64,000 nucleotides of DNA. Source: an uncultured Actinomycetota bacterium (GTDB lineage Bacteria; Actinomycetota; Actinomycetes; Actinomycetales; Dermatophilaceae). Shown one piece after another: positions 1 through 64,000 of the stretch. The notes under the pieces are model-generated. The model saw only the letters and a program-made list of their open reading frames with translations, searched no databases and had not been told where the DNA came from. The stretch spans positions 7,180 to 71,179 of the forward strand of contig CAVVYI010000027.1 in the NCBI GenBank assembly GCA_963752445.1, given 5' to 3'. Position 1 is the first letter of the stretch. Every line of letters starts with the position of its first letter. Both the position numbers and the translations under genes were made by a program.

Positions 1-278
1 CCACGCGAACGAGGAGGAGCAGACCATCCTCAACCCGGCCCGCGAGGAGGTCGCCCTCGACGACGCGCGAGCAGCTCGGGGTCGACTGGCTGACCCGGCG
101 CAACCAGCTCCTCGAGGAGGGCTGCGCGTCCGAGGAGCAGGTCGCCGCACTCCTCGACGAGGCCGTCGCCGAGGGCACGCTCGCCCCCGAGGCCGCGCGC
201 GAGGAGGCCGACGCGATCACGGACGAGGCGAAGGAGAGGGCCGAGGAGGTCGAGGACGCCGCCAAGGCCGGCGACTGA
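1..278 (+). CDS. 3' end of a probable hemerythrin/HHE-domain protein (partial, apparent frameshift)
   Basis: Frame 2 reads HANEEEQTILNPAREEV (HxxxEE-type motif). TGA at 276-278. Confidence 0.4.
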   Translation, partial: TRTRRSRPSSTRPARRSPSTTREQLGVDWLTRRNQLLEEGCASEEQVAALLDEAVAEGTLAPEAAREEADAITDEAKERAEEVEDAAKAGD

Positions 279-313
279 CCGGTGACGGCACCCCCTTGCT
301 AGGTTGGCGCGGC

Positions 314-823
314 GTGAACGCGCGCGTGCGCCGGGCCGTGTGCCCCGGCTCGTACGACCCGGTGACCCACGGCCACCTCGACGTCGTGCGCGCGAGCCGC
401 GGCCCTCCACGACGAGGTCGTCGTCGCCCTCCTCCACAACCCGGCCAAGCAGGGCACGTTCACCGTGCCCGAGCGGGTCGCGTTCCTCGAGCACGCCCTC
501 GCCGCGCGAGGGCCTGGCCGACCGGGTGCGCGTCGAGGCCTTCGCGGACCGGCTCCTCGTCGACGTGTGCCGCGAGCTCGGCGGCCGACGTCGTCGTCAA
601 GGGCCTGCGCGGTGGCACCGACTTCGCCTACGAGCTGCCGATGGCCCTGATGAACCGCCACCTCACCGGTGTCGAGACCGTCTTCCTCCCCGGCGACCCC
701 GCGTTCGGCCACGTGTCGAGCTCGCTCGTCAAGGAGGTCGCCCGCTACGGGGGCGACGTCAGCGGCCTCGTCCCCGACGACGTCCGCGACGCCCTCGTCG
801 ACCGGCTCCGTGCCGACGGCTGA
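314..823 (+). CDS. coaD: Phosphopantetheine adenylyltransferase (apparent indels)
   Basis: AVCPGSYDPVTHGHLDV, VKGLRGGTDFAYELPMALMN and VSSSLVKEVA motifs across frames. Confidence 0.92.
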   Translation: MNARVRRAVCPGSYDPVTHGHLDVVRASRGPPRRGRRRPPPQPGQAGHVHRARAGRVPRARPRRARAWPTGCASRPSRTGSSSTCAASSAADVVVKGLRGGTDFAYELPMALMNRHLTGVETVFLPGDPAFGHVSSSLVKEVARYGGDVSGLVPDDVRDALVDRLRADG

Positions 824-2934
824 GGCCGCCCGCCGCGCGCGCCCCGGTCGCCGGCCGGTCGGCGGGCTTCCGGCCGGACGTCGAGGGGCTGCGCGCCGTC
901 GCGGTGCTCGGCGTGCTCGCCTACCACGCCGGGCTGCCGGTGCGCGCCGGCTTCGTCGGCGTCGACGTCTTCTTCGTGCGTCTCCGGGTTCCTCGTCACC
1001 GGGCTGCTCGTCGCCGAGCTCGACCGCACCGGCACCATCTCGTGGCTGCGGTTCGTCGGCCGGCGCGTCCGCCGGCTGCTCCCGGCGGCGGTGCTCGTCC
1101 TCGTCGTCACCTCCGGCTTCTCGTGGCTCGTCGTGCCGGGGGGGCGCCTGCAGCAGGTCGGGCACGACGTCGTCGCGGCGGCCACCTACGTCGTCAACCG
1201 GGTCCTCGCGGCGCGCGAGGTCGACCACCTCGGCCTCGGAGGCCCGCCCGTCGCCGGTGCGAGCACTTCTGGTCCGCTCGCCGTCGAGGGGCAGTTCTAC
1301 GTCGTGTGGCCGCTCCTGCTGCTCGCCGTGGCGCTGGTCGCCCGGCGGCTCGGGCGCCGGCCCGGACCGGCGCACCATCGCGGTCGTGCTCGGCGTCCTC
1401 ACCGCAGCCTCCTTCGGGTGGTCGCTGTGGGCCTCGCACACGAGCCCGGCCGCCTCGTTCTTCACGACGACGACCCGGGTCTGGGAGCTCGGCACCGGCG
1501 CGCTCCTCGCGGTGTGGCTCACCGGCCGCGAGCGGCCGCGCACCCCGTCGCCCGCGGCGGTGGCGCTGGGCTGGGCGGGGCTCGCGCTGCTCCTCGTCGT
1601 CGCGGTCCGGCTGCCGACCGGCATCGAGTGGCCGAGCGGTTGGGCCCTGCTGCCGACCCTGCCGACGGCCCTCGTCCTCTGGGCCGGCTGGCGCGGGGGC
1701 GCGAACGGGCCGGTGCGGCTGCTCGGCACGCCGGCCGCTGGTCTGGGTCGGCGGCCTCTCGTACTCGATCTACCTCTGGCACTGGCCGGTGCTCGTCCTC
1801 GGCGACTGGACCGCCGAGCGGTTCACCGGCGCGCCGCTGCCGGGGTGGGCCCGGGTCGCGCTGGCCGTGGGCTCGGTGTGGCCGGCCTGGGTGTCGTGGC
1901 GGTTCGTCGAGGCCCCGCTGCACCGCGGCACCTTCCTCCGGCGTCGCCCGCGGGCCCTGCTCGCCTTCGGCCTCGCGCTGTCGGCGGTCGGGGTGCTCGC
2001 AGCCCTCCCGCTCCTCCCGCTGCGCAGCCCCTTCGACGACCCGGCCGGCCGACGGTCCGGTGCCTCCGCTGACCGAGCTCGGTGCCGCCACCGTGGTCCC
2101 CGGGCGGGCCGTCGCCGACCGGGTGCAGCCGGACTGGATGGTGCCCGACCCGCTCGTCGCGGGGGAGGACCGACCGGACGCCGACGTCGACCGGTGCCAG
2201 GTCGACCACGGCGGCCACCGACCCGGTCGCGTGCACCTTCGGCGACCCCCGGGGCACGGTGACCGTCGCCCTCGTCGGCGACTCCAAGGCGATGCAGTGG
2301 CTGCCCGCCCTCCAGGCCCGGGCGGCCGGCGACGCACTGGCGCATCGTCACCTACGGCAAGTCGGCCTGCGCCTTCGCCGACGCCCCGGCCGAGAACGCC
2401 GGCCGGGCCCTACCCCGAGTGCGACGCGTGGAACGACGCCGTCGACCGGGCGCTGGCCGCCGACCCGCCGGACCTCGTCGTCACCTCCGGGGTCGGCCCG
2501 GGGCGCGTGGGACGGCGCGCGCAGCCGGACGCCGGCCTCCTCGCCGACGGCTACGCCCGGCGCTGGTCCGCGCTGGCCCGGGCCGGGGTCCCCGTCGTCG
2601 TCATCGGTGACAGCCCGGTCTCGCCGGACGACCTCGACGTCTGCGCCGCCTGGCACGCCGACGACCTCGGCGCGTGCACCTTCCCCGCCGGCCCGGCCGT
2701 CGCCGCCGAGCGGCCTGCCGGTGCAGCGGCAGGCGGTGGCGCGGGCCGGGGCGGGCGTGACGCCTGCTCGACCTCACGCCGTGGATCTGCCCCGGCGGGC
2801 GCTGTCCCGTCGTCATCGGCCACGTCACGGTCCACCGGGCCGGCGACCACGTCACGGCGACCTACGCGCGCACCCTCGCGCCGCGCGTCGAGGACGCGGT
2901 CCGGGCGGCCACCGGGGCGACCGCCGAGGGCTGA
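810..2934 (+). CDS. Acyltransferase-3 (OafA/OatA-like) O-acyltransferase with C-terminal SGNH domain (several apparent indels)
   Basis: FRPDVEGLRAVAV, GFVGVDVFFV, HFWS.AVE.QFYVVWP, SYSIYLWHWP, SWRFVE.P, then GDSKA and GDHVT in the SGNH part. Confidence 0.85.
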
Positions 2935-3049
2935 GCCCCCGGGCCCCCGGGCGCCGGTTTGGGCCGGTGGGGGGCCTGCCGGTAACCTTGCCCTTCGGTC
3001 TGCGTCCGTGCGGCGTGACCCGAACCAGCCCCGACCTCACCTGAAAGCC

Positions 3050-3628
3050 ATGTCCCGACTCGACCCCCGGTCCCCGATGGTGCTCGACACCAAGCTCGTG
3101 GGCCGTCGGCCGGGGACGATGCACGAGCTGGAGCGTGAGCTGGGGGCGCCGAGCGACCTCGGCACCGACGTCATCCGCGTCGAGGAGGGCAGCCCGCTGC
3201 TCCTCACCGTCCGGATGGAGTCGGTCGTCGAGGGAGTGCTCGTCACCGGTTCGGTGCGCGGCACGGCGACCGGCGCCTGCGTGCGGTGCCTGGACCCCGT
3301 CACCGAGGAGGTCGACGGGCGCTTCCAGGAGCTGTTCGTTCACGCCGATCGACACGTCCACCACCAGGAGGTGGGGGACGAGGACGCCGACGAGGAGCGC
3401 CGGATCGAGGACGGATACCTCGACCTCGAACCGGTGGTCCGGGACACGGTGGTGCCTGCACTGCCGTTCCAGCCGGTGTGCCGGCCGGACTGCCCCGGGC
3501 TCTGCTCCGTGTGCGGCCAGCCGCTCGCGGACGACCCGGAGCACCAGCACGACGAGATCGACCCCCGGTGGGCGGCGCTCTCGGCCCTGGCCGAGACGCC
3601 TCCCGAGACGACAGAGAAGAGGACCTGA
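3050..3628 (+). CDS. yceD: DUF177/YceD family protein
   Basis: CVRCL and PVCRPDCPGLCSVCG motifs, DPRWAAL end, directly upstream of rpmF. Confidence 0.9.
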   Translation: MSRLDPRSPMVLDTKLVGRRPGTMHELERELGAPSDLGTDVIRVEEGSPLLLTVRMESVVEGVLVTGSVRGTATGACVRCLDPVTEEVDGRFQELFVHADRHVHHQEVGDEDADEERRIEDGYLDLEPVVRDTVVPALPFQPVCRPDCPGLCSVCGQPLADDPEHQHDEIDPRWAALSALAETPPETTEKRT

Positions 3629-3629
3629 C

Positions 3630-3824
3630 GTGGCTGTTCCGAAGCGGAAGACGTCGCGCTCCAACACCCGCTCGCGCCGCGCCAACTGGAAGGCGACGGT
3701 CGTCGCCACGACGACCTGCCCGCAGTGCAAGGCGCCGACGCAGCCGCACACCGCGTGCCCGTCGTGCGGGGCGTACAAGGGCCGCCACTACGGCGCGGCC
3801 GAGCGCACCGAGCACCAGGGCTGA
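3630..3824 (+). CDS. rpmF: 50S ribosomal protein L32 (Zn-ribbon type)
   Basis: [24 protein letters not shown] and CPSCG. Confidence 0.97.
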
Positions 3825-3835
3825 CCCCCAGCCCC

Positions 3836-4684
3836 ATGGGCAAGGGGTCGGCCGCGGCCGATGAGCTGACGCCCCTGCGCCCCGTCACCGAGCTGGTCGA
3901 CCACCTGTCGGAGGTCACCGGTGTCGCCGTCGACGAGGCGCTGGTCCGTCGTGCCCTGACGCACCGGTCGTACGCCTACGAGATGGGCGGGCTGCCGCAC
4001 AACGAGCGCCTGGAGTTCCTCGGCGACTCCGTGCTGGGCGTCGTCGTCACGACGACGCTCTACGACACCAACCCCGACGAGACCGAGGGCCAGCTGGCCA
4101 AGCTGCGCGCCGCCGTGGTGAACATGCGCGCCCTCGCCGACGTCGGGCGGACCCTCGGGCTGGGCGACTTCGTCTTCCTCGGCCGGGGTGAGGAGAGCAC
4201 CGGGGGCCGCGACAAGGACTCGATCCTCGCCGACACCGTCGAGGCGGTCATCGGCGCGGTCTACCAGTGCGCCGGCATCGACGCCGCCGGCGAGCTCGTG
4301 CACAGCCTCGTCGACCCGCTGCTCGCCCAGTCCGCGACCCTCGGGGCCGGCCTGGACTGGAAGACCAGCCTGCAGGAGATCAGCTCGCGGCACGGCCTCG
4401 GCTCTCCCGAGTACGTCGTCGGCGAGGACGGTCCCGAGCACGCGAAGTCCTTCGACGCCGAGGTCGTCATCGGCGGGCGGGTGCTCGGCCACGGCACCGG
4501 CCGCACCAAGAAGGTCGCCGAGCAGGAGGCCGCGGCGCACGCGTGGACGAGCATCCGCGACGCGCACGAGGGCCGCGTCGACGCGGACGGCGACGACGCC
4601 GACGACGCGCGCGCCGTCACCGGGGCGGCGGACGGTGCGGACGGCGCCGACCCCGACGACCCTGCCGACCCCGACGGTGCCTGA
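3836..4684 (+). CDS. rnc: Ribonuclease III
   Basis: [20 protein letters not shown] and DWKTSLQE (dsRBD), with an acidic C-terminal tail. Confidence 0.97.
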
Positions 4685-5546
4685 GCTGCCCGAGGTCGAG
4701 GTCGTCCGCCGCGGCCTCGCGGCCCACGTCGAGGGGCGCCGGCTCGCGGTCGTCGAGCTCCGGGGCCACCGGGTGGCCCGCCGCCACCTCCCCGGCCCGG
4801 CCGACCTCGCCGGGCGGCTCGCCGGCCGCCGGGTGGCCGCGGTGCGCCGCCGCGGCAAGTACCTGTGGTGGGACCTCGAGGACTCCGTCGGGCTCCTCCT
4901 CCACCTCGGGATGAGCGGCCAGCTCCTCGTCGAGGACCCCGCGGCGCCGGACGAGAAGCACCTGCACGCCCGGTTCTCCTTCGCCGACGACGGCCCCGAG
5001 CTGCGCTTCGTCGACCAGCGCACCTTCGGCGGCCTCGCGCTGGCCGAGCTGGGCGCCGACGGGGTGCCCCTCGGCATCGCCCACATCGCCCCCGACCCCC
5101 TCGAGCCGGCCTACGACCGCGCCGCGGTGGTCCGCCGGGTCAAGGGCAAGGACAGTGCGGTCAAGCGGGTGCTCCTGGACCAGACCGTCGTCTCGGGGAT
5201 CGGGAACATCTACGCCGACGAGGCGCTCTGGCGGGCGCAGGTGCACGGCGAGCGGCCGGCGTCGGCCCTCACCAGGCCCCGCATCGCGAGCGTGCTCGAC
5301 CACGCGGCGGGGGTGATGCGCGAGGCCCTCGGGCAGGGGGGCACGAGCTTCGACGCGCTCTACGTCAACGTCAACGGCGCCTCGGGCTACTTCGACCGGT
5401 CCCTCGCCGCCTACGGGCAGGCCGGACGGCCCTGCCCCCGCTGCGGGACGCCGATCCGGCGCGAGCAGTTCATGAACCGCAGCTCGTTCTCCTGCCCGCG
5501 GTGCCAGCCCCGGCCCCGCCGGGTCAGGGCAGCGGGATCGGCTTGA
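4677..5546 (+). CDS. mutM: Formamidopyrimidine-DNA glycosylase
   Basis: PELPEVE start, [23 protein letters not shown] and a C-terminal Zn finger. Confidence 0.97.
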
Positions 5547-7488
5547 GCCGCACGGCCTTCCCGGTCCTTCGCTCGGACAGCTCGGCGAAGGCCCTGCGGA
5601 CGGTCGCGCTGTAGAGGTGGGCCCCGGTGATGCTCGGGTGGATGCCGTCGGACTGGAGCATCCCGCGGGTGTCGGCGAGGGCGGTGTCCCAGTCGGCGAG
5701 GACGACGTTGTCGTAGCCGGCGACCACCGCGCGCAGCGCCCGGTTGTCGGACTCGGCGCGGGAGTACGGGCCGTGGACGGTGACGACGACGACCATCCGG
5801 TCCGGCCCGGCGGCCTCGATCGTGCGGCGGACCGCCTTCTCGTCGGTGCCGAAGTTCGTGCCGAACGCGAGGACCACCGCGCGCCGCAGGCCGGCGCCGC
5901 GGCGGGCGACGAGGGCGGGGGCCTCGGTCCAGCGGCGGTTCGAGCGGGCGTCGAGGCGCACGCCGGGGAAGTAGTACTCCATCGCCTGCTTCGCGCCGAC
6001 GAGCATCGAGTCGCCGAAGGCGTCGATCTGCGACCCCGCGGGCATGGCCCACGCGGCCGCCGTCCCCGCGGAGGGGGTGGTGGTCCTCGCGGTGCGGGTG
6101 GGGGACGCGCTCGCAGCGGCGGCGGACGCCGGCTCGGAGGCCCGGGCGATGGCGGCCTCGTTGGCCTCGAGGAGCTGCTGGGTGGAGGTGCGCTCGGGCG
6201 CGGTGGCGAGGACGACGGCGACCGCGACCCCCGCGGCACCGACGACCGACCAGGCCACGCGGGCGCGGCGGGTACCGGCCGAGCGCAGTCGCCGGGTGAG
6301 GGCGGCGAAGGCTCCCCGCACGCCCAGCCGGCGCACCGGGGTCTCGACGAACCGGTAGGAGAGGTCGGCCGCGGCGAGCGTGACGAGCACGGCCCAGGCG
6401 CGGGTGAGGAGGTACGCGACGCCTCCCGGCGCCACGGGGAGGTCCTGGCCGACGACGAGCGCGACCGGCCAGTGCCACAGGTAGATGCCGTAGCTGCGGG
6501 CGCCGACCCAGCGCGCCACGGGCAGCTCGAGCACCGCCCGCAGCCGCCCGGGGCGCTCGACGACCACGAGCACGAGGGCCGCGGTGGCCAGCGACGCCAG
6601 CAGGATGCCGCCGCGGAAGGTGAGGGCGGACCGCTCGTCGGCGAGGACGACGAGGCCCCCGAGGACGGCGAGCGCCACCGCGGCGACGGTGCGGCGGTGG
6701 GCCGACCAGCGCGGCGAGCGGGTCCAGGCCCGGTGCGGGGCGGCGAGGGCCAGGGCGAGCGCGGCGCCGACCATGAGCCCGGTCGCGTGCGTGTCGGTGC
6801 CGTAGTAGACGCGGGTGGGGTGCTCGGGGTCGAGCCGCACGGCCATGAGGAGGGAGGACGCGAGCGCGAGGCCGAGGGCCACGGCCGCGCGCGCCTCGGG
6901 GCGCCGGGTGAGCCGCAGCAGCCCGAGCAGGGCGAGCGGCCACAGGAGGTAGAACTGCTCCTCGACCGCGAGCGACCACAGGTTGGCCAGCAGGGTGGGC
7001 GTGGTCGACCCGAAGTAGTCGGAGCCGGCGCCCACCTCGAGCCAGTTCGAGGTGAACGTGGCCGCCCCGAGCACCTGGCGGCCGGCACCGACGAGCAGGT
7101 CGCCCTCGCTGAGCCGGGCCAGCAGCACGCTCGCCGGCACGAGCACCACGAGGGCCGGCAGCAGCCGTCGGGCGCGGCGGGTCCAGAAGGCGCGCACGTC
7201 GATCCGGCCGGCACCCGCGTGCTCGCGGAGCAGGAGCGTGGTGATGAGGAAGCCGGAGACGACGAAGAAGACGTCGACCCCGAGGAAGCCGCCGGGCAGC
7301 CACCGGGGGTCGAGGTGGAAGGTGACGACCGCGGCGACGGCGAGGGCGCGCAGGCCGTCGAGGCCGGGCAGCCGGTGGGTGCTCGGGCCGGCCGGCGCGG
7401 TCCGCTGCGGGCTCGTCGGGGGCCGGGGCGTCCGGAGCCGGGGCGCGGTGGCCAGGCCACCGGGCCCGTCGGGCAGGACCGGCTCCAT
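5524..7488 (-). CDS. Second acyltransferase-3/SGNH O-acyltransferase (OatA-like)
   Basis: [64 protein letters not shown] and DGIHP. Frame is intact. Confidence 0.92.
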
Positions 7489-7593
7489 GGGGACACCGTA
7501 GTGACGGGTGGTGACGGTGTGACGCAGGCGCGCTGGGGGTGCGCCCGGGCCGGCCGGGAGGAGGGGGTCGCGGCGTCGGGCTAGCCTGCCCGG

Positions 7594-7908
7594 ATGAGCT
7601 CGCCGACCCCGCCCGACGACGGCGCCGTCCGCGTGTCGCGGTGTTCGTCCGCGGCCGCGTGCAGGGGGTCGGCTTCCGGTGGTGGACCCGGTCCCGCGCC
7701 CTCGAGCTCGGCCTCTCCGGCTGGGCCCGGAACACCGCCGACGGGCGGGTCGAGGTCGTGGCCGAGGGGCGGCGGCGCGCAGGTCCGGCGGCTCGTGGCG
7801 CTGCTCGGGGAGGAGCCGTCGACCCGCGGGCGGCCCGGCTCGGTCACCGCGCTCTCGGACCCGACGTGGTCCGCGCCGCGCGGCGAGGCCGGCTTCCGCG
7901 AGCGCTGA
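7594..7908 (+). CDS. acyP: Acylphosphatase (apparent indels)
   Basis: [14 protein letters not shown] and [17 protein letters not shown] motifs, located upstream of smc. Confidence 0.85.
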
Positions 7909-8013
7909 CCCCGTCCTCCGCCGTCGCGCCGCGACGCCTCCGCTGGCGCCCGGCGACGGCTCGCCCGGTGGGACGCGGGGCGCGGGGTGCCCGCACCTTC
8001 CTACGATGGGTCG

Positions 8014-8307
8014 GTGAGCGACCTCCCCCCGGACCTGACGCGCCTGCGCTCGAGCATCGACAACATCGACGCCGCCCTCGTGCACCTGCTCGCGGAGCGG
8101 TTCAAGTGCACGCAGGCCGTCGGCGAGCTCAAGGCCGCGGCCGGGCTGCCGCCCGCCGACCCCGGGCGCGAGGAGGCCCAGGTGGCGCGGCTGCGGACGC
8201 TCGCCGACGAGTCGGGGCTCGACCCGCGCTTCGCCGAGGCGTTCCTCGGCTTCATCATCGCCGAGGTGATCCACCACCACGAGCGGATCGCCAACGGCGG
8301 CGCCTGA
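8014..8307 (+). CDS. Chorismate mutase (AroQ type)
   Basis: [20 protein letters not shown]...VGELK...DPGRE. Confidence 0.88.
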
Positions 8308-8507
8308 CCCCCGGGGCCCCGACGCCGGTCCCGGGGGACCCCGGTACCGCCCGGCCCCAGGTCCCAGGGAGCGCAGCAGCCCCAGGAGCCACAGGCACCA
8401 CGGGGGTGACCGGCACGTCCCCGGCGGCCCCGCACCCCGCGGGTAGCATCGCCCGCGACCCGGACCCGGCCGGCTCCGGCCCCCGACGAGAGACGACGAC
8501 CCGCCGC

Positions 8508-11500
8508 ATGTACCTCAAGACGCTGACCCTCAAGGGGTTCAAGTCCTTCGCCTCGGCGACGACGATGCGCCTCGAGCCCGGCATCACGTGCGTCGTCGGC
8601 CCCAACGGCTCCGGCAAGTCCAACGTCGTCGACGCCCTCGCCTGGGTCATGGGCGAGCAGGGCGCCAAGAGCCTGCGCGGCGGCAAGATGGAGGACGTCA
8701 TCTTCGCCGGCACCTCCGGCCGCCCGCCCCTGGGCCGCGCCGAGGTCAGCCTGACCATCGACAACACCGACGGCGCCCTGCCCATCGACTACACCGAGGT
8801 GACGATCACCCGGACGATGTTCCGCGGCGGCGGCTCCGAGTACGCCATCAACGGCACCTCCTGCCGACTGCTCGACGTCCAGGAGCTGCTCTCCGACTCC
8901 GGCCTCGGCCGCGAGATGCACGTCATCGTCGGCCAGGGCCAGCTCGACACCGTCCTGCGGGCGACCCCCGAGGAGCGGCGCGGCTTCATCGAGGAGGCCG
9001 CGGGCGTCCTCAAGCACCGCCGCCGCAAGGAGCGCGCGCTGCGCAAGCTCGAGCAGATGGAGGGCAACCTCACCCGGGTGCTCGACCTCACGGGCGAGAT
9101 CCGCCGCCAGCTCGGGCCGCTCGGCCGGCAGGCCGAGGCCGCGCGCCGGGCCGCCGTCGTCCAGGCCGAGGTCCGCGACGCCCGGCTGCGCCTCCTCGCC
9201 GACGACCTCGTCCAGCTCACCGGCATCGTCGAGCAGGAGGTCGCCGACGAGACCGCCCTCCTCGAGCGCCGCACGGCCGTCGAGGACGCCCTGGCCACGG
9301 TGCGCGGCCGGCTCACCGAGGTCGAGCGGCAGACCGCCGACGCCGCGCCCGAGCTCGGCCGGGCCCAGGAGCGGGTCGTGCGGCTGCAGAGCCTGCGCGA
9401 CCGGCTCGAGTCCACCGGGTCGGTCGCCGCCGAGCGGGTCCGCCTCCTCTCCCAGGACGAGGAGCACGAGACCACCTCCGGTCGCGACCCCGAGGAGCTG
9501 CGCGCCCAGGCGGCCCAGGCGCGCGAGGCCGAGGCCCTGCTCCAGGCCGAGATCGCCGAGACCGTCGAGGGCCTCGACGAGGCGGTGGCCCTGCGCGAGG
9601 CGGCCGAGGCCGCGTTCGCCGCCGAGCAGCAGCGGCTGGCCCGGCTGGCCCGCGCCGCGGCCGACCGCCGCGAGGGGCTGGCCAAGCTCGCCGGCCAGGT
9701 CGGGGCCCGCCGCAGCCGGATCGAGGCGGCCGAGGCCGAGATCGGCCGGCTGCAGACCCTCGTCACCGAGGCCCGGGGGCGGGCCGCGGAGGCCGAGCAG
9801 GAGTTCGCGGGGCTCGAGGGCGGCATCGCCCACGACGAGGAGGGCGAGGAGGGGCTCGACACGTCCTACGAGGTCGCCGCCGAGCGGCTGGCCGCCGCCG
9901 AGGCCGAGGTCGAGCAGCTGCTCGCCGACGAGCGGGAGGCCGAGAGCCGGCGCTCGTCGGCCCAGGCGCGGCTCGAGGCCCTCGAGATGAGCCTGCGGCG
10001 CAAGGACGGCGCGGCCAGCCTCCTCGAGGCGGCCGACGACCGGCACGGCATCGTCGGGGCCGTCTCGGCCCTCCTGCACGTCGAGGGCGGCCACGAGGCC
10101 GCCGTCGCCACCGCCCTCGGGTGGGCCTCGGAGGCCCTCGCCGTGGGCACGGCGCAGTCGGCGGCCGATGCCCTCGCCTCGCTGCGGGCCACCGACGGCG
10201 GCCGGGCCGCGCTGCTCGTCGGCGAGACGGCCGTGCCGAGCGACCCCGCGTCGTGGCCCGACCTCGGTGGGGAGGCCGTGTGGGCCCGTGACGTCGTCGA
10301 GGCCGAGCCCGTGGTGGCGGCCGCCGTCGAGCAGCTGCTCGAGCGCGTGGCGCTCGTGCCGACCGCGGCCCACGCCGTCGCGCTCGTCGCGCGCCACCCG
10401 GGGGTCACGGCGGTCACCGACGACGGCGACGTCTTCGGTCCGGGCTGGGCCCGCGGCGGCAGCTCGGAGGGGCAGAGCCTGCTCGAGGTGCACGCCGCCG
10501 TCGAGGAGACCCGGGGCACGCTCGCCGACGCCTCGGGCCGGGTCGAGCGGGCCCGCTTCGCGCTCGTCGCGGCCCGCGAGCGCGCTGCGGCGCTGGGCAC
10601 GGACGTCGACGCCGCCCTCGAGGCGCTGCACGAGTCGGACGCCCGGATGGCCGCCGTCGCCGAGCGGCTCGGCACCCTCGGCGCCTCGATGCGCACCGCC
10701 GGGGCCGAGGCCGAGCGGGCCGAGCGGGCCATCGCCGGCGCCCGCGAGACCCTCGAGGCCGACCGCGCCGAGCTCGAGGCGCTCACCGCCCGCCTCGCCG
10801 AGGCCGAGGAGCAGCCGGTCGAGGCCGAGACCGACCCCTCCACCGACGAGCGCGACCGCCTCGAGCTCGAGGCCTCCCGCGCCCGCACCGGGCGAGACCG
10901 AGGTGCGCCTCGCCCTGCGCACCAAGGAGGAGCGGGCCCGGGCCCTCTCCGGCCGCGCCGACTCCCTCGAGGGGGCCGCCCGCAACGAGATCGCCGCCCG
11001 CGAGAAGCTGCGCGAGCGGCGCGAGAGGCGCCGCCGGGAGGCCGAGGTGGCCGCGGCCGTCCACGAGGCCGCCGGCTACGCCGTGCACCGCGTCACCAGC
11101 GGCCCTGGGCCGCGCCGGCGTCCTGCGCGACGCCGCCGAGGCCGAGCGGGCCGAGCGCGACCGCGCCGCGTCGGCCCTGCGCCAGGAGCTGACGACCGTC
11201 CAGGACGAGCTGCGCGACCTCACCGACGCCGCGCACCGCGACGAGATGGCCCGGGCCCGCCAGCTCGCCCGGATCGAGCAGCTGCAGGCGCGTGCGGTCG
11301 AGGAGCTCGGCATCGACCCCGAGGTGCTGGTGGAGGAGTTCGGGCCGCACCAGCCGGTGCCGCACATCGCGGGGCCCGACGACGACCCCGACACCGCGCC
11401 GGAGCCCGCGGCCTACGTCCGCGAGGTGCAGGAGAAGCGGCTGCGCAAGGCCGAGCGGGCGCTCGGCGCCCTCGGGCGGGTCAACCCGCTGGCCCTCGAG

Positions 11501-12082
11501 GAGTACGCGGCCCTCGAGGAGCGGCACACCTTCCTCACCACCCAGCTCGAGGACCTCAAGCGCTCCAAGCGCGACCTGCTCGACATCGTCAAGGAGGTCG
11601 ACGAGCGCGTCGAGCAGGTCTTCACCGAGGCCTTCCACGACACCAGGGAGCAGTTCGAGCGGGTCTTCGAGCGGCTCTTCCCCGGGGGCGAGGGGCGGCT
11701 CGTCCTCACCGACCCCGACGACATGCTCGCCACGGGCATCGAGGTCGAGGCGCGGCCCCCGGGCAAGAAGGTCAAGCGGCTCTCGCTGCTCTCCGGCGGC
11801 GAGCGCTCGCTCGTGGCCGTCGCCCTGCTCGTCGCGATCTTCAAGGCCCGGCCGAGCCCGTTCTACATCATGGACGAGGTCGAGGCCGCGCTCGACGACA
11901 CCAACCTCGGCCGGCTCATCACCCTCTTCGAGGAGCTGCGCGACTCCAGCCAGCTCATCGTCATCACGCACCAGAAGCGGACGATGGAGGTCGCCGACGC
12001 GCTCTACGGCGTCTCGATGCGCGGCGACGGCGTGACGACGGTGGTCAGCCAGCGCATCCGCGACGTCGCCGCCACCGCCTGA
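8508..12082 (+). CDS. smc: Chromosome segregation protein SMC (apparent indels near 10890-11110)
   Basis: [23 protein letters not shown] (Walker A), hinge, LSGGERS and MDEVEAALD. Confidence 0.96.
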
Positions 12083-12162
12083 GTCGGCGGCGCCTCACCG
12101 GCATCTCGGGTGACACGCACCGGAACCTCCGGTGACGCACCCCGAAGGTCGCGGTGCCTCGG

Positions 12163-12193
12163 CCACCTTTCCCGCCCCGGGCGGGAAAGGTGG
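12163..12193. terminator. Hairpin between convergent smc and epimerase genes
   Basis: CCACCTTTCCCGCC-ccg-GGCGGGAAAGGTGG, a perfect 14-bp stem. Confidence 0.65.
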
Positions 12194-12196
12194 GGC

Positions 12197-13198
12197 TCAG
12201 CTGGACGGGCGTGCCAGGCGGTGAGGAGGGCGCGCTCGTCGTCGTCGGCGAGGCCGGTGCGCCGTGGCTGGTCGGCCGGGCGCTGCTCCTCCCACGCCAG
12301 GGTGTCGCGGAGGGTCTCGACGAGGGGGCGGGTCGTGAGCCCGAGCCCTCGGGCCGCCGCACCGGAGCGGGCGGCGAAGCCCGCGTACTCGGGGAACGGC
12401 AGCCAGAGCGGGAGGGAGCGCGGACCCATCCACGCGGCCACCCCCTGCTCCTCGAGCCAGCCGGGCTCCGGCCGGCACCGGCTCGGCGGTGCTCGCCGCG
12501 GCCTCCCGGGACGCCGCGAGCACCGCGCCGAAGGTCGTCGTCGGGCCGACCGCGTCGACGACGCCGGCCACGCGCTCCTCGGCGCAGCGCACCAGCCAGG
12601 CGGCGAGGTCGCGCGCGTCGAGCACCTGGGCCGGGTCGTCGAGCGCGTCCGGGACGAGCACCTCGGCGTCGGCGGCCGGGTGGGCGAACCGCCACGGGTA
12701 CCAGCCGGTGCGGCCGGTGGTGTCGCCCGGGCCGCCGAGCAGGCCGGCCCGCGCGACGAGCACGTGCTCGGTGCCGACGCCGTCGAGCACGTGCTGCTCG
12801 CAGGCCACCTTCTTCGCGCCGTACTCGTCGGGCCCGTCACCGCCCTCCTCGAGGGGCGCCAGCAGCGCGGTGGACTCGTCGGCGCCGACGACCGAGTGGT
12901 CGGCGTAGACGTTGCCGGTGGAGACCTGTGACCAGTGCGCGACCCGCCCGGCGAGCGCCGCGACGGCGCGCCGCACCTGCGCGGGCTCGCGCGCGACGTC
13001 GACGACGGCGTCCCAGCTCTCGTCCTCGACCCCGCCGAGGCCCTCGGCGCTGCGGTCGTGCCGCACGAGCGCGGCGCCGTCGGCGACCGCGCCGGAGGAC
13101 CCGCGGGCCACGCAGGTGACGTCGTGGCCGGCGAGCAGCCCGGCGCGGGCCACCTCCCGGCCGAGGAACGCGGTGCCGCCGAGGACGAGGAGTCGCAT
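12197..13198 (-). CDS. NAD-dependent epimerase/dehydratase (atypical SDR; apparent indels)
   Basis: MRLLVLGGTAFLG, STGNVY, YGAKKVACE and LPLWLP. Confidence 0.85.
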   Translation of the reverse strand: MRLLVLGGTAFLGREVARAGLLAGHDVTCVARGSSGAVADGAALVRHDRSAEGLGGVEDESWDAVVDVAREPAQVRRAVAALAGRVAHWSQVSTGNVYADHSVVGADESTALLAPLEEGGDGPDEYGAKKVACEQHVLDGVGTEHVLVARAGLLGGPGDTTGRTGWYPWRFAHPAADAEVLVPDALDDPAQVLDARDLAAWLVRCAEERVAGVVDAVGPTTTFGAVLAASREAAASTAEPVPAGARLARGAGGGRVDGSALPPALAAVPRVRGLRRPLRCGGPRARAHDPPPRRDPPRHPGVGGAAPGRPATAHRPRRRRRARPPHRLARPSS

Positions 13199-13325
13199 CC
13201 CGCCAGCCGACCACGGGCCCCCGGTCCGGGGAAGGGCTGTTCGCCGACGGCGCAGCGGTGGCCGACGGTCGACGGTGCCGAGGCGCGGACATCGCGGGGT
13301 GGCCCCCGACCTGTCGACCGGGGGG

Positions 13326-14045
13326 TCAGTGCGCGATGCCGCCGACGTCGCCCGGCGGCCAGAACCGCAGGACCACGGGCCCGACCACCCGGTCGAGGGG
13401 CACGAACCGGGCGCACCCGTTCGCCTCGGTCGCGCCGCGACAGCCGATGACCGAGTCGGCGGACTGGGAGCGGTGGTCGCCGAGGACGAGGAGGTTCTCG
13501 CGCGGCACGCTGATCTCGGGGAAGCAGCGGGTCGAGCGCGGGGTCGTCGAGCAGTCGAGCGTGCCGGCGGTGAACGGCAGGTCCTCGAAGAGGTAGGGCT
13601 CGTCGAGCGGCCGGTCGTCGACGGTCACCCGGCCGTCGGTGCTGCAGCAGGCGACCCGTTCCCCGGGCAGCCCGACGACCCGCTTGACGGTGTACGAGGT
13701 GTTGCTCGGGCCGATGCCGGTGAGGTCGCCGACCCAGCGCAGCGCCCGCACGAGCGGGTTGCCCGCCTCGGGCAGCCGGGGCTCCTGCCACGACGTGCCG
13801 TGCCCGAAGACGACGACGTCGCCGCGGGCCACCGTGTGGTCGAGCCGGTTGACGAGGATGCGGTCGCCGATGTGGAGGGTCTGCTCCATCGACTGCGACG
13901 GCACCCCGAACGGCTTGACGAGGAAGGCCTGGACGAGCGCGACGGCGACGAGGGCGACGAGCACCTCGGTGAACCACGGCAGACGGCGTCGGCGGCGCGG
14001 GGTCTGCGGGGGCCCCTCGGCGCCGGCTTCGGTCACGCGCGTCAC
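13326..14045 (-). CDS. lepB: Signal peptidase I (paralog 1)
   Basis: TM helix, VPSQSMEQTL (Ser), VKRVVGLPGE (Lys) and LGDHRSQSADS. Confidence 0.9.
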   Translation of the reverse strand: MTRVTEAGAEGPPQTPRRRRRLPWFTEVLVALVAVALVQAFLVKPFGVPSQSMEQTLHIGDRILVNRLDHTVARGDVVVFGHGTSWQEPRLPEAGNPLVRALRWVGDLTGIGPSNTSYTVKRVVGLPGERVACCSTDGRVTVDDRPLDEPYLFEDLPFTAGTLDCSTTPRSTRCFPEISVPRENLLVLGDHRSQSADSVIGCRGATEANGCARFVPLDRVVGPVVLRFWPPGDVGGIAH

Positions 14046-14179
14046 CCTAGTCCGCGTTCCGTCACAGGTGTCGACGCGAGCGCGGACGCGTCGCGCGGAC
14101 GGGCTCGCGTGCGTCCCCGGTCGGGCGTCGGCCGGGTGTGGTCGAATGAGGCCACCCCGACAGTGAAGGAGCCGCCCGG

Positions 14180-16135
14180 ATGAGGTCCGGCATCGACCGC
14201 TCGGCCGTCGACGAGACGGTCCGCCCCCAGGACGACCTGTTCGCCCACGCCAACGGCGCCTGGTACCGCCGCACCGAGATCCCCGACGACCGGGGGCGCT
14301 ACGGCACCTTCGACGTGCTGCGGGAGGCGGCCGAGGAGCACGTGCGGACGATCATCGAGCAGGTCGCCGCCGGGGCGCCCGCGCCCGGGCACCGTCGCGG
14401 CGAAGGTCGGCGACCTCTACTCCAGCTTCATGGACGAGGCGACGGTCGACGCCCTCGGCGCGGCGCCGCTGCTGGGCGACCTCGAGCGGGTCGCCGCGGT
14501 GCGCGGCCCGGGCGACCTCATGCGGCTGCTCGGCGAGCTGGCCCGCGACGGCGTCGGCGGGCCGGTCATCCCGTTCGTCAACACCGACGACCGCGACCCC
14601 GACCGCTACGTCGTCTACCTCGAGCAGGCCGGGCTCGGCCTCCCCGACGAGTCGTACTACCGCGAGCCGCAGCACGAGGCCATGCGCGAGGCCTACCTGC
14701 CGCACGTCGCCCGGATGCTCGAGCTCGTCGGGCACCCGGGCGCGCAGGGCGCGGCCGAGCGCGTCCTGGCGCTCGAGACCCGCCTCGCGGCCGGGCACTG
14801 GGACAAGGTGACCAACCGCGACCCGGTGCGGACCTACACCCTCGTCGACCGCGCCGGGCTCGAGGCGCTGGGCCCGGGCATCGACTGGTCGGCCTTCCTC
14901 GCGGGGATGGGGCGTGCCCGAGCGCGCCTTCTCCGCCGTCGTCGTGCGCCAGCCCTCCTACCTCGGCGTGCTCGCGAGCGCCCTCGCCGAGGTGCCGGTC
15001 GAGGCCTGGCGCGACTGGCTCGCCTGGCACGTCGTCCACGCCCACGCGCCGTACCTCTCCTCGGCGTTCGTCGAGGAGAACTTCGACTTCTACGGGCGCA
15101 CCCTCTCCGGGGTGCCGCAGCTGCGCGACCGCTGGAAGCGCGCGGTCACCCTCGTCGAGGGGGCGCTCGGCGAGGCGGTCGGCCAGCTCTACGTCGAGCG
15201 CCACTTCCCGCCCCACGCCAAGGAGCGGATGCTCGAGCTCGTCGACCACCTCGTCGAGGCCTTCCGGCAGAGCCTGTCGGCGGTGCCGTGGATGGGGGAG
15301 GCGACCCGCGCCGAGGCCCTGGCCAAGCTCGAGTCGTTCACGCCGAAGATCGGCTACCCGGACGTCTGGCGCGACTACTCCGCGCTCGCCGTCGACGCCG
15401 ACGACCTGCTCGGCAACGTCCGGCGGGCCAGCGCCTTCGAGCTCGACCGCAACCTCGCCAAGCTCGGCGGGCCGGTCGACCGCACCGAGTGGTTCATGAC
15501 CCCGCAGACGGTCAACGCCTACTACAACCCCGGGATGAACGAGATCGTCTTCCCGGCGGCGATCCTCCAGCCGCCCTTCTTCGACGTCGACGCCGACGAC
15601 GCCGTCAACTACGGCGGCATCGGGGCGGTCATCGGCCACGAGATCGGCCACGGCTTCGACGACCAGGGGTCGCAGTTCGACGGCCGCGGCGAGCTGCGCG
15701 ACTGGTGGACCGAGGCCGACCGCACCCGCTTCCAGGCCCTCGCCGACGCCCTCGTCGCGCAGTTCGACGGGCTCGAGACGCCGCGACGCCCCCGGCCGCC
15801 GGTCAACGGCGCGCTGACGGTCGGCGAGAACATCGGCGACCTCGGCGGGCTGACCATCGGCCTCTCCGCCTACCGCATCTCCCTCGACGGGCAGCCGGCG
15901 CCGGAGCTCGACGGGCTGACCGGGGAGCAGCGCTTCTTCCTCGGCTGGGCGCAGCTCTGGCGCGGCAAGTCCCGTGCGGCCGAGGCCGAGCGGCTGCTGG
16001 CCATCGACCCGCACTCGCCGATGGACCTGCGCGCGAACGCGGCCCGCAACCTCGACGCGTTCCACGAGGCCTTCGGCACCGCAGCCCGGCGACGGCATGT
16101 GGCTGCCGGAGTCCGACCGCGTCCGCATCTTCTGA
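14180..16135 (+). CDS. M13 family metalloendopeptidase (PepO/Zmp1-like; apparent indels)
   Basis: RPQDDLFAHANG, VNAYYNP, GHEIGHGFD (HExxH), GENIGD and DPHSP. Confidence 0.92.
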
Positions 16136-16194
16136 GCGCGGACGCCGGCGCGGCGTGGTTTGGGCGGCGGCCCGGCGCTTGACAGGATGGCGGG

Positions 16195-17398
16195 GTGACT
16201 GAGTCGATCTGGGCCTACCTGGGCATCGCCGTGGCCGTCCTCCTCGTGGCCGGGGGAGTGGTCCTCGGGCTGCTCCGGGGGCGCGGCGCCGCGCGCGAGC
16301 GCGAGCTCGACCTCCCCGAGGCGCCGGGCACCCCCGGCCCGGGCGACGCCGACCTCGCCCCGGACGGTGCGATCGGCACGATCGAGCACCCCGGCGAGGT
16401 CGTCGAGGAGGAGCCCGAGGCGGCCGACGCCGACCGCCCCGGCGGCTCCGCGGAGCAGGTCCAGGAGGTGCCGACGGCGCCCGGCCGGCCGGCTGCGGCG
16501 GCTGCGGGCCCGCCTCGCGCGCTCGAACTCCTCGCTCGGCCAGGGCCTGCTCGCCCTGCTCGCCGGCGGCCGGCTCGACGACGCCGCCTGGGAGGAGGTC
16601 GAGGACACCCTCCTGGCCGCCGACCTCGGCGTCGCCGCGAGCACCGAGCTCGTCGCGGCGCTGCGCACCCGCGTGGCGGTCGAGGGCACCACCGACGAGG
16701 CCTCGGTGCGGCGGCTGCTGCGCGAGGAGCTGCTCGCCCTCGTCGACCCGTCGATGGACCGCTCCCTCGCCGACCAGCGGGTCGACGGCCGCCCGGCCTG
16801 CATCCTCGTCGTCGGGGTCAACGGCACGGGCAAGACGACGACGGTGGGCAAGCTGGCCCGCGTGCTCGTCGCCCAGGACAAGGACGTCGTGCTCGGCGCC
16901 GCCGACACCTTCCGGGCCGCGGCGGCCGACCAGCTCGAGACGTGGGGCGGGCGGGTCGGCGTCCCGACGATCCGCTCCGACCGCGAGGGTGCCGACCCCG
17001 CCGCCGTCGCGTTCGACGCCGTCCGGGCCGCGGCCGAGCTCGAGGCCGACGTCGTCCTCGTCGACACCGCGGGCCGCCTGCAGAACAAGGTCGGGCTCAT
17101 GGACGAGCTCGGGAAGGTCAAGCGGGTCATCGAGAAGCAGAGCCCGGTCGACGAGGTGCTGCTCGTGCTCGACGCGACGACGGGGCAGAACGGCATGCGC
17201 CAGGCCGAGGTGTTCGCCCAGGTCGTGGGCATCACGGGCATCGTGCTCACCAAGCTCGACGGCACGGCCAAGGGCGGCATCGTCGTCGCCGTGCAGCGCG
17301 AGCTCGGCGTGCCGGTCAAGCTCGTCGGCCTCGGCGAGGGCCCCGACGACCTCGCGCCGTTCGACCCCGAGGCGTTCGTCGACGCCATCATCGACTGA
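16195..17398 (+). CDS. ftsY: SRP receptor GTPase (one apparent indel near 16480)
   Basis: N-terminal TM, GVNGTGKTTT, DTFRAAA, DTAGR and TKLDGTAKGG. Confidence 0.96.
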
Positions 17399-17401
17399 CG
17401 G

Positions 17402-17628
17402 AGGACGCGGGGGGTGGTGGGCTGTGGTGATGGCTCGAGTGTGACCCGTCGCCTGACTGACCGTTTGTTTTTGACGAGACTTGTCCATCGGAGTGGTCGG
17501 CCCGGCCCGGTCGGGTGTGACTGGCCTGATCAGGAGGCGGACGCCCGAGCGTGTCGCCTCGGCGTGTCCCGTCACAGTCCTGCCGGCTCTGCCGGATCGG
17601 ACACGTCCGGGAAGAAAGGGAGGAACGC
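17402..17628 (+). ncRNA. Candidate IS110 bridge RNA in the non-coding left end
   Basis: ~225-nt non-coding stretch upstream of the recombinase with nested hairpins (e.g. 17541-17565) and short matches to target and donor junctions. Same position as the bridge RNA of IS621-type elements. Confidence 0.55.
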
Positions 17629-18545
17629 ATGACCAGGCTGTCAGAGCTTGTTGATGTCGTCATCGGGGTCGACACCCACACGATACCCCACGCTGCGTGG
17701 TTGTGCTCACACGGGGGCGCGTGGATGACCTGACCGTCCCACACCCCTGAGGGCTACCAGGATTGTCGATTTGGCTGATGGACCAGCCCTTGCGGGCCTG
17801 GTCGATGGATGGACCGGCGGAGGGCTGGTTGCTCGGCTGCTGCACGGTGAGGATTGTGATCGACTTGATCGGCCCGAACGGGCCGAGCGGCGAACGGAGC
17901 AAGTCGGATCGATCGACGCGATCCGAGCGCCCGAGAGCGCTGGCTCGCGACTCGGCCCCCGCGCATGGCGACGCAGCGCTGTCGGGCCCTGGCCGCCGCC
18001 GCTCAGCCGTCGACGCGGCGACGATCGCCAGCGGCACTGCAGGCTGTGATCGCGCCCCGGGCTGCTGCGCAAGCGACGGGCGCAACTGGAGGGCGGATCG
18101 CGGGCCTACGATCGCGCCCGTGGGACCGAGACCAGCACCCCGCGCTCATGCTGCGACCTCGCTCGCCGTGCCAGGCCTGCAGCCGAAGCCGCCGACGGAA
18201 GCGATCTTGGCGATCGTGCGCTCGGGCGACCGACCTGCTCGCCCAGCTCGGTGTCGGCCTATCGTTGCCGCCACGGTCTGTGGCTGGTCCCACCGGGCCG
18301 CGCCGCCGAGCGCCTTCGCGAGCTCGCCGGCGTCGCCCGATCCCGCACAGCGGACAGAGACGACCGACCGCCTGAACCGCGCGGTGACCGGCAGCCAACC
18401 GAGCGCTGCACAGATCGTGCTGGGCCGGCACGCACGACCCTCACCCGCGCCTACGCCGCCGACGCGACGAGGGCAGTCCCCGAGAGATCAAGCGCTGCCT
18501 AAGAGCTACATCGCCCGCGACCTTACCATCCGAGCACGCCCCAAA
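17629..18545 (+). pseudogene. IS110 DEDD recombinase/transposase, heavily frameshifted as assembled
   Basis: MTRLSELVDVVIGVDTH (first Asp), a KSD.IDA-like segment near 17900, remnants resembling LAGVAP/SG/RLNR/GDRQ at 18320-18410 and IKRCL/YIARDL at 18490-18525. Good RBS (GGGAGG). Confidence 0.8.
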
Positions 18546-18596
18546 GTTGACGAACCATAGGAGGCCCGGCGCGGGCGGGCCGTCTTGTGGTCCGGG

Positions 18597-18615
18597 AAAG
18601 GTGTGCCTTACCTTA
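18597..18615. promoter_or_regulatory. DtxR/IdeR iron box upstream of feoA
   Basis: AAAGGTGTGCCTTACCTTA matches 16/19 positions of TWAGGTWAGSCTWACCTWA. Confidence 0.75.
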
Positions 18616-18648
18616 GTCGTGACCGTCCCGACCAAGCCGAGGAGCTCG

Positions 18649-18952
18649 ATGTCCCCGCTGTCCGCCGCGCTGCGCGACCGCTCCATCGAGCCCGCGGCGG
18701 CCCACGCCGACAGCGGGACCATGCACGCTGGCCGACCTCGCGCCGGGGCGAGCGCCGTGCGTCCTCCACGTGCAGCGACGAGCTCGACCCGGCCACCGCC
18801 CGCCGGCTCGTCGACCTCGGCTTCGCGCCGGGCGCCCGGGTGCGCGTCGTGCGCCGGGCGCCGATGGCCGACCCGGTGATCTTCCGGGTCGCCGGCGGCG
18901 AGCTGGCGCTGCGCCGCAGCCAGGCCCGCTGCATCAGCGTGTGCCCCGCGCC

Positions 18953-18956
<4 letters not shown>
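18649..18956 (+). CDS. feoA: Ferrous iron transport protein A (apparent indel)
   Basis: [25 protein letters not shown]...LALRRSQA. Confidence 0.88.
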
Positions 18957-23515
<4,559 letters not shown>

Positions 23516-23518
23516 GCG

Positions 23519-25918
23519 ATGACCCCCTCCTCGAGCGACATCGGCTCCCGGAGGCTCGACCTGGCCGGCACCCGCGACTTCCACGTCGCCGGTGCCGGCC
23601 GGGCGCGCCGGGCGGCCCTGTCGACGTTCAACCGCGCGTGGCTCGCCGAGGTGTGGCGCTCCGCGACCGGTGGGGCGCGCATCGAGGGGGTGGCCCTCGC
23701 GGCCGTCGGCAGCCTGGGCCGCGGTGACGCCGGTCCGCTGTCCGACTACGACCTCGTCCTCCTGCACTCCGAGCGGTCGCTGCCGGCCAAGGAGCTCACC
23801 GCGCTCGCCGACCGGATCTGGTACCCGATCTGGGACGCCGGGGTGCGCCTCGACCACAGCGTCCGCACGGTGACCCAGTGCCGCCAGGTGGCCGCGGGAG
23901 ACCTCACGGCGGCCGTCGGGCTGCTCGACCTCGCCGCCCTCGCCGGTGACGCCGAGCTCGTCGCCGCGGCCCGCTCGACCGTCGCGCACGACTGGCGGGG
24001 CAACGCCCGCAAGCGGCTGCCGCAGCTCGTCGAGGCCCAGGGCACCCGGCACGCCCGCCAGGGCGACCTGGCGCAGTCGATCGAGCCCGAGCTCAAGGAG
24101 GCCCACGGCGGCCTGCGCGACATGACCGTCCTCGCCGCGCTCGCCGAGGCGTGGCTGGCCGACCGGCCCCACGGCGGCGTCGACGCCGCCCACGAGCTGC
24201 TCCTCGACGTCCGCGACGCCGTGCACGTCGTCACCGGCCGCGGCCGCGACCGGCTGGGCCGCGAGGACCACGACGCCGTCGCCGCCCTCCTCGGCTACCC
24301 CGACGCCGACGACCTGCTGACCGCCGTGTCCGGTGCCGGCCGGCTCATCGCCTACGCGCTCGACGGCACGGTCCGCCGGGCCGGCCAGTCGCAGCGGGCC
24401 CGCACCCTGCGCGTCGGCCCGCGCCGGCCGCAGATGACCCCGCTCGGGCACGGGCTGTTCGCGAGCGACGGCGAGGTGGTCCTCGGGTCGGCCCGCCTCG
24501 CCGAGACCGACCCGGCGATGGCGCTGCGGGCCGGCGTCGTCGCGGCCCGGGCCGGGCTGCCGGTGGCGCCGACGACCCTCGAGAACCTCGCGGCGACCGT
24601 GCCCGACCTGCCGACGCCGTGGCCGGTGGCCGCGCGTGACCTGCTCGGCGACCTCCTCGCCTCGGGGCAGGGCCTGGTCACCGTGTGGGAGGGGCTGGAC
24701 CAGGTCGGCATCGTCGAGCGCTGGCTGCCCGAGTGGGCCGCCGTCCGCTCCCGGCCCCAGCGCAACGCGGTGCACCGGCACACCGTCGACCGGCACCTCG
24801 TCGAGACCGTCGTCCGGGCGGCCGGGCTCGTGCGGCGCACCTCCCGGCCCGACCTGCTCCTCGTCGCGGCCCTGCTCCACGACATCGGCAAGGTGCGCGG
24901 CGCGCACGACCACTCGGTCGCCGGGGCCGAGGCCGCCCGCACCATCGCCACGCGGTGGGGCTTCTCGCCGCGCGACGTCGAGGTCCTCGTCACCCTCGTG
25001 CGCGAGCACCTCACGATCATCGAGCTCGCGACCCGTCGCGACCACCAGGACCCCGCGACGGTCGACGCGGCCGTCGCGGCGGTCGGCGGCGACCGCGAGG
25101 TGTTCGAGATCCTCCTCGCGCTCACCGAGGCCGACGCGTCGGCGGCCGGCCCGCTGGCCTGGACCGACTGGCGGGCCGCGCTGCTCGAGCAGCTGGCCAC
25201 CGCCGTCCGGGCGCGGCTCGACGCCCCGCGACCCGAGCCGGGGTCGCCGGCGCCCACGGCCACCCCGGAGGGCTCGGGTGCCCTCGACCCGGAGGTCGCC
25301 GCGGCCGTGCGGGCCGGCGAGCCCCGGGTGCGGGTCGTCTCCGGCGGGGGCTCGCACCGCCTCGACATCCTCGACCTCGACCGGGTCGGGCTGTTCGCCG
25401 ACACCGCGGGGCTGCTCGCCGCGGAGGGGCACACCGTGCGCACGGCCATCCTGCGGACGGTCGACGGCGTCGCGATCGACGAGTGGCACGTCGAGTCCCC
25501 GAGCGGCGCCGTGCCCGACCCCGAGCGCATCGTCCGGGGGCTGGCGCGGCTGGGGCGCGGCGACCGGGGCCCGCTGCAGACCCTCGACCGGCGCCGGGCG
25601 CACCTGCCGCGGCCCTCGGGGGAGTCGGGCATCGGCTCGCCGGGCCAGGCCCGGGCGCTCGTCGTGCCCGGCGCGAGCTCGGAGGCCACCGTCCTCGAGG
25701 TGCGCGCCCAGGACCGTCCGGGGCTGCTCCACGAGCTCGGGGCCGCCTTCGCCGGGGCGCGGATGTCGGTGCGCTCGGCCCACATCGCGACCTACGCCGG
25801 CCAGACCCTCGACACCTTCTACCTCACCGGGTCCGACGGCCGGCCCCTCCCGCCGGCCCGGGTGGCCCAGGCCGTGAGCATCGTCATCGACACCTGCGAC
25901 GGCGTCACCACGTCCTGA
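23519..25918 (+). CDS. glnD: P-II nucleotidyltransferase
   Basis: AVGSLGRG..PLSDYD, LKEAHGGLRD, HRHTVDRH, LLHDIGK and ACT domains (DRPGLL). Confidence 0.95.
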   Translation: MTPSSSDIGSRRLDLAGTRDFHVAGAGRARRAALSTFNRAWLAEVWRSATGGARIEGVALAAVGSLGRGDAGPLSDYDLVLLHSERSLPAKELTALADRIWYPIWDAGVRLDHSVRTVTQCRQVAAGDLTAAVGLLDLAALAGDAELVAAARSTVAHDWRGNARKRLPQLVEAQGTRHARQGDLAQSIEPELKEAHGGLRDMTVLAALAEAWLADRPHGGVDAAHELLLDVRDAVHVVTGRGRDRLGREDHDAVAALLGYPDADDLLTAVSGAGRLIAYALDGTVRRAGQSQRARTLRVGPRRPQMTPLGHGLFASDGEVVLGSARLAETDPAMALRAGVVAARAGLPVAPTTLENLAATVPDLPTPWPVAARDLLGDLLASGQGLVTVWEGLDQVGIVERWLPEWAAVRSRPQRNAVHRHTVDRHLVETVVRAAGLVRRTSRPDLLLVAALLHDIGKVRGAHDHSVAGAEAARTIATRWGFSPRDVEVLVTLVREHLTIIELATRRDHQDPATVDAAVAAVGGDREVFEILLALTEADASAAGPLAWTDWRAALLEQLATAVRARLDAPRPEPGSPAPTATPEGSGALDPEVAAAVRAGEPRVRVVSGGGSHRLDILDLDRVGLFADTAGLLAAEGHTVRTAILRTVDGVAIDEWHVESPSGAVPDPERIVRGLARLGRGDRGPLQTLDRRRAHLPRPSGESGIGSPGQARALVVPGASSEATVLEVRAQDRPGLLHELGAAFAGARMSVRSAHIATYAGQTLDTFYLTGSDGRPLPPARVAQAVSIVIDTCDGVTTS

Positions 25919-25930
25919 AGCGCGGCGGCG

Positions 25931-27065
25931 TCAGCGGGCGGAGCGCGAGAGAGGGCGGCCCCGACCGGGCGCCGACCCGGGTGAGCAGGGTGCGGGTGAG
26001 CGAGGGGTCGAGGGCGGGGTCGGCATCGGTGAGGGCGACCAGCTCGTGGACCGCCGCGAACCCGTGCCGTCGGGCCGCGGCGGGGGGCAGGTCGCTGCGC
26101 CCGACGACGAGCTCGACACGGGTGCCCGCCCGGCGGGCCACGGCCGAGGGGAGCTTCCCGTCGAGGGTCTGGGCGTCGAGGCGGCCCTCGCCGCTCACGA
26201 CGAGGTCGCGCCCGCGCGCCGCCTCGTCGAACCGCAGCAGGTCGAGGAAGTGGTCGGCACCGGAGACCACCCTGCCGCCGAGCAGCAGGGCGGCGAAGCC
26301 CAGGCCTCCCGCGGCGCCGGCACCGGGGAGCCGGGCGAGCCCGGGGCGCCGCGGGGTTGTCGCGGGCGGCGACCGCGACGAGGCGGGTGAGCCGTTCCTC
26401 GAGGACGGCGACGGTCGCCGGGTCGGCACCCTTCTGGGGCCCGAACACCGCGGCCGCGCCGGAGGCCCGAGCAGCGGGTTGGTGACGTCGGTGGCGACGA
26501 CGAGGTCGAGGTCCTCGGGGAGGAGGCCCGCGGGGCGGACGGCCTCGACCCCGGTGGGGTCGGCGGCGGCGGTGCCCGGGGGACCTCCCGGGGCGACGTC
26601 GCGCCGAGGGCGGCGAGGAGGCCGAGGCCACCGTCGGTGCTCGCGCTCCCGCCGAGGGCGAGGACCAGCCGCCGGGGGCGCAGGCGGAGGGCCTCGCGCA
26701 CCGCCACGCCGAGACCGGCGCTCGAGGCCTCGAGCGGGCGCAGCCGCTCGCCGGGGAGCAGGGCGAGGCCGCAGGTGTTGGCCACCTCGACGACGACGGT
26801 GTCGCCGCGCACCGCGAGGACCGCCCGGCCGGGCCGGCCCAGGGCGCCCGGTACCTCGACGGGGTGGGGCGTGAAGCCGGCGGCCACCGCGGCCGCGACA
26901 CTGCCGTCGCCACCGTCGGCCAGGGGGAGGCGGGTGACCTCGAGCCGGGGCGGCGCCCGCGCCGGCGAGGCCGGCGGCGAGGGCGTCCGCGACCTCGGCG
27001 CTCGTGAGCGAACCCTTGAACGCGCCGGGGGCGACGAGGACGGAGGGAGCGGGCACCGGCGTCAT
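25931..27065 (-). CDS. Glycerate kinase (apparent indels)
   Basis: APGAFKGSLTS, LADGGDG, LGGSASTDGG, DVTNPLLG, FGPQKGA, GAGAAGGLG and GEGRLDAQTLDGK. Confidence 0.88.
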
Positions 27066-27216
27066 CCCGCCGCGGGGAGCGACGAGGCCGGCGGCGACCG
27101 ACGGAGTATGGCGAGCGGTCGGGGTCCGCACGTCGACCTCCTCGGGATCGGGCAGGCTCCGACCCTACCGACGGCCACGGGTCGGGGCGGCGACGCCCAG
27201 ACGTTAGCCTTGGGCG

Positions 27217-28821
27217 GTGTTCACGAGCCTGTCCGACCGCCTGACCGAGACCTTCCGCAACCTGCGGACCAAGGGCCGCCTCAGCGAGTCCGACGTCAAC
27301 CGGACGGTCCGCGACATCCGGCTCGCCCTCCTCGACGCCGACGTCGCGCTCCCGGTCGTCAAGGCCTTCACGCAGAGCGTGCGCGAGCGGGCCCTCGGCG
27401 CGGAGGTCAGCGAGGCCCTCAACCCGGCGCAGCAGGTCGTCAAGATCGTCAACGAGGAGCTCGTCGGCATCCTCGGCGGCCAGACCCGCGGCATCCGGTT
27501 CGCCAAGCAGCCCCCGACCGTCATCATGCTCGCCGGCCTCCAGGGCTCGGGCAAGACGACGCTCGCCGGCAAGCTCGGCTACTGGCTCAAGGAGCAGGGG
27601 CACACCCCGATCCTCGTCGCGGCCGACCTCCAGCGCCCCAACGCCGTCACCCAGCTCGAGGTGGTCGGCCAGCGGGCCGGCGTCCCCGTCTTCGCGCCCG
27701 AGCGCGGCAACGTCTCCGGGCACGACGCCGTCGGCGGCGACGCCGAGGGCACGCGTTCGCACGGCGACCCGGTGGCCGTCTCCCGCGCCGGCATCGCCGA
27801 GGCCCGGGCCCACCAGCACGACGTCGTCATCGTCGACACCGCGGGCCGGCTCGCGGTCGACACCGACCTCATGCAGCAGGCCGCCGACATCCGGGCCGCC
27901 ATCTCGCCCGACGAGGTCCTCTTCGTCATCGACGCGATGATCGGCCAGGCCGCCGTCGAGACCGCCGAGGCCTTCCTGGAGGGCGTCGACGTCACCGGTG
28001 TCGTCCTCTCCAAGCTCGACGGCGACGCCCGCGGTGGCGCCGCCCTGTCGGTGGCCTCGGTCACCGGCCGGCCGATCATGTTCGCCTCCACCGGTGAGGG
28101 CGTGAAGGACTTCGAGGTCTTCCACCCCGACCGGATGGCCTCGCGCATCCTCGACATGGGCGACGTGCTCACCCTCATCGAGCAGGCCGAGAAGGCCTTC
28201 GACCGCACCCAGGCCGCCGAGATGGAGCGCAAGTTCCTCGCGGCCGAGGACTTCACCTTCGACGACTTCCTCCAGCAGATGGCGGCCATCAAGAAGATGG
28301 GCTCGCTGAAGTCGATCCTCGGGATGATGCCCGGGATGGGCCAGATGAAGGCCCAGCTCGACGCCTTCGACGAGCGCGAGTTCGACCGGGTCGAGGCGAT
28401 GGTCCGCTCGATGACGCCGTTCGAGCGCAACCACCCCAAGCAGATCAACGGCTCGCGGCGGGCGCGCATCGCCAAGGGCTCCGGCGTCGGCACCTCCGAG
28501 GTCAACCAGCTGCTCGAGCGCTTCGGCGACGCGCAGAAGATGATGAAGCAGCTCGCCAAGGGCGGCGGCATCCCCGGGATGCCGGGCATGCCCGGGATGG
28601 GGTCCGGCCCGGGCAAGCGCGGCAAGCAGCAGCCGCAGCGCAAGAAGTCCAAGTCGGGCAACCCGGCCAAGCGGGCGGCCGAGGAGCGGGCTGCGGCGCA
28701 GAAGGCCACCCAGCGGCCGGCGGCCGGCGCGAGCTTCGGCGGCGCCGGCCCGGACGCCGACCCCGCGGCCTTCGACCCCGCGCAGCTGCCCAAGGGCTTC
28801 GAGAAGTTCCTGGGGAAGTGA
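27217..28821 (+). CDS. ffh: Signal recognition particle protein
   Basis: GLQGSGKTT, DTAGR, SKLDGDARGG and a Met-rich M domain. Confidence 0.98.
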   Translation: MFTSLSDRLTETFRNLRTKGRLSESDVNRTVRDIRLALLDADVALPVVKAFTQSVRERALGAEVSEALNPAQQVVKIVNEELVGILGGQTRGIRFAKQPPTVIMLAGLQGSGKTTLAGKLGYWLKEQGHTPILVAADLQRPNAVTQLEVVGQRAGVPVFAPERGNVSGHDAVGGDAEGTRSHGDPVAVSRAGIAEARAHQHDVVIVDTAGRLAVDTDLMQQAADIRAAISPDEVLFVIDAMIGQAAVETAEAFLEGVDVTGVVLSKLDGDARGGAALSVASVTGRPIMFASTGEGVKDFEVFHPDRMASRILDMGDVLTLIEQAEKAFDRTQAAEMERKFLAAEDFTFDDFLQQMAAIKKMGSLKSILGMMPGMGQMKAQLDAFDEREFDRVEAMVRSMTPFERNHPKQINGSRRARIAKGSGVGTSEVNQLLERFGDAQKMMKQLAKGGGIPGMPGMPGMGSGPGKRGKQQPQRKKSKSGNPAKRAAEERAAAQKATQRPAAGASFGGAGPDADPAAFDPAQLPKGFEKFLGK

Positions 28822-28839
28822 GGGAAGGAGGAGAAGAGT

Positions 28840-29708
28840 GTGGGTGGGGCTGGTGGGGTGTGTGTGGCGTGCCCGGGGGCGCGGCCCCCCGACGCCGGCC
28901 GGAGCGGGCCGCTCAACACCCTCGCCGTCGGCACCGACGGGCCGCGGGTCGCCTTCCTCCACGGGCTCTTCGGCCAGGGCCGCAACTGGACCCAGGTCGC
29001 CAAGGCGCTCGCCGGGCCGGACGGCACGGACGCGCGGTGCCTGCTCGTCGACCTGCCCGACCACGGCCGCTCGCCGTGGTCCCAGGCGTTCTCGTACGAG
29101 GCCTACGCCGAGGCCGTCGGGGCACCCTGGCCGAGGAGGCACCGGGGGAGCGGTGGGTCGTCGTCGGGCACAGCCTCGGCGGCAAGGTCTCGATGGTGCT
29201 CACCCTCACCCACCCCGACCTCGTCGCGAGCCTCGTCGTCGTCGACATCGCCCCGAAGGACTACGGCGACCTCGACCGGTTCCGCGGCTACATCGACGAG
29301 ATGCGGGCCCTGCCGCTCGACGAGCTGACCAGCCGGGCCGACGCCGAGCAGCGCTTCCGCGAGCCCGACCCCGGGGTCAAGGCCTTCCTCCTGCAGAACC
29401 TCCGGCGCTCGGGCACCCAGTGGTCGTGGCAGGCCAACCTCGGGCTCATCGCGGCCGACGCGGAGCGGGGGAGCGACTCCGGCATCGCGGGCTTCCCCGA
29501 CCTCGGCGGGCGCTCGTGGGACGGGCCGGTCGTCTGGCTCGTCGGCGGGGAGTCCGAGTACGTGCGCGACGCCGACGCCACCGACATGCGGGCCCTGTTC
29601 CCGCGCACCCGGACCGTGACGGTCAAGGGGGCGGCGCACTGGGTGCACACCGACCAGCCCGCGGTGGTCGTCGAGACCCTGCGCCGCGTCGTCCGCTCGG
29701 TGGGCTAG
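28840..29708 (+). CDS. Alpha/beta hydrolase (YbfF-like; start uncertain, apparent indel)
   Basis: FLHGLFGQGRNW, DLPDHGRS, GHSLGG and AHWVH. Confidence 0.85.
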
Positions 29709-30985
29709 GAGCCGCCGGGGTCCGGGACGTCGTCGAGCGAGCGGACGGCGAGCAGCGGGCTGCGCAGCAGCCACAGGACCGAGAGGGCGGCCACGAGCGA
29801 GCCGACGGCGATGGCCGGGCCGGTGCCGACCAGGCCGGCGAGCACGCCGCCGAGGGCGGCCCCGAGGGGGCGCACGCCGTAGTTGACGGTCGTGAAGGCC
29901 CCCTGCACGCGGGCCCGGACCCCGTCGGGGATGACGGCCACCATGACGGCGTTGACGTTGACGTCGAAGAGCATCACCCCGAAGCCGGTGACCGCCTCGA
30001 CGGCGGTGAGGACCGCCGCCTTCGCGAGGTCGGAGCCGTGGGCCAGGGGGAGCGTCGCCGTGGGCAGGGTGAAGAGCAGCGCCCCGACGACGGCGGTGCG
30101 CCCGATGCCGATCCGGCGCGCCACCCGGCCGGCGACCACCGCCCCGAGCAGACCGCCGGTGGCCCCGATCCCCAGCGCGAGGCCGATGGTCCCCGCCGAG
30201 AGGCCGAGGTCGCGGCTGGCGAAGACGACGAGCAGGGCCTGGACGACGAAGGTGAAGAGGTTGATCCACGAGACGCAGCGCAGCATCGGGGCGAGGAACG
30301 GGTCGCGCCAGACGTGCCGCATCCCGTCGGCGAGCCGGCGGCGCAGCGAGCTCCCGTCGTCCGGTGCCGGGGTGCGGTCCGGCACGTCGGCCGCGCCGAG
30401 CAGGGTGGCCGAGGCGAGGAAGGAGAGACCGTCGACGAGGAGCGCGTAGGGCGCGGTGAGCAGCTGGACGAGCCCGCCGCCGAGCGCCGGCCCGGCGATG
30501 AACGAGCCGGAGCGGGTGGCGCTGAAGAGGCTGTTCGCCTCGACGTAGCGCTCGCGGGGGACGAGGGCGACGTAGAACGGCTGCCAGGCGGAGCGGAACA
30601 GGGTGGACCACGCGCCGAGCAGCAGCGCCACGGCGAGGAGGTGGGCGAAGGTCAGCGCGCCGAGCACCGCCGCGAGGGGGACGGTGAGGACGACGAGCGC
30701 GCGGGCCAGGTCGGCGACGACGAGCAGCCGCCGCGGCCGCGGCCGCCGGTCGACCCCGGTGCCGACGAGCAGGGCCAGCAGGTTCGGCAGCCAGACCACG
30801 GCCGTGAGCAGGGCGACCCGGGAGGCGCTCTCGTCGAGGATGGTCACCGCGACGAGCGGCAGGGCCAGCTCGGAGACCCGGTCGCCGAGCTCGGAGACGG
30901 TCTGGGCGCCCCACGCAGTGGCGAAGCGCCGTCCGCGCCAGAGCGCGCCCGGGGCGGGGCCGGTGGCCGGCGCGCCTCAGCCAGG
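29705..30985 (-). CDS. MFS transporter (DHA3/macrolide-efflux-like; start approximate)
   Basis: Multiple TM helices, G..VDRRPR motif A and GPALGGGL. Confidence 0.82.
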
Positions 30986-31578
30986 TCGCGTCGCCGTCGC
31001 CGTCGCCTCCCGTCGGGGAGGACGTGCCGCAGGACGTGCACCGAGCGGGCGCCCTCGGGAGCGGCGGCGGGGTCGTCCTTGCGCAGGACGTAGGGCGCGA
31101 GCAGGTCCTCGACCGCGGCCTCGAGGGCGAGCAGCTCCTCGCGCGTGACGAGCACCCGCGTGCTCGAGCGACCGGAGACCTCGAGCCACTCCCGGGGCAG
31201 GACGGGCTCGACGTCGCGGTGCCAGTCGCCGACGACGTCGCCCTCGGCCACCTCGATCGCCTCCGCGAGCAGGCGCCCGGCCTCGACCGCGCCGGGCTCC
31301 CCGCGCGTGAAGCGGAAGCCGCGGCTGACCGCCTCCCACCACCGCTCGCGCCCGCTCCCGCGCGCCGGGGCGTCGCGGACGAGACCGTGCTGCGCGAGGT
31401 GGCGCAGGTGCCAGCTGGTGACCGAGGGGGTGGCCCCGACGGTGGGGGAGAGGCGGGTCGCGGTGCTCGGGCCGTGGCGCTGCAGCTCGCCGAGGATGCG
31501 TACGCGCACCGGGTGGGCGAGGGCCCGCATGCCCGTCGCGTCGAGCTCGAGGTCGCCGTACGGGTTGGTCACGGGCAC
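30977..31578 (-). CDS. ArsR-like wHTH transcriptional regulator
   Basis: MRALAHPVRVRIL...TATRLS...SVTSWHLRHLAQHGLV...RERWW. Confidence 0.88.
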
Positions 31579-31623
31579 TCCTCGCTCGTCCTGATCTGAG
31601 AGGACCGTATCGAGAGAGTTCTC

Positions 31624-33200
31624 TCAGGTCAACGGGCGTCCACCGGCTCGGCGTCCGGGGTGCCCGCGACCGAGGCCGCCAGCTCGGCGGCCCCGGGGGC
31701 CCGGAGCGCGACGACGACCGCGGCGACCGCCAGCACGCGCGGCGGCGACGAGGAAGGCCGAGCCCGTGGCGTCGACGAAGGCCGCCCGCGCCGCCTCCAG
31801 CAGCCGGCGCCCGGCTCGCCCAGGCGCGGTGCGAGCTGCTCGACCGCGGCGAGCGAGGACGGACGGCCTCGGCGGCGGCCGCCGGCAGCTGGCGGGTGAC
31901 CGGCTCGAGGGCGGCCGCGTACGCGTCGGCGAGGACGCTGCCGAGCACGGCGATGCCGAGGGCCGACCCGAACTCCCGGGACACGTCGTTGACCGCCGAC
32001 CCGACGCCCTGCTTGCCCTCGGGCAGCGACGCGGTGATGGCCATCGTCGCCGGCGTCGTGGCCAGCGCCATCCCCGCCGCGAAGACGACGACCGCCGGGG
32101 CCAGCTGCCAGTAGTCGAAGTCCGCGGTGAGGCGGGTCATGAGCAGCATGCCGACCGCCGAGAGGGCCAGCCCGAGCCCGGCGACGCGGTTGGCACCGAA
32201 CCGCAGCGCGAAGCGGGGGGCGTTGCGCGCCAACGGGATGAGCGTCACGGGGAGCGGCGCGAGGCGCAGGCGGCGAGGAGCGGGGAGAGGTCGGCGACGT
32301 ACTGGAGGTACTGCAGGATGATGAAGAAGAAGCCGAAGCTGGCGAAGAACTGCACCGTGATGGTCAGGCTGCCCATGCCGAAGCCGGCCCGGCGGAACAG
32401 GCGCGGGTCGAGCAGCGGGTCGGTGCGGCGCAGCTCCCAGGCCACGAAGGCCACCGCGCCGAGCACCCCGACGACGAAGGCCGTCACGGTCAGGGCGTCG
32501 GACCACCCGCGGCCCGGGCCCTCGATGAAGCCGTAGACCAGCCCGCCGACGGTGACGAGCGAGAGGAGGCCGCCGACCGCGTCGAGGCGCGGCGCGTGGG
32601 GGTCACGCGAGTCGGGCACGACGAGCACCGTGCCGACGAGGGCCAGCGCGCCGAGGACGACGTTGAGCGCGAAGAACGAGGACCAGTCGAAGAACTCGAG
32701 GAGCAGTCCGGAGCCGAACAGGCCGATGACCGCGCCGCCGCCGGCGACGCCGACCCAGACCCCGACCGCGCGGGCCCGCTCGGCCGGGGGGAAGGACGTC
32801 GTGATGACCGACAGCGTCACGGGCATGACGGCCGCGGCGCCCAGCCCCATGACGCGCGGACCCCGATGAGCACCGCCGGGTCGTCGACGAACAGCCCGAC
32901 GGCGGCCGCGCCGGCGAAGAGCGAGATCCCGGCAGCGAGGACGCGCTTGCGGCCGGCCCGGTCGCCGAGGGCACCGAGGAGCAGGAGCATCCCCGAGAAG
33001 ACGAGCGTGTAGGCGTCGACGACCCACTGGACCTGCGTGGCCGTCGCGCCCGTCTCGCGCTGGAGGTCGGGGAGGGCGACGTTGAGCCCGCTGACCGCCG
33101 AGACGACCATCATCAGCGCGAGGGCGACGACGGCGAGGACGGCGTGCCGGCGACGCGGGGGCCGAGGGCGGGGTGGAGTGGGTGAGGGGTGGCTGGGCAT
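31624..33200 (-). CDS. MFS transporter, DHA2 (EmrB/QacA-like; apparent indels)
   Basis: LNVALP, QWVVDAYTL, LGDRAGRK, WSSFFALNV, DPLLDPRLF and SREFGSALG. Confidence 0.87.
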
Positions 33201-33212
33201 CGGGCCTCCTTG

Positions 33213-33252
33213 TTCAACGACTGTTCAATTAAGTATTCTGTATCCGTTGAAC
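33213..33252. promoter_or_regulatory. AT-rich divergent promoter with probable TetR operator
   Basis: TTCAACG...CGTTGAA inverted elements between the divergent MFS and TetR genes. Confidence 0.45.
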
Positions 33253-33325
33253 TGTGTCGTCAAGAGCTCTTCCGACGCCGACGTGGGAGGCTGACCGCGG
33301 ACCACGGAGAAGAGGAGTCGCAGCG

Positions 33326-33979
33326 ATGCCCACGAGCCGCGGAGCGGGCCGCCGGACCGGGCCCACGACCAGCCGCGAGGAGATCCTCGCCGCCGCGCGC
33401 GCCCTGTTCGCCGAGCGCGGGCTCGACCGCACGAGCGTGCGGGCCATCGCCACCGCGGCCGGCGTCGACCCGGCCCTGGTCATGTACTTCTTCGGCACCA
33501 AGCGCGGGCTCTTCCTCGAGGCCATCGACCTGCCGGTCGACCCGTCCGTCGTCATCCCGGCCGTGCTCGACGGCGACCCGTCCGGGGTGGGGGAGCGGCT
33601 CGCCCGCTTCGTCGTCGGCGCGCTCGAGGACCCCGACCGGCGGCAGCGCTTCACCGGGCTGCTCCAGTCGGCGAGCGCGGACCCCGAGATCGCCGAGATC
33701 CTGCGGACGCGCCTGACCCACGACATCCTCGAACCGATCGCCGAGCGGCTCGGCCGGGACCGGCCCGAGTTCCGGGCGGCGATGGCGATGTCCCAGATCG
33801 CCGGTTTCACCCTGGCCCGGCACGTCGTCGGCTTCGAGGTCCTCCTCGACGCCGGTACCGACGAGGTCGTCGCCGCCCTGGCCCCCACGCTCCAGCACCA
33901 CCTCGCGGGCCCCGCTGCGTCCCCGGCGCACGACCGGCCGGAGGTCGGCGCCGCCGGCAGCGGCGGCCGGCCCGGCTAG
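33326..33979 (+). CDS. TetR family regulator
   Basis: REEILAAARALFAERG..TSVRAIA..AGVDPALVMYFFGTK. Confidence 0.92.
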   Translation: MPTSRGAGRRTGPTTSREEILAAARALFAERGLDRTSVRAIATAAGVDPALVMYFFGTKRGLFLEAIDLPVDPSVVIPAVLDGDPSGVGERLARFVVGALEDPDRRQRFTGLLQSASADPEIAEILRTRLTHDILEPIAERLGRDRPEFRAAMAMSQIAGFTLARHVVGFEVLLDAGTDEVVAALAPTLQHHLAGPAASPAHDRPEVGAAGSGGRPG

Positions 33980-33987
33980 GGTCGGCC

Positions 33988-35070
33988 ATGGCACAGGTGC
34001 TCCACCTCACCGGACCCCTCCTCGTCGGCCCCGAGGAGGACCGGCCCGAGGCCTGGGTCGTCGGTGGGCGGCTGACCTTCGAGCGGCCGGGCGGCGACCA
34101 CGAGGTGACACCCTGGGCGGCTGGGTGCTCCCCGGGCTCGTCGACGCGCACTGCCACGTCGGGCTGGTGGCCAGCGGGGCGCCGACGCCGCGACCGCCGA
34201 GGCCCAGGCCGCTCACCGACCGCGATGCGGGCACCCTCCTCATCCGCGACGCCGGCTCGCCCTCGACACCCGGTGGGTCGACGACCGCGCCGACCTGCCG
34301 AAGATCGTCCGGGCCGGCCGGCACATCGCCCGCACCCGGCGCTACATCCGCGGCTTCGCCTGGGAGGTGGAGCCCGACGGCCTCGTCGACCAGGTGCGTG
34401 CCGAGGCCCGGGCCGGCGACGGCTGGGTCAAGCTCGTCGGCGACTGGATCGACCGCGACGCCGGTGACCTCACCCCGTGCTGGCCGGCCGACGTCCTCGC
34501 CGAGGCGGTCGCGGCCGCCCACGAGGAGGGCGCCCGGGTGACGGCCCACTGCTTCGGGGAGCAGAGCCTCCACGACTTCGCCGCCGCGGGGACCGACTGC
34601 ATCGAGCACGCCTGCGGGCTGGTGCCGGAGACGCATCGAGGCGTTCGCCGCGCAGGGCATCGCCATCGTGCCGACCCTGGTCAACATCGACACCTTCCCG
34701 GAGATCGCCGAGCCGGCCCGCGAGAAGTTCCCCGAGTACTACCGGCACATGCTCGACCTGCACGCGCGGCGCTACGAGACGGTGGCCGCGGCCCACGAGG
34801 CCGGCATCGCGGTCTACGTCGGCACCGACGCCGGCGGCTCGCTCCCGCACGGCCTCGTCGGGGAGGAGGTCGAGCGGCTCAGCCGCTGGGCTACACCGGC
34901 GTCGAGGCGCTGGCCGCGGCACGTGGGGGGCGCGGGAGTGGCTGGGGCGCCCCGGCCTCGAGGGGGCGCCGACGCCGACCTCGTCGTCTTCGCCGCCGAC
35001 CCCCGGGCCGACGTCGGCGTCTGCCTACCCCTCCGAGATCGTGCTGCGCGGCCGCGTCGTCGGCCCGCCG
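33988..35070 (+). CDS. Amidohydrolase family protein (apparent indels; end approximate)
   Basis: LPGLVDAHCH, WVKLVGDWID, TAHCFG, IEHACG, GTDAGG and ADLVVF. Confidence 0.85.
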
Positions 35071-35974
35071 GCCTCGCCGCGGAGAGCGGCGAGCTCGGCC
35101 TCGAGGGCGACCTCGGCCCGGTGGGCGCGCGTCGACCACGCCACCGCGGCGGCCCAGGCGAGGGAGAGCGCCGTGTAGGCCGCCCAGCGGGTGCTGTCCG
35201 AGGCGTCGACCCAGTCGCTGCTCAGCAGGGTGCGCGCGTTCGTGACGACGATGAGGCCGCCGACCGCCGACCCGAGCACGCGGGGGGGCACATGCCCGGA
35301 CGAGCCACGCCGCGACCGGCGCGGCGACGAGCCCGCCGGCGAGGAGGGCGCCGAGCACCAGGGCCGGGTCGAGGTCGGCGGAGCCGAGGGCCAGGAGGAA
35401 GCCGAGGCTCGCCGCGACCGACACGAAGAACTCGCTGGTGTCGATCGACCCGACGACCTTGCGCGGCTCGAGCCGCCCGCTCGCGAGGATGGCCGGCGTG
35501 CCCACCGGGCCCCATCCTCCGCCGCCGGTGGCGTCGACGAAGCCGGCGACGAGCCCGAGCGGGGCGAGGAAGCGGCTGCCCAGGCGGTGTCCGAGCCGGT
35601 CGCGCCGGAACCCCGAGACCGTGAACCGCACGAGCACGTAGACGCCGAGGGTGAGCAGGAGCAGCGACATCGCGGGCGCGGCGACGGAGGTGTCGAGGCT
35701 CGACAGGAGGGTGGCGCCGGCGAAGGCGCCGACCGCGCCGGGGAGCCCGATCCGTCGCACGACGCCCCAGTCGACGTTCCCGAACCTCCAGTGCGAGGCA
35801 CCCGAGGCGAGGGTCGTGCCGATCTCGGCGAGGTGCACGGTGGCCGAGGCGGCGAGGGTCGGCACCGACGGCGAGCAGGAGGGTCGTCGACGTCACGCCG
35901 TAGGCCATCCCGAGCGAGCCGTCGACGAGCTGTGCGCCGAGGCCGACGAGGGCGAGGAGGACGAGCCTGCGCAT
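35025..35974 (-). CDS. TauE/SafE family permease (apparent indels; end approximate)
   Basis: AQLVDGSLGMAYGVTS, SHWRFGNVDW and DATGGGGWGP. Confidence 0.87.
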
Positions 35975-35977
35975 CCT

Positions 35978-36030
35978 GAATTCCGATCTATCTAGTAGGA
36001 GATTAATCCAGAGCGTAACGATAGGAATTC
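35978..36030. promoter_or_regulatory. Probable Rrf2 operator pair
   Basis: AT-rich patch with two imperfect TCC...TAGGA palindromes, bounded by GAATTC at each end, between divergent TauE and Rrf2 genes. Confidence 0.5.
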
Positions 36031-36134
36031 CGGGTCGCAAGTCGGCCGGTGTGGCCTCGCGGGGAGGGGCGGCGGCCGGTGGGCCGGCGGACCGGTGCTG
36101 CCGGGCGGGGACGCCCGGGGCTGAGGATGGAGGG

Positions 36135-36604
36135 GTGGACATCTCCGCCCCCACACCGACTACGCCGTCCGGGCCCTGCTCACGCTCGCCGCGGCGGGAG
36201 GCGGTGACGGGGTCGCCGAGCCGGTGAGCGTCGAGTCGCTGGCTCGCCGCCAGGACCTGCCGCGCAAGTTCCTCGAGGCGGTGGTCGCCGACCTGCGGGC
36301 CTGGGGACTCGTCCTCAGCCGGCGCGGTGCACGGCGGGTACGTCCTGGCCCGTCCGGCGTCGGCCATCACCCTGGGCGAGGTGTTCCGCGCCGTCGGCGG
36401 GCCGCTCGCCGAGGTGCGGGGCCTGCGGCCGCAGGACACCGCGTACGAGGGAGTGGCCGAGCACCTGCCCGCCCTGTGGGTCGCGGTGCGCGCCGGCCTC
36501 CGCGACGTGCTCGACCGCACCACCCTCGAGCACGTGCTGCACGGCGACCTGCCGGCACCGTGCGTCGCCTGGTCGACGAGCCGGACGCCTGGCGCAACCG
36601 CTGA
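36135..36604 (+). CDS. Rrf2 family regulator lacking the Fe-S Cys triad (apparent indels)
   Basis: DYAVRALL, FLEAVVADL, GGYVLARPASAITLGEV and GPLAEVRG. Confidence 0.87.
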
Positions 36605-36774
36605 GCACCCATCGCGCGATTCGGCCGCGCGGCGCCTCTGGCAGACTGGACGGCTGTACCCGTCCGGACCCGCCTCTCGTGTGGACCGGACCGGACGCCT
36701 ACACACCGGCTGTCGGCTCCCCGCGCGAACCTTTGCGGTCTCGCCGCGCTCACAACCGGAAAGGAGACCACCCC

Positions 36775-37346
36775 GTGGCCGTCAAGATTCGCCTCAAGCG
36801 GATGGGCAAGATCCGCACCGATCTACCGCGTCGTCGTCATGGACTCCCGCACCAAGCGGGACGGCCGGGCGATCGAGGAGATCGGCAAGTACCACCCCAA
36901 CCAGGAGCCGTCGCTCATCGAGATCGACATCGAGCGCGCCGACTACTGGCTCGGCAACGGCGCCCAGCCGACCGAGGCCGTCGCCGCCCTGCTGAAGATC
37001 ATCGGCGACTGGCAGAAGTACAAGGGCGAGCCCGGCACCGAGGGCACCCTGAGGGTCGCCGAGCCCAAGCGTCGAAGAAGGACCTCTACGAGGCCGCCCT
37101 CGCCGCCGCCGGCAAGACCGGCGACGACGGCTCCGCCGCCACCACGCCGCGCAAGAAGGCCGCGAAGAAGGCCGCCGAGGCGCCCGCCGCCGAGGCCCCC
37201 GCCGCCGAGGCGCCCGGCGACGAGGCGCCGCCGCCGAGGCCGCGGCCGCCGAGGCCACCGCCGCCGAGGAGACCCCCGTCGCCGCCGACACCGACTCCGG
37301 TGCGGCCGCCGCCGAGGGCACCGACGTCGACGCCGACAAGGCCTGA
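36775..37346 (+). CDS. rpsP: 30S ribosomal protein S16 with acidic/Ala-rich tail (apparent indels)
   Basis: [33 protein letters not shown] and GAQPTE. Confidence 0.96.
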
Positions 37347-37348
37347 CC

Positions 37349-37591
37349 GTGCTCGAGGAGGCCCTCGAGCACCTCGTCACCGGCATCGTCGACCACAAGG
37401 ACGAGGTCCAGGTGCGTCGCAAGGAGCTGCGCCGCGGCGAGATCCTCGAGGTGCGCGTGCACCCCGACGACCTCGGCCGGGTCATCGGCCGCTCGGGCCG
37501 CACGGCCAGCGCGCTGCGCACCGTCCTCGGCGCGCTCTCCGGTGGCCGCCAGGTCCGCATCGACATCGTCGACACCGACCGGGTCCGCTGA
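37349..37591 (+). CDS. khpA: KH-domain RNA-binding protein
   Basis: [23 protein letters not shown], between rpsP and rimM. Confidence 0.92.
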
Positions 37592-37678
37592 CCCGCGTCC
37601 CCCACGGCGGGGTGTGCCGGGAGGAGACTCCCGGTGCACCCCGCCGTCGTCGTCCCACCGACCTCCCCGAGGAGCACC

Positions 37679-38216
37679 GTGAGCGAGCGCGTCGTCGTCG
37701 CCCGGATCGGCAAGCCGCACGGCCTGCGCGGCGAGGTCACCGTGCGGCTGCACACCGACGAGCCCGAGCGGCGCCTCGCCGTCGGCGCCGTCCTCACGAC
37801 CGAGGCCGAGCCCGGCTCCGGCGTCCCGCGCGAGCTCACCGTCCGCTCGACCCGGGTGCACCACGGCGTCTGGCTCGTCGCCTTCGAGGGGGTCCCCGAC
37901 CGCACCGGCGCCGAGGGGCTGCGCGGCACCCGGCTCGTCCTCGACGCCGGACGAGCCCGACGTCGCGGACGACGACGAGGACACCTTCACCGAGGACGAG
38001 CTCGTCGGGCTCGCCGCCGTCGACCCGGCCGGGGAGCCGGTCGGCGAGGTCGTCGGCCTCGAGCTCGGCGCGGCCCAGGACCGCCTCCTCGTGCGGCGCG
38101 CCGACGGCCGGGAGGGGCGGGTGCCGTTCGTCGCGGCCCTCGTGCCGGAGGTCGACCTCGCCGGCGGTCGGGTCGTCCTCGACGCCCCGGCGGGGCTCTT
38201 CGACCTCGAGGGCTGA
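37679..38216 (+). CDS. rimM: Ribosome maturation factor RimM (apparent indel)
   Basis: [22 protein letters not shown] and [13 protein letters not shown]. Confidence 0.93.
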
Positions 38217-38221
38217 GCCCG

Positions 38222-39498
38222 GTGCGCCTCGACGTCGTCTCGATCTTCCCCGAGTACCTCGCGCCCCTCGACCTCTCGCTCATCGGGAAGGCCCGCCGGG
38301 ACGGGCTGCTCGACGTGCACGTCCACGACCTGCGCGACTTCGCCCACGACCGGCACCGCACCGTCGACGACAGCCCGTTCGGCGGCGGCGCCGGCATGGT
38401 GATGAAGCCCGAGCCGTGGGCCGCGGCGCTCGACGCACGTCGTCGCCGGCGGGGCGCACGGGAGGCGGCGCGCCGGTGCCGCACCTCGTCGTCCCGGGTC
38501 CGGGCGGGGTGCCGTTCACCCAGGCGCATGGCGCACCGGCTCGCCGCCGAGCCGTGGCTCGCCTTCGCCTGCGGGCGCTACGAGGGCATCGACGAGCGCG
38601 TCCTACGAGCACGCCGCCGAGCGGATGCCGGTGACCGTCGTCTCGCTCGGCGACTACGTGCTCAACGGGGGAGAGGTCGCGGTGCTCGCCATCGTCGAGG
38701 CGGTCGGCGCGGCTGCTGCCCGGGGTCGTGGGCAACGCCGAGTCGCTCGTCGAGGAGTCGCACGAGGGTGGGCTGCTCGAGTACCCCGTGTACACGCGCC
38801 CGGCCTCGTGGGACGACGGCGGCCGGGTGCGCGAGGTGCCGCCGGTGCTGCTCTCCGGTGACCACGCGGCGATCGCCGCGTGGCGCCACGAGCAGCGGGT
38901 GGCCCGCACGGTCGCCCGCCGTCCGGACCTCGCCGCGCCGTCGGCGGCCGTGGCGGGGCTGGCCGACCTCGAGGTGCGCGCCGCCGTCCCGGCCGACGCC
39001 CCCGAGCTCCTCGTGCTGCAGCGGGCCTGCTGGATGCAGGAGGGGCGGATCTCGGGCTGCTGGCACATCCCGCCGCTCGAGGAGGACCTCGACGACGTGC
39101 GGGCCGGGCTCGAGGCGTGGACGACGTGGGTGGCCCGGGTGCCCGCCGACGGCGAGGCGCCGGGCCGGCTCGTCGGGTCGGTGCGCGGGCGGGTGCGCCC
39201 GGGGGACGCCACGGTCTGGGAGACCGGCCGGCTCATGGTGGCCGCCGACCTCCAGGGCCGGGGGCTCGGGCGGGCGCTGCTCGAGCTGGCCGAGTCGGCC
39301 GCGCCGGACGACGGTCGCGGACGTACTGGATCAACACCGGGCGGGTCAGCGAGGGGAACATCCGCCGCTACCGGCGCGCCGGCTACCGGCTGGTGCCCGG
39401 CGAGGGCGCGTTCCCGGGGACGGTCGACCTCACCAAGCCCCGCGGCTCGGGCCCTCGCGCGGGTCGAGGTGAAACCGCCTCGTCTGCTGCGGCGGTAA
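38222..39498 (+). CDS. trmD: tRNA (guanine-N1)-methyltransferase with fused C-terminal GNAT domain (apparent indels; end approximate)
   Basis: [52 protein letters not shown] and [10 protein letters not shown], then [19 protein letters not shown]. Confidence 0.92.
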
Positions 39499-39532
39499 CA
39501 CCTCGACCGGGCGGTCCGGTACTGGTCCTTGG

Positions 39533-40290
39533 TCAGGGTCGCAGGGAGGCCCGCAGGTCGTCGGGCAGCAGCAGGGCCCGGCCGATGAGCCGCTCGGCGA
39601 CGACGGCCGTCATGGTCTGGGCGGCCATGATGCCGACGAGGACGAGCACCTGCGCGGCGGCTGCCTGGGCCGGAGTGCCTCCGCCGAGGAGCACCCCGAT
39701 GAAGGCCCCCGGCAGGGTGACGACCCCGGCCGTGCGCACCTGGTCCAGGCCCGGCACGAGCGCCTCGGGCACCCGCGGTGGACGACCTCCTCGACCGCCT
39801 GGGCGCGGGTCAGCCCGAGCGAGAGCGCCGCCTCGTACTGGCCGTGCTCCTCGCGCAGGGCCGCGAAGGCGCGGCGACAGGTCAGGGTGTGCCCGTTCAT
39901 CGTGTTGCCGGCGATGATGCCGACGACGGGGACGAGGGCCAGCCCGGTCGGCGGGACGGTGCGGGTCGCGAGGACGACGACGACGACCGGCAGCAGCCCG
40001 GCGAGCATCGCCACGGTCGCCCACGGCCAGGCCGCCCGCGCCTCGACCCGCCGCACCGTCGTGAGACGGCGACGGTGAACATGCACGACGAGCAGCACGA
40101 CGGAGAGGGGCAGCGAGCGCACGACGGCGGTGATGACGAGCGCCGCGACGCCCAGCTGGCCGATGGCGCGGGCCATGGCGAGCACCGGGGAGGCCGGGCG
40201 CGGCAGCCGGCCGAGGACGTAGACCGCCACGGTGACCCCGAGCAGCAGGACGACCGCGAGGGCGACGGGGAGGCCGGGGTCGATCGTCAC
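39533..40290 (-). CDS. UPF0014/FetB(YbbM)-like ABC permease (apparent indels)
   Basis: RAIGQL, GIIAGNTM, YEAALSLG, ALVPGLDQVRTAGVVTLPGAFIG and AAAAQVLV. Confidence 0.82.
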
Positions 40291-40341
40291 GGCCGCAGCC
40301 TAGGGCCGGGCGCCGACCGCGGATTTCGCTCGGGCCGGGCC

Positions 40342-40513
40342 CCTCTGGCAGACTGGGTCGCTGCGTCCCGCCGAACAACGGCCCCCGCCACAGGGGGAGT
40401 GCCCCGGACCCCGGTCCGAGCCCGGCATGAGGCCCGGCGGACGCCGAACGACTCCAGAGCAGCACCGAGAACCGCGGATGACCTGTGGCAGCCCGCGAGA
40501 AAGCGACACCGCC
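40342..40513 (+). promoter_or_regulatory. rplS promoter (extended -10 TGGCAGACT) and structured 5' leader
   Basis: 15-bp identity with the rpsP upstream region. Complementary GCCACAGG (40387-40394) and CCTGTGGC (40482-40489). Confidence 0.55.
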
Positions 40514-40873
40514 ATGCAGCGTTTCGACGAGATCGACAGCGCGTCCATGAAGACCGACATCCCCGACTTCCGGGCCGGCGACACCGTCAACGTCCACGTC
40601 AAGGTCGTCGAGGGCACCCGCTCGCGCATCCAGGTCTTCAAGGGCGTCGTCATCCGGCGCCACGGCGGCGGCGTCGGCGAGACCTTCACCGTCCGCAAGG
40701 TCTCCTTCGGCGTCGGCGTCGAGCGCACCTTCCCGCTCCACACCCCGATCATCGACCACATCGAGGTCGTCACCCGCGGCGACGTCCGCCGCGCGAAGCT
40801 CTACTACCTGCGCGACCTGCGCGGCAAGGCCGCCAAGATCCGCGAGAAGCGCGACACCCCGGCGAACGCCTGA
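40514..40873 (+). CDS. rplS: 50S ribosomal protein L19
   Basis: [30 protein letters not shown] and [10 protein letters not shown]. Confidence 0.98.
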
Positions 40874-40931
40874 GCGCCCGCCGGCCACCCGGGGCCGCGG
40901 CCGGCTCTGCCGGCGGGCTACCCTCGACGGA

Positions 40932-41314
40932 GTGACCGCCGCACCCGCCACCGACCCGGTGCCCGCCCCCGCGGCCGCGCCGGGTCGCGGCGTCCCCGGG
41001 GTCGCTCGTCGTCCTCGCCGTCGGGGTCGTCGCTCGCCGCCCTCGTGCGGGGGCTGCTCATCGAGTCCTACCCGTCCCGTCGGCCGCCCACGCGCCGACC
41101 TTCGAGCCAGGAGACCGCGTGCTCGTCCTCAAGACCGACCGCCGCGCCGAGGCGGGTGACCTCGCCCTCGTCGAGACGCCGACGGCGCGCTGCGCCTCGT
41201 GCCGTCCGCCGGACGCCGCGCGCTCCGGTGGCAGGTCGTCGGGTCGGTGGTCTGGCGGTTCTGGCCGCTCGACCGGGTCGGACCGGTCACCGCGACGCGC
41301 GCCGGTCCCCGTGA
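40932..41314 (+). CDS. Short S26 signal-peptidase-like protein (degenerate or error-ridden)
   Basis: [18 protein letters not shown] and [16 protein letters not shown] fragments in different frames. Confidence 0.5.
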
Positions 41315-42110
41315 GCGCCCCCGAGCAGACCCGCGCGGGCGCGCGAGGACCCGTCCGACGACGTCGCCGTCGACGCACGGCGACGCGCCGCGCGGCCGCG
41401 TCGGCTGGTGCTCGGCGCCGCCGTCAAGGAGGTCGCCGCTCGTCCTCGTCATGGCGATGGTGCTCTCCTTCGTCGTCAAGACCTGGCTCCTCCAGGCCTT
41501 CTACATCCCGTCCGGCTCGATGGAGGACACCCTCCTCGTCGGCGACCGGGTCGTCGTCTCGAAGCTGACCCCGGGCCCGATCGACCTGCGCCGCGGCGAC
41601 GTCGTCGTCTTCGAGGACCCGGGTGGCTGGCTCGGCGACGTCGCCGCCGTCGTCGAGCGCACCGGCGTCCGCAAGGCCGTCCACGACGCGCTGGTCTTCG
41701 TCGGCCTGCTGCCGAACGAGTCCGAGGACCACCTCATCAAGCGGGTCATCGGCCTGCCCGGCGACCACGTGGTCTGCTGCGACGCCCAGCGCCGGCTCAC
41801 GGTCAACGGGGTCGCCGCTCGACGAGCCCTACATCAGGCCGGGCGACGTCCCGAGCTCGATGACCTTCGACATCACCGTCCCCGCCGGCCAGCATCTGGG
41901 TCATGGGCGACCACCGCTCCGACAGCGAGGACTCGCGCTTCCACGACCCGTCGGGCAACGGCAGCGACGGTCGGTGCCCATCGCGCGACGTCACCGGGCG
42001 GGCCGTCGCCGTCGTGTGGCCGTTCTCCCGCTTCGGCTGGCTCTCCGACTACCCGCGACGTCACCGTGGTCCCGGCCCGGGCGTCGCCCGCCCCGCCGAC
42101 TCGCCGGGCG
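41311..42110 (+). CDS. lepB: Signal peptidase I (rplS-linked; end approximate)
   Basis: [23 protein letters not shown] and [14 protein letters not shown]. Confidence 0.9.
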
Positions 42111-42139
42111 CCGTGCGGCGAGGCGCCCGGCCTCCGCCG

Positions 42140-42824
42140 CCGGCTGCGAAGCGCCCGAGCCTGCGCGTCGAGCGGGCGCTCCAGCGGGACGGGCACCGGG
42201 TGCTCGCGGGGATGGACGAGGTCGGTCGCGGCGCGCTCGCCGGTCCGGTCACCGTCGGGGTCGTCGTCATCGACGAGACCTGCCGCATCGGCGCCCCAGG
42301 GCGTCCGCGACTCCAAGCTGCTCCAGCCGCACGCCCGCGAGGCGATGGTCCCGCAGATCGAGCGCTGGGCCCGGTGCCACGCGGTCGGGCACGCCAGCGC
42401 CGCCGAGATCGACGAGGTCGGCATCATCGCCGCCCTGCGGCTCGCCGGGACCCGCGCGCTGGCCGCGCTGCGGCGTGCGCCCCGACCTCGTCATCCTCGA
42501 CGGCAACCACGACTGGCTCACCGCGCCGGAGGACGTCGGGCTGCTCGCGTTCGCGCACGAGGAGGCCGTGCCACCCCGCCGGTCACGACGATGGTCAAGG
42601 CCGACCTGCAGGTGCTCCTCGGTGGCGGCGGCCAGCGTGCTGGCCAAGGTGACCCGCGACCGCATCATGGTCGGGCTCGGCGCCGAGGACGGCGAGCACG
42701 CCGGCTACGGCTGGGTCGGGCAACAAGGGGTACGCCGCGCCCGAGCACCTCGAGGCGCTGCGCGTCCACGGGCCGTCGACGTGGCACCGGCGGTCGTGGC
42801 GGCTGCCCGGGCGATGGACGATGA
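42140..42824 (+). CDS. rnhB: Ribonuclease HII (apparent indels; start approximate)
   Basis: [41 protein letters not shown] and NKGY. Confidence 0.9.
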
Positions 42825-42928
42825 TGGGAGGGCCGATGGTGCAGCGCCGACGGATCCTGGCCACCGACGGAGACCGGGCAGACGGCGGACGACCCGATCC
42901 CGGCCGCCCTGATGCGAGCAGGAGAGCG

Positions 42929-43244
42929 ATGAGCTCGGAGGACCTCGAGAAGTACGAGAGCGAGGCGGAGCTCGCCCTCTACCGCGAGTACCGCGACGTC
43001 GTCGGGCTGTTCAGCCACGTCGTCGAGACCGAGCGGCGCTTCTACCTGTGCAACTCGCGTCGACGTGAAGGTGCGCAGCGACGGCGGCGAGGTGTTCTTC
43101 GACGTGACGATGCACGACGCCTGGGTCTGGGACATCTACCGTCCGGCGCGGTTCGCCAAGACCGTGCGGGTCGTGACGTTCAAGGACGTCAACGTCGAGG
43201 AGCTCGCCAAGAGCGAGCTCGAGCTGCCCAAGGGCGAGTTCTGA
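42929..43244 (+). CDS. DUF2469 family protein (apparent indel)
   Basis: [38 protein letters not shown] and [10 protein letters not shown]. Confidence 0.9.
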
Positions 43245-43349
43245 GGCGCCCGCTGCCCGGACCGCCGGGGCTGGCGAGCTCGGTTCGCGCCGCGGGGTCG
43301 CGCACCGGGCGGCGGGGCGGACGTCGTGCTGCGCCGGACAGGTGCCGCT

Positions 43350-43397
43350 CCGTCGTCCACAGGGGTGCCGCTCGCCCGCCGTCGTCCACAGATCCGG
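43350..43397 (+). promoter_or_regulatory. Tandem CCGTCGTCCACAG motif upstream of yraN-comM-dprA
   Basis: Exact 13-bp direct repeat at 43350-43362 and 43379-43391. Confidence 0.6.
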
Positions 43398-43444
43398 CCG
43401 CGCGGGGTGTCCCGTGCGCCGCGGCCGCCGGTTGGCTCCCACCC

Positions 43445-43837
43445 ATGACGCCCACCACGACCCCGGACGCCCGCCGACCCGACGCGGCTCCGGCTCGGGC
43501 GCTACGGCGAGGCCCTCGCGGCCCGCTACCTGCGCGAACGGGGACTGACCGTGCTCGAGCGCAACTGGCGCTGCGAGCACGGCGAGGTCGACATCGTCGC
43601 CCTCGACGGCGGCTGCCTCGTCGTCTGCGAGGTCAAGACCCGCCGCGGCACCGGCTTCGGCGACCCCGTCGAGGCGGTGACCGTGGCGAAGGCCCTGCGG
43701 CTGCGCCGGCTGGCCGCCGCCTACGCCCGGACCGCACCGGGCCGGCCGGCCGGCCTGCGGGTCGACGTCGTCGGGGTGCTCTGCCGGCCGCGGCCGAGCC
43801 GCCGCGGCTGCGCCACGTCGTCGGGGTGGGGTCGTGA
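43445..43837 (+). CDS. yraN: YraN family nuclease (apparent indels)
   Basis: [28 protein letters not shown] and CEVKTR. Confidence 0.9.
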
Positions 43838-45392
43838 CCCTCGGGCTCGGGCGCACCCGGTCGGTGGCGCTCACCGGGCTCGACGGCACCCTCGTCGACG
43901 TCGAGGCGCACATCGCCAGGGCCTGCCGTGCTTCATCGTCGGCGGGCTGCCGGACGCCGCGTGCGCGCAGGCCCCGGAGCGGGTGCGGGCGGCCGCCGCC
44001 ACGGCGCGGCCCCCGTCCCGCCGCACCGGGTCACCGTCAACCTCTCGCCGGCCTCGATCCCCAAGCGGGGCTCGGCCTTCGACCTCGCGCATCGCCGTCG
44101 CGGTCCTCGCCGCGGCCGGGGCCATCCGCCCGCGGCTCGTCGAGGACGTCGTCCACCTCGGCGAGCTCGCGCCTCGACGGCCGGCTGCGCGGGGTCCGCG
44201 GCGTCCTGCCGGCGGTGCTCGAGGCCGCGCGGCGCGGGGTGCGGCACGTCGTCGTCCCCGACGAGAACGTCGCCGAGGCCCAGCTCGTCGACCGAGGTCA
44301 TCGTCCACGGCGCCGCGCTCGCTCGCCGAGGTCGTGCGCTGGTACCGCGAGGCCGCGGCAGGGCGCGCCCCTCCCGGTGGCCGAGCCGGCGCCGCCGCGG
44401 CCCGCCGGCCGGGCGGTCGGGCCCCGACCTCGCCGACGTCGTCGGGCAGCACGAGGCCCGGGCGGCCCTCGAGCTCGCCGCGACCGGCGGCCCACCACCT
44501 GCTGCTGACCGGCCCCCGGGGTCGGCAAGACGATGCTCGCCGAGCGGCTCGTGACGATCCTGCCGCCGCTCGGCCGGGAGCGAGGCCCTCGAGGTCCACG
44601 CGGTGCGCTCGCTCGTCGCGCCCGGTCGGCGAGGTCGCCGAGCTCGACCGCACCCCGCCGTTCGTCGCACCGCACCACAGCACCTCGCGTCGCCGCCCTC
44701 GCCGGCGGCGGCTCCGGCGCGGTGCTGCCCGGTGCGGTGTCGCGGGCCCACCACGGCGTGCTCTTCCTCGACGAGGCGCCCGAGTTCCGGTCCTCGGTCC
44801 TGCAGAGCCCTGCGCCAGCCGCTGGAGTCGGGCGAGGTCGTCATCGCCCGGGCCCGCCAGGTCGTGCGCTACCCGGCCCGCTTCCTGCTCGTGCTCGCGG
44901 CCAACCCGTGCCCGTGCGGGCATGGCCTTCGGGCAAGGGGGCGGAGTGCACGTGCGCGCCCTCGAGCATCCGCGCCTACGCCGGCCGCGCTGTCCGGGCC
45001 GCTCCTGGACCGGGTCGACCTGCAGGTGCACGTCCCGCCGGTGCGCCGGGCCGCCTTCGCCGAGGAGGCGCGGCGAGACCAGCGCCGTCGTCGCGGCGCG
45101 GGTGGCGGCCGCCCGGGCGGCCCAGGCCGAGCGCTGGCCGCCGGCGGGTGGGGGGTCAACGGGCTCGTGCCCGGGCCACGTCCTGCGCCGGGCGCCCTGC
45201 CGCCTGCCCGGCCGGCGACCACGGTCGTCGTCGACCGCGCGCTCGACGCCGGCCGGCTCACCCTGCGGGGCTACGACCGGGTGCTGCGGGTCGCCTGGTC
45301 GGCCGCCGACCTCGCGGGGCGCACCGTGCCCTCGCGTGAGGACGTCGCGCGCCGGGCTGGCCCTGCGTCGGGGAGAGGGGGTGGCGGCATGA
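43834..45392 (+). CDS. comM: YifB/ComM Mg-chelatase-like AAA+ ATPase (many apparent indels)
   Basis: [63 protein letters not shown] and [10 protein letters not shown]. Confidence 0.9.
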
Positions 45393-46500
45393 CGGGTCCA
45401 CGCAGCCCGCGCGGGCCCGAGGACCGGTGGGCCCGGGTCGCGCTCTCCTTCCTCGTCGAGCCGGGAACGGCCGACGGTGCGCACGCTCGGTGGCCAACGC
45501 GGCGCCGGCCGCCCTCGCCGCCCTCCGGGCCCGGCGGGCCGGGGCGGCGCCGAGGTGTACGTGCCGGCTCGCCGAGCTCGACCTCGCGGCGCTCGTCGAC
45601 GCCGTCGCGCGAGGGCGTGCGCGTCCTGGTCCCCGGCGACCCCGAGTGGCCCCTGCCGCTCGACCGGCTCCGGCTCCCCGCCGTACTGCCTTTCGTCCGC
45701 GGGGACCCGACCTCGCGGCGCTCACGGACCGTGCGGTGGCGGTCGTCGGGGCGCGCGCGGCGACGGGTACGGGCTGCGGGTGGCCGCCGAGCTCGGGGAG
45801 GGCCTGGCGGCGCGGGGGTGGACCGTCGTGAGCGGGGCGGCCTTCGGCATCGACGCCGCCGCGCACCGGGGCGCCCTCGCCGCCGGGGCCCCACCGTGGC
45901 GGTCCTCGCCTGCGGGCTCGACGTGCGCCTACCCGCGCGCCCACGACGCGCTCTTCGGGCGCGTCGCCGGCTCGGGTGCGGTGGTCAGCGAGGTCCCCCG
46001 GGTCGCCCGTACCGGGGTCGGTTCCTCGCCCGCAACCGGATCATCGCGACTGCTGGCCCGCGGCCACCGTGGTCGTCGAGGCGGGGCTGCGCTCGGGGTC
46101 GCTCGCCACCGCCGCGCGAGGCCGCGGCACCACCTGCCGGTGGGCGCCGTCCCCGGGCCGGTGACCAGCGCGACCTCGGCGGGCTGCCACGAGCTCATCC
46201 GCGAGCGCGGGCCGTCCTCGTCACCGACGCCCCCGACGTCGTCGAGCTCGCCGGGCCGATCGGCGACGACTCCGCACCGCACGCGTGCCCGAGGCCCGCC
46301 CGACGGAGTCCTCCGACCCCGTCGAGTACGCCGTCTGGGCGGCCGCGCCGGTCCGCCGCGGCTGACCGCCGGAGCGGCTGGCCGTCGGTCGCCGGGGTCG
46401 AACCCCTCCGGGTGCCGCGGCGCTCGCGGTCCTCGAGACGCTCGGCTCGTCGAGCGGCCACAGGGGCGGTGGCGCAAGAGCGCCGACGGTCGCAACGCGA
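45389..46500 (+). CDS. dprA: DNA-processing protein DprA (many apparent indels; end approximate)
   Basis: [47 protein letters not shown] and [16 protein letters not shown]. Confidence 0.88.
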
Positions 46501-46620
46501 GGCTGATGCAACCGCGTGCGCGGCCGGCTCGTACGCGCCGGCCCGGCTCACCCGCTGGACCGAACGGGGCCTTTGCGGCGGTTCTCGTTGCGTTGCCGAC
46601 CGCGGTGCGACCGTGTCGAC

Positions 46621-47531
46621 GTGAGTGTCGTGAGCCACGAGGCGGTCTCCGCGTTCGAGCGCCACCTGCGCTCCGAACGCGGTCGGTCCGAGAACACCGT
46701 GCGCGCGTACGCGCGCGACGTCACCGCCTTCCTCGACGGCGCCGGCGGTCGACGACGACGCCGCCCTCCGCTCGGTGACCCTGGCCGACCTGCGGGCCTG
46801 GCTCGGGGCCGTGGCGCGGGGGGCGCGGCCCGCTCGACCTTGGCCCGCACCTCGGCGTCGCTGCGCACCTTCTTCCGCTGGTGCGAGCGCACCGGCCGGG
46901 TCGAGCACGACCCCTCCCTCCGGCTCGGGGCTCCCACGCGGCACCGGACCCTGCCGCCGGTGCTGTCCCAGCGGGACGCGGCCGGCTGCTCGACGTCGCC
47001 GGGGTGGCCGCCGACGACGACGACCCGCTCCACCTGCGCGACCGCGCCGCCGTCGAGGCTCCTCTACGCCACCGGCATCCGCGTCGGCGAGCTCACCGGG
47101 CTGGACCTCGACGACGTCGACCTCGACGACCGCGTGCTCCGGGTCGTCGGCAAGGGCGACAAGGAGCGCCGGGTCCCGTTCGGCGTCCCGGCGCGCGACG
47201 CCGTGCGTGGCTGGCTCGAGCGGGGGCGCCCGCTCCTCGCCACGGCGGCGAGCGGGCCGGCCCTCCTCCTCGGTCGCCGGGGCCGCGGGCCGACCCTCGA
47301 CAGGTCCGCGAGGCCGTGCACCGCCTCCTCGCCCACGTCGCCGACGCACCCGACCTCGGGCCGCACGGCCTGCGGCACAGCGCCGCCACCCACCTGCTGG
47401 AAGGGGGTGCGGACCTGCGGATGGTCCAGGAGCTGCTCGGCCACGCCTCGCTCGCCACGACCCAGATCTACACGCACGTGTCCGTCGACCGCCTCAAGCG
47501 GTCCTACACCCAGGCCCACCCCCGTGCCTGA
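46621..47531 (+). CDS. xerC: Tyrosine recombinase XerC (apparent indels)
   Basis: [49 protein letters not shown] and [15 protein letters not shown]. Syntenic with dprA and rpsB. Confidence 0.9.
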
Positions 47532-47594
47532 GGACCTCCGCCCGGGACGGGCGCGCCGGACCCGCAGCCCGCGGACTCGGGCTACTCGGAGTGG

Positions 47595-48974
47595 GTGTCC
47601 GAGGTGCGTCGGCTGTACGTCGAGCCCAAGACGGTCTCGGAGCTGCAGTACCCACAGGCCGACGCGATGACGAGGGGCACCCACGCGCACCCGCGGTCGG
47701 CTGCCCCGGTTCGGTCGCTCACGGCCGAGGCGGCAGCCGAGCGCCCCGGCGCCGCCGCGCCCCGGGCGACCGGCCTGGCCGAGCTCATCGCCCCGTCGGT
47801 CCCCGCCGCGGAGCCCCGCCGCCGCCTGTCGCGCCGGCGCCAGCGCGGCTCCCGGCGCGAGGCCGGAGCGCGCCGGAGCGCCGCTGCCGGGCACCAAGCC
47901 GAGGACGGGCCTGCGCCCCGTGTGGCCCGAGCCGCCGGTGGAGGCGACGCGGAGCCGGTGCTCGAGGAAGAGGCCGAGGTCGGGCGAGCACAAGCCAAGC
48001 CGGCGATCGGCTGGACCCCGTGTGGACCGAGCCGCCCGTGGAAGACGATGGGGAGCCGGAGCTCGAGGGGGACGTCGAGCTCGAGCCGGAAGCCGTGCGG
48101 ACGCCCGGTGGCCCGAGCCGCCGGTGGAGACGATAAGCCGGAAGCCGATGTCGAGGCGGAGGGCGAGCCCGAGCCGGAGGTCGGCAGGCGGCCTCGGGCC
48201 CGAGCCGCCGGGGGATGCCGAGCCGGAGCCGGTGCTCGAGGCGGAGGTCGTGCCCGAGCCGGAGCTCGAGCCGCCGCCCGTGTGGGCTGAGCCGCCGCGT
48301 GGAGGACCCGACGCCGGAGCCGGCGCTCGAAGCCGAGGCCGAGGTCCTGACCGAGCCCGAGGGGGTGCTGGAGCCCGTTTCGACGGAGCCGCGCGTGGAG
48401 GACGGCGAGCCGGAGCGGGCGCCGGAGCCGGAGGCGGTGCCGAGGACGAGCCCGGCCGGAGCCCGAGCCGGCAACAAGAAGCTCGGGCCGCGGCGTCGTT
48501 CCTGGTGGGACGAGAGCGCCTCGACGATGACGACCTCGACGAGCGGGACGGAAACCCCTGTCGTCGCGGCACCCGAGCCATCGTCCTCGAGGCGGCCAGG
48601 GAGGTCGGGACCCGCCGGCCACCGGCCAGAAGGCCGACCTGCCGCGGCGCGGGGACCGTCACCCGCAGGCCGGCCGGCCAGCACGAGCGGCCGCCCCGCG
48701 CGACCCGGTGCCGGCGACCGCGCCCCCGCGACCTGCCGTCTGCCCGCCGCCGCCCCGCCGGCGGAGCCGGGCCGACCGACCACCCGGGCCGAGGCCCGCG
48801 CCGCCGCGTCGACCCGCTCGTCCGGTCGCGGCCGCCGTCGAGCCCTGGCCGGCCATCGTCGTGCTGCTCGTCGTCATGGCCGCGACCTGGTTCCTCCCCC
48901 GGCCGGACCAGTCCGCGTCGACCGGGCCGACGACCGCGGAGCAGCTTCTGCCGCGGCCGTTCAACCCAACTTGA
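47595..48974 (+). CDS. Hypothetical Pro/Glu-rich repeat protein with C-terminal TM helix (many apparent indels)
   Basis: MSEVRRLYVEPK start, PVW(P/T/A)EPPVE..EPEPVLE repeats, and end WPAIVVLLVVMAATWFLPRP...PFNPT*. Confidence 0.45.
47917..48420 (+). repeat. Six degenerate tandem units of ~85-100 bp
   Basis: CCCGTGTGGCCCGAGCCGCCGGTGGAG-like anchor at about 47917, 48017, 48104, 48192, 48277 and 48374. Confidence 0.7.
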
Positions 48975-49000
48975 CCGTGCCGGCACTCCCGTGCCGCGAC

Positions 49001-49702
49001 TCACGCGCACCGATCCCACCGCGCGGGCCGTCGCCCCAAGGGGCAACAGGCGGACCCGTCCCCCTACGGTCAGCAACGGCCAGGGTCGAGGTAGCCGCCG
49101 TCGCGGCGGGCTCCCAGGTGGAGGCCGAGCGGCCCCCGCAGTGGCGATCCGCGCCGGGCGTGACTGCGCCGCCGGGCGCGCCCGCCTCCGCCCCAAGGAC
49201 GTCGCCGACAGCCACGAGGTCTCCAGCACGCAGCGAGGACCGCACGGGTTCGTAGGTGCTCGGGAGGCCGCCGGTGCTGCACGGTGACCGTGCCGCGTCC
49301 GGCGACGGTGCCGGCGTGCGTCACCCGGCCGGCCTCGACGGCGAGCACCGGCGTGCCGGGAGCGGCGGCGAGGTCGAGCCCCCGGTGGCCGGAACCGTAC
49401 GGCGACGCCGGGGCGACGAAGCGCCGGAGCACGTCGGGCCGGGGCGCGAGCGGCCAGTGCCAGCGGGTGGCGAGCACGGCCCCGGCTGCCGGGCACCCGG
49501 ACGCGGGCCGACGGGAGCACGATCCGGCCGGCCCCGGCGGCTCGTGGGCGCCGGAGGGCGCGGCCGCCCGCAGGGCGTCGACACGAGGCGCGCTCGGCGG
49601 TGGCGCCCCGCCGGGGCCAAGGCACCGATCGCCGCGGCACCGTGGCCGCGGCCACCGAGCGCGGCGGAGGCCAGCGCGACGAGGGCGGTGCCGGGGGGGC
49701 AT
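49001..49702 (-). CDS. M23 family peptidoglycan metallopeptidase (apparent indels; ends approximate)
   Basis: WHWPLAP, PYGSGHRGLDL (HxxxD), AGTVAGRGTVTVQH and LHLGARRDGGYLDP. Confidence 0.82.
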
Positions 49703-49749
49703 CACCTGCCCAGAGCCTGACCCGGGTGCCCGCCGCGCCGGCTCGGGAC

Positions 49750-49794
49750 CCGGAGCTGTGGACGACGCGGCCGCGGCGCGGACCTGTGGACGCC
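49750..49794 (-). promoter_or_regulatory. Tandem G(T/G)CGTCCACAG motif upstream of the M23 gene
   Basis: CTGTGGACGACG at 49756-49767 and CTGTGGACGCC at 49784-49794 on the + strand. Confidence 0.55.
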
Positions 49795-49854
49795 CGCCCC
49801 GCCCCCGACGCCACGCTCCGCCCGCCGCGGCCCCCGGGCGCAGCCGGCCGCGCG

Positions 49855-51015
49855 TCAGCCGGGGCGCAGGCCGGCGAGCCGGCGGCACCCCTCGTCGAGC
49901 ACCTCCGGCCTTGCAGAAGGCGAACCGGACGAGGGTGCGGGCGGCGTCGGGGTCGTCGTGGAACGCCGAGGCCGGGACGCCGACCACCCCGACCCGGTCG
50001 GGCAGCTCGAGGCAGAGCTCCGCGTCGGTGACCCCGAGCGGTGCGGCGTCCGCGAGGACGAAGTAGCCGCCCTCCGGCACCGGCGGCTCGAAGCCCGCCG
50101 CGCGCAGCCCCGCCACGAGCCGGTCGCGCTTGCCTGCATCGACGCGGCGAGCCCGTCGAACACCGCGTCCGGCAGCCCGAGTCCGACCGCGATCGCGGGC
50201 TGGAACGGTCCCGACCCGACGAACGTCAGGTACTGCTTGACCCCCCGCACCGCGGCGACCGCCTCCGCCGGGCCGATCACCCAGCCGACCTTCCAGCCCG
50301 TCGTCGCGAACGTCTTGCCGCCCGAGGAGATGGTGAGGGTGCGCTCGGCCATCCCCGGCAGCGTCGCCATCGGCACGTGCCGCCGGCCGTCGAAGGCCAG
50401 GTGCTCGTACACCTCGTCGGTCACCACCCAGGCGTCGTGCTCGCGGGCCAGCTCGGCGACGAGCTCGAGCTCCGCGCGGGTGAACACCTTGCCGGTCGGG
50501 TTGTGCGGCGTGTTGAGCAGCACCATCCGCGTGCGGTCCGAGAACGCGGCGCGCAGCGAGGCCTCGTCGACCGCGAAGTCCGGGAAGCGCAGCAGGGAGG
50601 TGCGCCGGACGCCGCCGGCGAGGGCGATGGTCGCCGCGTAGCTGTCGTAGTACGGCTCGAACGTCACGACCTCGTCGCCCGGGCGCACGAGGGCGAGCAC
50701 GGTGGCCGCGATGGCCTCGGTGGCCCCGACCGTGACGAGCACCTCGCGGGCGGGGTCGACCGGCAGGCCGTAGAACCGCTCCTGGTGGGCGGCGACCGCG
50801 CCGCGCAGCTCGGGGAAACCGATCCCGGGCGGGTACTGGTTGCGTCCCGAGCGGATGGCCTCGACGGCGGCGTCGAGGACCTCCCGCGGGCCGTCGGTGT
50901 CGGGGAAGCCCTGCCCGAGGTTGACGGCGTCCTTCTCCAGCGCCAGCTGGGTCATCGTCGCGAAGATCGTCGTGCCGAACTCGGTCAGTGCGGGGTGGCC
51001 GGGGATCGAGGGCAT
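49855..51015 (-). CDS. PLP-dependent class I/II aminotransferase (DapC/YbdL-like)
   Basis: AVNLGQGFPD, NTPHNPTG, TDEVYEHL and SSGGKTFATTGWKVGW. Confidence 0.9.
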   Translation of the reverse strand: MPSIPGHPALTEFGTTIFATMTQLALEKDAVNLGQGFPDTDGPREVLDAAVEAIRSGRNQYPPGIGFPELRGAVAAHQERFYGLPVDPAREVLVTVGATEAIAATVLALVRPGDEVVTFEPYYDSYAATIALAGGVRRTSLLRFPDFAVDEASLRAAFSDRTRMVLLNTPHNPTGKVFTRAELELVAELAREHDAWVVTDEVYEHLAFDGRRHVPMATLPGMAERTLTISSGGKTFATTGWKVGWVIGPAEAVAAVRGVKQYLTFVGSGPFQPAIAVGLGLPDAVFDGLAASMQASATGSWRGCARRASSRRCRRAATSSSRTPHRSGSPTRSSASSCPTGSGWSASRPRRSTTTPTPPAPSSGSPSARPEVLDEGCRRLAGLRPG

Positions 51016-51024
51016 GCCCGCAGG

Positions 51025-52307
51025 CTACGCGGGCGCCGGCCCGCCGACCGGGCCCGACCGCGGCCACCACCGGTTTCCTGCGGCGCCTCGGCGTGGGCGA
51101 TGTGGTCGAGCCGGCGCCACACGAGCAGCAGGGTGGCCCCGGACCCGGCGAAGGCGAACCAGAACGGCGCCGCCGCCCCGAACCGCGCCGCGAGGGCGCC
51201 CCCGAGGAGCTGGCCGACGAGCAGGCCCCCGACGAGCCCCACCCAGTACACGCTGCCCACCCGTCCCTGGTACTCCAGCGGCGTCGCCCGCTGCCGCACG
51301 GCCGAGGACAGCGAGCCCCACACGAACGCGTAGCCGCCGAAGACCACCATGACGGCGAGGGCGACCGCCCACACCGTCGTCAGGGCGAGCGCGAGGTGGG
51401 TCAGCACCTCGAGGGAGAGGCACACCTTCATGAGCCGGCCCAGCGGCACCCGCCGCTCGAGGGTGCCGTACGCGAGCACGGCGACGAGGCCGCCGAGCGC
51501 CGTGGCCGTCGTCAGCAGGCCGAAGCCGACCTCGTCCACCCCGAGGCGCTCCTGGGCCCAGTACACGAGGACCCCCCACGGGGCGCCCCAGGTGATGTTG
51601 AAGACGACGATGACCAGCGTCAGCGTGCGCACGGCCGCGTGCCGCCGGATCCAGCGCAGCCCGTCGGCGATGTCCCGGCCCACGTGCTGCTCGGGCCGTT
51701 CGTGGTGCGTCGACGGCAGCCGCACCGCGCGCGAACAGCCCGGCCGCGAGCAGCAGCGCCAGGGCCTGCACCCCGAACGGGACCGCCGACCCCACGGCGA
51801 ACAGGGCCGCGCCGACGGCCGGCCCGACCAGCTGGTTCGCGACGAGGAAGCCCGACATCATCCGGGCGTTGGCGATGCCGAGGTCGGCGGGCGGCACGAT
51901 CATCGGGAGGACGGCGCGCCACCCGGTGTCGGCGAACAGCTCGGCGACCCCCACGAGCGAAGAGGACGAGCGAGGAGCACGGTGATGGACACCGTGCCCG
52001 TGACGATGGTCGCGCCGAGGACGGCGAGCACGACCACCCGGGCGAGGTTGGCGGCGAGCACGAGCCGGCGGCGGTCGACCCGGTCGGCGACCGCACCGGC
52101 GTAGAGCCCGACGAGCAGCGCGGGCAGCCGCTGCACCATGGCCGCGGCGGCGATGAGGACGGGGGAGCGGGTCTGCGAGGCGACGAGCAGGGGGCCGGCC
52201 GCGAGGGCGATGCCGTCGCCGACCTGGCCCACCCACGACGACGTCAGCTGCCACCGGAACGCCGTGCCGAGGCGCGGCGGCGCCACGAGGTCGACGAGCC
52301 TGCTCAC
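51025..52307 (-). CDS. MFS transporter (apparent indels)
   Basis: GQVGDGIALAAGPLL, GAVADRVDRRRL and RQRATPLEYQGRV. Confidence 0.85.
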
Positions 52308-52377
52308 GAGGTCGGGACGCTACCCGCCCGGGCCGGGCGCGGCACCCGCATCCGGTCCCGTGTCGGTGCCTCGCGAC

Positions 52378-52632
52378 GATTTCGTGCCCGGGCCCCGCGG
52401 CCCGTACGATGTGCGGTGGCCCCCGTGTGCGTGCACCCGGGAGCCGTAACTTCGCGCGTCACCCTCCTGCGACGAGATCCTCCGAGCAGGGGCGCACCAC
52501 GGCAGTGGCGGATGCGGTCCCCAGCGACCGCAGCCGTCCGGGGTGCGTCGCGGCGCCAGGCAGGTGGGTCCACCCCCCGGGGCTCGGGCACCACCGACGA
52601 CAACTGACAACCACAGAGCAAGGAGAACGACG
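52378..52632 (+). promoter_or_regulatory. rpsB promoter and long structured leader (probable S2 autoregulatory RNA)
   Basis: TTCGTG-n18-TACGAT, then a ~215-nt leader with hairpins such as TGCGGTC/GACCGCA at 52513-52532. Confidence 0.55.
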
Positions 52633-53771
<1,139 letters not shown>

Positions 53772-53810
53772 CCCACCCGACGGAACCCACGGAAAGAGCG
53801 ATAGGAACCC

Positions 53811-54641
53811 ATGGCGAACTACACCGCCGCTGACATCAAGGCGCTCCGCGAGAAGACCGCGGCCGGGATGATGGACGTCAAGAAGGCCCTCGACGAGGCC
53901 GACGGCGACATGGCCAGGGCCGAGGAGATCCTGCGGGTCAAGGGCCAGAAGGGCGTCACCAAGCGCGAGGGGCGCACCACCTCCAACGGCCTGGTCACCG
54001 CCCGGGCCGCCGGCGGCGAGGGCACCCTCGTCGAGGTCCTCTGCGAGACCGACTTCGTCGCCAAGGGCGAGCGCTTCACGGCCCTCGCCGACGAGGTCCT
54101 CGCGCAGGCCGTCGCCACGAAGTCGGCCGACGCCGATGCCCTCCTCGGCTCGACGCTCGCCGACGGCAAGACCGTCAAGGACCTGCTCGACGAGGCGAAC
54201 GCGACGATCGGCGAGAAGATCGAGGTCAAGCGCGTGGCCCGGCTCGAGGGCGAGCACGTCGTGTCCTACCTGCACAAGACGAGCCCCGACCTGCCCGCGC
54301 AGATCGGTGTCCTCGTCTCCACGGCCGGTGGCGACGACACGACGGCCCGCGACGTCGCGATGCACGTCGCGGCGTTCAGCCCGAGCGTGCTCTCCCGCGA
54401 GGAGATCGACGCCGCGACGGTCGAGAACGAGCGCCGCGTCGCCGAGGCCACGGCCAAGGAGGAGGGCAAGCCCGAGGCCGCCCTGCCGAGGATCGTCGAG
54501 GGCCGGGTCAACGGCTTCTTCAAGGAGCAGGTGCTCCTGGAGCAGCCGTTCGCCAAGGAGCCGAAGAAGACGGTCGCCAAGGTGCTCGACGAGGCCGGCG
54601 CCACCGCCACCGGGTTCGCCCGGTTCCGCGTCGGCGGCTGA
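53811..54641 (+). CDS. tsf: Elongation factor Ts
   Basis: [33 protein letters not shown] and AMHVAA. Confidence 0.98.
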
Positions 54642-54658
54642 CCGGACGCCACACAGCG

Positions 54659-54702
54659 CGCACGACGCCGCCCCCGGGAGCTCCCGGGGGCGGCGTCGTG
54701 CG
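54659..54702. terminator. Perfect 44-bp palindrome between convergent tsf and SnoaL-like genes
   Basis: CGCACGACGCCGCCCCCGGGAG|CTCCCGGGGGCGGCGTCGTGCG. Confidence 0.75.
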
Positions 54703-54709
54703 TGCGGGT

Positions 54710-55093
54710 TCAGTCCTCGAGCTCGACGAGGTGCTCGCGCCCCGACGGGGCGTCGTAGGGGTTGGGCCACCAGTCCTCGACGGTCTCGACGAGGCCGTCG
54801 GCGTCCATGCCGAAGAGACACAGACCGGTCATCGTCTCGCCGCCGACGGTGAAGGTCGTGCGGCTCATCGCGCCGGCCTCGTCGCCGAGCACCCGGTCGA
54901 TGACGAGGTGCCAGTCGCCCGGGAACTCGCGGTTGAACCGGACGTAGGCCTCGCGGCCGCGCACCACCTCGCGGGTCTGCGGGCACCGGTAGACGACGTC
55001 GGGGGAGAGGGTGGCCGCGAAGCCGTCCCAGTCGCGCGCCTCGGCGCAGGTCCAGTACCGCCGGACGGTCTCCCGGTGCTGCTCCGCCGTCAC
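54710..55093 (-). CDS. SnoaL/NTF2-like protein
   Basis: VRRYWTCAEARDW...PQTREVVRGREAYVRFNREFPGDW...WWPNPY. Confidence 0.85.
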   Translation of the reverse strand: MTAEQHRETVRRYWTCAEARDWDGFAATLSPDVVYRCPQTREVVRGREAYVRFNREFPGDWHLVIDRVLGDEAGAMSRTTFTVGGETMTGLCLFGMDADGLVETVEDWWPNPYDAPSGREHLVELED

Positions 55094-55200
55094 GTGACCT
55101 CCCGTTGCCGTTCCCGCGTCCTTCGACCGGACGCTACGCCGAGGCTCCGACAGGCGCCCGGGGACGCCTGCGGGTGGCACCATGGGTCCAGGAGGCGACC

Positions 55201-55374
55201 ATGGGCGCAGCACCCGAGCTCGACCGGCACGACCTGGCGCGGCGCGTGCACGTCGACCTGCCGCGGGTGCGCCCCGAGGACATGGTGACGACGCAGGACG
55301 TCGACCCGGCCCGCGACCCGGAGGGCGGCCGCGACACCGAGCGCGACTTCATGCTCCGCAACGCCGGGTTCTGA
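55201..55374 (+). CDS. Small hypothetical protein (57 aa)
   Basis: AGGAGG RBS, GC3-rich codons, ends PEGGRDTERDFMLRNAGF. Confidence 0.65.
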   Translation: MGAAPELDRHDLARRVHVDLPRVRPEDMVTTQDVDPARDPEGGRDTERDFMLRNAGF

Positions 55375-55473
55375 GCCGCCGGTCACCGAGGGCGGCGGTC
55401 GACGCGCTCCCACGGCGGCGCGACCGTACCGAGCGGCGCTCCGCACCCCACCCGAGTTCCTCCGCGGGGATGC

Positions 55474-56196
55474 TCAGGCCCCCAGCGAGGCGAAGATCTG
55501 CTCGTAGCGCGCCTCCGGGGCGAGGGCCAGCCCGGACTTGACGAACCTCGCCCAGTCGTCGGCGAGCACCTCCTGCGTCCCCGACTCGACAGCATCGAGC
55601 GCGGCGCGCGCCAGGTCCGCGGGGGCGATCTTCGGTGCGTCCACGCCCCGGGCCATGTCGGTGTCGACCAGCCCCATGTGCACGCCGACGACGTGCGTGC
55701 CCTGGGCGGCCAGCTCGAGTCGCGTGCTGTCGGTCAGCGCCCAGGCCGCCGCCTTCGACGCCGCGTACGCACCGGCTCCCGGAGCGGTGAACCAGGACAG
55801 GGCGGAGACCAGGTTGAGGATCGCCCCGCCGCCGTTGGCCGCCAGGACGGGCGCGAACGCCCGGGTCATGAGCAGGGGGCCGTAGAAGTTCGTGTCCATC
55901 TCGCGGCGGATCATCGCCTCGTCGCCGGAGACGAGGGAGGTGCCGGTGGAGATGCCGGCGTTGTTGACGAGCACCTGCACGTCACCCGCCGCGGTGGCCG
56001 CGGCCCGGACCTGGGCGGGGTCCGTGATGTCCAGCTCGAGGGCGCGCACACCGTCGACGTCGACCGATCCCGCGTCGCGAGCCGCCGCGTAGATCGTGGC
56101 CGCCCCTCGCTGCTTCAGCTGCTCGACGAACTCGGCGCCGATGCCCCGGTTCGCTCCGGTGACGAGCACCACCGCACCTCTGATGTCCATGACCAT
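55474..56196 (-). CDS. Short-chain dehydrogenase/reductase
   Basis: TGANRGIG, NNAG and YAASK. Confidence 0.93.
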   Translation of the reverse strand: MVMDIRGAVVLVTGANRGIGAEFVEQLKQRGAATIYAAARDAGSVDVDGVRALELDITDPAQVRAAATAAGDVQVLVNNAGISTGTSLVSGDEAMIRREMDTNFYGPLLMTRAFAPVLAANGGGAILNLVSALSWFTAPGAGAYAASKAAAWALTDSTRLELAAQGTHVVGVHMGLVDTDMARGVDAPKIAPADLARAALDAVESGTQEVLADDWARFVKSGLALAPEARYEQIFASLGA

Positions 56197-56197
56197 C

Positions 56198-56263
56198 CAT
56201 TCTGTAGCGATCGCTAGTGATTGACGGGCGAGACGTTAGCACATTCCGTAGCGATCGATACGG
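56198..56263. promoter_or_regulatory. Two TetR operator palindromes
   Basis: TAGCGATCGCTA (56205-56216) and CCGTAGCGATCGATACGG (56246-56263), each preceded by CATT. Confidence 0.75.
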
Positions 56264-56276
56264 TATCCTCGTCGGC

Positions 56277-56948
56277 ATGGCCGGCCGACCACGCAGCTTC
56301 GATCGCGACGCCGCGCTCGGCGCGGCCCTCGAGCAGTTCTGGCGCGCCGGCTACGAGGAGACCTCCGTCGCGATGCTCACCTCGGCGATGGGTGTGACGC
56401 CCCCGAGCCTCTATGCGGCCTTCGGCGACAAGCGTCGCCTCTTCGAGGAGGCCTCGGGGCTGTACTTCGAGCGCACGTGCGAGGCGGTCGACATCGCCGC
56501 AGCGCTGCCGACGGCGCGCGAGGCCGTCGCCCGGATGCTCGAGGACACCGCACGCGCCCACACCGACCCGGCGACCCCGGCCGGGTGCCTCCTGCTGACC
56601 GAGCCGCGCCTCGAGGCGCAGCGCGAGGCCATCCGCCGACGGATCCAGGACCGGCTCGACCAGGGGGTGCACGACCGCGACCTCCCGGCGGGCACGGACA
56701 CCGACCACCTCGCCTCGTTCCTCGTCGCCGTCATGCGCGGGATGTCCGGCTGTGCCCGCGACGGCGGCACGACCGAGGACCTCCTGGGGATCGCGCAGAC
56801 GGCGATGGCGGCCCTGCCCGCGCCGTCGCCCGACCCCCCGCCCCCCGGGCCCGCACGACCTCAGGCGTCGACGACGCCCCGACCCGTCACCGGCGGCCGG
56901 TCGCTCCACGGGAACGAGATCCAGCGGTCGGTCCTGCCCCACGCGTAG
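56277..56948 (+). CDS. TetR family regulator (true end probably earlier)
   Basis: GRPRSFDRDAAL...FWRAGYEETS...MGVTPPSLYAAFGDK. Confidence 0.9.
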   Translation: MAGRPRSFDRDAALGAALEQFWRAGYEETSVAMLTSAMGVTPPSLYAAFGDKRRLFEEASGLYFERTCEAVDIAAALPTAREAVARMLEDTARAHTDPATPAGCLLLTEPRLEAQREAIRRRIQDRLDQGVHDRDLPAGTDTDHLASFLVAVMRGMSGCARDGGTTEDLLGIAQTAMAALPAPSPDPPPPGPARPQASTTPRPVTGGRSLHGNEIQRSVLPHA

Positions 56949-57358
56949 TCCGGCGTGACGACCGAGCGCGGCTTGGCGTAGACCACCGCGGTGCGCACCG
57001 AGCCGACCTTGCCGGCGCAGAAGTCGGTGACCGACGCCAGCGTCAGGCCCGTGTCGGCGACGTCGTCGGCGACGAGGACGGAGGCGTCGTGCAGGTCGAC
57101 GAAGTCCGGGGCCGGCGGGAGGATGCGCGGCACCTCGAGCCGCTCGTCCACCCCGGTGTAGAACTCGACGTTCATCGTGTACGTGTTCTTCACGCCGAGC
57201 GCGTAGCCGAGGGCGCCGCCCACGACCAGGCCCCCGCGGGCCACGCACAGCACCATGTCCGGCACCCCGTCGGCCGCGACCTGCTCGGCCAGCGCCCACA
57301 CCGCCTCGTCGAACCGTTCCCAGGTCAGCACCTCGCGCTCCTCGTCCACGCGCGGCAT
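56861..57358 (-). CDS. Phosphoribosyltransferase (Gpt-like)
   Basis: [25 protein letters not shown] and WISFPW. Confidence 0.9.
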
Positions 57359-57467
57359 CCTCGCAGGGCGGTGTTACCGGTGGGTTTCCCGGTTGGTTCC
57401 CCCTCGCCCCGGTGTGACAGGATCGGGTGACCGCTGCGCCCCGCCCCTCCAGGAGGCCCCCGTGACC

Positions 57468-58217
57468 ATGCCCGCCACCGCCGAGGCACCGGCAGCCACC
57501 GCCTCCGGCCCGGCCCGCCGGGTCCTGCTCAAGCTCTCCGGTGAGGTCTTCGGCGGGGGCCGTGTCGGGGTCGACCCCGACGTCGTGCGAGGCATCGCCC
57601 GCCAGATCGCCGACGCCGTGCGCGAGGGCATCGAGGTCGCCATCGTCGTGGGCGGCGGCAACTTCTTCCGCGGTGCCGAGCTCCAGCAGAAGGGGATGGA
57701 CCGCTCCCGCGCCGACTACATGGGGATGCTCGGCACGGTGATGAACTGCCTCGCCCTCCAGGACTTCCTCGAGAAGGAGGGTGTGCAGACCCGGGTGCAG
57801 ACGGCGATCACGATGGGCCAGGTCGCCGAGCCGTACATCCCCCGCCGGGCCATCCGCCACCTCGAGAAGGGTCGCGTCGTCATCTTCGGGGCCGGCGCGG
57901 GCATGCCGTACTTCTCCACCGACACGGTGAGCGCCCAGCGGGCCCTCGAGTGCCGCTGCGACGCGGTGCTCATGAGCAAGAGCGGCGTCGACGGCGTGTA
58001 CGACGCCGACCCCCGCACGCACCCGGACGCCCGCAAGCTCGACCGCGTGACCTTCGCGGAGGCGCTGCGCAGCGGCCTCAAGGTCGTCGACGCGGCCGCC
58101 TTCAGCCTGTGCATGGACAACAGCCTGCCGATGGTCGTCTTCGGCATGGAGGGCGACGGCAACATCACCCGGGCCCTGCGCGGCGAGCCGATCGGCACGC
58201 TCGTCTCGGCCGGCTGA
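57468..58217 (+). CDS. pyrH: UMP kinase
   Basis: [27 protein letters not shown] and PYFSTDT. Confidence 0.98.
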
Positions 58218-58305
58218 CCCGCCCGACCCCGAGGGCACCGGGGCGTTTGACACACTGGACCCGCAGCGCCGCGCACGCGGCGCCGACCGAAGGAGAACAC
58301 CCGCG

Positions 58306-58863
58306 ATGATCGACGAGACCCTCTTCGAGGCCGAGGAGAAGATGGAGAAGGCCGTCGAGGTCGCCAAGGAGAACTTCGCCGCCATCCGCACCGGTCGCGC
58401 GCACCCGGGCATGTTCCAGAAGGTCCTCGTCGACTACTACGGCGCGCCCACGCCGCTGCAGCAGCTCGCGTCGTTCCAGACGCCCGAGGCCCGCACCATC
58501 ATCATCAGCCCGTTCGACAAGTCCTCGATGCACGCCATCGAGAAGGCGATCCAGCAGGCCGACCTCGGCGTCAACCCGAGCAACGACGGCAACATCATCC
58601 GCTGCACGATGCCCCAGCTCACCGAGGAGCGCCGCCGCGAGTACGTGAAGATGGCCCACTCCGAGGCCGAGGAGGCCCGGGTCTCGGTGCGCAACATCCG
58701 GCGCACGGCCAAGACCGCCCTCGAGAAGCTCGTCAAGGACGGCGAGGTCGGCGAGGACGAGGGCGGCCGCGCCGAGAAGGAGCTCGAGACCGTCACCAAG
58801 CGTCACGTCGACCAGATCGACGAGCTCCTCAAGGGCAAGGAGTCGGAGCTCCTCGAGGTCTGA
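58306..58863 (+). CDS. frr: Ribosome recycling factor
   Basis: [23 protein letters not shown] and LTEERR. Confidence 0.98.
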
Positions 58864-58870
58864 GGTCCCC

Positions 58871-59863
58871 ATGCCCGACACCCCCAGCGAGCCCGTCACC
58901 CCCGCGCCGGACCCCGGTCCCGGCGCGGGGGTCCTCGCGACCGACACCGGCGCCCCCGCCGAGGCCCCCGGCGGACCCGACGACGCCTCCGGGCCGGACG
59001 GGTCCGGCGGGGCGACCTCGCCGGACGAGGCGGCGCCGCCGCCGCGTCGGGTCCCACGCGCCGGCCGCGACCTGCGCGCCGCGATCGGGGTCGGCCTGCT
59101 CCTCGGCGCCGTCGTCATCGGCTCGCTCGTGCTCGACGCCCGGGCCTTCCTCCTCGTCGTCACCGCCGCGATGGCCCTCGGGGCGTGGGAGGTGCGGCGG
59201 GCCGTCGCCACCCGCGCGATCCACGTGCCCCTGGTCCCGCTGCTGCTCGGCACGGTCGGCATGATCGCCTCCGCCTACCTGCGCGGCGCCGAGGCCCTCG
59301 TCGTGACGTTCGGGCTCACCGTGGTCGGGATGGTCGTGTGGCGGGTCGCCGACGGGCTGGCCGGGGCGGCCCGCGACCTCTCGGCGTCGGTCCTCGTCGC
59401 CTTCTACCCCGTCTTCCTCGGAGGCTTCGCCTCGCTCATGCTCGCCGCCCCGGACGGCCGGCAGCGGATCATCACCTTCGTCCTGGTCACCGTGTTCTCG
59501 GACATCGGCGGCTACGCCTTCGGGGTGGTGCTCGGCCGGCACCCGATGGCGCCCTCGCTCAGCCCGAAGAAGTCGTGGGAGGGCTTCGCCGGGTCGGTGC
59601 TCACCTGCGGCGTCGTCGGCGCCGTCGCCCTGCCGCTGCTGCTCGACGGACCGGCGTGGGCCGGTGCCGTCCTCGGCGCCGTGGCGGCGGGCGCGGCGAC
59701 CATCGGCGACCTCATCGAGTCGAGCATCAAGCGCGACCTCGGCATCAAGGACATGGGGACGCTGCTCCCGGGCCACGGCGGCCTCATGGACCGCCTCGAC
59801 TCGCTCGTCGTCGTCGCCCCGGTCGCCTGGGCGCTGCTGCTCTGGTTCGTCCCCGCGGCGTGA
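58871..59863 (+). CDS. cdsA: Phosphatidate cytidylyltransferase
   Basis: SDIGGY, SPKKSWEG, GDLIESSIKRDLGIKD and PGHGGLMDRLDS. Confidence 0.97.
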   Translation: MPDTPSEPVTPAPDPGPGAGVLATDTGAPAEAPGGPDDASGPDGSGGATSPDEAAPPPRRVPRAGRDLRAAIGVGLLLGAVVIGSLVLDARAFLLVVTAAMALGAWEVRRAVATRAIHVPLVPLLLGTVGMIASAYLRGAEALVVTFGLTVVGMVVWRVADGLAGAARDLSASVLVAFYPVFLGGFASLMLAAPDGRQRIITFVLVTVFSDIGGYAFGVVLGRHPMAPSLSPKKSWEGFAGSVLTCGVVGAVALPLLLDGPAWAGAVLGAVAAGAATIGDLIESSIKRDLGIKDMGTLLPGHGGLMDRLDSLVVVAPVAWALLLWFVPAA

Positions 59864-59865
59864 CG

Positions 59866-59898
59866 CCGGAGCCCGCCCGGTGGCCGGGCGGGCTCCGG
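59866..59898. terminator. Hairpin between convergent genes
   Basis: CCGGAGCCCGCCCGG-tgg-CCGGGCGGGCTCCGG, a 15-bp stem. Confidence 0.75.
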
Positions 59899-59905
59899 GC
59901 CGCGG

Positions 59906-60748
59906 TCAGCCGGCGCGGCGGCGGCTGCGGCCGAGGATGCCGTCGAGCAACGGTGTGGTGCGCAGCTCGAGGGAACCGTCCTCGCGTTCGTGGGTGAGGC
60001 AGCTGACCTCACGGTGGTACCAGTGGTAGACGTGCGGCGTCACCGGCCCGGCGCCGTCGGCGTACATCTCCGCCGCGTACACCGGCACGAGCTCGAGCGC
60101 GTCGCGGGCCTCCGCGGGCGTCGCGCAGGTCTTGAGCAGCACCGCGTGCCGGTGCGGCACGGCGAAGACGATGCCACCGTGGAGGTCGGCCTCGGGCAGC
60201 CACCGGTCGACCGCGTCGAGGAGGAAGCGCGCGAACGAGCCGGTGTACGGCGAGTCGCCGACCAGCGCGGTCACCGAGTGCCGGGGCGACCCGAGCCGCA
60301 CGGCGCGGACGTCGGCGGCCTCCATCTCCCGCACGAGGTTGGCCCGCCCGATGTCGACGAGCGTGTGCAGCTGGCGCCGGGTGGCGGCGATCCGCGAGTC
60401 GGGCAGCGTCACCACCGTCGTCGGGAGGTCGAGGGTGAGGACCTCGTCGATGTGCTCGGTGAACGGCACGGTGTACGAGAAGCCCAGACCGGTGCCGTGC
60501 AGCCGGTCGCGGGCCACGAGCCGGGTGGTGAGCGCGGCGTCGAACTGCTCCGTGGTGAGCGAGTCGACGTCGGTCTCGGCCGCGGCCGTGAGGCGCTCGA
60601 GGTGGGCTCGCATCACCTCGTCGAGCTCCGGACCTCCCGCGTCGACGTCCGGGACCGGCACGAACGGGTGGCGGATGGGAGCAGCTGGTGCTCCGGTGAA
60701 CCGGCTCTGGCCCCCTGCGGGCGCGCGCCGACGATCGAACAGGCCCAT
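59906..60748 (-). CDS. Hypothetical protein (possibly DUF1444-like)
   Basis: Intact 280-aa ORF with RBS and MGLFD start. [12 protein letters not shown] and FAVPHRH segments. Confidence 0.7.
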
Positions 60749-60926
60749 GGCCGTTCCTCTCCCTGCGGCCCCGCTCCCCCTGCGGAACGAAGCTCACCTC
60801 AGGGTAGGGCCTGCATCTCGGGTCCCGGGGCGAAATCCCGCAATCGGCCGAACGGACCCCGCGGGTCGTCCCTTCGCGGGCGGGGCCGGACGGACGGCCG
60901 TCCCGGACCTGCGAGAATCGGGGACG

Positions 60927-62141
60927 ATGAGCGACCTCCCCGAGCCCACGACCCGTCCCGTCCCGGGCCAGCTGACCCTGACCGCGCCGCGCCGGGGGAA
61001 GCCGCCGCGCCACCTCGCCGACCTCACGGTCGCGGAGCGCCGTGACGCCGTCGCCGCCCTCGGGCACCCCGCGTTCCGCGCCAACCAGCTCTCCACGCAC
61101 TACTTCGAGCGGCTCGTCGAGCGGCCCGAGGAGATGACCGACCTGCCGAAGGCCGTGCGCGACGACCTCGTCCGCGACCTCCTGCCGCCCCTCGTGGTGC
61201 CGGTGCGCTCGATCCAGGCCGACGCCGGGGCCACCGTGAAGCAGGTGTGGAAGCTCTTCGACGGTGCGCTCGTCGAGTCCGTCGTCATGCGGTACCCGAA
61301 CCGGGTCACCGTGTGCATCTCCAGCCAGGCCGGCTGCGGGATGAACTGCCCGTTCTGCGCGACCGGCCAGGAGGGACTGACCCGCAACATGTCGACGGCC
61401 GAGATCGTCGAGCAGGTGGTCGCCGCGGCGCGGATGCTCCGCCACGGCGGCCTCCCCGAGGTGGTCGGCGACGGCGGCGGGGCGGGGCTCGGCGACGAGG
61501 CGGAGGGCTCGGCCGACCCCTCGGCGGAGCCCAGCGGCCCCACCCGGGTCAGCAACGTCGTCTTCATGGGCATGGGGGAGGCGCTGGCGAACTACCGGGC
61601 CGCGATCGGCGCCATCCGCCGGCTCACCGAGCCCGCCCCCTCCGGGCTCGGCATCTCGGCGCGGGGCATCACGATGTCGACGGTCGGGCTCGTCCCCGGC
61701 ATCGACCGGCTGGCGACCGAGGGCATCCCGGTCACCCTCGCCCTCTCGCTGCACGCCCCCGACGACGAGCTGCGCGACGAGCTGGTCCCCATCAACACCC
61801 GCTACAAGGTCGACGAGGCGATCGACGCCGCGTACCGCTACCACGAGGCCACGGGCCGCCGGGTGAGCATCGAGTACGCGCTGATCCGCGACATCAACGA
61901 CCAGGCCTGGCGGGCCGACCTCCTCGGCGAGAAGCTGCGCGCCCGCGGGCGCGGCTGGGTGCACGTCAACCCGATCCCGCTCAACCCCACCCCGGGCTCG
62001 AAGTGGACCGCGTCGCGGCGGGGCGTGGAGCAGCAGTTCGTCGAGCGGCTGCGGGCCCACGGCATCCCGACGACGGTGCGCGACACCCGCGGCTCGGAGA
62101 TCGACGGCGCCTGCGGTCAGCTCGCGGCCTCGACCGCCTGA
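60927..62141 (+). CDS. rlmN: Radical SAM rRNA/tRNA methyltransferase RlmN
   Basis: [37 protein letters not shown] and IDGACGQL. Confidence 0.97.
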
Positions 62142-62197
62142 GCCGACGCGCACCGAGCGGCTGCCGGCCGCCGGCCCCGCTGACCTACCCTTCGAGG

Positions 62198-63378
62198 GTG
62201 CGACGCCGCCGGATCGGAGCCGCCGCGGCCTGTGCCGTGGCGCTGGCGGGCTGCGCCGGCCCGGCCGACCTGCCGGAGAACCTGCGCACCCGCGACGCCC
62301 ACGACGCCCACGTCGCGGCCGCGACGGCGGCCGGCGCCCACGCCCACCGTGGCCGCGGTGCCCGCTGCGCGCCGGTGAGCGCTTCGTCGAGGTGCGGCTG
62401 CCGGAGGCCTACACGCCGGCGGCCCCCACCGCGAAGGGCACCGACGACTACCGCTGCTTCCTCGTCGACCCGCACCTGCGCACCGACCAGCTCGTCAGCG
62501 GGGTCGACATCCGGCCCGACAACGCCGCGCTCGTCCACCACGTCATCGTCTCCCGGGTGCTCCCGTCCGAGGTCGGGCAGGCCGAGCGGCTCGACGCCGC
62601 CGACCCGGGCACCGGGTGGACGTGCTTCGGCGGCAGCGGGGTGCACGGGGCGGCCGTCGACCTCGACGACGCCGACTGGGTGGGGGCGTGGGCGCCCGGG
62701 GGTGGCGAGCGGGTGATGGCCGACGACATCGGCATCCCGCTGGGGGCCGGGTCCCGGCTCGTCGTGCAGGTGCACTACAACCTGCTCGCCGGCACCGGCT
62801 CGGACCGCAGCACCGTGCGGCTGCGGCTGTCCGAGGCGGCCGGCAGCACGAGGAAGCCGCTCGGCACCATGCTCCTGCCGGCTCCCGTCGAGCTGCCCTG
62901 CCGCGACCACCGCACGGCCGGGACGTGCAGCCGTGCCGTGTCGGTCTCCGACGTCTCCCGGCGCTTCGGCGAGACGCCGGCCCGCGCCGACCTGCTCCAC
63001 CTCCTCTGCGGCCCCGTGGTGCCCGGTCCCGTGCAGAGCTGCACCCGCACGGTGCGCGAGCCGGGCACGATCCGCGCCGTGGCCGGGCACATGCACCTGC
63101 TCGGGCGGGCCATCACCGTCGACGTCGACAAGGGCACCGACCACGCCCACCGGGTGCTCGACATCGCGAACTGGGACTTCGACGACCAGGGGAGCATCCC
63201 CCTCGACGCGCCCGTCCCGGTGCAGCCCGGTGACACGGTCACCGTGACCTGCCGCCACGACCAGGCCCTGCGCGACCTCCTCCCCGCGTTCGCCGGGCAG
63301 CGGGAGCGCTACGTCGTCTGGGGCGAGGGCACGACCGACGAGATGTGCCTCGGCATCGTCCTGCTCACCCGGCCGTGA
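62198..63378 (+). CDS. Copper type II ascorbate-dependent (PHM/DBH-like) monooxygenase lipoprotein (apparent indel near the N-terminus)
   Basis: LAGC lipobox, DDYRCF, VHHVI, VQVHYN, GHMHLLG, WDFDDQ and DEMC. Confidence 0.8.
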
Positions 63379-63510
63379 CCCGGGGGGCCCGGCCGGCGGG
63401 GGTGTCCGCTGGGCGCGCGAACGCGTCCGCCCGACGGAGGCGCCACGCCGCCGCGCGCCGCACGATGGTGGAGCCGGACCCGGCACCCCCCTCGACCCAG
63501 GAGAACCGTC

Positions 63511-63813
63511 ATGTTCATCGCCATCCTCGACTTCGGCACGGCCCCCCAGGACCGGGCCCGCGCCCTCGCCCAGCTGGAGACCGAGCGTCCCCTCGTCCGG
63601 GCCATGCCGGGCAACATCGCCTTCCGGGTCTACGCCTCGCGGGAGGACGAGGGTGCCGTCACGGTGGTCCACGAGTGGGCCGACCGCGAGTCCATGGCGG
63701 GCTACCTCGCGTCCGCGGCGTTCGCCCGCTCGAACGCGGTGCTGCGTCCGATGATCGTCGACGGTCCGGTGAGCCGCCGCTTCGACGCCGAGCTCGTCGA
63801 GGCGGTGGCCTGA
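63511..63813 (+). CDS. Antibiotic biosynthesis monooxygenase (ABM) domain protein
   Basis: VRAMPGNIAFRVY...VVHEW...YLASAAF, 100 aa with RBS. Confidence 0.8.
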   Translation: MFIAILDFGTAPQDRARALAQLETERPLVRAMPGNIAFRVYASREDEGAVTVVHEWADRESMAGYLASAAFARSNAVLRPMIVDGPVSRRFDAELVEAVA

Positions 63814-63850
63814 GCCGCGGGCGCGGTGGTCCGGGCCGAGGAGGTGGCCG

Positions 63851-64000
63851 ATGACGCGCGAGGCCTACGCGTTCACGCGGTCGTTCGGGCCGAGCGAGCC
63901 TCGCGAGCTCGTCGTCGACCGCCACTACCTGCTGTGCGCGGCGTCCGGCGCCCTGCGGCTCGAGGCCGAGGGCCAGCGCTGGCTGCTGCCCCCGGCCCGG
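63851..64000 (+). CDS. N-terminus of a probable AraC-family regulator with cupin domain (partial)
   Basis: DRHYLLCAASGALRLEAEGQRWLLPPAR. Confidence 0.6.
   Translation, partial: MTREAYAFTRSFGPSEPRELVVDRHYLLCAASGALRLEAEGQRWLLPPAR

Follow-up and report, generated by a model that had tools for sequence, protein, structure and literature searches.

The known competence regulons include those of Haemophilus and Vibrio, in which Sxy/TfoX acts with CRP-S sites, of Bacillus subtilis, which has ComK boxes, and of the streptococci, which have the cin boxes of sigma-X. Competence control by sigma-X and ComK is covered in the available part of PMC8467076, and no ComK homologue is found in Micrococcus luteus according to the available text of PMC4322843. 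The comEC, dprA and tad genes were co-induced in Rhodoluna lacicola (PMC8591293) and were not co-expressed in Aurantimicrobium (A. photophilum). The upstream regulators of actinobacterial competence were still described as unidentified in January 2026 (PMC12849477, available sections). DnaA is also a transcription activator, for example of nrdAB in E. coli, of gcrA, ftsZ, mipZ and podJ in Caulobacter, and of sda in B. subtilis (PMC8203912, as available); the word 'competence' is absent from that review. A 'DnaA box' has been noted at the ssbB promoter of S. coelicolor (PMC3616714, available portion).

The window analysed here is a stretch of 64,000 nucleotides from an uncultured bacterium of the Dermatophilaceae. 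Its ORFs are frameshifted, and the intact versions lie on contig C35 of the second haplotype. The relevant features of the window are as follows.

43353-43362, plus strand: distal box TCGTCCACAG of the yraN-comM-dprA-xerC promoter, a 10-mer also found in the genome's own oriC
43382-43391, plus strand: proximal box TCGTCCACAG, 29 bp past the distal box, kept in haplotype C35 and class-wide
43432-43437, plus strand: putative -10 hexamer TTGGCT, 40 nt past the proximal box, without the usual A at position 2
43445-43837, plus strand: yraN (UPF0102 nuclease), probably leaderless, frameshifted (PF02021, E 3e-19)
43834-45392, plus strand: comM (YifB-family Mg-chelatase-like ATPase), frameshifted pieces (PF13541, PF01078, PF13335)
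45389-46500, plus strand: dprA, frameshifted pieces, end approximate (PF02481 in two frames)
46620-47531, plus strand: xerC-like tyrosine recombinase, frameshifted, start approximate (PF00589, PF02899)
49000-49705, minus strand: M23-family secreted protein, frameshifted, end approximate (PF01551), start GTG 49705 or ATG 49702
49714-49719, minus strand: putative -10 hexamer CAGGCT of the M23 promoter, 36 nt past the proximal box
49756-49765, minus strand: proximal box TCGTCCACAG of the M23 promoter, the pair being present in genomes G011 and G021 too
49784-49793, minus strand: distal box GCGTCCACAG of the M23 promoter, 28 bp upstream; C35 has CCGTCCCCAG at 29 bp

The earlier note had proposed that one paired motif controls both promoters, and its coordinates were all reproduced on recomputation. 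Upstream of yraN, CCGTCGTCCACAG occurs on the plus strand at 43350-43362 and 43379-43391; the minus-strand M23 cores lie at 49756-49763 and 49784-49791, spaced 28 bp in the window and 29 bp in C35. The gene-proximal copies are identical at 17 of 18 nt, as claimed. The same motif was also said to occur twice at the M23 gene, which holds for the core pair; however, the distal copy has just CGTCCACAG in common. The weak -10-like hexamers are in place (43432-43437 and 49719-49714), and TTGGCT is found at yraN of G011 as well. The ATGs at 43445 and 49702 do lie 54 bp from the boxes; however, this equality is coincidental, since the distances range from 49 to 54 nt and the M23 ATG of C35 aligns with the GTG at 49705 of the window. 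Word counts alone are uninformative: GTCCACAG occurs 4 times in the window against 2.4 expected, which is not above chance (18 of 100 shuffles reach 4), and 162 times in the genome against 129 expected.

The intact yraN and comM of C35 clear the NCBIfam YraN and TIGR00368 cut-offs, respectively. The best match of the xerC-like fragment is TIGR02224, below its cut-off, and this gene probably closes the yraN operon. Active M23 endopeptidases are marked by the zinc/catalytic motifs HxxxD and HxH. The orthologues of C35, G011 and G021 keep HxxxD (HRGLD or HRGID), whereas CLH or CVH replaces HxH in all three, and the full hallmark of an active enzyme is absent. The 'wall-opening peptidase' of the earlier note is therefore doubtful.

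The genome-wide scan for paired TCCACAG revealed 15 direct pairs at exactly 29 bp, whereas the other 292 spacings from 8 to 300 bp averaged 0.055 pairs and never held more than one (Poisson P about 3e-29, corrected; this and the other P value below are overstated, the sampled genomes being related). Control words had no 29-bp peak, and inverted TCCACAG pairs showed no spacing peak in the Phycicoccus-like genome of the window (G000). Pairs were found in 16/16 genomes of the same genus (2-21 per genome; reversed control 0-1), and 25 of the 30 pairs in G157, a single-contig genome of another family, are at 29 bp. The arrangement is not invariant: a single box is present at 20 of 74 promoters, and the yraN boxes are inverted in two Mycobacterium-like genomes.

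The predicted enrichment at DNA-uptake genes was borne out for comEA-comEC, comF, tad, flp, ssb and recA. The Phycicoccus-like genome has exact pairs upstream of comEA-comEC, recA, ssb, the Tad operon, the Flp pilin and yraN-comM-dprA, and near-matches upstream of comF, cpaB and M23. One or two boxes of the form (T/C)(C/T)(G/A)TCC(A/C)CA(G) also precede the ssd-tadA operon, cpaB-type genes, ssb paralogues, priA and many small nuclease-like genes. The target genes recur in G011 and in G157, where gene context was retrieved for 20 of the 25 pairs at 29 bp. A pair lies upstream of the prepilin peptidase A24 gene in G020; this gene was not found in the Phycicoccus-like genome, which is 80% complete and frameshifted. 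Among seven single-box candidates scanned, priA alone fits: its box lies 39 nt ahead of TAGGTT, and a GTG is in frame. The S51 peptidase, DAO and PS decarboxylase genes were rejected as targets, and their boxes look like chance.

Orthologous promoters of the Actinomycetia have kept the element, with a box upstream of yraN in 61/77 genomes and of ssd (Tad operon) in 23/29; it is rare at the controls (gap 3/29; other windows 25/395). Each family search contributed its best-scoring loci. L019 (duplicate haplotype) was omitted from the Pfam scan, the class tallies exclude L042 (own genome), and L314, L419 and L422 were left out as loci of unpublished genomes; G109, G162, G205 and G214 support no claim. 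The spacers are unconserved, and thus the motif is not a dispersed repeat (REP, MITE or IS end). The paired boxes very probably define a conserved regulon of DNA-uptake and recombination genes in the Actinomycetia. No description of it was found in the literature covered, subscription papers and bioRxiv supplements lying outside that coverage.

The promoters also share a geometry. From the end of the proximal box to a.A...T hexamer, the distance is 36-40 bp in 83/98 promoters, compared with 9.6% in shuffles. The first base of the hexamer is C in 61%, G in 28% and T in 11%, and 43% have T at the expected -35 start. At comEA, two Mycobacterium-like genomes have a distance of 49 bp, i.e. 38 + 11. 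This fixed distance is an activator geometry, as judged from predicted start sites. The hexamer might be a weakened -10 element of the housekeeping sigma factor at mostly leaderless genes, which would put the proximal box near -60 to -51 and the distal one near -89 to -80. The PafBC promoter element is TGTCGG-N10-TANNNT. An element of this type occurs in 5/83 promoters, and the set is not a PafBC regulon.

The earlier note placed the motif one mismatch from the actinobacterial DnaA box, and the resemblance proved closer, the genome's own oriC containing identical 10-mers (TCGTCCACAG, CCGTCCACAG and TTGTCCACAG). The box given for Mycobacterium and Streptomyces is TTGTCCACA (PMC4285127). By 6-mer enrichment, 28 oriC loci and 58 yraN-upstream loci have common top 6-mers, a common flank profile and the same tolerated variant TCCCCA (39% at oriC vs 12% at promoters). 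With a flank matrix built from oriC only, the promoter half-sites outscore genome-wide TCCACA by far (P 7e-14), and low-GC members have perfect TTATCCACA. The Phycicoccus-like genome has one gene with DnaA domain IV, its recognition helix intact, and a box cluster upstream of dnaB. A second domain IV gene was not found in this genome, nor in the majority of 46 genomes of the class (two matches in 3). MtrA was rejected as the reader, because its motif GTCACAGCG differs from the box.

On balance, the evidence leans slightly towards the boxes being activator sites, probably bound by DnaA, that turn on a natural-competence regulon in the Actinomycetia. Published observations in its favour are the weak DnaA enrichment near M. 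tuberculosis comEA (below), the box at S. coelicolor ssbB and the co-induction in R. lacicola; against it stand the other mycobacterial data below, the single-box promoters, the inverted yraN boxes, the unequal share of TCCCCA and the lack of co-expression in Aurantimicrobium. DnaA on the proximal box would act as a class I activator by recruiting RNA polymerase, assisted by the second box, which lies either about 18 or 28-29 bp further upstream, one helical turn apart. Competence could thereby be coupled to the pool of free or ADP-bound DnaA as replication slows. DnaA is a housekeeping protein, but competence in M. luteus is gated by nutrients and heterogeneous (PMC12849477, available sections), so that a co-factor would be needed. 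The broader proposal falls a little short of an even chance: DnaA may be a class-wide master activator of competence, acting through helically phased boxes at about -55/-85 on 15-25 weakened promoters and tying uptake and recombination to the replication state, with feedback by an essential excisionase-like protein and a CpaB/CpaE pilus module in some lineages.

A dedicated activator, with a site that came to resemble the DnaA box by convergence, would produce the same regulon and geometry, and this evidence fits it equally well; such a protein is rather unlikely. The mycobacterial data point towards it, the DnaA maps being almost without binding at the regulon promoters. For example, purified M. 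tuberculosis DnaA (300 nM) gave a weak enrichment of 3.6-7.2x at 92 nt upstream of Rv2415c/comEA, low-ranked among many weak sites, whereas the strong sites of the wild-type protein at 300 nM are five others, with 22-88x; Rv2898, Rv366x, Rv3242, Rv289x and recA have no rows in the available Table S8 (PMC7738170). The available ChIP account of M. smegmatis DnaA in exponential growth names the same five sites and leaves nine weak peaks without names. The I282T dnaA mutant, considered for six genes and the shared RNA-seq list, showed lower dnaB expression, whereas Rv2415c, Rv2898c and Rv3242c were unchanged at low basal expression and Rv3660c was slightly up. The lineage-specific spacing (29 bp in the Phycicoccus-like genome, 27 bp in G113) and a conserved element inside the spacer in G021 also favour a separate protein. 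On the other hand, the oriC match reaches the flanks and the tolerated variant, the low-GC members have the perfect box, a second domain IV gene was not found in the genomes described above, and no candidate protein has emerged.

It is improbable that DnaA is a repressor or replication-state sensor with another inducer, or that the boxes serve a broader DNA-salvage and repair programme. DnaA represses or activates nrdAB depending on its nucleotide state (PMC8203912, available part), and the slight rise of Rv3660c in the I282T mutant would suit repression; however, a repressor has no need for a spacing of 38 +/- 1 bp from a weakened -10, and the boxes lie clear of the core promoter. AbiEi_4/DUF559, Uma2, HNH, SprT and priA genes make up many of the targets, which together with the few PafBC-type elements would suit salvage and repair, whereas the core of the regulon includes the uptake-specific comEA-comEC, comF, tad and flp.

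An HTH_17 (excisionase-like) protein, the orthologue of M. luteus Mlut_14660, is a very improbable reader of the direct repeats. Mutations in Mlut_14660 and its leader lift the comEA promoter activity, and deletion of the gene failed (PMC8467076, available part). The orthologue lies in the same arrangement at C20:242763-242948 of the Phycicoccus-like genome, and boxes are upstream of this gene in 27/30 loci. However, G157, G141, G113, G136, G140, G146 and G114 gave paralogue-level matches alone (35-46 bits vs 96-127 for orthologues), and the orthologue was not found in these seven box-keeping genomes. G157, for example, keeps pairs at recA, two ssb genes, a ParA-like ssd-type gene and yraN. 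HTH_17 is thus not the obligate reader. Moreover, reduced function raises expression, which fits a negative role and not that of an activator at about -55. The module of HTH_17 and CpaB-CpaE, which governs comEA in M. luteus genetics and is itself box-bearing, would instead be a feedback arm particular to some lineages. The 29-bp peak with its flat control words, the unconserved spacers and the gene-specific conservation against the gap control effectively refute an origin by chance in GC-rich DNA or from a family of dispersed repeats, although the 8-mer count alone is near expectation and some paralogue families have duplicated promoters (tandem arrays in G136 and G140).

The analysis supplies a precise cis element together with its geometry, the list of regulon genes and DnaA as the candidate reader. 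These suggest a conserved uptake programme wired across most of the class, though transformability is known for few of its members, and give candidate roles to the DUF4192, SprT-like, AbiEi_4/DUF559, Uma2 and M23 genes. If DnaA reads the boxes, horizontal gene transfer would be tied to chromosome replication by a new kind of link. The findings could also aid the genetic tractability of harmless soil and industrial actinobacteria.

Compared with the known DnaA-activated genes, the regulon likewise has pairs of DnaA boxes upstream of promoters, and nucleotide-state-dependent activation is a known mechanism; whereas the direct regulons known there are small sets of replication, nucleotide or cell-cycle genes, and here 15-25 promoters follow one rigid geometry. 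The mycobacterial DnaA sites (PMC7738170) and S. coelicolor ssbB (PMC3616714) have the same box at one regulon member each, and the available parts of both papers do not tie it to a regulon or to competence. The gene set is shared with M. luteus (tad-1/tad-2, comEA/EC, the HTH_17 gene Mlut_14660, Mlut_14650/40), and the orthologous HTH_17/cpaB-cpaE locus of the Phycicoccus-like genome also carries a box; however, the cis element is not reported in the available portions of PMC4322843, PMC8467076 and PMC12849477. The PafBC system also makes activator-dependent use of a housekeeping -10 and co-occurs at recA and HNH genes; whereas its element lies near -26 and is present in those five promoters alone. 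As in the competence regulons of other bacteria, one upstream motif is found at pilus genes, comEA/comEC/comF, dprA, ssbB, comM, recA and a wall-related gene; whereas the motif here differs and equals the origin box, and the pilus is of the Tad/Flp type. The closest logic is that of CRP-S, in which a housekeeping factor acts on variant sites with a co-factor.

The four copies of GTCCACAG were recovered in the window at the positions reported in the earlier note, together with its two putative ATGs and two -10-like hexamers, and the gene-proximal copies of the yraN and M23 promoters agree at 17/18 nt. Four copies in 64 kb are within chance (18/100 shuffles reach this), and the word is hardly enriched by count across the source genome G000 (4.09 Mb, 74.6% GC). 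The genome scan proposed in that note found 15 direct TCCACAG pairs at 29 bp, and at most one at every other spacing from 8 to 300; six control words showed no 29-bp peak in G000. The spacing, not the word count, carries the signal. Haplotype duplication accounts for two of the 15 (contigs C35 and C22), leaving 13 distinct loci. Only the half-sites (boxes) are conserved between pairs while the spacers are not, which argues against a dispersed repeat family. The box-plus-spacer units of two other genomes, G136 and G140, form tandem arrays that repeat every 15 to 31 bp. The spacers of the relative G021 (L282-L294) contain a conserved CCCATGACA ending 11 bp past the distal box; it may be a third box in degenerate form, or a second factor may bind there.

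The G000 targets were assigned by Pfam and NCBIfam scans of the frames downstream of the pairs.

Genes downstream of boxes in G000 (PWS, from the position-weight scan)
comEA-comEC: 29-bp pair
recA-recX: 29-bp pair
ssb paralog: 29-bp pair
ssd-tadA: 29-bp pair
Flp pilin with TadE: 29-bp pair
yraN-comM-dprA-xerC: 29-bp pair
two AbiEi_4 genes: 29-bp pairs
one REase_MTES_1575 gene (weak match): 29-bp pair
HTH_31, SprT-like, DUF4192 and alpha/beta hydrolase genes: 29-bp pairs
comF: pair at 29 bp with a TCCCCA variant (PWS)
M23 gene: pair at 28 bp in the window, 29 bp on C35 (PWS)
SAF/CpaB gene: pair at 30 bp (PWS)
one gene of no assigned family: pair at 31 bp (PWS)
cpaB-like/cpaE operon: single box
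priA: G000:C13:466982, minus strand, single box 39 nt ahead of TAGGTT

Core transformation genes follow 6 of the 13 distinct pairs, and the enrichment at DNA-uptake genes anticipated earlier was found at comEA-comEC, comF, tad, flp and ssb. At the recA promoter (G000:C20:522430-522545), the 29-bp pair shares one -10 with a palindrome and an element that we take to be LexA-like and PafBC-type, respectively. Several AbiEi_4/DUF559, Uma2 and HNH paralogs per genome bear the module in G000, its relatives G011 and G021, and G157 of another family, so that a nuclease-like gene family is expanded under box control. In other bacteria, processing of the transformation D-loop by YraN and ComM has been shown (bioRxiv 10.1101/2024.02.06.579203), and transformation of M. 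luteus requires the Tad genes and comEC (PMC4322843).

One conserved protein places G000 closest to Phycicoccus, Nostocoides and Oryzobacter among named relatives. The exact 29-bp pattern occurs in 16/16 same-genus genomes (2-21 copies each; reversed control 0-1), in 3/8 other genomes of the family and in 4/16 from other families. For the complete genome G011, the scan of downstream genes covered all 20 pairs; the targets are comEA, recA, two ssb, tad, flp, comF, yraN-comM, M23, cpaB-cpaE, DUF4192, SprT, HTH_31, hydrolase, two AbiEi_4 and two HNH genes, with no clear downstream match for two pairs. G021 (13 sites) and the relative G020 (6 sites) contribute comEA, flp, M23, ssb, yraN, DUF4192 and prepilin peptidase. 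Conservation upstream of orthologs, on which the earlier proposal depended, was also observed: TCCACA was present in the 260 nt ahead of the YraN domain in 61/77 genomes of the Actinomycetia, vs 25/395 other windows of the same loci and 4/28 genomes from other classes, and upstream of ssd in 23/29 vs 3/29 for the housekeeping control gap. The class-wide counts cover the loci that scored best in each search and 20 more picked for further families, with related genomes not independent. Three of the four non-Actinomycetia yraN loci with a box (L309, L312, L316) are from one family, f73, with about equal box-to-gene distances. In the Mycobacterium-like G114 and G153 (L079, L136), the two yraN boxes have inverted orientation and are accompanied by a PafBC-type element; the comEA boxes of these genomes are direct, at 49 bp, and the ssd box of G114 is direct as well.

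The proximal box end lies 36-39 nt ahead of an.A...T hexamer in 15/20 G000 promoters and 37-40 nt in 32/39 promoters of three relatives; pooled, the distance is 36-40 nt in 83/98 promoters vs 9.6% in shuffles. The first base of the hexamer is C (61%), G (28%) or T (11%), T is enriched (43%) 23 nt upstream, where a -35 would begin, and the start codon is often 12-13 nt past the hexamer start. As in G011, the A is missing from the yraN hexamer of the window (TTGGCT). We infer weakened housekeeping-sigma promoters and largely leaderless genes, the start sites being putative. The proximal box could be positioned in 74 promoters. In 49 of them the distal box has the direct orientation, at 17-19 bp (9 promoters), 21-22 bp (5), 26-31 bp (32) or another spacing (3); in 5 it is inverted, and 20 have no distal box. 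The distance from box to hexamer widens to 49 nt, by one helical turn, at comEA in two Mycobacterium-like genomes. This geometry would fit an upstream activator contacting RNA polymerase. We have high confidence in the reality of the regulon and of its activator geometry.

C35, the second haplotype of the region, is 85-97% identical to the window in long blocks and 75-84% over 43300-50000; its ORFs are intact, whereas the window copy on C27 has many indel frameshifts. Part of C28 is likewise duplicated by C22, and the G000 assembly is a mixture of strains. Between xerC and the M23 gene (47580-49290) lies a long low-complexity Glu/Pro-rich reading frame, strongly divergent between the haplotypes; the scanned minus-strand frame there had no Pfam match. 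Active M23 enzymes carry HxH at the catalytic motif. The M23 orthologs on C35, G011 and G021 keep HxxxD and have CLH or CVH at the HxH position. The M23 gene belongs to the regulon, but its hydrolase activity is uncertain, and the wall-opening peptidase proposed earlier is doubtful.

The claimed resemblance to the DnaA box is supported by the dnaA-dnaN gap of G000, which contains the same 10-mers as the promoter boxes. Top enriched 6-mers and flank frequencies agree between 28 oriC and 58 yraN upstream regions, as to both the G that follows the 9-mer and the TCCCCA variant (39% at oriC, 12% at promoters), among other features. With a flank matrix from other genomes' oriC only, 30 promoter half-sites score well above 950 genomic TCCACA words. 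TTGTCCACA is the listed high-affinity DnaA box of Mycobacterium and Streptomyces (PMC4285127), and G000 has one DnaA domain IV gene, intact. Irregular box clusters were also observed upstream of dnaB (G000:C11:128549-128720) and nrdR (C18:114248-114320), the former corresponding to the strongest published mycobacterial DnaA site. With moderate confidence, DnaA is the most likely reader of the boxes.

With purified M. tuberculosis DnaA at 300 nM, enrichment of 3.6-7.2x was seen 92 nt upstream of Rv2415c (comEA), a weak site among many; five other regulon targets searched are absent from the DnaA-enrichment listing (PMC7738170). In the dnaA I282T mutant, dnaB was down, Rv2415c, Rv2898c and Rv3242c were not lowered and Rv3660c was slightly up (PMC7738170). 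The DnaA ChIP in M. smegmatis names five sites only. A DnaA box was noted in the S. coelicolor ssbB promoter (PMC3616714). DnaA, especially the ADP form, is a documented activator elsewhere (PMC8203912); the available text of that review does not mention competence, nor does that of PMC6667448 mention DnaA. The comEC, dprA and tad genes are co-induced in Rhodoluna and not in Aurantimicrobium (PMC8591293). On these data, the literature speaks weakly for DnaA as far as binding is concerned; for expression it is neutral to negative.

An unknown activator, ranked behind DnaA, is a less likely second reading. A repressive role or a broader repair programme comes next and is improbable. Less likely still, and very doubtful, is that the boxes are read by the small excisionase-like HTH_17 protein of the Mlut_14660 type: comEA-derepressing mutations mapped to Mlut_14660 (undeletable) and the divergent SAF/CpaE operon (PMC8467076), an orthologous locus exists in G000, and the gene has upstream boxes in 27/30 loci; however, a profile built from 19 orthologs gave no more than paralog-level matches in G157, G141, G113, G136, G140, G146 and G114, and G157 has 25/30 pairs at 29 bp. 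The 20 fetched G157 pairs precede recA, two ssb, a ParA-like ssd-type gene, five AbiEi_4, two Uma2 and HTH_31, with one inside an MMPL gene and seven without a clear downstream match; G157 yraN likewise has a pair. Since G157 keeps the regulon with paralog-level matches only, we prefer to see HTH_17 as one of the regulon's members, acting negatively in some lineages, rather than as the reader.

The regulon is undescribed in the literature searched, subscription papers aside, and the upstream regulators of M. luteus competence were stated to be still unidentified (PMC12849477). The Actinomycetia regulon resembles the CRP-S or ComK-type competence regulons in its way of working; however, it is not a member of the CRP-S and ComK families.
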